In this document: positions 1-64,000 of the stretch, piece after piece
How positions within the stretch are numbered: the stretch's first letter is position 1
Layout of the letters: the number at the start of each line of letters is the position of its first letter
Assembly (NCBI GenBank): GCA_040285825.1
Contig: JAUPSS010000002.1
Coordinates: forward strand, 3,534,001-3,598,000
DNA from: Eukaryota sp. TZLM1-RC
Lineage: Eukaryota; Protista; Metamonada: BaSk clade
Reading direction: 5' to 3'
Length of the DNA stretch: 64,000 nucleotides
Notes under the pieces: generated by a model
What the model was told of the DNA's origin: nothing
The model's database searches: none
The model's input: the letters and a program-made list of their open reading frames with translations, nothing else
Translations under genes and position numbers: made by a program

Positions 1-455
1 TTATCAGAAACCAAAACAACACTGCCCTCAGGAAGTTGTTGGTTGGATTCTTCCATACGATGTATAAACTTCTCGGGAAGGTACTTGGTAGCAAACGATG
101 CCATTGCCTTCCCTGTTCGTTCACCATTGAAATCTGCCACACGTTTATTCTTAGAGCCATAAAACAGTTTGAATGCAGGAACTCCTTGGATCTGGTACTC
201 TCCACATAGAGGGTTTGCACTTTGGTCTTGACAGTTGACCTCTGCAACTTGAATGATGTTTTGTAAAGCAGAGGCCATTTCAGTATAAATTCCAGCTATA
301 TTGCGACAGTGTGGACATCCAGGACTAAAGAACTTGACAAAGACTGGAATAGGAGACTTACTCACAAAGTCGTGGAAGTTCTTCTGGTTCAAGGAAACGA
401 CTGAACACTGTGTGAGTGTGAGCACAAGTAACAAAGAGATGAGAAGTTTGAACAT
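1..455 (-). CDS. Protein disulfide isomerase / thioredoxin-domain ER protein (3' end outside window)
   Basis: Manual translation from ATG at 455: MFKLLISLLLVLTLTQC signal peptide, then VFVKFFSPGCPHC (CxxC), VAEVNC and YQIQGVPAFKLF; open to the window edge. Not in the ORF track. Confidence 0.85.
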   Translation of the reverse strand, partial: MFKLLISLLLVLTLTQCSVVSLNQKNFHDFVSKSPIPVFVKFFSPGCPHCRNIAGIYTEMASALQNIIQVAEVNCQDQSANPLCGEYQIQGVPAFKLFYGSKNKRVADFNGERTGKAMASFATKYLPEKFIHRMEESNQQLPEGSVVLVSD

Positions 456-529
456 AGTTTATGGCAGGGATGACTAAAATGATAAATACTTTACCTTACT
501 TTACCTTACCTTGCTTTTTCAATAAAGTG

Positions 530-1080
530 ATGACTTCTGTGCACTTCTGACAATAGTCTAGGACAACTTCAAACATGTTACTACTTTATCTCACTTGGGT
601 CTGACAAGAGGTGATCTAGTTGTTCCCGGTTTAAATGGTAGTTTTACTATTAGACGCCATGTCTATTGACCCTTGTATTTCCTCTATTGAACATCTCATT
701 AACTCGGATGTAAAAAATCCTCTTCTTGCTGGTGAAAAATACAAAATTGCTAAATATGCGAAACCCATTTCCTCGATTAATGAAAATCGTCATGCCCAAT
801 ATAATTTATATCCCTTTGTTTTTTCTTTGCTTGGATCTCTAGGCTGCTATGGCTTTCCTTGAGGATTTTGATGTAGTTGTAAAGGAAAGAACTGGAAGAA
901 TTTTCAATCGTGTTTACTGGCAAAACAGGATTGTATTTTCTATTTTTAAGGGAATGGTAAAACTAATTTCTGATTCACTCTCTTTTGGGAAATTTTCTGA
1001 ATCTTTAGCAATTATTTGTTTTGATGTAGGGGAGGCAGGTTTTCAGGATGTGGAGTTTCAATTGTGTTTTTTATGATTTT
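530..1080 (+). mobile_element. Decayed 3' end of CRE-like RLE non-LTR retrotransposon (family E)
   Basis: RGDLVVPG, KIAKY, PFVFSLLG and WQNRIVFSIF RLE motifs; same family at 21540-21830 and 58530-58840. Confidence 0.75.
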
Positions 1081-1149
1081 TATTCCTTATTAGATATATA
1101 AAAAAAGTAAGTGCAAAAAAAAGAAGATATTCATAATAATTGACTCCTT

Positions 1150-1965
1150 TTTGACACTTTTACCCAAGGTGAACGAAATTTATCACTCCCGTTGAACGAA
1201 ATAAATCTGAAACACCGAAAAGATGCAAAGAACTTGCAAGATGAATACTTCTTCAATGGTAAGACAGAACGTTGGAATGAAATTTGAAAAAAAAATCTGA
1301 TTCTGAAATGAGAAAAGAATCAAAAAGTGATTTGTGTACACCAGGTGAATTAATGAGTATATTATTGAAAAGGACAAGTTTAGAATGAAAAAATGAACGT
1401 GTTCACCCAAGTTACATATAGATTCAAATAACAGGAAAAAGCAAAAAATCAAGCAAAAGAAAACGAGAAATTAGAGAAAGCAAAGAAATCAAGAGAAGAC
1501 CTGGTCAAATATATAAGTAGTAATGAAACAAGACGTCTAGCAATTGCAGAATTAGTAGAAGCACTAGAAAGTACAACCAACAAGAGGATAAGAAAACGAA
1601 TTTCAAAGCTCTTGGAAAAGGATGAATTGGGCAACTATAAAGTTCGACAAGTAGTTCCATGGGGTTATATGCAGTGTAATCAATGCAAAACGTGCTGAAA
1701 TAGAGAAACTAATTCTACTCTAAATATTCTGATGTTGGCTGAAGAGATTCTGGATGGAAGAGAGAGATTAGAGGTGTTCAAGAAACAACAGTCTCATACC
1801 AATGTTATTGAACCCACTGATACAAGCCTGAATGATGTTGGAAAGGGTTCTGAAGATGATGGTATACCAATGAGTCCGATTCAACAACCTGACCTCAATA
1901 CATTATCACGAGTAGCAAAGCGATGGTTGAGATTTTGGAGTATCTTATACTTTTCATATTTTCAA
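1150..1965 (+). pseudogene. Fanzor1 (TnpB-like) C-terminal remnant plus putative omegaRNA region
   Basis: 1666-1785 reads YMQCNQCKTC*NRETNSTLNILMLAEEILDGRERLEVFK (CxxC, [W]NR[D]xN RuvC-III, RP..F-like tail). Downstream self-complementary pairs ATACCA/TGGTAT, GAACCC/GGGTTC and CTCAA/TTGAG. Confidence 0.6.
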
Positions 1966-1989
1966 TTCTTTACCCAAACACTGAGGACG

Positions 1990-2802
1990 ATGAACACCCC
2001 TTCCAGATTCTCTTCACGTTCTCCTGTTCCTGGTTCTCCCACTGCTAGAAACACTCCCAGTGCTGCTTCTAATCGATTGCTGGAGACAACTTCGCGCCTT
2101 TCTGGCTTCAACAACGATGTTGAAGTTGAAGTTTCTCAACGTAAAAATGAAGAGGAGCGCAAAATACAACAATTCAGAGAGGCCATCTCCCGAAATGAAC
2201 GTAACCTAGCTATGGAGATCCGCAAGCGTCAGGAATCTTCTGCTGCTCTTCAACTCTTAATGGAGAACCAAATCCAACAACTTTCTGAACGTCTTACTGC
2301 CTCGATCAATGACAAAGTCACCACCCTTACTGGATCCATTGAGGCACTCAATGAACGTGTAGGCGTCTGTGAAGCTGAAATCAAGGATGAAAAGGATGCC
2401 CGTGAACATGCTGTCCTTGAAATTACCGCCAGACTTACCCAACGTTTGGACGAACTTGATGAAGCATTAGACTCTCAGCGTACTTCCCATGTAGAGAGAG
2501 ATACTGCTATAATGAAGAAGATTTCTGATGATATTTCCAAAGTACAAAACCAACTCGATGCTGAAAAACTTGCAAGGGAAAATTCGATTTCTCATCTTCG
2601 TGATGATGTCGAGTCCAATCTTCGACTACGAGCAAAAGCAGAGGATTCATTTAGGGTGCGTGTAACAGAAGAATTGGAGGATGTCAGGACCACTGTTGAA
2701 CAAGAGAAGCAATCTAGAGAAACGTCAGAGGAATCATTTTGTAAGGCATTGGATGATGTGGTTTCCCATGTGCAATCAATTATTCAAAAGCTTTCACGGT
2801 AA
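1990..2802 (+). CDS. SF-assemblin / beta-giardin family striated-fibre protein
   Basis: Ser/Pro-rich head plus about 240 aa coiled coil, 270 aa in total; the likely start is ATG 1990 and the ORF-track N-terminal extension is Fanzor-derived. Confidence 0.8.
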   Translation: MNTPSRFSSRSPVPGSPTARNTPSAASNRLLETTSRLSGFNNDVEVEVSQRKNEEERKIQQFREAISRNERNLAMEIRKRQESSAALQLLMENQIQQLSERLTASINDKVTTLTGSIEALNERVGVCEAEIKDEKDAREHAVLEITARLTQRLDELDEALDSQRTSHVERDTAIMKKISDDISKVQNQLDAEKLARENSISHLRDDVESNLRLRAKAEDSFRVRVTEELEDVRTTVEQEKQSRETSEESFCKALDDVVSHVQSIIQKLSR

Positions 2803-2892
2803 GTTCCCACAAGATATTCATCTGTATCATTTATTGGCCATTCCATGGTTATTCTTTGTAATAAAATTTAACTAAAATAGACAATATTTACA

Positions 2893-4186
2893 TTATTTAT
2901 TTACAAATTCAAAGATTGTGGGTTTAATTTCTTTAAAATGTGGAAAGAAATGATCAATTTTTCTTAAGAGAATCACAAAACATTGAAATTGGAGGGCAAA
3001 ATGTTGTCGAGAGACTTCAATCAAAAAAGGTCTTCTGAAGGCTTTTAAAAAATCTACAATGAATTCATCGTCAAATTCATCATCGGCAGGTGACCCCACC
3101 ACATTCTTAAGTTCCAGAAGGTTAACATCAGAGCATGGGGACTGGTTAGTTGGGTTGAGGTCGACATCAGAGAAAAGGAACTGAACAAAAGCAAAACATC
3201 GATCTTGTATTGATATGGGAAACAATGTCTTGATAACATACAGCAGATACCGAAGCACCATGTCCTCTGGGACCCTCTCTTCTTCCTTGTGGATGTCTAT
3301 GTTAGGTGACACTTGCTGACATTCCCTTACATTGTTAAACACATCGAGATTGATCAATTCATCAGCAGAGGGTCTCTTCTTCCTATCCAAGGAAAGCATC
3401 CTCTCAACAATGGTAGCTAACTCTATAGGAACGTTTGGATTGATGTCCAGAACACTTAGATGCTCCCCTTTCAGAACTTTCTCTTTTACTTCAACAGTTC
3501 GCGTTCCTGGAAAAGGATGCTCCAAGGTCATTAGCTCATAGTATACCACTCCCAAAGAGTACACATCCGCACTATAATCATACCTTGAACCAAGAAATAT
3601 CTCGGGACTGCTAAAATGAGCAAGTTGTAATGTCGTACCTATATAAAGGCGTCCCAACCATTGTTTGATGTGCATCGCTTGTCAACTCCTTCGCCAGTCC
3701 CAAATCCGAAATATACACATGTATAGGATGCATTGAACTTATCAGAATATTACTACTGGATACATCTCGATGTAGATACCCATTTTGATGAAGAAAAGCC
3801 ACTGCGGATGTAACTTGTTTTAGGATATTAATAATAATGTCATTATCAATAAACTTTTCTTGTTTTTTTATAAAGTCATATAGAGAACCCTTATTGCAGA
3901 ATGGCATTAGAATATCAATAGAATCTGTAAGAACATTAGCTCCCTTGATTGGGATAATATGATTGTGGTTTAAAGATGAGAGCAAATCTACTTCTCTTTT
4001 GCATCGATATCTATCATCCTCTTTCATGTGTGTTGTGAGCATGTTCTTCAGGGCGTAATATGTGCCAGTACGACGACAAGAGAGTAGGTAGACTACACTA
4101 AATGCACCACGACCTAAGACGACAGGTTTTCCAGAGTCACTATGTGTTACGAATTCGTATTCCTTGAGATTGATCTCATGAGACAT
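2893..4186 (-). CDS. NEK-like Ser/Thr protein kinase; one 28-nt intron (3611-3638)
   Basis: LGRGAFSVV, ALK, HRDVSSSN, DLG; removing GTACGA...CTCATTTTAG joins GTPLYSSPE and links the two track ORFs. Confidence 0.85.
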
Positions 4187-4429
4187 AGAGGTGAAATGAA
4201 GGTAAAATAAAAGAAGAAAGATACTTGATATTAAGAAGAGATAAGTTGCCTTCAAACATTAATTGATTGAGTAGATCAGAATCATCTATCCTCTTTCTCT
4301 CCCTTTCTTCTATATTATTCTCTCGTCTCGAAAAGACTAATTGTTTAGTTGCAGCTGTAGATAAGTTTGGTGCTCTTTGTTATTCAAAAATTGACCACAA
4401 ATTTACAACTAACTCTTTCTAGAAAATCA

Positions 4430-5850
4430 ATGATTTTGAACTTCCTTTGTTGATAAATAAAGAAAAGCCCTTCAAAGTGTAACGTAAACAATACCCAACA
4501 GATGCTGGTAAAGCCTCAGTATTTCAAATTATGTTTTGTCAATGATTGAAGATATGATAAAACATCTCCAGGTTCACACATCGCTACCCACCATGAAGGC
4601 AAAAATGATTGAAATATGTTTTCTGCAATTTTTACGTTGGTATTCACAAGTACATGAATTACCAATCACATTTACTGAAACTTCTATTACCTCACAATTG
4701 AGTAGAACGTTGAAATCATGGCTAGGAGTCACTAGCACCGCTAATATGGAATATATCTATTTACCCAAAGGGTGGTTTTGTTTTTCCCAATCTTACCCTA
4801 TGGTATACGGAATGTCAAATTCAGAAATCTTACATTTTGCAAAAAAATGATCTTGACTTGACAAATTTAATTGGAATGTTGAAACAAAAAAGATCTATTT
4901 AGAAACCAAAATTTAATACAATTGAAAAGCTGGAGAAAGATTCTCTCATTGGTTGAAGAAAGAATCGATTGACAAATGCCCCAATTCGTAAAAAAATTAT
5001 TTCCAAATTAGAATAATGAAATTCAAAAAAGAAGCGACACATTCATGGAGTGTAAAGTAGATTCTTCAATGAACAATGTCATATAATATGACTCATATTA
5101 AACTCGGAAATTTTGAACGCTGATCATCACTGGCTGTCCATGTTGATTGGTCTACCTCCTAGAATCTTTAAGTTTGCAATCAATTCTTCTTTGCATTTTT
5201 TTTCTACTGCTGATAACCTTTGTCGGCGGAAAATTTGTGGGAATTTGCCTAATGAATCAAAACTAATGTCTCTAGTGTGCTCATTACGTCAATCAGGACC
5301 TGCCACGTTGTGTCACTGTTTATGCAGTTGTCCAAGTTCTCAATTCCCTGAAATACAAAATAGCCCTAAATGGAAACATAATTCAATTTTAAATAGTTTT
5401 TTTAACCACTTACTTCCTTTCCTAAATCGTTATGATGTTCGATGCGATTTACCTTATCACACAAATCATTACGTAAATTCTCCTTTGGTTGTGACTGAAT
5501 TAAGACCTGATCTAATTCTTATCTCAAAAAACATGGATGACTCAAGAATGGATATAGTCTTGTTTTTTGAGCTAACAACACCGATGAACCATCATTTAGC
5601 TAGTAGACATACATTAAAAAGTACGAAATATCAGAGTCTTTAATTGTTATTATCATATTTTGATTTTTGGTTGAATCGTTTCCTTTTGAAGTTTCAGCAA
5701 GTGAAATAGTTGTTACTACCTGCATTTCATTGATCAAAAGTTTACTCATTCCAAAGTCTAGATGAAAACCATCTGTAAAGAATTAGCATTTCAAGCGCCC
5801 AATTGCTTTTGTTGTATCCTTTCTGCTAGCAAATCTCGTATATGGTGATC
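4430..5850 (+). mobile_element. Decayed RLE non-LTR retrotransposon of a different clade (HERO/NeSL/R4-like C-terminus)
   Basis: TLCHCLCSCP zinc knuckle, WKHNSIL, LRPDLIL, FELTTP and KY endonuclease motifs in ORF 5113-5643; flanks broken by stops. Confidence 0.65.
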
Positions 5851-6551
5851 TCATGATGGTAGAATGATAAAAACACCATCGGTGGGGGTTTAAATGTGTT
5901 GCAAGCTCTTTTAAAGCTGATTGTTAATATGAAAAATTGGTTTTTTATTAATAAAACGTGTTTTAAATATAGCTAAGAATTTCTCTTGATTGCATTTCCA
6001 TAGTACTTATGGCTAACAAATGTCTTTTCATCAGAACCTAGGTAACAACGAAGAAAGAATAAAGTAGCGGATAAATGAAGAGATTTCCAAAGAAGTAATA
6101 ATCAAGTTTTGGAATGTATTGAATTTAAGACCAATTGATTGATACAATGTAGTCACATCATTAACAATCCTTTGAATTGTATTTTTTGGTCCTTTACATT
6201 TTGCAATTTAGCATATATTTATATCAGAGTTAATCAGTCACAACAGAGTTAATAGTGAAAGTCTTTTCTTCTGAGTAGCTTACATAACATCGTAGCCTTC
6301 AAAAAGCCAAATTGGTTACAAAATGTTGAAAACTCTTTCGCCACCCAAAGAAGAAATGCATCCAGTGAATTGAGAGCATTTGAGAGCATTTCTCTTATGT
6401 ATCAGATATCAAAAGTTCATTACTGACACCGTTACACTACAATCAAGAAAGTTTGTTGTTACATATTTGAAAGTGTCTTGTTGTTTGAGAAAGTTTTATA
6501 TAAACTCATATTCTAGCTAAATTTTTAAATTTTCATTATTTGTACTGACTT

Positions 6552-7364
6552 TTATTGACTTAAAACATTCTCAACCCTACTTGCAATTTCTTCCACTTCT
6601 AGTCTACACTGTCCATCAACAGCTGACACCCTTCTCCTCTCTTCAATTCCCTTCATTACATCACCATCATGAAAGGCAACAGTGCCAGCGTTCCACAAAA
6701 TAGAATTATTGTTTGGCCATTTACGCTGAGATAAATGTATCATTTCATTTGCCTTTGATGTATTTCCTTGCAATAAAAGCGATAAAACCATAAATTGAGC
6801 AAGTACAGGAGAATCAATCAAACCCATTGATGACGTGACCGTATAAACATCACAAATATCTAGAATTAGATCAGACAATTCTTGGTGGTTTTCCTGGGCA
6901 GCAGCAACATAAGCACGAGCCAGAAGGGACAGAATATTATCAGGGTGCTCCGACTTCATCTGTTGGGCTATGGAGTGTGCAACGTCGTCTCTCTTCATGG
7001 CAACAAGGGTGTGTACAAGGAGGAACCGGCACTCGGGATGTGGGGTTGTTGCGAGTAATGAGTATGATTGATCGTAGTTTTGTTCTGCGATATAAATGGA
7101 TGACTGTACAATGAGTGAAAGAGGTGTGTAGACTTCAGAGATTGAATCTAGAGATGATTGGAAGTCCTTCGATTTGAGGTAACGTGCATAAGCTGACAGT
7201 ACCCGGGAATCATCATCCTTAGATTTAGATAAGTCTGAAAGAACAAGATCAACTTGTCCGAGGGCAAGTCTTGATCTATGAAGAATGGCATCATCACCTG
7301 TCTGCTGAGCTTCAGCTACAGCTTGATTGTAATTGCCTAGGTAGAACAGAGCTAAAGTAGTCAT
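6552..7364 (-). CDS. COPE: Coatomer subunit epsilon
   Basis: N-terminal LFYLGNYNQAV motif, TPR-like helical fold, 270 aa. Confidence 0.75.
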   Translation of the reverse strand: MTTLALFYLGNYNQAVAEAQQTGDDAILHRSRLALGQVDLVLSDLSKSKDDDSRVLSAYARYLKSKDFQSSLDSISEVYTPLSLIVQSSIYIAEQNYDQSYSLLATTPHPECRFLLVHTLVAMKRDDVAHSIAQQMKSEHPDNILSLLARAYVAAAQENHQELSDLILDICDVYTVTSSMGLIDSPVLAQFMVLSLLLQGNTSKANEMIHLSQRKWPNNNSILWNAGTVAFHDGDVMKGIEERRRVSAVDGQCRLEVEEIASRVENVLSQ

Positions 7365-7391
7365 TGAAACAGATATTGTCTATAACAATGA

Positions 7392-8900
7392 AATAAGTGT
7401 CCTTTTTACACCAATTTATAGGGTTTGAGTTTTTGAGAAGTGGAAGATTATCTCCATGATACTTTTTTCTTTGAACCTTTGTCAACCTTGGCTCTTTCTA
7501 GGTATTTCGGTCTATCTCCACCTTTTACATGTGCTTCCATCACTGCCAACATATTCAGCGAAGGATTTCGATCTCTATTCCACAAACTTTCGCATGATTT
7601 ACACATGGTAAGCCCGTGACGAATAGACATCTCATGCCTCTTTTATGGCCTAGGATTTCTGCACCATCGGAATACCTCAACTGTTTTCTCCAGTTGAAAC
7701 ATCTGCAACTGGTTCGAAACCCATCAATCAAAAAGACCTTATAACCAGCCTTTTTAAATAGAATTCTCAAACCTTTTCCTTTAGTAGGTTCTTTGAATTT
7801 CATGTGTTTTCGTTGTTCCCAGTCTTCAATTCCGATAACTACTTGACTTGGATCACCAATTACTGATTTGAATCTCTGAATCATCTTCGCCTCAGATCTT
7901 GTGCGATTAATCTCAGTCCACCATCTTAGTTTCCTAAATATTTTTTGATGATAGACTTCACCAACAATACTATTCACATAATTCTTTTGTTTAATATATG
8001 CCATAAATCTATCAAACCTGCAGCTTTTGCAATTGAATTGGGATAAAGTTGCTTCCCATTCTGCTACAGGTTTAGTTTTTTGTTCAGTGTTACTCAAATT
8101 CAATGAGTAATCAATTTTGTGGGGAATATTGATTTCTTGAGGCACTTTTCCTCTTAATAAACTAATTGTTCTTTCAGACATTTGATTAATTATACTGCTG
8201 TTTAAATCCATCCTTTGTTGTTGCTCTTCAGATGGTTCATAATTGGATAGATCAGTCACTCTACCAGTGGAGTCACTTATTGTGATAAGAGTGTCATTCC
8301 GTATGCTGTCTCTTATTTTTTTGAATTTGGAACTTTTCGACTCAAATATTCGTTCATTTTGAGTGTACCTGAAATGAACATATTTATCTCTCTCAGGTTT
8401 TTTTGAATGAGTCATTCCAGTAGCTAAATTCGCAGAAAAATAGAGTAGATCAAATTTCCCAGGGTCATATCTTGAAATTCAGAAGGATTGATGCTGGGGT
8501 CATCAATATATTTTTCTTTATCTTTCATTTCTTTTGCGGTTACTTTGTACTTTTTCAAGTCAATTCTAGATTGAATGAAATTTACTGCTATTCCATCAGT
8601 CTCGATACTAGACATGATGTACTTGGAACTTTCTGAATAAAGTTTAGTGTTTTTAATCTTATCCATTTTCAAAAAGGTTTTCATAAAACCAAATCAGCAG
8701 CTTGATGATGGTATTGGTAGGACAAACCTGTGACCAAGAATGTCCTTGAATTGGACAAAAAACAAGTCCAATAAACTTGTCTTATCAATTCTGATATACG
8801 AGGGAATACAGGAATTCTTCAAAGGCAGAGCATGAAAGAGTTTGCTCTCCTCTTCATCTAAATAATTATTAATATAAAACGTTGCCCTCAAATACAAATT
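7392..8900 (-). pseudogene. Fanzor1 (eukaryotic TnpB) element, frameshifted, with right end/omegaRNA at about 7392-7500
   Basis: Collinear fragments: ALPLKNSCIPSYIRID, SIETDGIAV, KLRWW, VIGIEDW..KEPTKGKGLR..GYKVFLIDGFRTSCRC, CKSCESLWNRDRNPSLN..RPKYLER. The RuvC-I Asp region is deleted and the RuvC-II Glu is Gly. Confidence 0.85.
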
Positions 8901-8917
8901 TGATTTTGATGAAAAAT

Positions 8918-11515
8918 GAAGAGGTGATGTATACTGTGATTGGATATACCGAGAAATTAAGTAAAATTTTTGAAGACAAATGCTTTGACAACAAATGGTC
9001 CAAGGCTTTGTCAGCTTTAAGTCCCGGAGTTAAAGCACCGAACAATGAAAATACAATAGATAAACTGAAAATACTTCATCCTTATGAAGACCCTATAATG
9101 GATCAAAATTTTTACGGCACATACTGGGAAAATTATCCATTGATGCCATCAGAAGTTTTTTCGGTTATCAAAAAGAGACCTCGTGGTAAGTCTGCCGGAC
9201 TTTCTGGTATTACTATTGATCATGTAAAAGCCGCGATTATTTCTTCAGAAGATTGCATTGGTTTATTGACCAAATTTTTCAACCAAATATTATCTGGTCA
9301 ACGCAAATACCCAGAAGAATTAAGAAGTTCTCGTTTGACTGCACTTGTCAAAAATTCAAAAATGGATGTTCGTCCTATTGCAGTCTCTGAGAGCTTACAC
9401 AATATTTTTTCTGCGTGTTGCTTGAGCAGGTTCAATGAGAAAGCTAAAAAGATTTTATTACCCTTTCAATATGGTATAAATACTACAGATGGAGTCTCTT
9501 CAGCGATTTTTGCTACTGATGTCTTATTTCGTCAAAATGAATCCAATGTTTGCATGTCATTGGATTTTAGTAATGCTTTCAATTCACTAAGTCGTCGCAG
9601 TATCCATGGTGCTCTATTGCAATATATGCCTGAATAAATGCCGTATTTTCAATCAACATATAGCACATATTCTAATTTACATTTTGGTAATTGCATTTTG
9701 AGTTCATCAAGTGGTGTAAAGCAAGGAGATCCGTTAGGACCTCTTTTGTTTTGTTTGGCCATTCATCCTATTTTATGGCAAATTCAGGAGATGCTTCCTT
9801 CGCTGAAAATGATTGCATATATGGATGATGTTGTGCTTATTGGTGATTTAAATAGTGTGAAACAAGCAACTGTATGTTTAAAGAATTATTTACCAATATT
9901 GGTCTCCGACTTAATTTACTTAAATGTGTTTTGTTATCGAATTCTCCAGTTTCCACAATAATTGATGATATTGAAATTCAAGCCAAATTATATTCAATTG
10001 ATGCTATTCGTCATTTGGGTTTGTTTTTAGGAAATAATGATGAAATTACCAAAAAATTGTTTGAAAAGTTGAACTCAATTTCTGACAAAATTGACCGAAT
10101 GATGAATTTAGATATAAAAAAACACATCAAATTTACCATTATAAGACTGTGTTTTAGTTCCAATTTTAATCATATATTTCGATCTACAAATCCTCTCGTC
10201 ACTAGACCTTTGGCTCAAAAGTTTAATGAGTTACGTGCAAAAGTTCTGTCTCAATTACTGGGATGTAAAATGTTTCAAATTCCAGATCATGCTTACCTTA
10301 GTCCACATTATGGTGGTTTAGGGTGGACGAAGGCTTCTGTTCTTACCTCGTGTGCTTTTGTTGGTGGATGCAGAAATGCAATCTTTGAGTTTTCCGAAAG
10401 ATTTGCAGATTGGGAAGATTTATTGATGACAACGCAAAGTTCCACTGTTTTTGCATTAAATGAAGAAATTTCAAGAATTGATGTAGAAAAATGGGGTCGA
10501 TGTTTTCCCCAATCATTCAATGGCAATATTCCAGAAAAAAATGTTTTAAATTTGAAGTACACTCTTCGAACATTACAGAAACGATTGACTGGAATGTATG
10601 ATAAAGATCTTTATAATAATATATGCAGCTCGGCTGTGTTAAATCAAGATCTTCACTCATTGTTATTGGAAAAGGGTGTTTGTGAAAATAAGTCGTCAGA
10701 TTCTTCACTGTTTGTAACTATTGTACCACGAAGATTTGGATTGTGTGCCACTAATGAAGCATTTGTAACAAAAATGAGATTATATTTGAATATCCCCATT
10801 AATCAATTATTATCAAAAGAAAAATGTATTTGTTCGAATTCACCTCAACTCACTTTGCGCCATGCTCTAAATTGTTCTACATTGATAACTTATCGTTCTT
10901 CATTACATAATGCTGTTAGAGACACTGTTTTCAATATGGCACAAACTGCAAGAATATCGTGTATCAAAGAGCCCCTGCTGAAGGAAACACTTTCTCTGAA
11001 TAATTTTGGTTCTGATGATAGAGGTGATGTATACTGTGATTGGATTGATAATTCTGAAGCTATTGTTGACTTTGTCTCATGTAATGTTGCAAACGATACT
11101 TTGGTTCACAGAAGAAAACTTAATCCTGTGGCTGCTCTGGATTTTAAAGCAAAAGAAAAACATAGAAAATATGATAAAGAAATTGAAGATGCAAATGTCG
11201 ATAGAAATACACAGCTGGTTTTTATTGCTTTCCCATTTTCGATAAATGGAAGATTATCAGTTGAAGCAGAAACTTTTTTGGATGACTTCCAAAAAATGGT
11301 GAAAGAAAAAACAATGAAAAGATTTGATATTTTTTTATGGCGTTCACGGATTCAATTTGCCATTATTAATAGATTACCGCGGTTTTTCAATCGAATTAGA
11401 GAAGCTTTAGCTAGACAGCAAGCAAATCAAGATTTTGTAGAGGAAATCTTGGTTTAATGATAGTCGTCCCATTAGTTATGATTTAATTTAATCAAGTGTG
11501 CAAATTCAATAAATA
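8918..11515 (+). mobile_element. CRE-like RLE non-LTR retrotransposon family A, 5'-truncated (stop at 9635, frameshift near 9880)
   Basis: RT motifs RPIAV, DFSNAFN, GVKQGDPLGP, YMDD; CxC..HxxNC knuckle; RGD..D..K..KY..PF endonuclease; 3'UTR ends ...CAAATTCAATAAAT. Confidence 0.9.
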
Positions 11516-11516
11516 C

Positions 11517-12003
11517 GATGTATGTGATTGGATTGATAATTCTGAAGTTATTGTTTATTTTGTCTCATGTAATGTTGCAAATGATACTTTGGTTCAAAGA
11601 AGAAAACTTAATCCTGTGGCTGCTCTGGATTTTAAAGCAAAAGAGAAACATAGAAAATATGATAAAGATATTGAAGAGGCTAATGTCGATAGAAATACAC
11701 AGCTGGTTTTTATTGCTTTCCCATTTTCGATAAATGGAAGATTATCAGTTGAAGCAGAAACTTTTTTGGATGATTTCCAAAAAATGGTGCAAGAAAAGAC
11801 AATGAAAAGATTTGATATTTTTTTATGGCGTTCACGGATTCAATTTGCCATTATTAATAGATTACCTCGGTTTTTCAATCGAATAAGAGAAGCTTTAGCT
11901 AGACAGCAAGCAGATCAAGATTTTGTAGAGGAAATCTTGGTTCAATGATAGTCGTCCCATTAGTTATGAGTTAATTTAATTCAGTGTGCAAATTCAATAA
12001 ATT
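11517..12003 (+). mobile_element. Family A 3'-end copy in direct tandem
   Basis: Near-identical to 11035-11515 and begins directly after the preceding tail. Confidence 0.9.
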
Positions 12004-12379
12004 TTTAAGAATGAAAAATCAAATTTTGAATAATTTTCCCTTTTGGAAGAGGTATCCGGTCATTCATGAAAAGCGAAGTAATTGATGAGACTTTTTTTCT
12101 CATTGCAGAAGTTTCGATATCAATATCTCTACATCCTTCTAGAAGGAGAGATTTTACTTTGTTGATGAATGATGAGAAGTTTTTCTCATCCTGTTTTTCA
12201 GAACATTGTTGTTTCTCTTAACATCATAGAAAACATCAACAAACCGATCCAAGTAATCAAAGTAATGCTCCTGTTACATCAATGTTCAATTCATTTTTTG
12301 TTGATTTTTCTACAAGATTTTTCTAAACTTTGGAAATTTTGCCATTTTGATTTAACGGAAATTATTTATTTTCAAACGC

Positions 12380-13280
12380 AAACAGAACAATTAAACAAAA
12401 ACTAGAACTCAATATCTTCAATACACGCATCAACAGTATTAAATCTTTTTAGCGCTCGAATTTCATATTCTATTTCTATTTGTAACAAAGTGCTTTCTTT
12501 ATCACTTGTTATCTGTATATATTTAATGAACTTCCACACTTAACAAAATATACTCATAACTAATTGGACGAAATTCATGGAACCAAGATTTCCTCTACAA
12601 AACCTTGATCTGCTTGATGTCTAGCTAAAGCTTCTCTTATTCGATTGAAAAACCGAGGTAATCTATTAATAATGGCAAATTGAATTCATGCGCCATGAGA
12701 AGATTTCAAATCTTTTCATTGTTTTTTCTTGAACCATTTTTTGAAAATCATTCAAAAAAGTTCCTGCTTCTACTGCTAGTCTTCCGTTTATAGAAAATGT
12801 GAATGAATAAAAACAAAAGGTCTATTTCTATCAGCATTAGCTTCTTCAACATCTTTGTCGTATTTTTGGGTGCAGATCTGCTGGACTGTAGAAGTGTATT
12901 AATGATACAAAGTGAAAACGTAGAAAGACAGAACATAGAGAATAAGTTAAAGCAGACTATTTGAAAAGGAACAACATTGTTTGCTTGAAAATGTTGAATG
13001 CTTGTGATTACTGTTTGAAGAAGAGTGATTGGTATTTTTCGGAAACTAGTTTTTTGTTTCTCGCTACCAAAATTTAGTCATAGTTGGCCTACGCCAAAGC
13101 CACCATTTTTAAGAAGACGAAGAAGACTACCTAATATGATCACCAAAGCACTGTTACAGTTAGGAATAGAGTATGAAGATCGCGCGCTTAAGAGATTTGA
13201 TGATGTTGATGCGTGTATTGAGGATATTGAGTTCTAGTTTACTTAATGTTTTGTTAGCGTTGAAAATAAAAATATTTGTA
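12380..13280. mobile_element. Mosaic of CRE 3' tips: family B (-) about 12380-12490, diverged family A (-) about 12530-12850, family B (+) about 13130-13275
   Basis: DACIEDIEF* and family A tail sequences recognisable. Confidence 0.7.
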
Positions 13281-13304
13281 GTAAAAATATGTCGATAATT
13301 ATTT

Positions 13305-14493
13305 AATTTATTGAATTTGCACACTTGATTAAATTAAATCATAACTAATGGGACGACTATCATTAAACCAAGATTTCCTCTACAAAATCTTGATTTGCTT
13401 GCTGTCTAGCTAAAGCTTCTCTAATTCGATTGAAAAACCGCGGTAATCTATTAATAATGGCAAATTGAATCCGTGAACGCCATAAAAAAATATCAAATCT
13501 TTTCATTGTTTTTTCTTTCACCATTTTTTGGAAGTCATCCAAAAAAGTTTCTGCTTCAACTGATAATCTTCCATTTATCGAAAATGGGAAAGCAATAAAA
13601 ACCAGCTGTGTATTTCTATCGATATTTGCATCTTCAATTTCTTTATCATATTTTCTATGTTTTTCTTTTGCTTTAAAATCCAGAGCAGCCACAGGATTAA
13701 GTTTTCTTCTGTGAACCAAAGTATCGTTTGCAACATTACATGAGACAAAGTCAACAATAGCTTCAGAATTATCAATCCAATCACAGTATACATCACCTCT
13801 ATCATCAGAACCAAAATTATTCAGAGAAAGTGTTTCTTTCAGCAGGGGCTCTTTGATACAAGATATCCTTGCAGTTTGTGCCATATTGAAAACAGTGTCT
13901 CTAACAGCATCATGTAATGAAGAACGATAAGTTATCAATTTAGAGCAATTTAGAGCATGGCGCAAAGTGAGTTGAGGTGAATTCGAACAAATACATTTTT
14001 CTTTTGATAATAATTGGTTAATGGGGATGTTCAAATATAATCTCATTTTTGTTACAAATGCTTCATTAGTAGCACACAATCCAAATCTTCGTGGTACAAT
14101 GGTTACAAAAAGTGAAGAATCTGACACCTTGTTTTCACAAACACCCTTTTCCAATAACAATGAGTGAAGATCTTGATTTAAAACAGCCGAGCTGCAAATA
14201 TTATTATAAAGATCTTTTTCATACATTCCAGTCAATCTTTTCTGTAATGTTCGAAGAGTATACTTCAAATTTAAAACATTTTTTTCTGGAATATTGCCAT
14301 TGAATGATTGGGGAAAACATCGACCCCATTTTTCTACATCAATTCTTGAAATTTCTTCATTTAATGCAAAAACAGTGGAACTTTGCGTTGTCATCAATAA
14401 ATCTTCCCAATCTGCAATTCTTTCCGAGAACTCAAAGATTGCATTTCTGCATCCACCAACAAAAGCACACGAGGTAAGAATAGAAGCCTTCGT
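13305..14493 (-). mobile_element. Family A CRE-like element, 5'-truncated
   Basis: ORF 13363-14397 nearly identical to the C-terminal part of ORF 9874-11457. Confidence 0.9.
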
Positions 14494-14569
14494 CGATAAT
14501 TTGATGTCATAAAATTATTTTCAACCTCCTAAGATCAACTTAGGTGCCTCACAACCAATATTCTCACCC

Positions 14570-16195
14570 ATGGATCCATTCTTCTCTGCAACAGTGACTG
14601 CAACTGCAGCTCCTACCGTACATAGCATTGATGAATCATGTAAGGTTTTCATTTCTGCTATTCCTTCTTGGCTAGACGATGATGTTTTAAAGCGTATCTT
14701 ACTCGCTTGTGGTTCACTCAAGCAATGGCAACGTGTCAGGGACTCTGAGGGTCATCCACTCTCATTTGGATTTGCAGAGTTTTCCACTCTCATTGATGCC
14801 GCTAAATCCTACTATAACCTCTCCACATTTGCTGTTTCTCCTCTAGAACACCCCCTCAAAGTAACCCTGGACAAGCACGATGCTGTCAGGGCTGACGCCA
14901 TGGATTCAGATAACCTGGCGGATGTATCCATCTATGACCGCATAGTGCAAGCTCTAGAGGGTAGGTCGTCAGGATCAGAAGAAAAGAAAGATGAAGATCA
15001 AAAATCGGTCAAAAAACAACCCGATTCTGATCTTTCAGATCAAAAAGTCACGCAAGAAGTACTTGAATTCCGCCGAAGTCAAGCGGTCCAAGATGTTGTA
15101 CTGACTGAAAAAGACCGCCAAAAACAAGAAGAACTGAAGCGAGAGAAGGAACATGAAATGTTGCTTTTGGCAGAAGCTCTCGGAATCCCTGCTAGCAATG
15201 AATCAAAACAACCTGAACCAATGTTTCTCAAAATTGAAAGTCCAAAAATAGAGGTCAAAAAAGAGGAAATTGATAGAATTCGTGGAGAATGTTACAATTC
15301 ATTTAAACCAGTTGAACAAAGTCTTTCAGAATCTGATAGGTTTTACCTTTCTCAATCAGTTATTGATTTGGCACAAAGTTACGAACGTGAACAGTTTCAG
15401 TTACTTTCACAATCAACTTCCCATTTTTTTGCTTTCCCCGACCCTCTAGCTCCTGCTTCGAAAGTGGATGATTTGCTGGGTGAATGGGACCTGCATCGTC
15501 AGCGACACGTGGCAAGGGAACGTGCTGATGATGTGGCAATTTTGAGTGATCAAAGTAGAAAAGAAGAAGAAAAGATCAAAAAAAAGGAAGCTTTGGAAGA
15601 AGCACCTCCAAATGTTTTGGAAGGCCAGCAGAAAACCGCTCAAGAAACTTTGCCATCGCCAATTAAGGAACAACAACCAGAATCCCAGGAAATTGAGTTT
15701 GGCACCATTGATTTGTCAGACTTACGTGGCGAGGACACTGTCGAAGTCTATAGTAAATCTGAAGAACAACCAGAAGTTACTTCCTTTGAAATGGAACTTG
15801 ATGAAGCTGTTGAACCTTCGACTGTAGATCATCCAACACCTCTACCCAAAGATGATAAGGTTTTGGCTCAGGAGATTGCCAGCAAACTACCGATCGATCG
15901 GGATGAATTATTTAGTTTGAAGCCGGATTATGAAATACTTTCCAAGTCTACCACAATCAGAAACAATCTGAACCAATGGATATTGACCAAAATTGCTGAA
16001 GAGTTAGGTGAAGATCCATTAGATGTGGCTGATGTTGCTTCCGACATCACCACCATGGTAATTGAGGGGAATTCTGTAAAAGATTTAGTTCGAGATATAA
16101 CTGATTTAGTGGAAGAAGGAGGTGAGTTCTTTGTAATGAAGCTCTGGAGGCTTGTTTTACTGCAAAGTGATCTTGCAAAGGCTGGGTTGATTTAA
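14570..16195 (+). CDS. RBM25: RBM25/Snu71-like splicing factor (RRM + PWI)
   Basis: N-terminal RRM (LACGSLKQWQRV..FGFAEF), charged middle, C-terminal PWI (WILTKIAEELG..FVMKLWRLV). Confidence 0.8.
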   Translation: MDPFFSATVTATAAPTVHSIDESCKVFISAIPSWLDDDVLKRILLACGSLKQWQRVRDSEGHPLSFGFAEFSTLIDAAKSYYNLSTFAVSPLEHPLKVTLDKHDAVRADAMDSDNLADVSIYDRIVQALEGRSSGSEEKKDEDQKSVKKQPDSDLSDQKVTQEVLEFRRSQAVQDVVLTEKDRQKQEELKREKEHEMLLLAEALGIPASNESKQPEPMFLKIESPKIEVKKEEIDRIRGECYNSFKPVEQSLSESDRFYLSQSVIDLAQSYEREQFQLLSQSTSHFFAFPDPLAPASKVDDLLGEWDLHRQRHVARERADDVAILSDQSRKEEEKIKKKEALEEAPPNVLEGQQKTAQETLPSPIKEQQPESQEIEFGTIDLSDLRGEDTVEVYSKSEEQPEVTSFEMELDEAVEPSTVDHPTPLPKDDKVLAQEIASKLPIDRDELFSLKPDYEILSKSTTIRNNLNQWILTKIAEELGEDPLDVADVASDITTMVIEGNSVKDLVRDITDLVEEGGEFFVMKLWRLVLLQSDLAKAGLI

Positions 16196-16451
16196 AAAAG
16201 TTGGAATTAAAAATCAGAAAATATGAAGAATTTAGAAGAAGATAAAGATGAAGTATTTTCGTTTTTTTTCATTTATCAACTGTTGCTCTAATATTATTAT
16301 GATTAATACTACTATTTTATTGGTTGACATTATCACTGTAAATTAACTAAATCTTTCTTCAATAAATAATTCAATTATTTTGCAAAAAACTATTATACAA
16401 ATCAATAAAATAAAATAATTAAAATAATTAAATATTGCTAAACATTTAAGG

Positions 16452-18020
16452 TTACAATACATCTTCTTCATTTCCAATCTTAAGTTCTTCCTCGACCAAA
16501 TGTTTCCTTCTCCAAATCTCTTCCATTCTATTTCTATTTCGTTCAAGTTCAGAACTTCTCAATCTGGATATCAAAGACGAGCTTAGTTGTTCTTCGTTTT
16601 GTGTTGATATAGTTTCAGCATTATCCAATTGAATTTCCCTAAATTCTTTGGAGTTTTGTACAATTGACATTAATGCATGACGGTCGTTCAATAGTTGAAG
16701 TAAATCAGGGTTTACCTCTTCATTGTCCTCATCAATACCTGCATCAATCACTTTCTCAATCAATTCTGATAATTGATTGCTGAAATCGACACAAGCTTCC
16801 CTTAATTTACCAAACCAACTCAAGATTAGATCAATAGCCTTTCTTTTAAGTCCATCATAATGTTGATCAAAAGAATCCAAGATCGAAATATTTTGTTCGG
16901 CCAACTCCAACTCCAACTCCACTAATTCATCATTCAAAGTATCGTTCTTTTCAGAAAACGAACTAACCAAAGCGGTCAAATCTTCCATTTCTAATGGTAA
17001 ATCTTCTACATCTTTCATTTTAGCCAAAACAATCCTCTTTTCTTCTTCAAAAGCTGCGACCAGCTGTAGCGCTTCCTCCTCGTTACTGTGAGAGACAACC
17101 GACAGTGATTTTTGCAACTCCTTATATTCATGATCTTTTGCTTCTTGTATATTAATCATGTCTTTTCTGAAGCCACTTACTAATAAATTAATATTCTGTT
17201 CAAAGTCAATCATCAACTCCTCCACTCCATCAATTAAAGCAATTTTTTTGATATCTGGGTCTTCGGTAGTCAATGTCGAAAACAACCCTCTTACTGCCAA
17301 ACAATTGCTCTTTTCGTCAATCTGACGCTCCCTTTCCTCCTTTTCTTCCTGCTCTCTGACATCAGACTCTACTTTTTCCAAGTCCATCAGCTCCTTCACT
17401 TCTGTTTCAAACTTGTCAATAGCGGCCCTCACTTCAGACTCATGACACAAACGGTAGTCAAGGTACCTAAGCTTTTGACAATGAGCGAGTACACAAGCTC
17501 TATACGACACGTCATCAGCCAGGGGGTTTCCGGTTAACATCAAAATACGCAGACAAGGAAACTTTCGCAAAAAGCGAGACACTTCAGAGACTGGGGTGGC
17601 AATTTTGTTCTTCCCTACGTTGAGCAGACGAAGCTTTGTTAAATGTTCAATGTTGGAGATGGAGGTGAGGTTGTTTCGGAAGAGCCGAAGTTCAGTAATG
17701 TTTACAAGGTTTTCCAAGCCAGATATGGTGTCTATCTGGTTGAATGAGAGGTCAAGAGACTCAAGCAGGATGAGATGTGATATGTTTTCAATGGTCTTGA
17801 TTTTGTTGTTGTCAAGTTTTAAGTGACGGACCTTGGTGTAAGGTTGGAGATTGGCTATGTTCAGAATGTCTGAATGTTAGCTCGTGGAAGAAGAAATACC
17901 TTTGAAACTGAGGGTTATTGTTTGGATATCAAAGATAGAAGCTTCAGGTTTCAATGTACAGGATGAAGAGATAAGCTCTTCATTGATGACTCCTGGTGGC
18001 GGTGGATTAAGGTTTGTCAT
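16452..18020 (-). CDS. DRC3: Dynein regulatory complex subunit 3 (LRRC48); one 30-nt intron (17870-17899)
   Basis: ATG 18020 gives MTNLNPPPPGVINEELI, then LSFK|DILNI..LKLDNNKI..LDLSFNQI LRRs, LRRcap (YRACV..LRYLDYR) and coiled coil. Intron GTATTT...GCTAACATTCAG carries an in-frame TAA. Confidence 0.85.
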
Positions 18021-18029
18021 CAACTGTGT

Positions 18030-18200
18030 AATAAGTGTTTTTTAAGGTATTGATTGTGAAGTGGAAGATTTTCTTCTTGATTTGAACCTTCATCAACCTT
18101 GGCTCCCTGTAGGTAAACTGGGTGGTTTCGACCATTCAGGTATGCTTCCATCAGTGCCATAATGTTTAACGGAGGATTTTGGTCTCTATTTCAAAATTGT
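18030..18200 (-). mobile_element. Isolated Fanzor 3' end/omegaRNA remnant (same family as 7392-8900)
   Basis: Reads NRDQNPPLNIMALMEAYLNGRNHPVYLQGAKVDEGS; shares CCAAGGTTGA..AAGGTTCAAA..AATCTTCCACTTC..ACACTTATT with the 7392 copy. Confidence 0.75.
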
Positions 18201-18617
18201 TGTCGCTGAAATTTGCCAACTTTCACAGGTTGCAGTTCTTAGATATGAACGTTGTTGCAGTGGCTACAAATTATAATAATCTCCCAATTAATTCAAATTC
18301 TGGACCAAAGATGATGAATAGACGGATGTTATTTGGTCAAAATTGGAAAAATGAATCAATGTACATAACAAATTCAATGTGGTTGTAGACATCCAATATC
18401 ATCATGTTATCAATTGTATTTAGAAATAATGCTCATAACAATGGGTAGAATAAGTATTAAAATAATTTGAAGCTTGCAAGATTGTTGACATCAAAACAAT
18501 GCATTTGTTTTCGAGGATTGAACGTTGTAATTCCTCTAATTATGATTGAAGAATGATTTTGAATGGCTTTTTGAATAGGTGCAAGATTTAATTTTGGGAG
18601 TTCATTAAATACATCTA

Positions 18618-20615
18618 ATGTATCATACATTAGCAACACTTCTGCTTTTGATTTCCATCTTTTTGTCATGTTATGCTGCTAAGGAAATCACAATAGATTG
18701 GGGTCGCGATCTTCAAGTCCCTATCTTATCTTCCCCTGTAGCTCTGAAGACTGAATCTTCCTATCACAGCATTTTTCTTGGTTCTGTCTCTGAATCATTC
18801 TTTGTCATCAACTCTCACAATGGTCGCGACGCTGCAGGATTTCCTCTGAATATATTTACTTCGTTCTACTCACCCCCACTGTTCAAGGATGTTGACAATG
18901 ATGGTCTCCTTGATTACCTTTTAGTCTCTGAATCTGGCCACTTACTCTACTCAGATCGTCAGGGAAGACCTATGTCCAGGTTGATGAGGAAAATACCACC
19001 AATCAGCGTGGAGATGGATTGGTTTAAAAAGCATGCGTCTACAAACGAAGAGCAAAAACAAGCTGAAGGGGACTTTATTGAAGACTTGGATGATACAGAC
19101 CAAAAATCAGAAGAAAAACCAAGACCATCACGTCATCGTCATCAGCTGGATGCCTCTAAACTACCTCCGGAAGGCCTCCCTTCGTTGGACCTACTTAAAA
19201 TCAAATCAGCACCAGGTCCCAGAATGTCCCTTGACCAACAACAATCATTGGTTCATAAATGCAATCATGATGACGTCAGCAGTCCGATGTGTGTTGACGT
19301 TCCTGCTCATGTTTTGGCTCCTTGTGCAAGGGGGAGGGAAGTAGATGTAGATTTTGTAATCATTCCAATATCTTATTTTTTTGATTCAGATTTTTTTGAA
19401 CACAATCCTTATTCTGCACCTATTGATATACACAAATATATGTCTAGTGGGCTTGTGAGGTATGATTTGCCCTCTGGCTCTCCTCCTGTATTGAAGTGGA
19501 AAATTGAGTTTGAGTTGAAAACATCAGAGGAACAAGTTGGCCATGTTGTGGTTCAACCTTTATTAATGGATTACAACATGACAACACTGGCAGCGGTAGC
19601 TACTAGTGATGGGGATCTCTATGTCATTGATACAACAACAGGAAAGGTTTTGCCAAAGTTTCCAGTGGTGTTGGGTGATGCTATCACCTCTCCCATGGTG
19701 CTTGTGGATGCCGACAATGACGGAACAAGCGAAATTGTTGTTGTTGACAGCTCTGGGGTTGTTTATTGTATCAGCATGATGGGAGAGATTGTGTGGAAGT
19801 CTGTCATGAAGGGACACATTTTTAGAGCAAATCCTTTGGTCATGAAACTTGACTACGAAGGTAAGAAAGAAAAAGTAATCCTGGTAGGCGGGTCCTTCAC
19901 ACTCAGAGTCTTACGTGCAAAAGACGGAGTTCTCCTTGAAGAACTCAGCCACAAGTTCGAAGCTGCCATTACTTCCGGTTTGGTTCCTGTCTCTGGCAAT
20001 GAGGTAGGTTTATCGACAGAAGATGGTGTCTTCCACATATACAACTTTAACACTAAGGAAGAGGCCTCTATTGATCTGCAAGAGCGCGTGCTCAACTCTC
20101 CAATACTTATTTCTGAAGCTAGTGAACAGACCATCATCGTGACATCCATTGCCGGCAAAGTGTTCAAGTTGCGGTATCCCCTAAATGACCCCCATTACTC
20201 CTTCAAGAGGGATTCTCATGCTGGGCGATCAGGATTACTGAATTTAGAGGTCAATGCTGCTAAACAAGCTACTGGCAAGTTTACCAAAGTTGGATATTGC
20301 ATCAGTGATGAGGACGATCGCACTGATTATGGTTTTGACGTACACTTTCTGATTGGAGACAAAGAGACAGCCAGGGCTTACCACACAAAGCCTGGTTGTT
20401 ACTCCAAGGTGATTGGACTCCCAGGTCTCATTGGGAAGGTACACGTTTCTATTGAAGTGTCTGTTTCTGATGGTAATTCTCTCTCAGATACAGTAGTGCT
20501 CAACTTGAATCCTATGGTACTCGATGATTTGAAATGGTTTGCGCTATTACCTCTGTTTGTATTGACTCTTTTTGTCATTTTTAAGGTTGGCCAGTTTAAG
20601 GGATTACCACTGTAG
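18618..20615 (+). CDS. DEX1-like FG-GAP/beta-propeller membrane protein
   Basis: Signal peptide, DVDNDGLLD and DADNDGTSE FG-GAP motifs, VPAHVL..ISYFFD, C-terminal transmembrane helix. Confidence 0.7.
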   Translation: MYHTLATLLLLISIFLSCYAAKEITIDWGRDLQVPILSSPVALKTESSYHSIFLGSVSESFFVINSHNGRDAAGFPLNIFTSFYSPPLFKDVDNDGLLDYLLVSESGHLLYSDRQGRPMSRLMRKIPPISVEMDWFKKHASTNEEQKQAEGDFIEDLDDTDQKSEEKPRPSRHRHQLDASKLPPEGLPSLDLLKIKSAPGPRMSLDQQQSLVHKCNHDDVSSPMCVDVPAHVLAPCARGREVDVDFVIIPISYFFDSDFFEHNPYSAPIDIHKYMSSGLVRYDLPSGSPPVLKWKIEFELKTSEEQVGHVVVQPLLMDYNMTTLAAVATSDGDLYVIDTTTGKVLPKFPVVLGDAITSPMVLVDADNDGTSEIVVVDSSGVVYCISMMGEIVWKSVMKGHIFRANPLVMKLDYEGKKEKVILVGGSFTLRVLRAKDGVLLEELSHKFEAAITSGLVPVSGNEVGLSTEDGVFHIYNFNTKEEASIDLQERVLNSPILISEASEQTIIVTSIAGKVFKLRYPLNDPHYSFKRDSHAGRSGLLNLEVNAAKQATGKFTKVGYCISDEDDRTDYGFDVHFLIGDKETARAYHTKPGCYSKVIGLPGLIGKVHVSIEVSVSDGNSLSDTVVLNLNPMVLDDLKWFALLPLFVLTLFVIFKVGQFKGLPL

Positions 20616-21539
20616 TTTTTTTTGAATGAGCAGGTTATTATGAAAGAAAGCAGTTGAATTTTTTTGTTTATTACCCAATAAAAAATAGAATTTAGAACAC
20701 AGAGTCCTTTGCACTGTCCTGATTTCTGGCACTTTTTGTTGTAATCAGAACTCCCAGCTGTAGCAAATATAAACAATGATCAGTTGATCAGTTGGGTCTT
20801 CAATATTAATGAGTGTAACATGTACAACAATCTACCTTCAATTGGTACAATATGACAAAAGAAATCTGCAAATTCCAACAAGTTTTTCCAAAACTAGTTC
20901 CTGAAAACATTCGATTGATCATGGCAGCTGCGTTACACAAATCTTGTGGCTTTTGGTTTGTAACACCAACTGAATTTATATCATAGAGTTCTCCTACTTG
21001 GTTCACGATTGAAGCGTACTGTAATAAAAATTTAGAGGTCATCCCCATGAGAAGGGAAATTATTTTATTTTATTATTTTAAAAACCAAAAATAGAATATT
21101 GTCAATAAATATAGCTGATAGGATTTCGTGTCAAAATAGAATTTCAAAATTTTCTCTGTTTTCCAGCAGATATGATTCTTGTTTTAACAGAACAAGATTG
21201 ATTTTCTGGTGTACGCTGTATTGAATAGTATAATTCCGGTTACTTAATTTAGAAAACAATTCTTGAAAAACAAATGTTCTTAATGGAACTACAACTCTAC
21301 GGCGACATATCCTTCTTCAAATTAATTTGTCACTAGGTATTTGGAAAAACCACCAAATGCGGACAACGAATAAGAGATTAATAACACATTTGTTTCAAAT
21401 GGCAAATATAAGCTATTTTATTGAGAGAAAATCTTGGTCCAATGAATTTCCTCCCATTAATTCAAAGTTTATTGTAGTTCCATATAACAGCAGATTTTGT
21501 CACTAAACATGATTGGAATTTCTTTCAGTCCTTTCTTTC

Positions 21540-21830
21540 CAACTACGCTGAAATGTTCAAGGAATGTTAAAGCAGGTTGACCTAAAGAACCGAGCAATTA
21601 AAAAACAATGGGGCGCAGATCATATTGAGAATGAACCAGAACAGAAGGTTTCATGGATTTTCAAATTTTGTATTTTCATATCAGTAAGAATTGGATTTAT
21701 GACATCAAAATTGATTAAGAGTTCTTCAAAACAATAACAAGGGGCAATGAACATGACTTCTGAAATGGTGAAATTTCCATCCAATCTAGGAACAACCAAA
21801 TCACCCCTTCTTAGACTCTTAGTCAACACT
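21540..21830 (-). mobile_element. Decayed CRE family E-like RLE fragment
   Basis: LRRGDLVVPRLDG; aligns with 600-850. Confidence 0.6.
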
Positions 21831-22919
21831 AGACGCTTTTACATTGTCCAGACAATATTTACCAATAAATTGATGCCATTAAACAATTGGTTCATGTATA
21901 TTGATTTCACTACTGTGGAAATCAATTTTTAATAACGTATTTCATAATTTTATAATTTTTTGTGAAATTGTAGAGCATTAATTGTTCAAGTTCTTGGTAC
22001 TTTTTTCATAAATTTCTTGTGATAAAGGCGTATTGACTGACAAAAGTGCGGAGAGCAAATGATTATGAATCAATGATTCAGCTGCTGCCGCTAAAAACGA
22101 AGAGAATATTATCCATAGTTTGTTAAAAGATCTACAAAAACTATCCGAAATTGAAGGGGGCAGACCTTAAAATATGTGTGAATTTTTTGGAAGAGTATTT
22201 TTTTTTGAAAGCTTGTTTTGTCTTTCAACAGAAAAAGTCTTGCTATTCGAGAAAAAGTTCATCTCAATTACAAGACCAACAACCAAAGAGTTCAAACACA
22301 TGATTATCATTGACGAATGAGACTTCTGAACCTTCTACCACTTAAGATTGTTTTTGTTTCACAATCAAAAGACATTAAAATGGATTATTCTGCAGAAGTT
22401 GTAAAAATGAGCAGTCAATCCTCTTGAAACAATAGAACTCCAAGACTTCTCCTTGAGAAGAAGTTTCTTTCATGTGGCATCAAAATATTTTGAGAAAGCA
22501 TTAAAGCCTTAACTAATGCTTTAAGCTACAGAAACCCTCTCATTTGACACCTAATTGTAGGTATCTCATTAGTGAGTACCTTATGATATATAATTAATAT
22601 AATGTAAGAAAGATATTACTATCAACTACAGTTAATCTTGATCTGGAAGTAAAGTAAATTTCGTATCAAAAAGGCAAAACAGTAAGATTTGTTTATTAAA
22701 TATCGTTTGATAATGAATAAATTTTGTGAATTCTTTACAAAATAATAATTAAATTTAATTCCAATACACAAATTACTAAATTCAGTTGAAATTAATTGTC
22801 AATCAAAACGTTAATTCAACGTAAAATCAAAATTGATTGTGAATAATGTAAATAAGCAAATAAAAACACATTTCCAAAAATAAAACACAAAAATAAATCA
22901 GAAATTGTTTTTTTTAAAA

Positions 22920-25900
22920 TCACTCCCACTTGAATAATTCAGATTTTAGCCTAGAGACAAACTTCTTGGCAAATGGAACAATATCGAAATCATCCACACC
23001 ATTAAACAACTCAGCATTGCTCAATATCCTTTCAATATCAAACAATAAAGCTCCAGGGTGTCGATAGAGACCATCATGTAGATTTTGAATGAGAAACGAT
23101 GCAGAAGAAGCTATTGGAACGATAGAACTATAACCAGGAGCTATCCTGTCCACAGGGATTTCTTGGAATAGAGAGAATTCAGGTGATTCTTCCATTATTT
23201 GGGAAATAATGTTGAATGCAAAATTAAAAAAAGTAGAATTAAGCACAGTCAGGGAATTTCCAATGTCGAATGGACAGAAGATTTGTTTAGAGTTAGCTTT
23301 TGAGGGAATCAAATCCCATGGAGAGACGACAAGCTGAATATTTGTCATTGTTGGCGACTTGAGCTCTACTGTGATTGAACAAAAATTGGTCTCAAAAGGC
23401 AAGTGATGAAGTTGATTGATTGACACGATACGAGCTTCACGCCGCCTTGACAGTTTGTTTCCAACGCTTTTACACACCAATGAACCCAAAAAAGGAGCTA
23501 ATGGCTTTGAAAATTCTTTTTGACCTTCACTTTTGAGCCAATCAGGAAGTGTCACGTCATTATGAGTTAAAAACTGTCGAAACTCGTAAACTTCCGTTCC
23601 AGTAATGATTGGAAGGCCACTTGTTCTATTAACAAAAACAGAATCACCAGCTTTGAATTCATCAAGGTCACTGAATAACAAAGGTTCACATCCAAGAGGT
23701 AAAAGAAAAGGAAAAGGGGGTGCAAATACTGTTTGAATTTCGTATTCTGCTTCAAGCAAAAGACCTTCATAGGGGTTGACGCGATGATCGACAGGCAGAG
23801 TACGATTGGTTACCGATGATTGTGACCGTAAACGTGATCTATTTTGACTCTTTTCGACTGTAGACTTTGGGGGGATGGGAGCCTCAATCGGAAGGGCATA
23901 ATCAGTGGCTATTCCAATTGTTGCTTGACACAAGGGAAGACATTCTTCGGGGTAATGGTCATTTAATGATTCAAAGTCGATAAAGGTAATCCGACCCTTG
24001 ATGAGTGACTCTGACTCTTTCATTCTGTTGTTAGGAATCATTGTGTTTAAGAAATCAAAATATTCGAAAATTTTGTTTTTGAGTTGAAAATTTGACAATT
24101 TTTCACCCTCTAGTCGAGCAATTAATGATTTGATTAAAGTAATCTTCACAGATTCAACCACAAAATCATAAATTTTGGGGACAAAAACTACCGAGTCCCC
24201 CACTTGAGGCACGTAACCATTGTCAAAGGAATTCTGCCAACTTTCTCGGCTGGTCAACGACAAGGTTTGCAAAGAAGGAAGTTCAATCTTTTTTGATTGG
24301 GGTTTTGATTGGGGTTGTTTTTTTGCATTTTCTTTTGATTTTTGAACTTCTCTTTGGGCAGGTGTAAGTATATCATTCAAAAACTCATCATCACTATCAG
24401 AATCAACACGACTCTCTTGACTTTCATCGACTTCTTGACTTTCGTTGACTGCCACGTAAGCATGACGTTGCCCTCTGTCAACAAGCATAAACTCATCAGA
24501 AAGTGTGGTATTTAACTGCCGTCTTTTCCTTTTAGATGGAAGTTCTTCTTCTTTCACCGATCTTCTCCTAGCCAGATTTTGCTCTACTAGCTCAACTGTT
24601 GTCAAGAAATTAGCTTCACCATAGTCATCATCCTCTGCTTCAGTAGCAACAGCATCAGATACTTCGAAATCGTCATCATTGCCATCGTCATCCGGGATGA
24701 ATTCTGGAAAATCTTCTTCCTGTATCGCGTCATCTGGAACGTCATCAATCACGTCATCAATCAAATTATGATTGATTGGTTGATTGAATGGTTCTGGAGA
24801 TGGTGGAGGAGGAGGTTCAATAATAACTTGTTTTTCTGTAGGTAATCCTGTTTGTTGGGAGATGAACACGTTCTTGGTCAACGAGATTCTTGAAGAAATT
24901 GAATATTTATGAGCTACTAGACAAAACTTGTTATTACTATTTCTCGCCCAAAAAGGAGAGGAATATAATACTTCAAACTCAAAACACTTTATTTTTGACC
25001 GTATCACGTCATCATCAGGACCATTCGAGACTGTCACGTCATCACCTTCCAAAAATGGACAAAAAGAGTCTATATTGGGAGGAAATTCGTATAATCTTGG
25101 TACATTATCTTTATAAGGTTCAAACCGTATGTTACACAAAGCTGGGTTCTGGGGATGTGGCGCAAAATAACCTGAATCCGACACGAAATAAGGCGGAATC
25201 TGCCGTTGGAGTTCACGGTAATAAGGATCCAAAATAGTAAATTGTTCTAGAAAAGCAGCACCAAGAGGCTTTCGTTCGTTCAAGGTGGTGTTGAAGATTG
25301 CAATGGTCTGAAATCCTGCAAAAGCAACCGATTTTCCATCAAATGAAGTAGCTGACTGGCAGAAATTGATTGGTAGAGGGTCTGTCGAGTCTACAGTGAT
25401 TGAGGTGAAAATTTCGCCTTGTAAGCTGAATAGAGACACTTTATGCCGACAACTACCAACAATGATATAACTACTATCAAAGGGAAAAAACTCAAAGCAC
25501 GGGGCTTCCCCAAAAATTCCTGAATCAACCTGGAACACGTGACTGATGACGTCATCGTCAAGAAATGTCAAAACCGCCACGTACGCATCATAAGAACCAT
25601 CGATGCCATTTGATTGTCCAAAAAGAAGGACAAAACTGTTATTACTTGGATGAAACTTACCCTCAATACTAAATAAAGACTTTCCATTGACTTCTCTTGA
25701 CCAAGAGCATTTATGACCTAGATCAGAGCAGACTCCAGTGGTGAAACAATCAATCGAGAGGTCTTTATAGACAACAACGAATAAGGATTCATCATTTGAC
25801 AGCACCAAGGAAACAATATACCGTTCCTTGGGGTCATTATACACGAACAAAGGGTCATAAATGAGGTCAGAATCGTCACTGCTGACGTGTAAAGGCCAGA

Positions 25901-26822
25901 AAGCCAAAGACCCGTTGTGACCAGCCGTAATCATTGCTGAATTTGTTGAAAAGATGACTAAAGATGTAACACCTCGCACAACGTTTTTTTGACGGCCTGG
26001 ACGGTGGATTACCATATGCTGAAATTTTCGAAAAGGGCTCACTGTAGAGTGCCTACAATCAATTTTTTGATTGATTCGACCCAGACAGAAAAATCTGATA
26101 GACCCATCTTCAGAAGCAGCTACCAAAACTCTCCACTTAACACCTCCAATTTCCAAAACAATGAATTTAATTAGTGTAATGTTAAACCCCAACTGTTCAG
26201 TAGTAAAAGCAACAATTGAGTTATGAAGGTGAAAGATAAAGATTCCACCCATAGTGTCTGCACATGCTAGTAAAAGGTTATCTTGAGAGATGGCCAGGTC
26301 TGTGATTGGATGCTGGGAAACTCGGAGTGAAGAACGAAGGATTCCAAGGGAGGTATCCCAAATCTTGACGAGTTTATCCTCAGAACCAGTGACCAAGAGA
26401 CGAGATGTGTGGTCGAAGAGGCAGCAGTGAATAGTTTCAGTGTGACCGTCAAAGTATTGGGTAAGGGAAAGGTGAGGAGATGAGTGTAGAGATGATGACA
26501 GGTCCAGTTCATAAGAGATGAGTGAAGAGGAGAAGAATGAGGGAGTGTGATTTGAGTTGGGATATGTAGGACTGGGAGTGGGTAGAAAAGACGGAAGAAC
26601 AAAAGGTGAAGGTGAAGGGGTAATATGAGAGGTGATTGAGGATAACAGGTGGTTAGGAAGAGTCGAACAGAGCCATTGTAAGTGTTGTTTATATGTTTCA
26701 GGGTCGTTGGATGAAGACAAACGATTCTCTTGGTTTAAATGTGCAAAGAGTTGAGAGTAGAGGTGGGGAGCATGTTCTAAGATTCCTTGAAGAAGAAGAA
26801 GTATATCAGGTTGAAGACACAT
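22920..26822 (-). CDS. WD40 + bromodomain protein (BRWD1/PHIP-like)
   Basis: GH..CCLFD..LVTGSEDKLVKIW WD40, YVPQVGDSVV, VSPWDL and C-terminal bromodomain (APGYSSIV..LYRH..NAELFN). First in-frame ATG is 26822 (track start is TTG). Confidence 0.85.
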   Translation of the reverse strand: MCLQPDILLLLQGILEHAPHLYSQLFAHLNQENRLSSSNDPETYKQHLQWLCSTLPNHLLSSITSHITPSPSPFVLPSFLPTPSPTYPNSNHTPSFFSSSLISYELDLSSSLHSSPHLSLTQYFDGHTETIHCCLFDHTSRLLVTGSEDKLVKIWDTSLGILRSSLRVSQHPITDLAISQDNLLLACADTMGGIFIFHLHNSIVAFTTEQLGFNITLIKFIVLEIGGVKWRVLVAASEDGSIRFFCLGRINQKIDCRHSTVSPFRKFQHMVIHRPGRQKNVVRGVTSLVIFSTNSAMITAGHNGSLAFWPLHVSSDDSDLIYDPLFVYNDPKERYIVSLVLSNDESLFVVVYKDLSIDCFTTGVCSDLGHKCSWSREVNGKSLFSIEGKFHPSNNSFVLLFGQSNGIDGSYDAYVAVLTFLDDDVISHVFQVDSGIFGEAPCFEFFPFDSSYIIVGSCRHKVSLFSLQGEIFTSITVDSTDPLPINFCQSATSFDGKSVAFAGFQTIAIFNTTLNERKPLGAAFLEQFTILDPYYRELQRQIPPYFVSDSGYFAPHPQNPALCNIRFEPYKDNVPRLYEFPPNIDSFCPFLEGDDVTVSNGPDDDVIRSKIKCFEFEVLYSSPFWARNSNNKFCLVAHKYSISSRISLTKNVFISQQTGLPTEKQVIIEPPPPPSPEPFNQPINHNLIDDVIDDVPDDAIQEEDFPEFIPDDDGNDDDFEVSDAVATEAEDDDYGEANFLTTVELVEQNLARRRSVKEEELPSKRKRRQLNTTLSDEFMLVDRGQRHAYVAVNESQEVDESQESRVDSDSDDEFLNDILTPAQREVQKSKENAKKQPQSKPQSKKIELPSLQTLSLTSRESWQNSFDNGYVPQVGDSVVFVPKIYDFVVESVKITLIKSLIARLEGEKLSNFQLKNKIFEYFDFLNTMIPNNRMKESESLIKGRITFIDFESLNDHYPEECLPLCQATIGIATDYALPIEAPIPPKSTVEKSQNRSRLRSQSSVTNRTLPVDHRVNPYEGLLLEAEYEIQTVFAPPFPFLLPLGCEPLLFSDLDEFKAGDSVFVNRTSGLPIITGTEVYEFRQFLTHNDVTLPDWLKSEGQKEFSKPLAPFLGSLVCKSVGNKLSRRREARIVSINQLHHLPFETNFCSITVELKSPTMTNIQLVVSPWDLIPSKANSKQIFCPFDIGNSLTVLNSTFFNFAFNIISQIMEESPEFSLFQEIPVDRIAPGYSSIVPIASSASFLIQNLHDGLYRHPGALLFDIERILSNAELFNGVDDFDIVPFAKKFVSRLKSELFKWE

Positions 26823-26899
26823 TGAGACTGTGGGGACATGCACAAACCCAAGCTCAGCTGGACCAGTGTCTAAGATTCGAGATGATGTCAAGTCAAGAA

Positions 26900-27700
26900 A
26901 CTTTATCTAAATGTCAATTTCCAATACTTCATCCACATCCAAATGTCTAAACTTAACCATCCGGAGATGATCCGCTTAGATCAAAATTTGTTGGATTTGA
27001 ACACTCTTATTGAGGTCTTCTGAAAGCTAGGGGTCTTGAGTTCAAAAAGTACTGCAATCTCCCATTGGGTTCCAGAGATATCTCTTGACCAAACCATCTC
27101 ACATTCTGGACATGTAAAATAAGCTTTACACTATTTCCTTTCTCCATTCTCTATGAAGTTAAGGGCTTCATGGAAAACTTTGCAACAGTTCACTTTGGCT
27201 GATGTATAGTGTTCATTGCCATCCTTCACCTTGAGATTCTTCAGAAATTTCTTGGTGTTTTCACTATTTGACCGGATGGTCCTTCACTTCCTTTCCCAAA
27301 CCAAATAATCACTTCACGATTTTCAGCCGTGTTTTTGATTTTCTGTACAAAGTGGCTGAATCTCTTTTGGGGACGGATAGAAAAGTCGAAACGATTACGG
27401 CGAATAGCTACAAAGAAAGGGTTGGGATTCTGGGGAGGCCTTTGTTCCTGACTTGGAGGCATCTATGGTCTTCTGGGCCTGGTGACTTTCTGATGCAGGG
27501 AACAGTATTGATTTGAGATTTTGAACAATGGATAATTAAAAAAAATATTTACAATACCTGCTACCCCAGCATTGGGGCTTATTATTACCACTGATTTCGG
27601 CTTCAGCAAATGGAAACAAAATTCTATTATTCAGTCTGCCTTTGAAGTCCATTATTTCAGGAGTACTGGAATTTGGAATTCCTGTAGTTGGTGTTGGAAT
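26900..27700 (-). pseudogene. Fanzor1 remnant (second family) with omegaRNA/right end at about 26900-27010
   Basis: VIIWFGKGSEGPSGQIVKTPR, SAKVNCCK, CPECEMVWSRDIS and RPLAFRRPQ*; homologous to ORF 45480-45872. Confidence 0.75.
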
Positions 27701-28276
27701 TTCACTTTGGCACACAATTTTGGGTAAAATTCTTGAATTTGTGGGATTTTTTTGGATTTTTTTATTCATTTAATAAGGAATATGAAAACCTAAAATACAC
27801 AACTAAAACTCCACATAACAAAACTCCAAGAGGGAATTTGAGTTACTAAAGCAGCAGCAGAACTATTATGAATGTCCTTTAAAAAATTCTTGAATTTATT
27901 GGTTTGATCGGGGTTTTTGTAATAGAGGTATGGTTATTTTGTTATTGAAAATTTAAAGGTATGGTTTCAACTTACATTAATGAGAACACACAATTAAGTC
28001 ACAATTACGTAATTATTGATAAACATAGAGCTATCCAAGGATGTAGGAACAATATACGAATTTCTAATCTCTTTATAACATTTTCATCTCAATGGTGCAG
28101 TAAACAATGAATGTATTACACGTAGAACAGTTATTAGGTAATCTTTATTTTATGCAAATAGCAGGAATATCGCAACTTCTTTGACATAACTAATAGAAAT
28201 AGATATAAATTAAATTTTCAATTAACAATTCCTATTCTCTCTTTCTATTCTCTTTTTTTAAGCTATTTTGATCAGA

Positions 28277-28552
28277 ATGGAGCACCTTTTGGCTGATACT
28301 TTGCTTGATGCTGTAATATTTGAAATATCCCTTGAATCTCTCTTCCCTGATGAGAACAACCCTCCTTTCCAATACGTTGGCCTGTCTGGTACTGATATGC
28401 ACGCAGTTTCTCTATCCTGTTTTCAACCGTGTTCTTTTACAAGAGTGCAATGTGATGTCTGTGGCCGATCCGTCGCTGCTAGTCGTTTTGCTGTGCATCT
28501 AGAGCGCTGCATGGGAAAAGGTCGTACTTCAAGACGTGTTATTTCTGAATGA
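28277..28552 (+). CDS. SGF11: SAGA deubiquitination module subunit Sgf11/ATXN7L3
   Basis: CDVCGRSVAASRFAVHLERCMGKGR zinc finger. Confidence 0.85.
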   Translation: MEHLLADTLLDAVIFEISLESLFPDENNPPFQYVGLSGTDMHAVSLSCFQPCSFTRVQCDVCGRSVAASRFAVHLERCMGKGRTSRRVISE

Positions 28553-28819
28553 CGCTACTTTGTTTTATTTTCTATTTTTCTTTTTCCCTTTTATATTGTT
28601 AAATTTACATTGACAATACTTTTGGACCTCGAATCAATTCTGTTCATGGGTCTTTCTTTTATTTATCTAAATGTTAATTTCAGCTTTGCCTAATTGCACT
28701 TGTCAAATTTTTTATTGTTTATTTTTTTTATTTAGTATTCAGCAAATTCTATTGATTTTCTCTTTATTTTGTTTATTCTAACAAAATACTTGATGTACAT
28801 GACTTCAAATAAACCCAAG

Positions 28820-29502
28820 CTAAACCAGCTTTAATCTTTTCTTCAAATAAGATCGCATATAATACATCTGAAGTGCAGCAGAACCAAACATAACAAAAAC
28901 ACAAAACAGGTTCATCCACTGGACTCTACTCCTGGCAGATTCGGTAAACTCACGGAGTTCTGTTTCCCTTGTAGAAAGGTAACGTTGAACCTCCACAACT
29001 TCAGAGATTCCATCAAGTAATTGTCGCGTAGCAAGGGAAACTGTATCGAGTTGCTCCTTCTTGGCAACGGCTTCATAATCCATGGCGGCATGTCCTACAT
29101 CTACATTGACAGAGAATCGTAGCTTAGTGACTGTCCTGAACCAAGTGGAGGCATCAGCAATGAAGCACATCTAAGATGAGAGCTGTGAAGGGACAAACAA
29201 ACTTCATAGATACCACCCAGAGTAGCCGTAAAAACCACCTGTCCTTCATTCTTGACATGAGAACTACTGATTGTACGACCAGCTGGATCGAGAACTACAA
29301 CATTTGCACGAAGATTGTTATCATGCTTTTGAGAAGCCATCGGGGCAGTGTCTTCAGCAGTGTAGCGTAAACGAACTAAAGTATGTGGAGGAAGTTCTTC
29401 AGCAAAGCATTTTCGACTCCCCTCATAAAGAGTAAAAGAAAGAGCATTCACATGCAAAAAGAAGAATGTCAGAACAAGAAGCAGGGTGTATAATGTATGC
29501 AT
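28820..29502 (-). CDS. p24/TMED (emp24/gp25L) cargo receptor; one 32-nt intron (29171-29202)
   Basis: Signal peptide, GOLD domain (KCFAEEL..GIYE|MCF), coiled coil, TM and KKRLKLV tail; intron GTTTGT...CTCATCTTAG joins the two ORFs. Confidence 0.85.
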
Positions 29503-29749
29503 TGTTTAGGTTATGTATTCAAAAAGAATCAATATTCAATTGTTGGTTTCGTTTTGTGCACATAAAGATGAAATCCACTTTCCTCAATCTTCACCTTAAT
29601 TATAAAATCCACTTACATCACACCACTTCTTTCACCAACACCATTCTTTTTACCAACACTTGCACGGACACTATAATAAAAGATGAATCGATAATATTTT
29701 TTAACTGGAATATTTATTGAGATAAAAAAACCATAAAAATATTTTTTCT

Positions 29750-31070
29750 GGTAAGTTGGCTGATAATAATTATGAAACTGTTGAAAAACTGAAAGCGCGT
29801 CATCCAACTGAAAATTTTTGCCCAATTAAGCCGCCAATTTGTGAATATTGGCTCGAAAATCCTTTTCAGGCTCATGAAGTATTCAATGCTATTGCTAAAT
29901 TGCCAAAAGGAAAAGCTGCTGGTCCCTCAGGCATTTCTTTTGATTTGTTAAAAACTGCTTGTAAAAACACTCCAGAAATTTCTACGGATCTTGCCATTTA
30001 TTTTCAAAGTTTAATGTGTTTGAATTATGTTCCTCCACCTGAATTGACTGCTGCCCGGTTAGTTTCGTTAGTTAAACCAGGGAAAAGTGACAAACCTGAT
30101 GGAGTTAGACCAATTGCTATTGGAGAGTCTTTAACCAGGTTGCTTTCTTCTCTTATTTTCAATAGAATTTCTACTAAGGCAAGGGACTATTTGAATCCTT
30201 TTCAATTTGGTATTAAAACTATTGAAGGTGCTTCTGTTGCTTCAATGACTTCAGATATTTTTTCCAATAGTAGACATCAATATAGTTTCAATTTGGACTT
30301 TAAAAATGACTTTAATTTAGTTCAGCGTAATTGTATTTACGATGTCCTTCTTCAAGAATTTCCAGAACTTTCAGCTTATTTTTACTTATTTTATGGAAAA
30401 AAGTCGGACTTAATCTTTGACACCTTTACCCTTGTTCTTCTGGTGTCAAACAAAGTGATCCTTTTGGTCTATTGCTTTTTCGTTTGGCTATTGCTAATAC
30501 TATTGAAACGACCCAGAAAGAATTCCCTGAGTTACGTATTGTTGCTTATATGGATGACATTTCGATTATTGGTTCTTATGAAAGTATTTGTAGGGTTTCT
30601 AAAAACATTGCTGCGAAATACAAAGACATTGGATTAGCCTTGAATCCCGCAAAATGTCTCTTAACTGGAAGAACAAAACAATCTCTATTGATTGATGATG
30701 TTCAAATTTCTTTCATTAATTATGAACAACAAGCGTTCAAGTTTCTTGGATGTTGGTTAGGTAATTTGGATGAAATTTATTCCCAATTGAACAATTTATT
30801 GAAAAACACATCAAACTTTTTAAAAATTTCATTTTCATTTAGTTTTTTATTTTAATTTAGTTATTTATTTTAACTTTATTTCTGGTAAATTCACTCATAT
30901 TTTAAGATCAACTCCTCCTTCAATGTCTCTTGATTTTTGTGGATTTTGTAGACATTGTTGGAGGTAAATGAATGTTTAATTCGAAGTCATGTTTTTTGTT
31001 CTGCTGATTTAGGTGGAATTGGCTTCTCGAAATCTTCGATTCTATGCAAAGCAGCTTTTTCTGAATCTCT
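29750..31070 (+). mobile_element. CRE-like RT fragment (frameshifted)
   Basis: KAAGPSG, RPIAIGE, FQFG, LDFKN and YMDD motifs. Confidence 0.8.
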
Positions 31071-31129
31071 TACAGATTTTTTTAATTAATTTTAATTTAT
31101 TGTTAAACTACAGTCTAAAAGTCAATATC

Positions 31130-32120
31130 TTCAAAACAAGCTTCCACACCATCAAGCCTCATAGCAGCAATGTCTTCTTTATGTGCACAGACAAACATCA
31201 AAACTGTCGAAATCATTTTAGGAATTGATTTGAAAATAGTAAAAACAAAAAGATTTAACCACAAACGATGATCAAAACGCTTATTCATTTTTTACAAGGT
31301 TTTCAAAATCATCAATAAAATTCAAAGCAGTTTTTCCAAGACGACCATAGAACGATATAGCAAATGGGCAAATTTGGTAATCTACATGGAGCACTTAAGA
31401 TGTTTTTCCAATTCCAGGGTCTTTATGACTTCTAGCTCTTCTTTATTGAATTTGAATAGTTTTCAAGGCTATCAAGTGTCTTTTCGGCGGAACCTGAATA
31501 GCAACCAAGAAAGCAGAAACTAGTTGAAGTATAATCAATATATGGAACTTCAAGGGAATTAATTATTAACTTAACATTTTTCCTAGAAACACAAAAACAT
31601 TTTTGAACATTCAAGTCAAGACCTATGGATTGGTATAATGTAGCAGCTTCATTAGCAACTCTATTAATTGTACTTTCTGGACCAATACAAGAAATGTCAT
31701 CCATATAGGCTACCACTTGAAGGTCTGAATTTTCTTCTTTTAATTTTTTCAAAATTGGGTGAATTGCAAGACAAAAAAAGAAAGGACCTAAAGGGTCTCC
31801 TTGTTTAACTCCGGATAAAGAATCAAGATAAAAGGAATCAAAAATTAAATCAGATGAATTACCATAAAACCTATAAAAAAGGTTTCGAGTTCAGGAAAAT
31901 TTGATTTGATTTCTTTCCAAATTGAATCTCTTTTCACTGAATTGAAAGCATTTTTGAAATCAAGATTAAAAATGCAACTATTTTCGTGACAATTGAAAAA
32001 TAGATCAGATGTCAAAGCCGCAACTGAAGCTCCATATATGGTTTTGATTCCATATTGGAATGGAGAAAAGTATTCTTTAGCTTTTGTTGAAACTCGGTTA
32101 AAAATTACTGAAGACATCAG
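31130..32120 (-). mobile_element. CRE-like RT and RLE fragments (another family, internally deleted)
   Basis: LDFKNAFN, GVKQGDPLGP, YMDD and PFAISFYGRLG. Confidence 0.75.
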
Positions 32121-32124
32121 TATT

Positions 32125-35100
32125 CAAATACTTTTTCTGCGTGTTGCTTAAGCAGGTTCAATGAGAAAGCAAAAATGATTTTATTACCCTTGTAATATGG
32201 AATTAATACCACTGATGGAGTCTCTTCAGCGATATTTGTTACTGATGTATTATTTCGTCAAAATGAATCCAATGTTTGTACCTCATTGGATTTTTTTAGG
32301 ATAAATTTATTTTCAACGCTAACAAAACATTAAACAAAAAACTAGAACTCAATATCCTCAATACACGCATCAACATCATCAAATCTTTTAAGCGCACGAT
32401 TTTCATACTCTATTCCTAATTGTAACAGTGCTTTGGTCAACATTTCTGGAATTGCTTTAAGAATACTGAAAACAATTCTATTGTGCCAGAAATTGAAGTT
32501 CAATTCTTTTCCTGCTCTTTCTTTTATTAAACTTCTGAAACCTTCAAGAAATTTAATGCCAGATATTCCAATGTTACCAAAAAGAGAAACAGCAAATGGA
32601 ACCAACTGATACTTAACATGCTCAACACGTCCTAGCTGAGATAAGGGTTCATTGTACTTTTTGATTTTGCTCTTTTCAGCAAAGCAAAGTGGAGTTTCAT
32701 CTCTTTTAGCAAAGTCAATTGCTGAGTCTTTACAAACATCAACAGTGACAACATCAACAACTTTAATAACACCATCAGACGCAGGGGTAATTAAATCAGC
32801 ACGGCGTTTCCCAAAAGTATTTTCATTTTCATTTTCAGATGACAACCTTCGCACAAGTGGTTCAACAAAAGCTTCAATGTGATGGCTTTTGCACATAGCG
32901 TATAGTTGGTCTCTAACAGCATCGTGAACAACTGAGCGATATGTAATATTAAATTTGCAATTAAATAAATGATTCAGATTAATGAGATGACCACAACGAC
33001 AAATCAAATCATTTGGCACACTACATGGCCACAGGAAACACCTCATCCTGAAGGCAGTTGTCCATTGATGATCATTTAATAATAGACCATATACATTTGG
33101 AATCTGGGAAATAAGACAACTTGAGCTACTATCCTTGAGGTCAATTAAAAAGTTTGCAAAAACGGGATTCTTTTCTTTAGCCAAGCTAAGACGAACAGTG
33201 AAATCCAAGTTTTCAAAAACTTTTAATATCTTTTTCTGCAATTTAGCATATGCAAATTTCAAGGAAATCAAACTCCTGGGTGGAATTTCTTGAATATCAG
33301 CAGGAAAGCATTTGGACCATATGTGAGGAGAGATGCATTCAATTTCACTCTGCAAGGACACTAAATAGTCACTAACACAACATTCTATCAAATGCTGGTT
33401 TTCAGGAAAACGTTTCAAAAATTCAAAAACGAAATTTTTTTCCTCCACCGATGAATGCGGCTTTACACAAATAATTTGATTTGTGAAAATCCAGGCCTCC
33501 CAATTCTGTGCTACAAAAAAATATGACTACGTAAAAAGAAGAATCAATATCGAGCAAATTAGCCAAAAATTTTGTTCTTAATTCATTAAAAATTCTGCAA
33601 AATTCGAGAGAAATAGATGGTGATGTTGATCGTAAAATATGAGTAAATTTCCCTGAATAACAAATTCTGAGGAAGAAAAATTTAAGATGTTTTTCAATAT
33701 TTAAATCTGAAAGAACCATCAATTCTTCTTCAAAATTATCCAAAAGAGAGGAAAGTTGATTTCGAATTTCATCAAAGTTGCCTAAATAACAACCTAAAAA
33801 AACGAAATCCTGATTCAAAATAATTGATAAAAGGAACACTTTGATCATCAATAATGAAATCAGCAGGCTCTCTACCAATCAATAAACATTTGGAAATATT
33901 TAGAGAAAGACCAATTTCATAATAGCGCTGTTGAACAATTTCAGCAATTGTTCTCAATGAATCAATTGGACCAATTATTGATATGTCATCCATATAAGCA
34001 GTTATATGAACATCTGGAAATTCTTGTTTTAATTCACACATTAAAGGATGGATAGCAAGACAGAAAAAGAAAGGACCTAATGGATCACCTTGTTTGACAC
34101 CAGATGATGATATTAGATTGAATTCCTCATAAACAAGAGTCGATTGCGAGCCATAAAAATTGTAAAAAAACGACTCAGCTTCTGGAAAATGAGTTTGAAG
34201 CAAGGGCAAGATGGACGACCTCTTCACTGCATTGAAAGCGTTTTTAAAATCTAAATTGAAAATATAATTCGAAGTATTGGAATTAAAAAAGACATCAGAA
34301 GAGAGTGCTGCAGAAGATGCACCATCAACTGTTTTAATTCCAAATTGGAAAGGACTAAAAAAATCTTTAGCTTTTTTACCAATCCTGCCAAACACAGCTG
34401 AAGCAAGAATACGAGACAAAGATTCACCAATTGCAATTGGCCTTATTTTTGATTCATTCTTTTTTAAAGCAATTAAGCGTGAACTTGTCATTTCAGATGG
34501 AAGCTTGATTTTTAATGTTAAAATTTTGTTGAAAAAGAAAACCAAATCATCAATACATTCAGAACATTGGTTTATCGTGGATTTTAACATGTCAAAAGTG
34601 ATCATTGGATTTTAGTAATGCCTTCAATTCACTCAGTCGTCAAAGTATCCATGGTGCTTTATTGCAATATATGCCTGGATCAATGTCGTATTTTCAATCA
34701 ACATATAGCACATATTCTAATTTACATTTTGGTGATAGCATTTTGAGTTCATCAAGTGGTGTAAAGCAAGGAGATCCGTTAGAACCTCTTTTGTTTTGTT
34801 TGGCCATTCATCCTATTTTATTGCAAATTTAAGAGATGTTTCCTTCGCTAAAAATGATTGCATATATGGATGATGTTGTGCTTATTGGTGATTTAAATAT
34901 TGTGAAACAAGCAACTGTATGTTTTAAAGAATTATTTACCAAAATTGGTCTCCCACTTAATTTACTTAAATGTATTTTGTTTTCGAATTCTCCAGTTTCC
35001 ACAATAGTTGATGGTATTGAAATTCAAGCCAAATTATATTCAATTGATGCTATTCGTCATTTGGGTTCGTTTTTAGGAAATAATGATGAAATTACCAACA

Positions 35101-35740
35101 AATTGTTTGAAAAGTTGAACTCAATTTCTGAACAAATTGACCGAATGATGAATTTAGATTTACAAAAACACATCAAATTTACCATTATAAGACTGTGTTT
35201 TGGTTTAATGATAGTCGTCCCATTAGTTATGATTTAATTTAATCAAGTGTGCAAATTCAATAAATATATTTTCCAATTTTAATCAAATATTTCGATCTAC
35301 AAATCCTCTTGTCACTAGACGTTTGGCTCAGAAGTTTAATGAATTACGTGCAAAAGTTCTGTCACAATTACTGGGATGTAAAATGTTCCAAATTCAAGAT
35401 CATGCTTACCTTAGTCCACATTATGGCGGTTTCGGGTGGACGAAGGCTTCTATTCTTACCTCGTGTGCTTTTGTTGGTGGATGCAGAAACGCAATCTTTG
35501 AGTTTTCCTTAAGATTTGCAGATTGGGAAGATTTATTGATGGCAACGCAAAGTTCCACTGTTTTTGCTCTAAATGAAGAAATTTCAAAAATTAATGCAGA
35601 AAAATGGGGTCGATGTTTTCCCCAATCATTTAATGGCAATATTCCAGAAAAGAGTGTTTTAAATTTGAAGTACACTCTTCGAACATTACTGAAACGATTG
35701 ACTGGAATGTATAAAAATGATCTTTATAATAATATATGCA
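32125..35740 (+). mobile_element. Family A element interrupted by an antisense family B insertion and by a family A tail fragment (about 35200-35270)
   Basis: Family A RT sequence stops at 32294 and resumes at 34602; compare with 9410-10625. Confidence 0.8.
32295..34601 (-). mobile_element. CRE-like family B element, 5'-truncated, with 12-bp TSD TCATTGGATTTT
   Basis: RT-RLE in three frames ending DVDACIEDIEF*; TSD at 32283-32294 and 34602-34613. Confidence 0.85.
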
Positions 35741-37650
35741 CTTCATAATTAACGATCCCTTGCCAAATCTGCCAGAGAGGATCGTTTCTGGAAAGTCTTT
35801 GCTGCACTTCATAATTCTCCACAACAATGGACTTCTTTGGCCAACAAATCTACTGCCTCGTCGTATCTTATCATTGGTGTTGATGAAGAAGAAACTGCTA
35901 ATCCAGAGTACCCCTGCTCTGCTTTTAAAAGTGATCTACGTTCTGTTTTCCACTTTCTTAAAGGAAGTGAAGACCTACCACCTCACATCCATTTAGATAA
36001 TTCTGTATCTGATGATAAGACCTTCTCCCCATTACTTGCATCAATTTTTAAGTGTATTCCCAGTGTTGTTTTCCACCCATTATTTAGTGTCGATATTGGG
36101 GACGAATCAGGCCAAATCAAAAACAAACAAAGAAGAATGGTTTTTTTACTTGAAGTTTGCTGTGGATTGGATTTGCTGCATTATAAAAATGAGATATGGG
36201 TTAGAAACGGAACAGCTTGTTCAAAATATGACGATTTAGCCGTCGCACAGCAACTTTCTGTTGTTCAAAAGTTTCCATCTCGTGATTGCTTTTCTTTTCT
36301 TCCTCGTGTTGCTGTTGTTTTTAATTCAGCCACTTGTTTTTCCAATGATTGCTACTTTAGCTTGTTGGATAACTTCGTTTCTTTGCCTTGGAAATTTGTT
36401 ATTGATGTTGCCCCAACTGCTATGCTTAGCTGTCCACCTAATGTGTTTTATAAACATGTGCCAGAACTTCAGGTTGTCCTTGGCAAAGAGTAGCAATCAT
36501 TGGAAAAACAAGTGGCTGAATTAAAAACAACAGCAACACGAGGAAGAAAAGAAAAGCAATCACGAGATGGAAACTTTTGAACAACAGAAAGTTGCTGTGC
36601 GACGGCTAAATCGTCAAATTTTGAACAAGTTGTTCCGTTTCTAACCCATATATCATTTTTATAATACAGCAAATCCAATCCACAGCAAATTTCGAGTAAA
36701 AAAACCATTCTTCTTTGTTTGTTTTTGATCCGGCCTGATTCGTCCCCAATATCGACACTAAATAATGGGTGGAAAACAACACTGGGAATACACTTAAAAA
36801 TTGATGCAAGTAATGGGGAGAAGGTCTTATCATCAGATACAGAATTATCTAAATGGATGTGAGGTGGTAGGTCTTCACTTCCTTTAAGAAAGTGGAAAAC
36901 AGAACGTAGATCACTTTTAAAAGCAGAGCAGGGGTACTCTGGATTAGCAGTTTCTTCTTCATCAACACCAATGATAAGATACGACGAGGCAGTAGATTTG
37001 TTGGCCAAAGAAGTCCATTGTTGTGGAGAATTATGAAGTGCAGCAAAGACTTTCCAGAAACGATCCTCTCTGGCAGATTTGGCAAGGGATCGTTTTAGAT
37101 CATGAACATTACTCTCTTCACCACTAGAGATGAGGTCAAGGGTAAAGTCTATTGTGGACTGACTCATGAGGGTTCTATTAGCAAATAGTTCTAGTAGGAC
37201 AAATTCTGACTTCCCAACTCTGTATGCTTGTGTCTTTGCACTCATTTTAATCTCTTTTCCTACAAGACATCATTCTTTTGAGGACGCCACAGTCAGATTA
37301 CTTGATGATTTTCCTACTTTGTGAACAACCTCAGTGATCAGTATCAGCCAATTTTCTCACTTCTCAAATTCAGTTGCACAGCACTCCCTCATGACATACT
37401 TCTGGTCTGATGTTTGTGAACAGTATTCAGTTTATCTTTCGTTGTGAGTATCTCGTGTATTTGCTTGAATAATAATCCGATCAATTACCTTATCATTTGA
37501 ATTTCTCGCACCACACTGGAAACTTCAAATGAGCCTCAGAAAATCGTATCAAAAACGATAATCTTACACTTACAGCAATGCATTTATTAGTTTACAAAAT
37601 TCAATTGTATACTTCTTGATTTTTCACTATTTTTTTTAATTTTTATTTAT
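35741..37650. pseudogene. Inverted partial duplications of the 5' part of the 38515-41949 gene
   Basis: 35750-36470 (+) and 36470-37650 (-) match 41070-42340 closely. Confidence 0.85.
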
Positions 37651-37651
37651 T

Positions 37652-38386
37652 TCAATATAAACAAACTATACGACCAGGTAAAAATTCTATGTCTTCATAA
37701 CCCAAATCAGCCAAGAAGAATTGACTGGAGGTTTTTCTTTCATAAACGCGTCCAAGAGATAACAAAGCTGAAGATAATAAGGGAATAACACTTTCGAAAA
37801 TTGAAAATACAATTCTATTTTGCCCAAAACTCTTGTCAAAAACTCTTCCAGTACGTTGTTTCACAATTTCAACAAAATCATCCAGAAAGGACAAAGCAAG
37901 AGGTCCATGCGTGCCATGAAGAAAAAACTGCAAACGGACAGAGGACATAATGAGTATGCGATTCTGCATTCAAGGATAACATTTTTGCTTTATATTTGTC
38001 AATTTTGTTATTTTCGGAAACAGTTAAGGGGTCTCTATATTTTGATTGAGCCATTTGAATAACAGAATCATTACAGACATCAGTGGATATCACATCTGTA
38101 ACAATGGAAGTACCTTCAAGACCTTCAAGCATTAAATTACGTCTATTTCGACCAAACGAATTCAAAGTATCTTCATCAACCAGACGGGAAAGTAATGGTT
38201 CTAAATAGGAAACAATTTTATGTGATTTTGGCATACAATAGAGTTGATCTCTTACTGCATCATGAACTTTTGAGCGGAAAATAATAAAATGTTTACAATT
38301 GAATAAAGGATTTGGAGAAATTTTTGATCCACATTTACAAATAAAATTATGAGGCACGTTATCAGGCCAAATAAAGCAACGAAGGC
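37652..38386 (-). mobile_element. CRE-like family D 3' half
   Basis: CKC..LFNC, RSKVHDAVRD, KIDKY, CPFA and ...GYEDIEFL. Confidence 0.8.
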
Positions 38387-38514
38387 TGTGAGTTGGTTCA
38401 GTAATAGTGACGCTTGTTTGGAGGATATTGAATTCTAGATAGTTTTTTTATCTCAATAAATGTGGAGCTGGTTTAAAAAAAATCAATAAATATATATTTA
38501 TGTAAATGACAACA

Positions 38515-41500
38515 CTATAATAATGCTACCACCCACTGAGAATCATTGTTATTAGCAGATGTGAAACAACAATAACAATCTTCAAAAGTCCATAAATCAG
38601 TGCTATCAATGACACCTCCGTCCTCTGAAGAGAAGACAAAACCATTCTCTGTTTTTGTTAAAATTAAAAAACGAGCTGTGTTAGAAACATTTGAAGGAGT
38701 TTCGGTCAACTGACTGAATGTAACAAAAACCCAAGGGAACTTAAGCTGCAACTGATTAATGGCAAAGCAAATCAAATACCGTAATCCCAAAACTTGATTG
38801 ATGAATGACTCCATATGTTCCTTGAAATCGGCATTTAAGTCAGAAAACTGTTGCATCATGGAATTAAAAAACCTTCGCAAAACAGAAACTTCTTCTACAA
38901 AGTTCTGACCCTCTTTCAGAAAATCGTCTAAGGACGTGTTAGTAATATGAGACCACTGTATAAGGAAACGAAACACTGAAAACAATGTCCTGGTGATCTC
39001 ATGAAAGGTAGACAATTCAGGAGTTGAGCAGCCACACAAGGTTTTTGATTCTTGCAGTTGTGGAAGAATACATTTCTCCTTGATTAGATTACACATAAAA
39101 CAGAAAACTAATGTATTACTTGTTTGTTGACTGGAAAAAAGATCAACAAGCTGCTTCCACAGAATTGTCGACTTGTTACGAAGAGAAGAAGCGTTTCCGA
39201 AAAGATGAACGAAAAAATCAATATCAATTTGGAAATTAAGTTCATCAATAGGAAACGGTTTATCATTACTAGACACAAAATAGAAGGCGGATAGAAGACC
39301 ATGTTTTGCAAAACTGTTGGTTGGATCTCTCGTCAAAGCATCAGAATAGCAATCAATAACATTTAACATTGGTTCATTCTCGTATAGCGCAGAACTATGA
39401 CAATACCGATATCGAAAAACATCTCCAAGTTCTGTGAAAACAAAGCTCAAGAGCTTGGATGACACATTGTGACTAGCAGACACCACATTGTGAAGGGATA
39501 AATCAAACTTGGAAATAAAATCATCAACAACCACTAAGTAGCGGTCACGATCTGCAGCAAGCAAACACTTCAGCAAGACACATAAAAGACGAGTAGATAA
39601 CAATCGTGTTCCAAGCTTCTGACAATTCAATTGATCTTGGAGCTGTAACAAGATCTCCAAAAAAGCATGGGAAAGTTTCACAGAAAGAGACTTTGCAGTA
39701 CGGCAAAACAAACACAATGTCAGAACGACACCCTCAATTGTTTCCAGCACAAATTCAGGGCCATATTGAAATGAAGTGGTTACAAGATGCTCCAATAGAA
39801 ATTTAATAATATCCAGTATTCGTTGGTTGAGTTCCTGCTGGTTGAGAGGAGTCCAAACGCATTTACTAATGCGATTAGTAGTGACAAAATCAGCAACATA
39901 TTGGTTGATGAAGAACTTGTTGTCATTTCTCAGAATTAGTTTTCCAAGTGATGGATGATCAGCTGTAATGTTCTTCAAGTCAGAAAACTCAATTCTATGC
40001 TCAGAACAGAAAGCATGTACACAGCGTATCAGAAATTCGTTGTAGGTCATGAATTCTTCTGATAACTCCTGAACTTTGACAGGTCTTTTAAAATATTGAT
40101 TGATGAGATGACAAACACTCTCTTTAAGTTTAGACGTTTGTCTTTGAAACACAAGAACACCGACATAAAGAAAAAGAGAGTCTTTGTAACACGAAACACT
40201 GTCAAGTGTAGCTAGGTTGAATCTTTGACAAAGCCTGACAAGGTTCTCATCAAAATTACTACTGAAACCTGGAATAACATAAGGATCATAAAAATACTTC
40301 CAGAAAGAAAGTTCCATATTCCCATCTGTTGCAACAAATGATTGTTGGAATCTTTCAGACAGAAGATTGGCATCATACTTAGAACCCACAATGAAGTTCC
40401 TCACAACAAAAAGAAGTTTGGAGGGCTTTGAAAGCGAATCCCGAGTTTGATATTCCAAAATTTCTTTAACCAAATTTTTTCGAGAGATTCCATCAATAAA
40501 AATAATCATGTTGTCAATAGTGGAACTCAAAATCGAAGATACTGCATCTTTCTGTTTTTCTCTAGAGTCTGCAGTAATGACAAAGGATGTGTAACGACTC
40601 TGTTTTCCAATTTTTGCCAATGATGCCAGCAAAGCAGTATGACAACCATTACAGGGTTCACTTTTTAAAACTTCAAAAACTCCGACCTTCCATCTATCTT
40701 GATTGAATACAGCTTCGAATTTCGACTCTAAAGAAATCACTCCATAATGACTGGGAATCACACAGTCATTTCCAAACAAAGATAAATGTGGTTTGTCACC
40801 AGAAAGGAAGTTTTCAAAATGTTTGGAGAGCTCATCCTCAGAGCTACCACGGAAAGGCAACTGCGAAAAAGAAGACTCAGTGGAGTTCCCTTGAAAACCA
40901 AACCGATAACAAATATTAGGACGATAGAAAGAACACCAAGAGAGAATTGAGAGATCTAGGCTACCATTACAGGAGATAAGTGGAATATCGAGAGCAAAAG
41001 AGATGACACCTTGCTTCTGTATGCCAAGTGTATTGAGATAGTTAGTAAAAGCATCTTCAGAAAAGTGAAGTTCTGGCACATGTTTATAAAACACATTAGG
41101 TGGACAACTAAGCATAGCAGTTGGGGCAACATCAATAACAAATTTCCAAGGCAAAGAAACGAAGTTATCCAACAAGGTTGTCCTTGGCAAAGAGTAGCAA
41201 TCATTGGAAAAACAAGTGGCTGAATTAAAAACAACAGCAACACGAGGAAGAAAAGAAAAACAATCACGAGATGGAAACTTTTGAACAACAGAAAGTTGCT
41301 GTGCAACGGCTAAATCGTCAAATTTTGAACAAGTTGTTCCGTTTCTAACCCATATCTCATTTTTATAATACAGCAAATCCAATCCACAGCAAATTTCGAG
41401 TAAAAAAACCATTCTTCTTTGTTTGTTTTTGACCCGGCCTGATTCGTCCCCAATATCGACACTAAATAATGGGTGGAAAACAACACTGGGAATACACTTA

Positions 41501-41871
41501 AAAATTGATGCAAGTAATGGGGAGAAGGTCTTATCATCAGATACAGAATTATCTAAATGGATGTGAGGTGGTAGGTCTTCACTTCCTTTAAGAAAGTGGA
41601 AAACAGAACGTAGATCACTTTTAAAAGCAGAGCAGGGGTACTCTGGATTAGCAGTTTCTTCTTCATCAACACCAATGATAAGATACGACGAGGCAGTAGA
41701 TTTGTTGGCCAAAGAAGTCCATTGTTGTGGAGAATTATGAAGTGCAGCAAAGACTTTCCAGAAACGATCCTCTCTGGCAGATTTGGCAAGGGATCGTTTT
41801 AGATCATGAACATTACTCTCTTCACCACTAGAGATGAGGTCAAGGGTAAAGTCTATTGTGGACTGACTCAT
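38515..41871 (-). CDS. Large protein with N-terminal Schlafen/AlbA_2-like domain, degenerate P-loop (STAND-like) and helical/TPR-like region (SAMD9-like architecture)
   Basis: Intact 1118-aa ORF. ISSGEESNVHDLKRS, AALHNS..YLIIGVDE and IWVRNGT resemble AlbA_2; KSEPCNGCHT and MIIFIDG resemble Walker A/B. The domain call is motif-based only. Confidence 0.55.
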   Translation of the reverse strand: MSQSTIDFTLDLISSGEESNVHDLKRSLAKSAREDRFWKVFAALHNSPQQWTSLANKSTASSYLIIGVDEEETANPEYPCSAFKSDLRSVFHFLKGSEDLPPHIHLDNSVSDDKTFSPLLASIFKCIPSVVFHPLFSVDIGDESGRVKNKQRRMVFLLEICCGLDLLYYKNEIWVRNGTTCSKFDDLAVAQQLSVVQKFPSRDCFSFLPRVAVVFNSATCFSNDCYSLPRTTLLDNFVSLPWKFVIDVAPTAMLSCPPNVFYKHVPELHFSEDAFTNYLNTLGIQKQGVISFALDIPLISCNGSLDLSILSWCSFYRPNICYRFGFQGNSTESSFSQLPFRGSSEDELSKHFENFLSGDKPHLSLFGNDCVIPSHYGVISLESKFEAVFNQDRWKVGVFEVLKSEPCNGCHTALLASLAKIGKQSRYTSFVITADSREKQKDAVSSILSSTIDNMIIFIDGISRKNLVKEILEYQTRDSLSKPSKLLFVVRNFIVGSKYDANLLSERFQQSFVATDGNMELSFWKYFYDPYVIPGFSSNFDENLVRLCQRFNLATLDSVSCYKDSLFLYVGVLVFQRQTSKLKESVCHLINQYFKRPVKVQELSEEFMTYNEFLIRCVHAFCSEHRIEFSDLKNITADHPSLGKLILRNDNKFFINQYVADFVTTNRISKCVWTPLNQQELNQRILDIIKFLLEHLVTTSFQYGPEFVLETIEGVVLTLCLFCRTAKSLSVKLSHAFLEILLQLQDQLNCQKLGTRLLSTRLLCVLLKCLLAADRDRYLVVVDDFISKFDLSLHNVVSASHNVSSKLLSFVFTELGDVFRYRYCHSSALYENEPMLNVIDCYSDALTRDPTNSFAKHGLLSAFYFVSSNDKPFPIDELNFQIDIDFFVHLFGNASSLRNKSTILWKQLVDLFSSQQTSNTLVFCFMCNLIKEKCILPQLQESKTLCGCSTPELSTFHEITRTLFSVFRFLIQWSHITNTSLDDFLKEGQNFVEEVSVLRRFFNSMMQQFSDLNADFKEHMESFINQVLGLRYLICFAINQLQLKFPWVFVTFSQLTETPSNVSNTARFLILTKTENGFVFSSEDGGVIDSTDLWTFEDCYCCFTSANNNDSQWVVALL

Positions 41872-42338
41872 GAGGGTTCTATTAGCAGGTAGTTCTAGTA
41901 GGACAAATTCTGACTTCCCGACTCTGTATGCTTATTTCTTTGCACTCATTTTAATCTCTTTTCCTACAAGACATCATTCTTTTGAGGACGCCACAGTCAG
42001 ATTACTTGATGATTTTCCTACTTTGTGAACAACCTCAGTGATCAGTATCAGTCAATTTTCTCACTTCTCAAATTCAGTTGCACAGCACTCCCTCATGACA
42101 TACTTCTGGTCTGATGTTTGTGAACAGTATTCAGTTTATCTTTCTTTGTGAGTATCTCGTGTATTTGCTTGAGTAATAATCCGATCAATTAGCTTATCAT
42201 TTAAATTTGTCGCACCACACTGGAACTTCAAATGAGCCGCAGAAAATATCAAAAACGATACTCTTACACTTACAGCAATGCATTTATTAGTTTACAACAT
42301 TCAATTGTATACTTCTTGATTTTTTACTATTTTATTTA

Positions 42339-44460
42339 TTTATTTATTTATTAACCATTTATATAAAGAATCAAATAAAAACAAAACAAACTAAAACACA
42401 TAAGAAACTAAATTCTCCACGCCAACTCTTGATGAATCCTTATAAAGTTTAGACATCATTAAACTCAAGTACTTGGGAACACTTCTGTACAAAGCGAAAA
42501 TGATACGATTTTTCCATAAATTCTCTGCAAAATTCTTACCACTTGAACGACATAAATTACCAAAATCATTGATGAAATTCAAGGCGGATTGTCCAATGTT
42601 GCCAAAAATCGAAAAGGCAAAAGGAACAAACGAAAACTTTGAATAAAGGTTCTTATTTAAATCATTTAATATCTCAGTATATTTATCTCTCTTACGATCT
42701 TCAGCCTTGTTTAAATGACCATTAGTACTAAGTAAAACATCATCGCGATAAACAAAAGCAAAGGGATCAACTGTAGTGAAATCAACAACAACTTGAGAGG
42801 AATCCACAAAAGGAGCAATTAAATCACCTCGACGTGAATTAAAAAGATTATCATCACTATAATGCTTCAACAAAGGTTCTACTTTGCAACTAAAATTGTA
42901 ACACTTGAACATCTCATATGTCACATCACGAACGGCATTATGAAGAACTGACCTATATTGGAGAAATTTCTTACAACTAACAATATGACGGAAATTGGCA
43001 GTAGGTTTTTCGTTACAAATACAAACAGAATTATCCAAAAGACCACTTGGATACAGCCCCAATCTCAAACGCATGTTTTGTTTCCAAGCTTCATTTGTTA
43101 AGTGAAGACCAAATGGCCTTGGTTGCTGAGATATTAAACTAGTACAGTTCTGAATGTCTGATAAAAAGGCAGCAAAGACGGGATTATTAATCTTAGTCAC
43201 ACTAAGTCGTTTAGAAAAATCCAAGTCTTCAAAACCAATAAGAACAGACTTCTGTAATTTCACAACAGCAATTTTATTTATTTTATTTTTTAGTCCTAAA
43301 TTTGGTGGAGTTGGTTTTTCAAAAGCAGAGTATTTATGCAAAAGTGCTTTTATTGGTGGTATGAAAAATTTTCTTTTTGAATGGAAACTTCGTTTTGATC
43401 ATATTCCTTTAAATGAATCACATCCTTTATTAATTTCTCTTGAAAAAATGGTGCAAGAACTACATGTTGATATTTGGAATAGGAGTTTTCCTTCAAGTTT
43501 GCCTGCTGTGCCTTCGAGATCTTTCACCAACCTTCATCTTGCTGTTGTGAAATTACAGAAGTCTGTTCTTATTGGTTTTGAAGACCTGGATTTTTCTAAA
43601 CGACTTAGTGTGACTAAGATTAATAATCCCGTCTTTGCTGCCTTTTTATCAGACATTCAGAACTGTACTAGTTTAATATCTCAGCAACCAAGGCCATTTG
43701 GTCTTCACTTCACAAATGAAGCTTGGAAACAAAACATGCGGTTGGGATTAGGGATGTATCCAAGTGGTCTTTTGGACAATTCTTATTGTATTTGTAACAA
43801 AAAACCTACTGCCAATTTTCGTCATATTGTGAGCTGTAAGAAATTTCTCCAATATAGGTCAGTTCTTCATAATGCCGTTCGTGATGTGACATATGAGATG
43901 TTCAAGTGTTACAATTTTAGTTGCAAAGTAGAACCTTTGTTGAAGCATTATAGTGATGATAATCTTTTTAATTCACGTCGAGGTGATTTAATTGCTCCTT
44001 TTGTGGATTCCTCTCAAGTTGTTGTTGATTTCACTACAGTTGATCCCTTTGCTTTTGTTTATCGCGATGATGTTTTACTTAGTACTAATGGTCATTTAAA
44101 CAAGGCTGAAGATCGTAAGAGAGATAAATATACTGAGATATTAAATGATTTAAATAAGAACCTTTATTCAAAGTTTTCGTTTGTTCCTTTTGCCTTTTCG
44201 ATTTTTGGCAACATTGGACAATCCGCCTTGAATTTCATCAATGATTTTGGTAATTTATGTCGTTCAAGTGGTAAGAATTTTGCAGAGAATTTATGGAAAA
44301 ATCGTATCATTTTCGCTTTGTACAGAAGTGTTCCCAAGTACTTGAGTTTAATGATGTCTAAACTTTATAAGGATTCATCAAGAGTTGGCGTGGAGAATTT
44401 GGTTTCTTATGTGTTTTAGTTTGTTTTGTTTTTATTTGATTCTTTATATAAATGGTTTAA
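42339..44460. mobile_element. Head-to-head pair of 5'-truncated CRE family C elements (42339-43270 minus; 43271-44460 plus)
   Basis: Both arms end VGVENLVSYVF* plus the same 3'UTR; flanked by ATTTTATTTA at 42329-42338 and 44461-44470. Confidence 0.85.
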
Positions 44461-44494
44461 ATTTTATTTAATTTTTATTTATTTCAATAAAGAA

Positions 44495-45430
44495 TATTTA
44501 TTGAATTTGCACACTTAATTAAATTAACTCATAACTAATGGGACGACTATCAATGAACCAAGATTTCCTCTACAAAATCTTGATCTGCTTGCGGTCTAGC
44601 TAAAGCTTCTCTTATTCGATTGAAAAACCGAGGTAATCTATTGATAATGGCAAATTGAATCCGTGAACGCCATAAAAAAATATCAAATCTTTTCATTGTT
44701 TTTTCTTGCACCATTTTTTGGAAGTCATTCAAAAAAGTTTCTGCTTCATCTGATAATCTTCCATTTATCGAAAATGGAAAAAAAGAGATCGGTTTGGAAT
44801 TTCTTGAATTGATTGAGGAAAACATTTGGTCCAAATTTGTGCCGGCAATTTTTCAAGTTCACAAGATAACTCATACAAATAGGGACTGCAATTGGGAACA
44901 GATGAGAATCATCAGGAAATCTACGAGAAAATTCATAAATAAAATTTTTGCCACCACCCAAGAATGCTGATTGACACAAAATTGAAGATTTAGTAAATCC
45001 AATACCACCCAAATTTGCTGAAGAAAATAAGTGACTTTTCAACATTCCTGGTTCTACATCCAATAAATCAGCAAAAAATTCTGTTCTCAATGAATTAAAA
45101 GAACGACAAAAATCTAATGCTATGGAAGGAGCACAAGATCTCAAAATGTGGGTTATTCTCCCACTATAGCAAATTTTAAGCATAAAAAATTTAATATGTT
45201 TGTCTTTATCTAAGGAAGAAATTGAATCAAGTTCAATTTTCATTTTCTCCAAAATAACTTGTAATTCATTCAGAATTTGAGACACGTTTCCTAACCAACA
45301 ACCAAGGAACTTAAAAGCATCACTACTATAATTAGTAAAAGGGACAATGGAATCGTTTATCACGAGATCTTGAGCAGAAGAACCAATCAGAAGGCATTTG
45401 CTCGCATTTAGATGAAGACCAATATTTTCA
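44495..45430 (-). mobile_element. Chimera of family A 3' end (44495-44780) and family D internal region (44780-45430)
   Basis: Abrupt switch from D-type FPQSIQEIPNRSLF to A-type PFSINGRLSDEAE. Confidence 0.75.
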
Positions 45431-45469
45431 TGTGGTGCCTCTACAGAATGTCTATTGTTAGGCTATTTG

Positions 45470-46010
45470 ATGGGATCTAATGTTTTATAGTCAATGTGTA
45501 AGCGCACTGAACGAAACCCATAATGCAGTAAAGGTGTGGTTTCGCAATGGAGGTGGTGGTAGATCACGTCAAAAAGTAAAAAATCCACGTAAGGCGTTTC
45601 TCAAGTTGTTACAATGTTCATTTGCTAATGCGAAGATCGGAGATGAATATATGACATCTGCAAAGGTGAACTGCTGCAAGATGCTACACCAAAAGATCTA
45701 TAGAGAAGTTGATGGTGAAGTTAAAGTTCACAACGCCTATTTCAGTTGTCCGGAATGTAATCAAGTATGGTCTAGAGACATTTCTGCATCACCAAATCAG
45801 CTAGAAAGTGCAATTAGTGAGCACTACTATGGAACAAGACCAGAAGCGTTCCAGAGACCACAAAGAAACTAGCTTCAAAGCTACGTATCGTTTTAGAGGA
45901 GAAATGGGCTCACTGAGATTGGTGGCCAATTATTCGAGCATTCTAGAACGTCTGTGGACGATCTCACCAAGAATGAAAGTTCTTGGAATAAGTTTGATGC
46001 TTGACAAAAG
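45470..46010 (+). pseudogene. Fanzor1 C-terminal remnant plus putative omegaRNA
   Basis: DEYMTSAKVNCCK, CPEC..WSRD and RPEAFQRP; downstream hairpin CCAAGAA-TGAAAG-TTCTTGG and TGAGAT/ATCTCA pairing. Confidence 0.75.
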
Positions 46011-46682
46011 TATGCATTTCAAATGAAAACCTCAGAAACACATTCAACTATTTTTCAAATATCTCTGCTTTTCCAATAGAGTGCTCTGACTGATTCTCTG
46101 TTTTCAGAAAGGTTGTTTCTAGCTTTTTCTGATATCTTGTATGTTATTTGTTGTCAATAGATAGTGATTCTCTCAAACTGTAAAATATTGGTCGTGAGAC
46201 ATAACAAAACAATCAAACTCAATAGATTGTCAATAGATCAGTGTTTTCAATAGATTCTACAACCTTATTTCCAACTTGTGCATTTTATGGTAGTTCATCA
46301 AGAGTCATCAATCAATCCAAGAAATGCAAAAAAGAATTAATGTTCTATTGTTGTTTTTGGATATGATCCTATAATACAAAGACGGAAACTGGCAATACTG
46401 ATATTGTATGGTAATTTGAAACACACCAAACCGACAGAAAGAATTGAAATTGTGAATATAATAAGCATAATTTGCAATGAAGTGTTCAAAGGTGCCCAAC
46501 TTTTAGTCCAACCAGATAAGAAAAGAACTGATCCAATGTCAATAATAGATAAATTTAAAAATAAATTTAATGAAAAAACAATTTGATCAAGAAACAAGTT
46601 GGTGTGATTGGTGAAGATTCAACTGAATCATTAACTAACCAATTGACAAAAAACACTATACAATGTAAATAACAAAATCAAG

Positions 46683-47402
46683 TTATTTTTTAAATCTCGA
46701 AACTTTACAAAAAAGATTTCCCTGGTTCAAAACCAGAGTTTTTCTCAAAGAATTACACACTCTTTGCAACGTCAATACTTCCAACCACTTCTTCTCCTGT
46801 CCCTCCAAATCTGTCACCCCTGCCACAGAATGAACTTTACTTGGAAGATCTGTATAGAGCAAGTAATTGCACCCCATCGCACCCCCTGCACGAACTACAT
46901 AACCGTTGCTGCGTAGTGTTTTGTAGAGAGGGAATGATGAGGAGAGTGGAGGAGAAAGGGGTGTAAGAGAATGTGGATCGTAAAGAGTTGCAGAGTGTGA
47001 GCGTGCCAAGTATAGAGACTCCTCATAGAACAGCACGTAGGGAGAAGGTGTGGAGAGTAATGGATTTATGGGTAGTTGTTCAGTTATATGTGATCTGTCC
47101 AAAGTAATGACCTGGGCTGCTTTGTTGCTATTGTGAGTGTGGTGTTTCAACCATGGTGCGTTAAGGGACGATATCCATTGCTGTGTATCAGGATAAAGAC
47201 CCCTGGCGGGGAGTTTGGTAAGTTCGTCACACTGACAAAAACATGGAACGCAATTGTATGCAGAAAGTGCAAAATCGTTAGAGTACTTGGAAAAGAGGGG
47301 TCGACCATATCCCAAAGTGATTAGATTACGGATGGACAACTTACAAGTTGCGTAAACGATGCTGGAATCAGAGAGAAGTAGGCTATGGTGCACAGTAGTC
47401 AT
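46683..47402 (-). CDS. tRNA-splicing endonuclease catalytic subunit (Sen34/Sen2-like)
   Basis: YKTLRSNGYVVRAG..GCNYLLY..PSKVHS..RKTL with Tyr-His-Lys triad. Confidence 0.7.
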   Translation of the reverse strand: MTTVHHSLLLSDSSIVYATCKLSIRNLITLGYGRPLFSKYSNDFALSAYNCVPCFCQCDELTKLPARGLYPDTQQWISSLNAPWLKHHTHNSNKAAQVITLDRSHITEQLPINPLLSTPSPYVLFYEESLYLARSHSATLYDPHSLTPLSPPLSSSFPLYKTLRSNGYVVRAGGAMGCNYLLYTDLPSKVHSVAGVTDLEGQEKKWLEVLTLQRVCNSLRKTLVLNQGNLFCKVSRFKK

Positions 47403-47458
47403 TGTTCATTGACATCGAAAACAGCATCCAAATTCATTTTGAGAAAGAGAACATTAAG

Positions 47459-49760
47459 TGAACTTCCACACTTAACAAAATAAACTCATAACTAATGGAA
47501 CGAAAATCATTTAACCAAGAATCCCTCTACAGAATCTTGACCTACTTGCTGTCTCGCTGAAGGTTCTCTAATTCGATAGAAAAACCGAAGCAATCTATTA
47601 ACCATGGCAAATTGAATTTGGGATCGCCACGAAAAATTATCAAATCTTTCATAGTTTTTTCAAGAACCATTGTTTGGAAATCATTCAAAAAAGTTCCTGC
47701 TTCCACTGATAGTCTTCCGTTTAAAGAAAATGGGAAAGCAATAAAAACTCGTGGTGTGTTTCTATCAGCATTAGCTTCTTCAAAATTTTTGCATTGATTT
47801 CTAAGGTTTCTTTGACTTTGAATTAGAAGAGAATCTACAGCATTAAGTTTTCTTCTTTGAACCAAAGCGTCTTTTGCAACATTACAGGAGATAAAGTCAA
47901 CAACAGCTTCAGTGTTCTCAATCCAATCAGAGTATATATCAGCTCTGTCATCAGAATTTAAAATTATTTAATGACAGTGGTTCTCTCAGCAAAGGCTCTT
48001 TGATACATGAAATTCTTACATTTCTTGCCATAGTAAAAACAGTGTTTCTGGCAGCATCATGTAATGAAGCACAAAAGGTTATCAATATGGGGCAATTTAA
48101 AGCATGCCATAAGGTCTGTGTGAGGAATTAGAACAAATACATGTTTCATTAAATAGAAGTTGGTCAATAGGGATATTTGTTGGCGCCTTAAGGCTTGTAT
48201 ACTATGATGAGAAAATGAATCAACTTTTCCCCATTGACTTTCTTCAACCACATTAGATTTTAGGCAGCAATAATTAATGTCCATTTTAAGTTCAGGTATA
48301 CCGTAAAAACTTTAGCAGTTACATAGTAACAGCTAACCAGACATCTTTTCAACATGTCAGACATCTCAGGGAAAGGTGCCTCTGACTTCTCTCATCCACC
48401 TAACATGCAGTACCAGCAAGGTACACAACATACAACATACACAAGTAAGGATAACGAGGACGGACCCGGCTCCCACCTCCTCCTGAACATAAGAAAAACA
48501 CGAAGGAGTGAACGAGGTCCTTCCTTCCACAAAAAATGACGTTAGGAAAACGGACCCGGCTCCCACTCTTCTCAAGGAAATAGTGTCTTCATCAAAGGTT
48601 ACGAGAACGGACCCAGTTCCTTCTCCACTCCCTAAAGTAGCATCTAGTAAGGAAACCGATGGAAATCCCACTTTACATAATCGACCCCTCTAGGACAGTA
48701 CGGAAGGGGAAGATGATTCCAGTGATGGATTCTACAAACTTCTAACATGGACGTGGAGCCTTACCTCGAATCAATGGACTTTAATCCTTTCCAGCAGCTC
48801 CCTCCCTTATGGAGCCAAACACACAAAAGTCGACTACATACGAGGTTACGAGTAGAGATTCCATCTCCACTATCATTGTACTACAGTGGCAAAAATACGG
48901 TCGTTGCTTCTCTGATATTTTTAGTTGTAAAGCCAGTATTTTAACAACAAAAGACGCCGCCTTCAGGTTTCTGAATTTCGTTACTTCGCTTACTGTTTTT
49001 TTTGAATTCAACATAGACCTGCATGATCATTAGCGAATCCATTCTTCGATTTCATGATATTTTTCCTAAACGACACTACCACGTTACTCGTTTACGAAAA
49101 AGGGAAGAAGCAGAGCGTCTTTATGTAGCGATTAAAACATACACAACAAAGTATTCAAACACACAGATTTTGGAACGAGGCCCTTTTCAGTTATTGCTTA
49201 CTACCGTATACTTACATTATTGTGGGATAGTCAGAGTACATCAATTGTCGCTCTAAAAAGTGTAAAACCAGTGTTTGTGTGAATCCCAATCACTACAAAG
49301 ATAAATGTAGACAATAGAAAACATTAGAATTTAGTATTTAGTTCTTAGTATTCATAGTTATTTAGTTATTGGTTCATAGTTTTAGTTTCATATTCATATA
49401 AGCTGTTTTAATTTGAAAAAGGGAAGAAGAAGTAGTGGCGCCTTAAGGCTTATATAATATGATTACAAAATAAATCCACTTGTCCCCATTGACTTTCTTT
49501 AACCACATTAGACTTTAGGCAACATATTCAGATATTATCTGATTTTTGTTACAAAAGCGTCATTATAGGCATATAGCCCAACCATTGGTAGTGCAATGGT
49601 GACAAATAGTGATGAATCTGATCACTTGTTCTCGCACACACCTTTTTCTCATAGTGATGAATGAAGATCTTGATCTAAAACAGACGAGCAGCAGGTATCG
49701 TTAAAACAGGGTATCTATGTACATTTCAGTCATCCATTTTGGATATTTCGATGTATATAT
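47459..49760 (-). mobile_element. Diverged family A-like CRE element interrupted by an LTR-type insertion
   Basis: RRKLN..IAFPFSLNGRLSVEAG and tail; sequence resumes after 49528. Confidence 0.7.
48178..49524 (+). mobile_element. Small non-autonomous LTR-type element (about 92-bp direct repeats 48178-48269 and 49433-49524)
   Basis: TGT...ACA termini, 4-bp TSD TATT (48174-77, 49525-28), polypurine tract GAAAAAGGGAAGAAGAAG directly before the right repeat. Confidence 0.75.
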
Positions 49761-49929
49761 TTTAAGGTGTAAAAGGGAACTCCCTCTCCTTTGAGAAAGT
49801 AATTACTTTTATTCCGGAAACAGAGACATTTTAAAACTAGACAACAAACCTTAACTAAAGCTTTTACCTACACAAGCCCCATCAATTGAATGATGGGACA
49901 TTTCCACTGTTCACTTGAATAGCAACTCG

Positions 49930-50330
49930 CTTGTTCTAAAACTCCGTAATGTTATTCAAAATGGAGTTAATATAACGAGGAAGAGCTTTCAATAACGAAA
50001 ATACAATTCTGTTGTTCCAAATCAAAAAAAATGAATGCACGACCACTTTCTTTGAGAAGTTTTGATAAATCATCCAAAAAGTTTAGACCCTCACTTCAAA
50101 TGGTACCAAAAATAGAAATAGCAATTGGGACAAATTTGATGTTTCTGTCCCTTGCCTCATTCAGACGTTGTAGAAGGGCTTCGTACTTTGATTTCTTGGA
50201 AAGCTCTGCAACTTTGAGTAAATGTCAAATGTCAGAATTGGAACTTCTTTTCCATGGAGACACAGTAGTACAATCGATAATTAGTTCAGTTCCATCATAC
50301 CAAGCACATTGAATATCACCTCGTTTTTTT
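49930..50330 (-). mobile_element. RLE fragment of a further CRE-like family
   Basis: KRGDIQCAWYDG..IIDCTTVSP..KKSKY..FVPIAISIFG..WNNRIVF. Confidence 0.65.
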
Positions 50331-50572
50331 CTCAAAAGTAATTAGTTGATGTCGAAAATGTGTAATTTCCTCCTTTCAATATTAATTTATAGAAGATAAA
50401 CCCTTTCCAAGTCGTCTCTTTATTCACTTACAAACATCATAAAGAGAGGGATTCCATTGGTGCTGTATACCCATTGTTACTTGATCGGTTTTGGATAAAT
50501 ATACATGACACATCATGACACGTTTCAATTTCATTCATGTATCATTCAAAACTGTTCCATATTTTTTGAAAA

Positions 50573-51236
50573 ATGGCTAGAGATCGTGTTTACTTTGACG
50601 TTACTATCGGTGGTCGTCCTGCTGGACGTGTCGTCTTTGAACTTTACAATGATATCGTTCCCAAAACTGCTGAAAACTTCCGTGCCCTCTGTACCGGTGA
50701 AAAGGGAACCACCCGCAACAAGATTCCTCTCCACTATAAGGGATCTAAATTCCATAGAATCATCCCCGATTTCATGGTTTGTACAGCGTTTTTCTAACGT
50801 TAGGCTCAAGGTAAGTATTTACTCTTTAAACCCTAACCTCATGCGGAGACTTCACTGCTGGCAACGGTACCGGTGGCATGAGTATCTATGGGGAGTGTTT
50901 CAATGACGAAAACTTCACTGTTAAGCACACCAAACCAGGGTATGTCCTTTAATCCTTTTCTAACCATATTCTCCTCTCCATGGCAAACCGTGGCCGTAAG
51001 TATGTTTTGCATTTTAATTCATCATAGCACCAACGGCTCTCAATTCTTCGTGACATTCGTCCCATGTCCGTATGTGACATTATATTATTTATTTTAGTTG
51101 GTTAGACAACAAGCACACCGTCTTTGGAGAAGTTGTTGAAGGAATGGATGTTGTACAAGCTATGGAAAGAGTTCCCACTGGTCCCAACGATGTTCCAAAG
51201 GCCGAAGTCAAGATTGTTGATTGTGGACAACTCTAA
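50573..51236 (+). CDS. Cyclophilin (PPIase), 172 aa, 6 exons: 50573-50776, 50804-50810, 50843-50939, 50970-50999, 51028-51069, 51098-51236
   Basis: The spliced product restores [54 protein letters not shown]; exons total 519 nt. Confidence 0.9.
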
Positions 51237-51476
51237 TTCAACACATGTCCAAAATGATGCTATTGAATAAAACAGTTCGAATTTCATTATATTTCAATAC
51301 AATGTCACTGTTGTTTGATGATAGTTTGACACAATTTTTCATCAGTTCCAAATAATTGCTTGAAACTGGAATTTATTTGGATCTACTTTTTGAGGAAATT
51401 CTCTGGTTCATAACACAAATAACATTGTTGATTTAAGTGCATTTTTTTAGAAGAAATTTCGACAAAATTTTTCAAC

Positions 51477-52244
51477 ATGCATGTACCCCATCTGGAACGA
51501 TTTCTCTTCGTCAAGGGGTTTGTAGATGCTCTTAGTTTCAAAAGAACCTTAATTGTACTGCATCGATCTCAAAGAGTTCGAAACGCTACTATTACCATTT
51601 CTGCAATCAATCTTGTCCTTGTAACATTATTTCTCATTCTGTCATGGACGCTGAACATTTCTTCCTTGTTCAAAATGATTCTTTTTCGTGGTCCCTTTAT
51701 GGTCACCGTCCTTGGCTTGGGTCTTCGATTCCAAAAAATTATCAACGAGCAAGCCATCGAATCTGTTCATTCACTACTACCGCGGCCGTCCCGATCTGAT
51801 TTCGATGAAGAGCAACTCAACTCATTTTTCAGACTAAGCATCATTATCACGTATGGTATTCAGGCGACGATTCTTTCAAAAATCCCTTTTGGCACCATTA
51901 TTGATATCTTTCTCACTTCTCTCCAAACGTCGCTCTATGCCTTTGAATACCAGCTGCGGTTTCAAGGACAGTCATTCAGCCAGATTTGTGGTATAATTGA
52001 GTCTAATTGGACTTACTTTGCTGGTTTTGGTCTACCAATGGCTCTATTTAAATTACTTCTTCCTGGAAAGCTTTCATTTTTTGCTTTCCCCATCTTGCTT
52101 CCTTTTCTTATTCTCACCGCTTCCACCGCTAGCGCTAACCAGACTGTCACAACTGCTCCTCGTGTTAGGGTGTTTTTCCTACCTTCCTATTTGGGAAGGC
52201 TTGGTATCGGAAAATACAGAGAAGTTGTTGAGAAAATGCACTAA
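51477..52244 (+). CDS. EI24 (etoposide-induced 2.4)-like membrane protein
   Basis: Multi-pass TM protein with YAFEY..IESNWTYFAGFGLP motif. Confidence 0.75.
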   Translation: MHVPHLERFLFVKGFVDALSFKRTLIVLHRSQRVRNATITISAINLVLVTLFLILSWTLNISSLFKMILFRGPFMVTVLGLGLRFQKIINEQAIESVHSLLPRPSRSDFDEEQLNSFFRLSIIITYGIQATILSKIPFGTIIDIFLTSLQTSLYAFEYQLRFQGQSFSQICGIIESNWTYFAGFGLPMALFKLLLPGKLSFFAFPILLPFLILTASTASANQTVTTAPRVRVFFLPSYLGRLGIGKYREVVEKMH

Positions 52245-52369
52245 CCGCAACCTTTTTTTGACCAAGCGTGTTGGCTTTTTCAAAATTCAATTTTGCGTTT
52301 TTGAATGTTTATAAAGGATTTTTTATTGCTTGTTTTTGTTTACATCTTTTGCAACAAAATTAACAATAA

Positions 52370-54145
52370 TTTGTGAAGGCTTGGATTTTAATGTTCGTCT
52401 TGGCTCGGCCAAAAAAGATGATCCCGTTTCGGCAAATTTTTTGTTAGATGCCCAAAACAGTTCCTTTTCGTGTTTAATTACTCAGGTTCCTCAAATTTAT
52501 GGTCTTCTTTTAAATGATACCGAATTTTCTTCAACAATGCGCCTTAGATGTTTCATTTGGCCCAATAACGTTCCTCAAAATTTGATTTGTAAATGTGGAT
52601 CAAAAATTTCTCCAAATCCTTTATTCAATTGTAAACATTTTATTTCTTTTCGGTCAAATAGTCCATGATGCAGTTAGAGATTAGCTCTATTGTATGTAAC
52701 AGTCTCACAAAAATGTCTTCTATTTGGAACCATTACTTTCTCATTTGGTTGTTGAGGACACTTTGAGTTCTTTTGGTCGTAACAGAGGTGATTTAATGCT
52801 TGAAGGACTTGATGGGACCACTATCATTACTGATGTGTGTAATAATTCTTTCATACCATTAGCTTAGTCATAACACAAAAATCCGCTGTCTGTTGCGGAA
52901 AATTCTAAAATTGATAAATTTAAAGCAAAGTTTTTTCTTGAATGCTGAATCCCACACTTATTATGTCCTCCATCCATTTGCTTTTTCCTTACATGATACG
53001 CTTGGATCACTTACTTTATCTTTCTAGGATGATTTTGTTGAAATTGCAAAACAACATAGATGAAGAATTTTTGACAAAATGTTTTGGCGGAACAGAATTG
53101 TATTTTCAATTTTTAAAGGTGTTGTCCCCTTATTGTCTTCTGCTTTATTATCTCTTGGTCGCTTTTATGAAGGAAAAACTTTCGTCAATTCTTTTTGGCT
53201 GATTTGGGATATGAATATTGAGAAAAAAATCTTGACAGTTTTAAAAAACTTGGATTATATTGTACGTCTTAGCTTGGCTAAAGAAAAAAATCCCGTTTTT
53301 GCAAACTTTTTGATTGACCTTGAAGACAGTTGCTCAAGTTGCCTAATCTCCCAACTTCCCAACATTTATGGCCTTCTACTTAATGATCACCAATGGACCA
53401 CTGCAATGAGAATGAGATGTTTTCTATGGCCTTGTTCTTTACCAAATGATTTAATTTGTCGCTGCAAGAGTGTTGTTACGCTTTCCCATATTTTAAACTG
53501 TAAGTATTTTATAACTTATTGCTCAATTGTTCATGACTCAGTTCGTGATCAATTATATGCCATGTGCAAAAGTTTCAATATAGAGGCATTTATTGAGCCA
53601 TTAGTACGTAAGCTGTCTTCAGATCAAACTGATGATTCCTTTGGTAAAAGAAGGGCAGATTTAGTAGCTCCAGGGATCGATGGTGTTCTCAATGTTGTAG
53701 ATGTTGTCTCGGTTGATGTTTGCAAAAATTCTGCTGCTCGTTTAGTGTATTCCGCTGATTCTCCGTTATCTAACGCTGAAAAAAGAGAACAAAATAATAT
53801 GAAGAACCATTGGCATAATTAGGTAGAGTCGAACATGTGAAATATCAGTTTGTGCCGTTTGCAATTTCTCTTTTTGGCAATATTGGACCTTCAGGGTTGT
53901 ACTTTCTTGAAAATTTCAAAAAAGTGTTACTGAATAGGTCTAGTAAAACAATGAATTCCACTTTCTGGTTAAATAGAATTGTGTTTTGCATTTTCAAGTC
54001 TATTCCAACAATGATTTCCAAGGCGCTTTTAGCTATTGGTGTAGAATATGAACGTAATGCTGTGAGAGGTTTAGTCATAGTGACGCTTGTTTGGAGGATA
54101 TTGAATTCTAGACAGTTTTTTTTCTCATCAAATATTCCAGTTTAA
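52370..54145 (+). mobile_element. Tandem decayed CRE 3' halves: family D (52370-53220) then family B-like (53220-54145)
   Basis: Zinc knuckle and RLE motifs homologous to 37652-38386 and 32342-33250. Confidence 0.8.
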
Positions 54146-54456
54146 AAAAATATTGAGAATTGTAATTTTGGTTGGAAAAAAATGCGTTATCTTATTGTTT
54201 CTAGAATACTTTCCACGTATTTACATTAGTAGAATCATTATCTAAAGTTGATATATAACATTAGGTTCAAAAAGTGCAAGTTTTAGTTTTCACAAAAACT
54301 TTATTTACACTGTCACAAACTGCGGACACAGTTCAAAGAATCGTCATCAATTGTTTCTGTTAATAGGCAGAGATGATAATCACGTTGTCCGTTTGATACG
54401 TTCTCTACATAAACAATTTGCTTTTTCTATTTACCTTTTGTTTAATTCAACTGTAC

Positions 54457-55995
54457 AGATCTTCACTCATTGTTTTTGGAAAAGGGTGTTGGTGAAAACA
54501 AGTCATCAGATTCTTCACTTTTTGTAACCATTGTACCACGAAGATTTGGATTGTGTGCCACTAATGAAGCATTTGTAACAAAAATGAGATTATATTTGAA
54601 TATCCCCATTAATCAATTATTATAAAAAGAAAAATGTATTTGTTCGAATTCACCTCAACTCACTTTGCGCCATGCTCTGAATTGCTCTAAATTGATAACT
54701 TATCGTTCTTCATTACATGATGCTGTTAGAGACACTGTTTTCAATATGGCACAAACTGCAAGAATATCGTGTATCAAAGAGCCCCTGCAGAAGGAAACAC
54801 TTTCTCTGAATAATTTTGGTTCTGATTATAGAGGTGATGTATACTGTGATTGGATTGACAATTCTGAAGCTATTGTTGACTTTGTCTCATGTAATGCTGC
54901 AAATGATACTTTGGTTCACAGAAGAAAACTTAATCCTGTGGCTGCTCTGGATTTTAAAGCAAAAGAGAAACATAGAAAATATGACATATTGAAGAGGCTA
55001 ATGTCGATAGAAATACACAGCTGGTTTTTGTTGCTTTCCCATTTTTGATAAATGGAAAATTATCAGATGAAGCAGAAACTTTTTTGAATGACTTCCAAAA
55101 AATGGTGCAAGAAAAAACAATGAAAAGATTTGATATTTTTTTATGGCGTTCACGGATTCACTTTGCCATTATTAATAGATTACCACGGTTTTTCAATTGA
55201 ATAAGAGAAGCTTTAGCTAGACAGCAAGCAAATCAAGATTTTGTAGAGGAAATCTTGGTTCAATGATAGTCGTCCCATTAGTTATGAGTTAATTTAATTA
55301 AGTGTGCAAATTCAATAAATATTATTTTTAATGTACAGTTTCAAAAAAACACTGGGTTTAACCTTAAAATTAAAATTCCAAATCAGTTTTTCATTACTGT
55401 TAAAGACACTCTTTTTAATGTGGGAAGAATGCAAGAATCTCGTGTATCAAACAGCCTCTGCTGAAAGAAACATTGTTATGAAACAAGGTTGGTTCTGATG
55501 ACAGAGGTGATATTTACTGTGATTGGATTGATAACTCTGAAGCTGTTGTTGACTTTGTATCCTGTATTGTTGCAAATGACACTATGGTTCAAAGAAAACT
55601 TAATCTTGTAGGTGCTCTTGAATTTAAGGCCAAAGAAGAACATAGAAAATATGACAAAGATATCGAAAAAGCTAATGCTGATAGAAATAGACCAGTTATT
55701 TATATTGCTTTCCCATTTTCTATAAACGTAGGATTATCAGTAGAAGCAGGAACTTTGTTGAATGATTTCAAAAAATGGTTCAGGAAAAAACAATGAAAAT
55801 ATTTGATACTTTTTTGTGGCGATCGAAAATTGAATTTGCCATAATTAATAGATTGCCTCGGTTTTTCTATTGAATTAGAAAAGCTTTAGCGAGACAGTAA
55901 GTAGGTCAAGATTATGTAGAGGGAATCTTGGTTCAATGATTTTCGTCCCATTATTTTGAGCTTGTTCTGTTTACTGTGGAAGTTTGATAAATAGA
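54457..55995 (+). mobile_element. Two tandem family A 3' copies (54457-55322 recent; 55390-55995 diverged)
   Basis: Match to 10647-11515. Confidence 0.85.
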
Positions 55996-56019
55996 AAATA
56001 TTTCCACCTTCAAAATGAA

Positions 56020-56212
56020 ATGAATTTTCAAAACAAAACTGTAAAGGAATGGGAAGAACTAAGATAATTTCAAATGTTTCCTAGCTTTTAGAAGACCTCA
56101 ATGAAAGTCTTCAAATCCAACGTATTTTGATCTAAGCCAATCATCTCCGGATGGTTAAACTTAGACATGTGGATGTGGTTGAAGAATTGGAAATTGACAT
56201 TTCAGATAGAGT
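56020..56212 (+). ncRNA. Fanzor right-end/omegaRNA-like structured element (same family as 26900-27010)
   Basis: About 130 nt homologous to the reverse complement of 26900-27030; nested stems with a C(UCCG)G tetraloop; preceded by NKTVKEWEE and LAFRRPQ* protein remnants. Confidence 0.6.
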
Positions 56213-56235
56213 ATTTCCAGTGAAAACCACAGACA

Positions 56236-57690
56236 ATGGATGCTTCAACTCTGTTCCAGCAACTTACACAGGGTACTTCTATCAGAAAACCACCTGTATT
56301 CACCAAGTCAGTAGATCATGATGTCTTTGCACTTAATGAATCTGTTGTCCCTACTGAATCCTCTCGAAAGTCACGAAAGTCTTCATCCAAACCCTCTAAA
56401 AAGATCAAGCAAGAAGAACCAATGGATGATGAAACCATATCCTCTATTAGATCCTCGCTCCAGATCAATATTGATGATCCTCACACACCTGCTCCTCTCC
56501 TCTCATTCAACGACCTTTCCACCTACTCCCTCCCCTCTTCTATAATATCCTCTCTCACAGACCGTTTCTGTCATCCTACTCCCATTCAACGCCAGGTAAT
56601 CCCATGTATCTGTGAGAAACGTGATGTCCTCGGTCTAGCTCCCACAGGATCAGGTAAAACAATAGCCTATCTCGCCCCCATTCTAGGTAAAATTCTTGCA
56701 AAACCTAAATCAAAAGCCAAGGGTCTTCGAGTTCTTATACTAGTTCCTACCGCTGAACTTGCTTCCCAGGTATTCAACGAAGCATGTTTACTGGCTCCAA
56801 TGCTCAACATCAAGCAGCTAAATAAGAAGACGGTCAAGGCTAGTGCATCAAGTAAGAGTTTATCTTGTCACGTGTTAATTTCAACTCCTCTATATTTAAT
56901 TCAAGTTTTGGAAGTTATACCTGAATTGTTAGTTAATTTAAAGTTTTTGGTAATTGACGAGGTCGATAAACTACTTGATAATAGATTTGTTCAGCAGTTT
57001 GATGCAATTATGAATGGAATTGGTGCTAGTTGTCGGAAGTCACTATTTTCAGCGACATTACATAATAAGTTGAGTGTCTTTGTTCGCAATATTTTGACAT
57101 GTGATCCTGTAAACGTCACAATAGGTCAAAAAAACGCGTCATCATCACGGGTCAGTCAAGCTGTTTCTTATTGTGGGTCAGAAAAGGGTAAACTTTTCTC
57201 TCTTGGTCAAGTCCTCTCTGGCCAACCAATATTTACGAATCAAAGTAACCCAGTTCTGGCTGAGTTTGATAAACTAACCCCTCCTATTTTAATCTTTGTT
57301 GAATCAAAAGATAAGGCAAGAAAACTTTATAAAGATGTTTTATTACTAAATATCTGTGATTCTGTTGAGGTTATTCATGCTGATCGGAGCAAAAAAGCGC
57401 GCGAAGAAGCCTTACAGCGTTTCAGGAGCGGAATTTCTTGGGTTTTGATTTGTACAGACTTGGCAGCGAGAGGGCTGGATTTAAAAAGTGTAAATTTGGT
57501 AATTAATTTTGATATTCCTGGGCCAATAGATTATGTTCATAGGATAGGTAGGGTTGGTCGTGGTATTTCCAGAGGAAAAGCCTTGACTTTGATGACTGAT
57601 GATGACGTGGCAAAGGCAAGGTTTATTAGCGATATTGTGGTTAATAGTGGTGGTTATGTACCTCCTTTTCTGGAAAAAAAGAGTAGTTGA
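56236..57690 (+). CDS. DDX52: DEAD-box RNA helicase ROK1/DDX52
   Basis: APTGSGKT, DEVD, SAT, YCGSEKGKL, PPILIFVESK, WVLICTDLAARGLD and HRIGRVGR. Confidence 0.8.
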   Translation: MDASTLFQQLTQGTSIRKPPVFTKSVDHDVFALNESVVPTESSRKSRKSSSKPSKKIKQEEPMDDETISSIRSSLQINIDDPHTPAPLLSFNDLSTYSLPSSIISSLTDRFCHPTPIQRQVIPCICEKRDVLGLAPTGSGKTIAYLAPILGKILAKPKSKAKGLRVLILVPTAELASQVFNEACLLAPMLNIKQLNKKTVKASASSKSLSCHVLISTPLYLIQVLEVIPELLVNLKFLVIDEVDKLLDNRFVQQFDAIMNGIGASCRKSLFSATLHNKLSVFVRNILTCDPVNVTIGQKNASSSRVSQAVSYCGSEKGKLFSLGQVLSGQPIFTNQSNPVLAEFDKLTPPILIFVESKDKARKLYKDVLLLNICDSVEVIHADRSKKAREEALQRFRSGISWVLICTDLAARGLDLKSVNLVINFDIPGPIDYVHRIGRVGRGISRGKALTLMTDDDVAKARFISDIVVNSGGYVPPFLEKKSS

Positions 57691-58529
57691 TTTTAGTTTT
57701 AGTTTAATTGAACTTTTAATTCAGTTGGTTGAGTGTTTTAGTTTTAGTTTAATTAGTAAATTGTAGTTTTTTAATGGTTTTGGTTTAAATAGAGCATTTA
57801 CTGAAATACCTGAAAATATTGGTAAATTTTTCATCTCCACATGAGGTAATCAACGTAAGGATTTGAGAGAGAAATGGTGACGTCATCCTCATTAGTGTTC
57901 CACTCAATTTGGTTAAATTCAAAAAAATTAAAAAAGGGCTGGGATCATCGTAACAACATTCAAGTTTGGTTGATATGTTTCGGAATAAGAAGAATTGTGT
58001 AGGTGATATTGATGACTTTAAATAATCGTTAAAATTGTAACAAATGTTTTGATTAATAAAAGTATTCAACTCAAATCAAATCTGATTATTATTATTATTT
58101 ATTTTTGTGGTCTAAATTTATATATATATTTTTTGTCATTTAATTCATTGATATTCTACTTTTGAAATTTTGAATCTTCATTAAACACATCATGGATAGT
58201 TCGTTTTTGGTTACAAGGTTTCTTATGAAGGTTGCTCTATTAATGCCCTTTTGTGGAGATACTCTCATCAGATGAGTGTGCTGATCATCAGAGGAGTAGG
58301 AAGTAGATGAATGAAAATTGTTTTCAAGGTCTGTGAAAATCATTGGATCGGAGAAGCAAAAGGCGAGACAGTACGCAGATTAGGTTATTGTGGTGAAATT
58401 TTTGCGTCAGGATTTATCAGTGTGAAATATGAGTTTAGTTACAATTTCAATTTGTCCAGAGTCGAATGTTTTTGAAGGCGTTGTAAAGATTTTTCACATT
58501 TTTTCACTCATCTCCCTATTTATTTATCG

Positions 58530-58840
58530 AATAAAGAATAAAAAATCATCAAATACACAATTCAAACTGCACATCCTGAAGACTTGCCTCCCCTTCATCG
58601 AAACAGTTAATTACTAAAGATTCAGAAAATTTACCAAAAGAAGAGCGTGAATTAGAAATAAATTTCACCATTTCCTTATAAATAGAAAATACAATCCTGT
58701 TTTGCCAGTAGACACGATGGAAAATTATTCCAGTTCTTTCCTTTACAACTACATCAAAATCCTTGAGGAAAGCCACAGCAGTCTTATCTAAAGATCCAAG
58801 CAAAGAAAAAACAAAGGGACATAAATATATTGGGCATGAG
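58530..58840 (-). mobile_element. CRE family E 3' end
   Basis: Homologous to 810-1076. Confidence 0.75.
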
Positions 58841-59059
58841 AATACTCTTCAGAATTGTATTTGTGTTTATCTCAAACATCGATTTGTAATTTATTATTGA
58901 AAGAAATGTTCAGAAACATACAAAAAACCTTATTGATGCCACCCATGCATATTGTTGAGGTAAAAAGAATTGAGAAAAGAAAAAAAAGAAATTGAGAGCA
59001 AAAATAGCGATGGAAGTTGATTTTTTGTAATCTTTAAAATCTTGATACAATCTTAATCC

Positions 59060-59683
59060 ATGGCCAAACCAGATCCTCAGAAACCCCTTGCTCTCTACAA
59101 CAACCCTCGTGAGCGTGCAGAAGTAGAGAAACGTGCAAATATGTACACCCTTCTCAAATCTCTACACTACCTTGAAGACCTCTACTTCACAATGACCAAC
59201 TTTGACACATCACAGTACGAATCCCATTGTTCTGAATTAATTGGTAAAATCAAAGCCCTTCAGAACGCTACCGGCTTCAACCCGAAAACCTTCTCCAGCG
59301 AATACGACATGCATGTGGATTATGCCCTCAAGCGTCTAGATGCTGGCATACCAGCAACACAAGAATTTGGTCTTGTCAAGAAGGAAATCAATATGTCTGC
59401 AGTAGCAAACACAACGCAACTCTTCATCTCTGCCATGGACTGTGTTCAGATGAATATGCTGGGAGTGGACCAACTTCACCCCTATCTCCGTGATTTGCTC
59501 TCTCATTTAGATAGTCATGCACATTTACCTACAGACTTTGTGTCGAAAGAACTCGTCAGGAAGTGGTTAAAGAAGTTTAGCGAGGTTGGGGTTAGTCACC
59601 AATTGAGCGAAGACGAAGGGAAGCAGCTACATCACGATTTGGATAATTCTTATGATGAATTTAAGAAAAGTTTGGATAGATAA
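59060..59683 (+). CDS. VPS28: ESCRT-I subunit Vps28
   Basis: ERAEVEKRANMY..LEDLY..YESHCSELI..FISAMD..DQLHPYL..QLHHDLDNSY. Confidence 0.85.
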   Translation: MAKPDPQKPLALYNNPRERAEVEKRANMYTLLKSLHYLEDLYFTMTNFDTSQYESHCSELIGKIKALQNATGFNPKTFSSEYDMHVDYALKRLDAGIPATQEFGLVKKEINMSAVANTTQLFISAMDCVQMNMLGVDQLHPYLRDLLSHLDSHAHLPTDFVSKELVRKWLKKFSEVGVSHQLSEDEGKQLHHDLDNSYDEFKKSLDR

Positions 59684-60311
59684 TTTGTAAATAAATTTTT
59701 TTGATCAACAATTGTTTTTTTAAAAAAAATATTTAGTATTCAATTCAAAAATTAGATTCTTTGTTCTTTGTACGTCAAATAGACTAAAAAAGTGTTCTAT
59801 ACTATTGAAGAAACCTTGGTTCAATGAATTTGGTCCCAATAGTTATAAATTATTTTATTAACTGTGCAAGTTCAATAACAATACTATTGAGATTTTTTGT
59901 ATATTGTTTCTAAACATATAATCTTTACTTTTTTTAATTAAATTTGTTTGAAGAACAGCAAAGACAACTAAAAAAACAACACAACATAATGAAAAGTTTG
60001 TTGCCTGAACAATTCATTATCAAGTCAAATATATTTCTACTCCATACTTTGAGATTCCAGGTGATAGATTGTGTGTAAGCATATTAGCAATTGATTTAAG
60101 AATTACAAACACGAATGTACTTTCTTCTTTTGATCGCTTTTCGGAATCTTTAAATAAGTAACTATTTCGAAGTAGGAGATGCCTATTTTGATGATGTGGA
60201 GCTTTAGTTGTTGATTTTGATATTATGACCTATATTCGTTTTGAATAAACAACTACAAAGGGGTTAAAGAATCATTAAATGAACATAATGAGGGGGAATT
60301 GAAATGGGACC

Positions 60312-60314
<3 letters not shown>

Positions 60315-60404
<90 letters not shown>
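60315..60404. repeat. (TTTA)n microsatellite, about 22 units
   Basis: Seen directly, just downstream of the BTB gene stop. Confidence 0.95.
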
Positions 60405-60435
60405 TCAATGAAAACCTCAACAACTTAATGAAACC

Positions 60436-62457
60436 TCAATTCATGCTTTCCCTCATTCTGGAAGCGACTTTGTAAGTAACCCAAGGTGTGAGCACTTCAG
60501 CAAGATCTTTTCTATCAATCAAAGGTCTGGCTATTTCATCGAACCACTGCTGAGGCTTTAACATATCCAAGTTCAGTAGATCAAGGCACTCGCTAAAGGA
60601 ACTACTTGACCACAAACCATCTTTCTTGTGCTGATAGGAGTGTACAAGAGTTCTCGCAACCCAAAGAGTGATATCTGGAGAGGTCTGTGAAGCTATACTC
60701 AATTTCTTACACGTAGCAGCCGTTACTAAAAGTGGTGGATTGTCTAGAATGCCCTCAACTTGATGCAAAATCTGACTGAAACAGTGCTGGTTTTGATCTT
60801 CAGAGGCATTGCTACAAAGTGCTCTGTAAATAGCAGAATCATTACGTTCTTCAGCTTCTACGATCATTGGAAGCATGTAGCTGGCTTTGCATTGGTTACG
60901 CTTGAGTTCTTCCAAGGCGAAATTGTGGAGACCTTGAATACCAAAAAAACGAGCCAAATAGAAGATCTGATAGCAGTTTTGAGACGTCAGTTCAACATCA
61001 AAGCAATATAAACTTTTCACAACATCAACCAAATAGGTCGAATCAACTGGTAATTCTTTGGTAAGATCAAGTGTGGTTTCTGCTTGCTCGTGATCATTTG
61101 AATTGAATTTTGACCTAAAATACGCAGATCTCATGGAAACTACATTCCTGTGCACATCCAAGGTAACATTATCGTGCACTATTTGTTGATCAGCAAGGAT
61201 GCTTCCCTCATAAAGATCCTTCAAAAGCGCATCTCCGCTTGACTTGTACAATACATACTTTGGTGATTCACTTTTGGGATTAGGACTGGGGACAGGGGTA
61301 ATGTTGGGAAAAGGAAGAGGACTAGCGCCAGGGTTGGCGTTTTCATTGGTTCGAATAGTTTGTTCTGAACCTTTGCCATGAGATAACTGTGGAGAGTCGA
61401 AAACTGAACTATGCATTGTGAATTTGGTTAGAACGTATTGCGAGGTTTCTTTGCCATTATCTACGCTTGTCAAAAAATACCCAAGAAAGACGGAAACATC
61501 CGAGCCAGAGACAATCACGTTGGAAGCAGCACATCCATGTTGAGGAGATGCATGGACTGAAATACATTGAGATCGATGAACACCATCAACTTTGGCCAGA
61601 ATAAAAGTGGATGCGTTGGAAAGGACAATGAAAGAGTTTGCTGATCCTTTGATAACGTAATCATCACTGGGAAGTTTAACAAAACCAAATTCCAATGTTT
61701 CCATTGAGATTAAAACCAACTGATTCTGTTGTGTGACTCCTATTGTACCAGGATTAACAAAACCTACACTCTGCCCATTAGCCAAGGGGCGATGTTGATT
61801 AATCTTGAGTTCCCTTCCCTGCCAGGAAGCAATACCGAGGCTTGTATCACTAAGAATTACTAAATGGCCATTGTGAAGAGCCATGTCCACTGGTGCCATT
61901 TTGTATGATTGATACACAATATAAGAAGGCAGAGGTTCTTTTTGGTTGGGTAATACACACAGATCACCGGCTTGAAATGCTGCTTGGTGGTCAACTTTGA
62001 AGAAATAGCCTTGCTGGTAGGCAAAGATAACGTGGTCGTGATCAATTACTGCACAAACAGGGAGTGGAAGATTTTTAATGGTGATGGTTACGTTTTCCAC
62101 TACCTTTGGCTTGTTTTTGTTTTGTGCATCAACATGGGTCAAACGAAAGAGTTGGATTCCTCCCTCAACCAGAGTTACTGCGATAGATTGATTGGAATCA
62201 CGAGAGACGACATCGGCGATGATGGATGTGGTGGTAACCAAAAGTCGTTTCGCTTCGCACGATGCCACTTGTACGCGAAGGGATGATGCTTGAGAGGACA
62301 AAAAGAGCGAATCAGAACTGACAATCTTGACTGGACGTTCCTGTTTCATACTGTACTTAGGAGTCTCCGCAGGAACGACATCTTCTATGTTTTGGAAACG
62401 AGCTTGTGCACAGTGCTCAAACGGCCTTGAGAGTATGTTTGGTGGATGAACATTCAT
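60436..62457 (-). CDS. BTB/POZ-domain protein with N-terminal beta-rich region
   Basis: LADQQIV..VHRNVVSMRSAYFRSKF..SLY BTB signature; first in-frame ATG is 62457. Confidence 0.75.
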   Translation of the reverse strand: MNVHPPNILSRPFEHCAQARFQNIEDVVPAETPKYSMKQERPVKIVSSDSLFLSSQASSLRVQVASCEAKRLLVTTTSIIADVVSRDSNQSIAVTLVEGGIQLFRLTHVDAQNKNKPKVVENVTITIKNLPLPVCAVIDHDHVIFAYQQGYFFKVDHQAAFQAGDLCVLPNQKEPLPSYIVYQSYKMAPVDMALHNGHLVILSDTSLGIASWQGRELKINQHRPLANGQSVGFVNPGTIGVTQQNQLVLISMETLEFGFVKLPSDDYVIKGSANSFIVLSNASTFILAKVDGVHRSQCISVHASPQHGCAASNVIVSGSDVSVFLGYFLTSVDNGKETSQYVLTKFTMHSSVFDSPQLSHGKGSEQTIRTNENANPGASPLPFPNITPVPSPNPKSESPKYVLYKSSGDALLKDLYEGSILADQQIVHDNVTLDVHRNVVSMRSAYFRSKFNSNDHEQAETTLDLTKELPVDSTYLVDVVKSLYCFDVELTSQNCYQIFYLARFFGIQGLHNFALEELKRNQCKASYMLPMIVEAEERNDSAIYRALCSNASEDQNQHCFSQILHQVEGILDNPPLLVTAATCKKLSIASQTSPDITLWVARTLVHSYQHKKDGLWSSSSFSECLDLLNLDMLKPQQWFDEIARPLIDRKDLAEVLTPWVTYKVASRMRESMN

Positions 62458-62509
62458 GTGTACTTGAAGAGAAGAAATTTTCCAAATATTTTGCACTTTT
62501 GACTGTTTC

Positions 62510-63330
62510 AAATTTCTTGGTTGCCGGATAAAAAGTGTACCTCAAATTACGATTGAATTACAAATTAAGTGGGAAAAAGAGAGAATTGAACTTTCTTCGA
62601 TTCCTTCCTTAGATTTAGAAAAACATATTAAGTTATTTATGCTTAAAATTTGCTACACTGGGTGAATAACCCACATTTGGGGATCTTGTGCTCCCTTACA
62701 GCAATGATTTTTTGTCGATCCTTCAATTCATTGGATATAAAATCGTTTGTTGATATATTCAATGTAGATCCAGGAATGTTGAAAAATCACTTATTTTCGA
62801 CAGCAATTTGTAGAGGTGTAGGATTTACTAAATTCTCTATTTTGTGCGAAACGGTTTTTTTGGATGGATGCAAAAAATTTCAAGTGTCCAAGTCTTTTCC
62901 CCAATCATTTGAGGAAATTCTGGACCGATCTCTTTTCAATTTGCAGTTTTGCTGTAAAAAGCTTAAGCAAAAAGTCTGGATTTTGATTGGCCAAGAAAAA
63001 GATCCCGCTTTTGCAAATCTTTTACAAGATTAGGGTGATATTGCCTCTTCTGCGCTAGTAACATCCATTCCTCAAGTTAATGGCACTTTCTGAACGGATT
63101 TTCCCTGGACTTAGAATACGAGAGTTCGTTCCTTTATCGGGCGTGATAATTTTCCTCATTATTCAATTTGTAAGTGTAATCGACAAATTACAAATACTCA
63201 TTTGTTAATTTGTAAACATTTTATTACTGTTAGAAGCAAGATTCGTGATGCTGTAAGATACCAATTATATTGCATGTGCAAGTCTTCTAGAATTGAATCT
63301 TTTTTGGAACCTCTGTTGTCAAATCGGTTC
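62510..63330 (+). mobile_element. Heavily decayed CRE family D-like fragment
   Basis: EKHIKLFMLKICY, DPAFAN and IRDAVRYQLYCMCKS..EPLL. Confidence 0.65.
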
Positions 63331-64000
63331 TGATTTAAAATCTGTTTTGACACTATATAAGGTATTTGCAGACAAAAAACATGACACGATACTGAACTGC
63401 TCTGCCAAACAATAGTACCCTTTTTCCACATGCTCTAAATATATTCTTCTTTATTGCGTTTCTGTTTTCCTGGAAGTTCAACTAATTGTTTTTGTGGTTT
63501 CAATTGCTGATTGTTTCGTAATGTTTAGCGTTTTTGCTCAACTGCTGTGTAAAGAACAAAAATTATTCAAATAATCTTGTCAGAGATTCCAAGCTGAACT
63601 ATTTTAATCAAAAAAGCTTGACGCGTGGCAGCTCTACCGTTTTGACATTATAATCTAAACTTTCAGCCTTTGAGGATGTTGGATCATGACTCAAACTGCC
63701 GGTAGAGAAACATAAGAATTAGAACAGGAAGGTTACCCCACATATAACATAAGATTTTTTATTACATCGACCAACATATTAATAGGATTATCCCTTCTCA
63801 AATACAAATGACAATATCAGGATCAGCATTCAATAAGCAATTTAAACAGGTCTGACAAGCTTAGTGTTTTTGGAATTAAAAATGCATGAGACGGCCGTCA
63901 TAGAAGCATATGTAAAATTGACATTGTAATACGATTGAGATAGATGGTTTTACCTGCAAAGTGCCAAAACTCATAAATGTGCAAAGATAAACTTATTTTT

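Follow-up and report, generated by a model that had tools for sequence, protein, structure and literature searches.

Two putative GT-AT mini-introns in a cyclophilin gene of Skoliomonas litria TZLM1-RC

Structure of the Cyclophilin Gene

The DNA analyzed here, referred to as the window, is a 64,000-nucleotide stretch of contig JAUPSS010000002.1 (positions 3,534,001 to 3,598,000) from TZLM1-RC, the type isolate of Skoliomonas litria (PMC11603281). Skoliomonas is placed in the BaSk clade, sister to Fornicata (PMC11316075). Direct reading and frame tracking located a cyclophilin A-type gene at positions 50573-51236 of the forward strand, corresponding to the deposited gene P9112_003828 (JAUPSS010000002.1:3584573-3585236), which spans 664 nt and encodes 172 aa in six exons. 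Exon 1 (50573-50776) contributes 68 codons and ends in ...IPDFM, and it is followed by intron 1 (50777-50803; 27 nt, GTTTGT...CTAACGTTAG, GT-AG) and by a 7-nt microexon, exon 2 (50804-50810), which supplies A, Q and the first base of a G codon. Two introns ending in AT flank exon 3 (50843-50939, last residues ...KHTKP), namely intron 2 (50811-50842; 32 nt, GTAAGT...CTAACCTCAT, GT-AT, full sequence GTAAGTATTTACTCTTTAAACCCTAACCTCAT) and intron 3 (50940-50969; 30 nt, GTATGT...CTAACCATAT, GT-AT, full sequence GTATGTCCTTTAATCCTTTTCTAACCATAT). Exon 4 (50970-50999; 30 nt), which encodes LLSMANRGR plus split codons, is separated by intron 4 (51000-51027; 28 nt, GTATGT...TTCATCATAG, GT-AG) from exon 5 (51028-51069), which was matched to the deposited protein by a codon walk. 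Intron 5 (51070-51097; 28 nt, GTATGT...TTTATTTTAG, GT-AG) then precedes exon 6 (51098-51236), with a TAA stop at 51234-51236. The five introns amount to 145 nt, as given by the deposited span minus the CDS. Skipping of the microexon would shift the reading frame, and thus the flanking 27-nt and 32-nt introns have to be spliced out in succession. This structure upholds the central statement of an initial annotation of this DNA, which had described two GT-AT introns in an otherwise intact cyclophilin, with two corrections: intron 4 has its GTATGT donor at 51000, and exon 2 is a microexon of only 7 nt.

Both AT-ending introns match the U2-type donor consensus GTRWGT, both have a YTRAY branch motif near the 3' end, and in both a perfect CTAAC occupies positions -10 to -6, exactly 5 nt before the end, as had been described (50833-50837 in intron 2 and 50960-50964 in intron 3). 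The presumed branch adenosines would be 50836, the seventh nucleotide from the end of intron 2, and 50963 in intron 3. The accompanying remark that the motif appears "as in the AG introns" proved too broad, since of the gene's three AG introns just one has a perfect CTAAC, and introns 4 and 5 carry TTCAT and TTTAT in its place. No U12-type donor (RTATCCTT) is present, in agreement with the first reading, and the donors are GTAAGTAT and GTATGTCC.

Neither AT-ending intron contains a terminal AG, and no frame-compatible AG restores the conserved residues, while retention of either intron brings an in-frame TAA into the message. Excision of intron 2 at its AT yields AQ-G-GDFT. The next AG downstream, at 50847-50848, is in frame, and its use would remove the GG of QGGDF, exactly as anticipated in the initial annotation. 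Intron 2 could equally be drawn one base over (TA..TG), with the same resulting mRNA, and the boundary of intron 3 is unambiguous. For intron 3, the absence of any AG before SMANRG was also correctly noted, as the first AG past the intron lies at 50999-51000 and overlaps the donor of intron 4. With no usable AG after intron 3, an AG-only spliceosome must skip the 30-nt exon 4. Both AG-only alternatives stay in frame, and thus the reading frame alone is insufficient to exclude AG-only splicing.

Agreement with the Deposited Protein and Known Cyclophilins

The exon peptides were aligned on a cyclophilin scaffold, and the alignment was then searched against a protein collection. The search retrieved "hypothetical protein P9112_003828 [Eukaryota sp. 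TZLM1-RC]" (P0161), 172 aa in length, and a codon walk by coordinates over the six exons reproduced this protein residue for residue. Default AUGUSTUS is not known to emit GT-AT introns, which suggests that the AT ends of the deposited model were placed deliberately, by a curator or a hint. The gene models of S. litria were generated through RNA-seq mapping (HISAT2, GeneMark-ET, AUGUSTUS, PASA) and later manual curation (PMC11316075). Since homology may have guided the curation of the deposited model, the match to this protein and the collinearity with cyclophilins are not fully independent.

The exon peptides tile cyclophilin scaffolds collinearly, with 3, 1, 1 and 1 residues missing at the successive junctions. 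Exon 1 matches residues 1-68 of the PDB cyclophilin 4hy7_A and the full codons of exon 3 match residues 72-102, and the three-residue gap between them is exactly filled by the microexon and the split codon. Over its whole length, P9112_003828 (1-172) aligns to 4hy7_A (1-171) with an E value of 2e-78 and without a gap at either AT-intron junction. In addition, exons 1 and 6 match Pfam PF00160 (Pro_isomerase), exon 3 matches PDB chains, and the cyclophilin core motifs that were sought (FHRIIPxFMxQGGDF, SMAN, GSQFF and WLDxKH) are all present, with MANRGR as a variant of MANAGP.

The 90% cluster of P9112_003828 has a single member on one NCBI contig, and among the best hits of the protein-collection search S. 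litria was represented by no other close cyclophilin of the A type, which makes a dead copy accompanied by a live twin unlikely. In the same collection, no Logan or transcript contig encoding P9112_003828 was found, and the read-through ORF of exon 1 is absent from its records. A further ORF of the window, at 33775-34605, also gave no record.

Comparison with Skoliomonas sp. GEM-RC1

The nearest sequenced relative is Skoliomonas sp. GEM-RC1, whose cyclophilin ortholog (P0175, locus L002:3001-3584) shows 80% identity. At all five S. litria intron sites, the GEM-RC1 gene is uninterrupted coding DNA, reading ...ttt atg gcc cag ggt gga gat ttc... (FMAQGGDFT) at the site of intron 2 and ...cct gga ctt ctt tca atg gcc aac aga ggt cgc gat... 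at the site of intron 3. The GEM-RC1 gene contains two introns at other positions (L002 3056-3088 and 3136-3164), both of them GT-AG.

Divergence between the two genes amounts to a pN of 0.15 and a pS of 0.80, both being proportions, with synonymous sites saturated. All nine residues of exon 4 are identical to those of GEM-RC1 in the presence of seven synonymous differences, and both full codons of the microexon differ, again synonymously. Judged from this comparison, the microexon and exon 4 are under strong purifying selection. No cyclophilin ortholog of TZLM3-RCL, the deepest-branching Skoliomonas isolate (PMC11603281), was found among the hits of the protein-collection search.

As a separate observation, the five introns of the S. 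litria cyclophilin and the two of its GEM-RC1 ortholog have no position in common, which suggests that introns have been gained or lost very rapidly between the two most closely related of the sequenced Skoliomonas genomes.

Introns of the Window and Their Signals

All annotated introns of the window were located by way of the gene calls deposited around four anchor proteins. This census reproduced the earlier count of eight introns, two of which end in AT, both in the cyclophilin gene (three AG and two AT). The remaining three are all on the reverse strand and belong to a kinase gene (3611-3638, 3' end ...CTCATTTTAG), an LRR gene (17870-17899, 3' end ...CTAACATTCAG) and an EMP24 gene (29171-29202, 3' end ...CTCATCTTAG). 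Introns are clustered in this DNA, with five in the 664-nt cyclophilin gene, one in each of three other genes, and about 20 neighbouring annotated genes consisting of a single exon (regions 40573-61236 and 8600-30600).

A set of 11 Skoliomonas introns, comprising the eight of the window, one just outside it and the two of GEM-RC1, has lengths of 27-33 nt. An A within a YTNAY pentamer is found at -7 in nine of these introns and at -8 in the other two. The best signals of the whole set are those of the two AT-ending introns, which combine GTAAGT or GTATGT donors with a perfect CTAAC. The initial annotation had proposed that a strong branch point offsets a non-G terminal base, and both AT-ending introns fit this proposal. 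Among the nine S. litria introns, a perfect CTAAC is present in both AT-ending introns vs two of seven AG-ending ones (Fisher p ~0.17), an association that with nine introns is not significant and is suggestive only.

The composite pattern GT[AT]NGT...CTAAC+5 occurs seven times on both strands of the window, of which three occurrences fall in the cyclophilin gene and a further three in copies of one repeat, and this count argues that the intron signals of the cyclophilin gene are not due to chance. The GT..CTAAC..AT matches at 10910, 13874 and 54720 were rejected as introns. They belong to the repeat just mentioned, which is found at 10910-10946 (reverse strand), 13874-13910 (forward strand) and 54720-54756 (reverse strand) and carries a mini-intron look-alike, GTTTGTGCCATATTGAAAACAGTGTCTCTAACAGCAT, and at 32913-32922 there is CTAACAGCAT. 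The repeat runs antisense to an overlapping long ORF at the two copies that were compared with the ORF list, and the resemblance of GTTTGTGCCATATTGAAAACAGTGTCTCTAACAGCAT to a GT..CTAAC+5..AT mini-intron is probably fortuitous.

Introns 2 and 3 have in common the pattern CTTTAAWCC...CTAACC, which was picked post hoc and is found nowhere else in the window. A derivation of the two introns as copies of one family was considered and discarded, as the similarity of their interiors is no outlier among 55 intron pairs. A pyrimidine element, GTCC(C/T)TT / CTTTAAWCC, recurs just past the donor in several mini-introns, namely cyclophilin introns 2 (50824-50832) and 3 (50947-50955), intron A of GEM-RC1 (L002:3060-3066) and the EMP24 intron (29171-29202, reverse strand), and this element might represent either an extension of the donor or another branch-like element.

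Nature of the AT-Ending Introns

From the coding sequence at the junctions, the deposited protein, the GEM-RC1 gene and the purifying selection on the microexon and exon 4, we infer that introns 2 and 3 are probably genuine spliceosomal mini-introns, which would be removed from the RNA exactly at their AT ends, 50842 and 50969. A terminal AG is among the most invariant signals of eukaryotic genes, and this near-universality, together with the open frame of both alternatives, favours a reading in which intron 2 extends to the AG at 50847-50848 and 50940-51027 is removed as one GT-AG intron, leaving a crippled protein of ~160 aa or a young pseudogene. We consider this reading quite improbable. 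It would sacrifice the invariant GG of QGGDF and ten active-site residues. In GEM-RC1 both segments are the same, even though synonymous sites are saturated. Moreover, the 519 coding nucleotides show no other lesion, the deposited curated protein includes both threatened segments, and the best hits include no further close S. litria cyclophilin of the A type. The position of the alternative AG also argues against it. In Trichomonas vaginalis, which has branch point and 3' splice site fused into one element, the spacing is essential, and a shift of 2 or 7 nt abolishes splicing (PMC6679479). If the distance from branch point to cleavage is similarly fixed in S. litria, an AG 13 nt past the branch A would be an unlikely acceptor for intron 2. 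Even less credit can be given to an assembly or consensus error that conceals a true G at 50842 and 50969: the locus is represented by one assembly only, but its coverage is 41x Nanopore plus 206x Illumina (PMC11316075), and two independent G-to-T errors falling exactly on the last intron base within one gene are very unlikely.

The same boundaries could also be produced by a minor (U12-type) or hybrid U2/U12-like spliceosome, which we regard as unlikely. Spliceosomes of this kind are known to accept GT-AT termini and to place the 3' site according to how far it lies from the branch point. GT-AT is documented as a rare, splicing-competent U12-type subtype (PMC1557818), and the snRNAs of Giardia have hybrid U2/U12 characteristics (PMC6679479). 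In both AT-ending introns, moreover, the CTTTAAWCC element, a post hoc pattern, lies 12-18 nt from the 3' end and loosely and only in part resembles the U12 branch site TCCTTAAC, which is expected 10-20 nt from the end. Against this stand the donors, which are GTAAGTAT and GTATGTCC rather than RTATCCTT, and the same architecture in the AG introns of the cyclophilin gene. In addition, T. vaginalis, for which "ubiquitous GT/AG" has been reported, is without U12-type introns (PMC12316389). An Rfam scan of the 64-kb window returned no match and thus no minor snRNA, which says little about the whole genome. The initial annotation had attributed the excision to a major spliceosome; the AT ends are indirectly supported by the deposited protein, the uninterrupted GEM-RC1 ortholog and the purifying selection, but the "major" part of that claim was not established.

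Proposed Mechanism and Comparison with Known Systems

For genuine AT-ending mini-introns, a mechanism may be proposed that follows the pattern of Giardia, Spironucleus and Trichomonas: branch point and 3' splice site would form one fused signal, and the second catalytic step would cut at a fixed distance past the branch adenosine (A at -7, corresponding to CTAAC plus 5 nt). The A at -2 would be kept and the last base relaxed, with U accepted besides G, and such a U might be tolerated given an optimal donor (GTAAGT or GTATGT) and a perfect CTAAC. We think it likely that the S. litria spliceosome routinely accepts AU in a sizeable share of its ~30-nt introns, perhaps one in five to one in ten, using a 7-nt ruler and reading only the A at -2. 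Such routine acceptance would mean that the AG rule has been relaxed throughout the lineage, in a spliceosome of either U2-type or hybrid character.

The introns described here resemble those of Giardia, Spironucleus and Trichomonas in their short and uniform length, their GTATGT-like donors and a CTAAC-type motif that keeps a constant, very small distance to the end (PMC6679479, PMC11316075). In contrast to the introns of those organisms, which end in AG, two of the five introns of this gene, and two of the eight in 64 kb, end in AT, and the branch spacing is CTAAC+5 rather than ACTAAC+6. A precedent among the relatives is Giardia, in which a single 30-nt GT-AT intron of the branch-motif class ("Type A") has RNA-seq support and is rarely spliced (PMC10711314). 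A flexible terminal dinucleotide (GT-AT, AT-AT, AT-AA) and selection of the 3' site by its distance from a strong branch site are also properties of U12-type introns (PMC1557818), which differ from the present ones in the RTATCCTT donor and in a branch A that lies about 10-15 nt, not 7 nt, from the end. The combination of a U2-type donor with an AT 3' terminus has a further parallel in animals, in which GT-AT is also very rare as a U2-type form, as in DGCR2, where it is conserved between human and mouse (PMC1557818). However, those animal introns are single cases among hundreds of thousands, and they are long and have polypyrimidine tracts. According to a preprint, tunicates (Oikopleura, Fritillaria) offer another likeness, in that a sizeable share of their introns departs from GT-AG, but the dinucleotides are different ones and the change is tied to divergent U2AF and snRNA modification (bioRxiv 10.1101/2025.08.15.670264).

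A full-text literature search returned no paper on frequent GT-AT introns in any protist, and the genome paper of S. litria is silent on intron ends and AT termini (PMC11316075). The cyclophilin locus contributes two well-supported AT introns, a clean intron-free comparator and a census of the window. In current structures of the spliceosome, the last G of the intron pairs with the first. If numerous constitutive introns in genes that are essential and highly expressed do end in AU, S. litria would provide a natural system for studying whether 3' splice sites are chosen by distance or by base identity, and its AU-ending introns would reveal the limits to which the interaction of the first and last nucleotides can be relaxed. 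Gene finders restricted to GT-AG would mis-model such genes, and in the case of cyclophilin the GG and ten active-site residues would be lost; mis-modelled AT introns of this kind would affect proteome-based inference for Skoliomonas and its uncurated sister genomes.

Additional Features of the Cyclophilin Genes

Cyclophilin A proteins normally read SMANAGPN. Both Skoliomonas cyclophilins have SMANRGR(N/D) at the corresponding position (50980-50999 in the window and L002:3385-3404 in GEM-RC1), and this variant puts two arginines in the active-site and cyclosporin-binding loop. The neighbourhood of the cyclophilin gene differs between GEM-RC1 and S. litria, and the gene upstream of cyclophilin in GEM-RC1 (L002:1-1687) has a faint Pfam match to Cas12f1-like_TNB, which is of the TnpB/Fanzor type.
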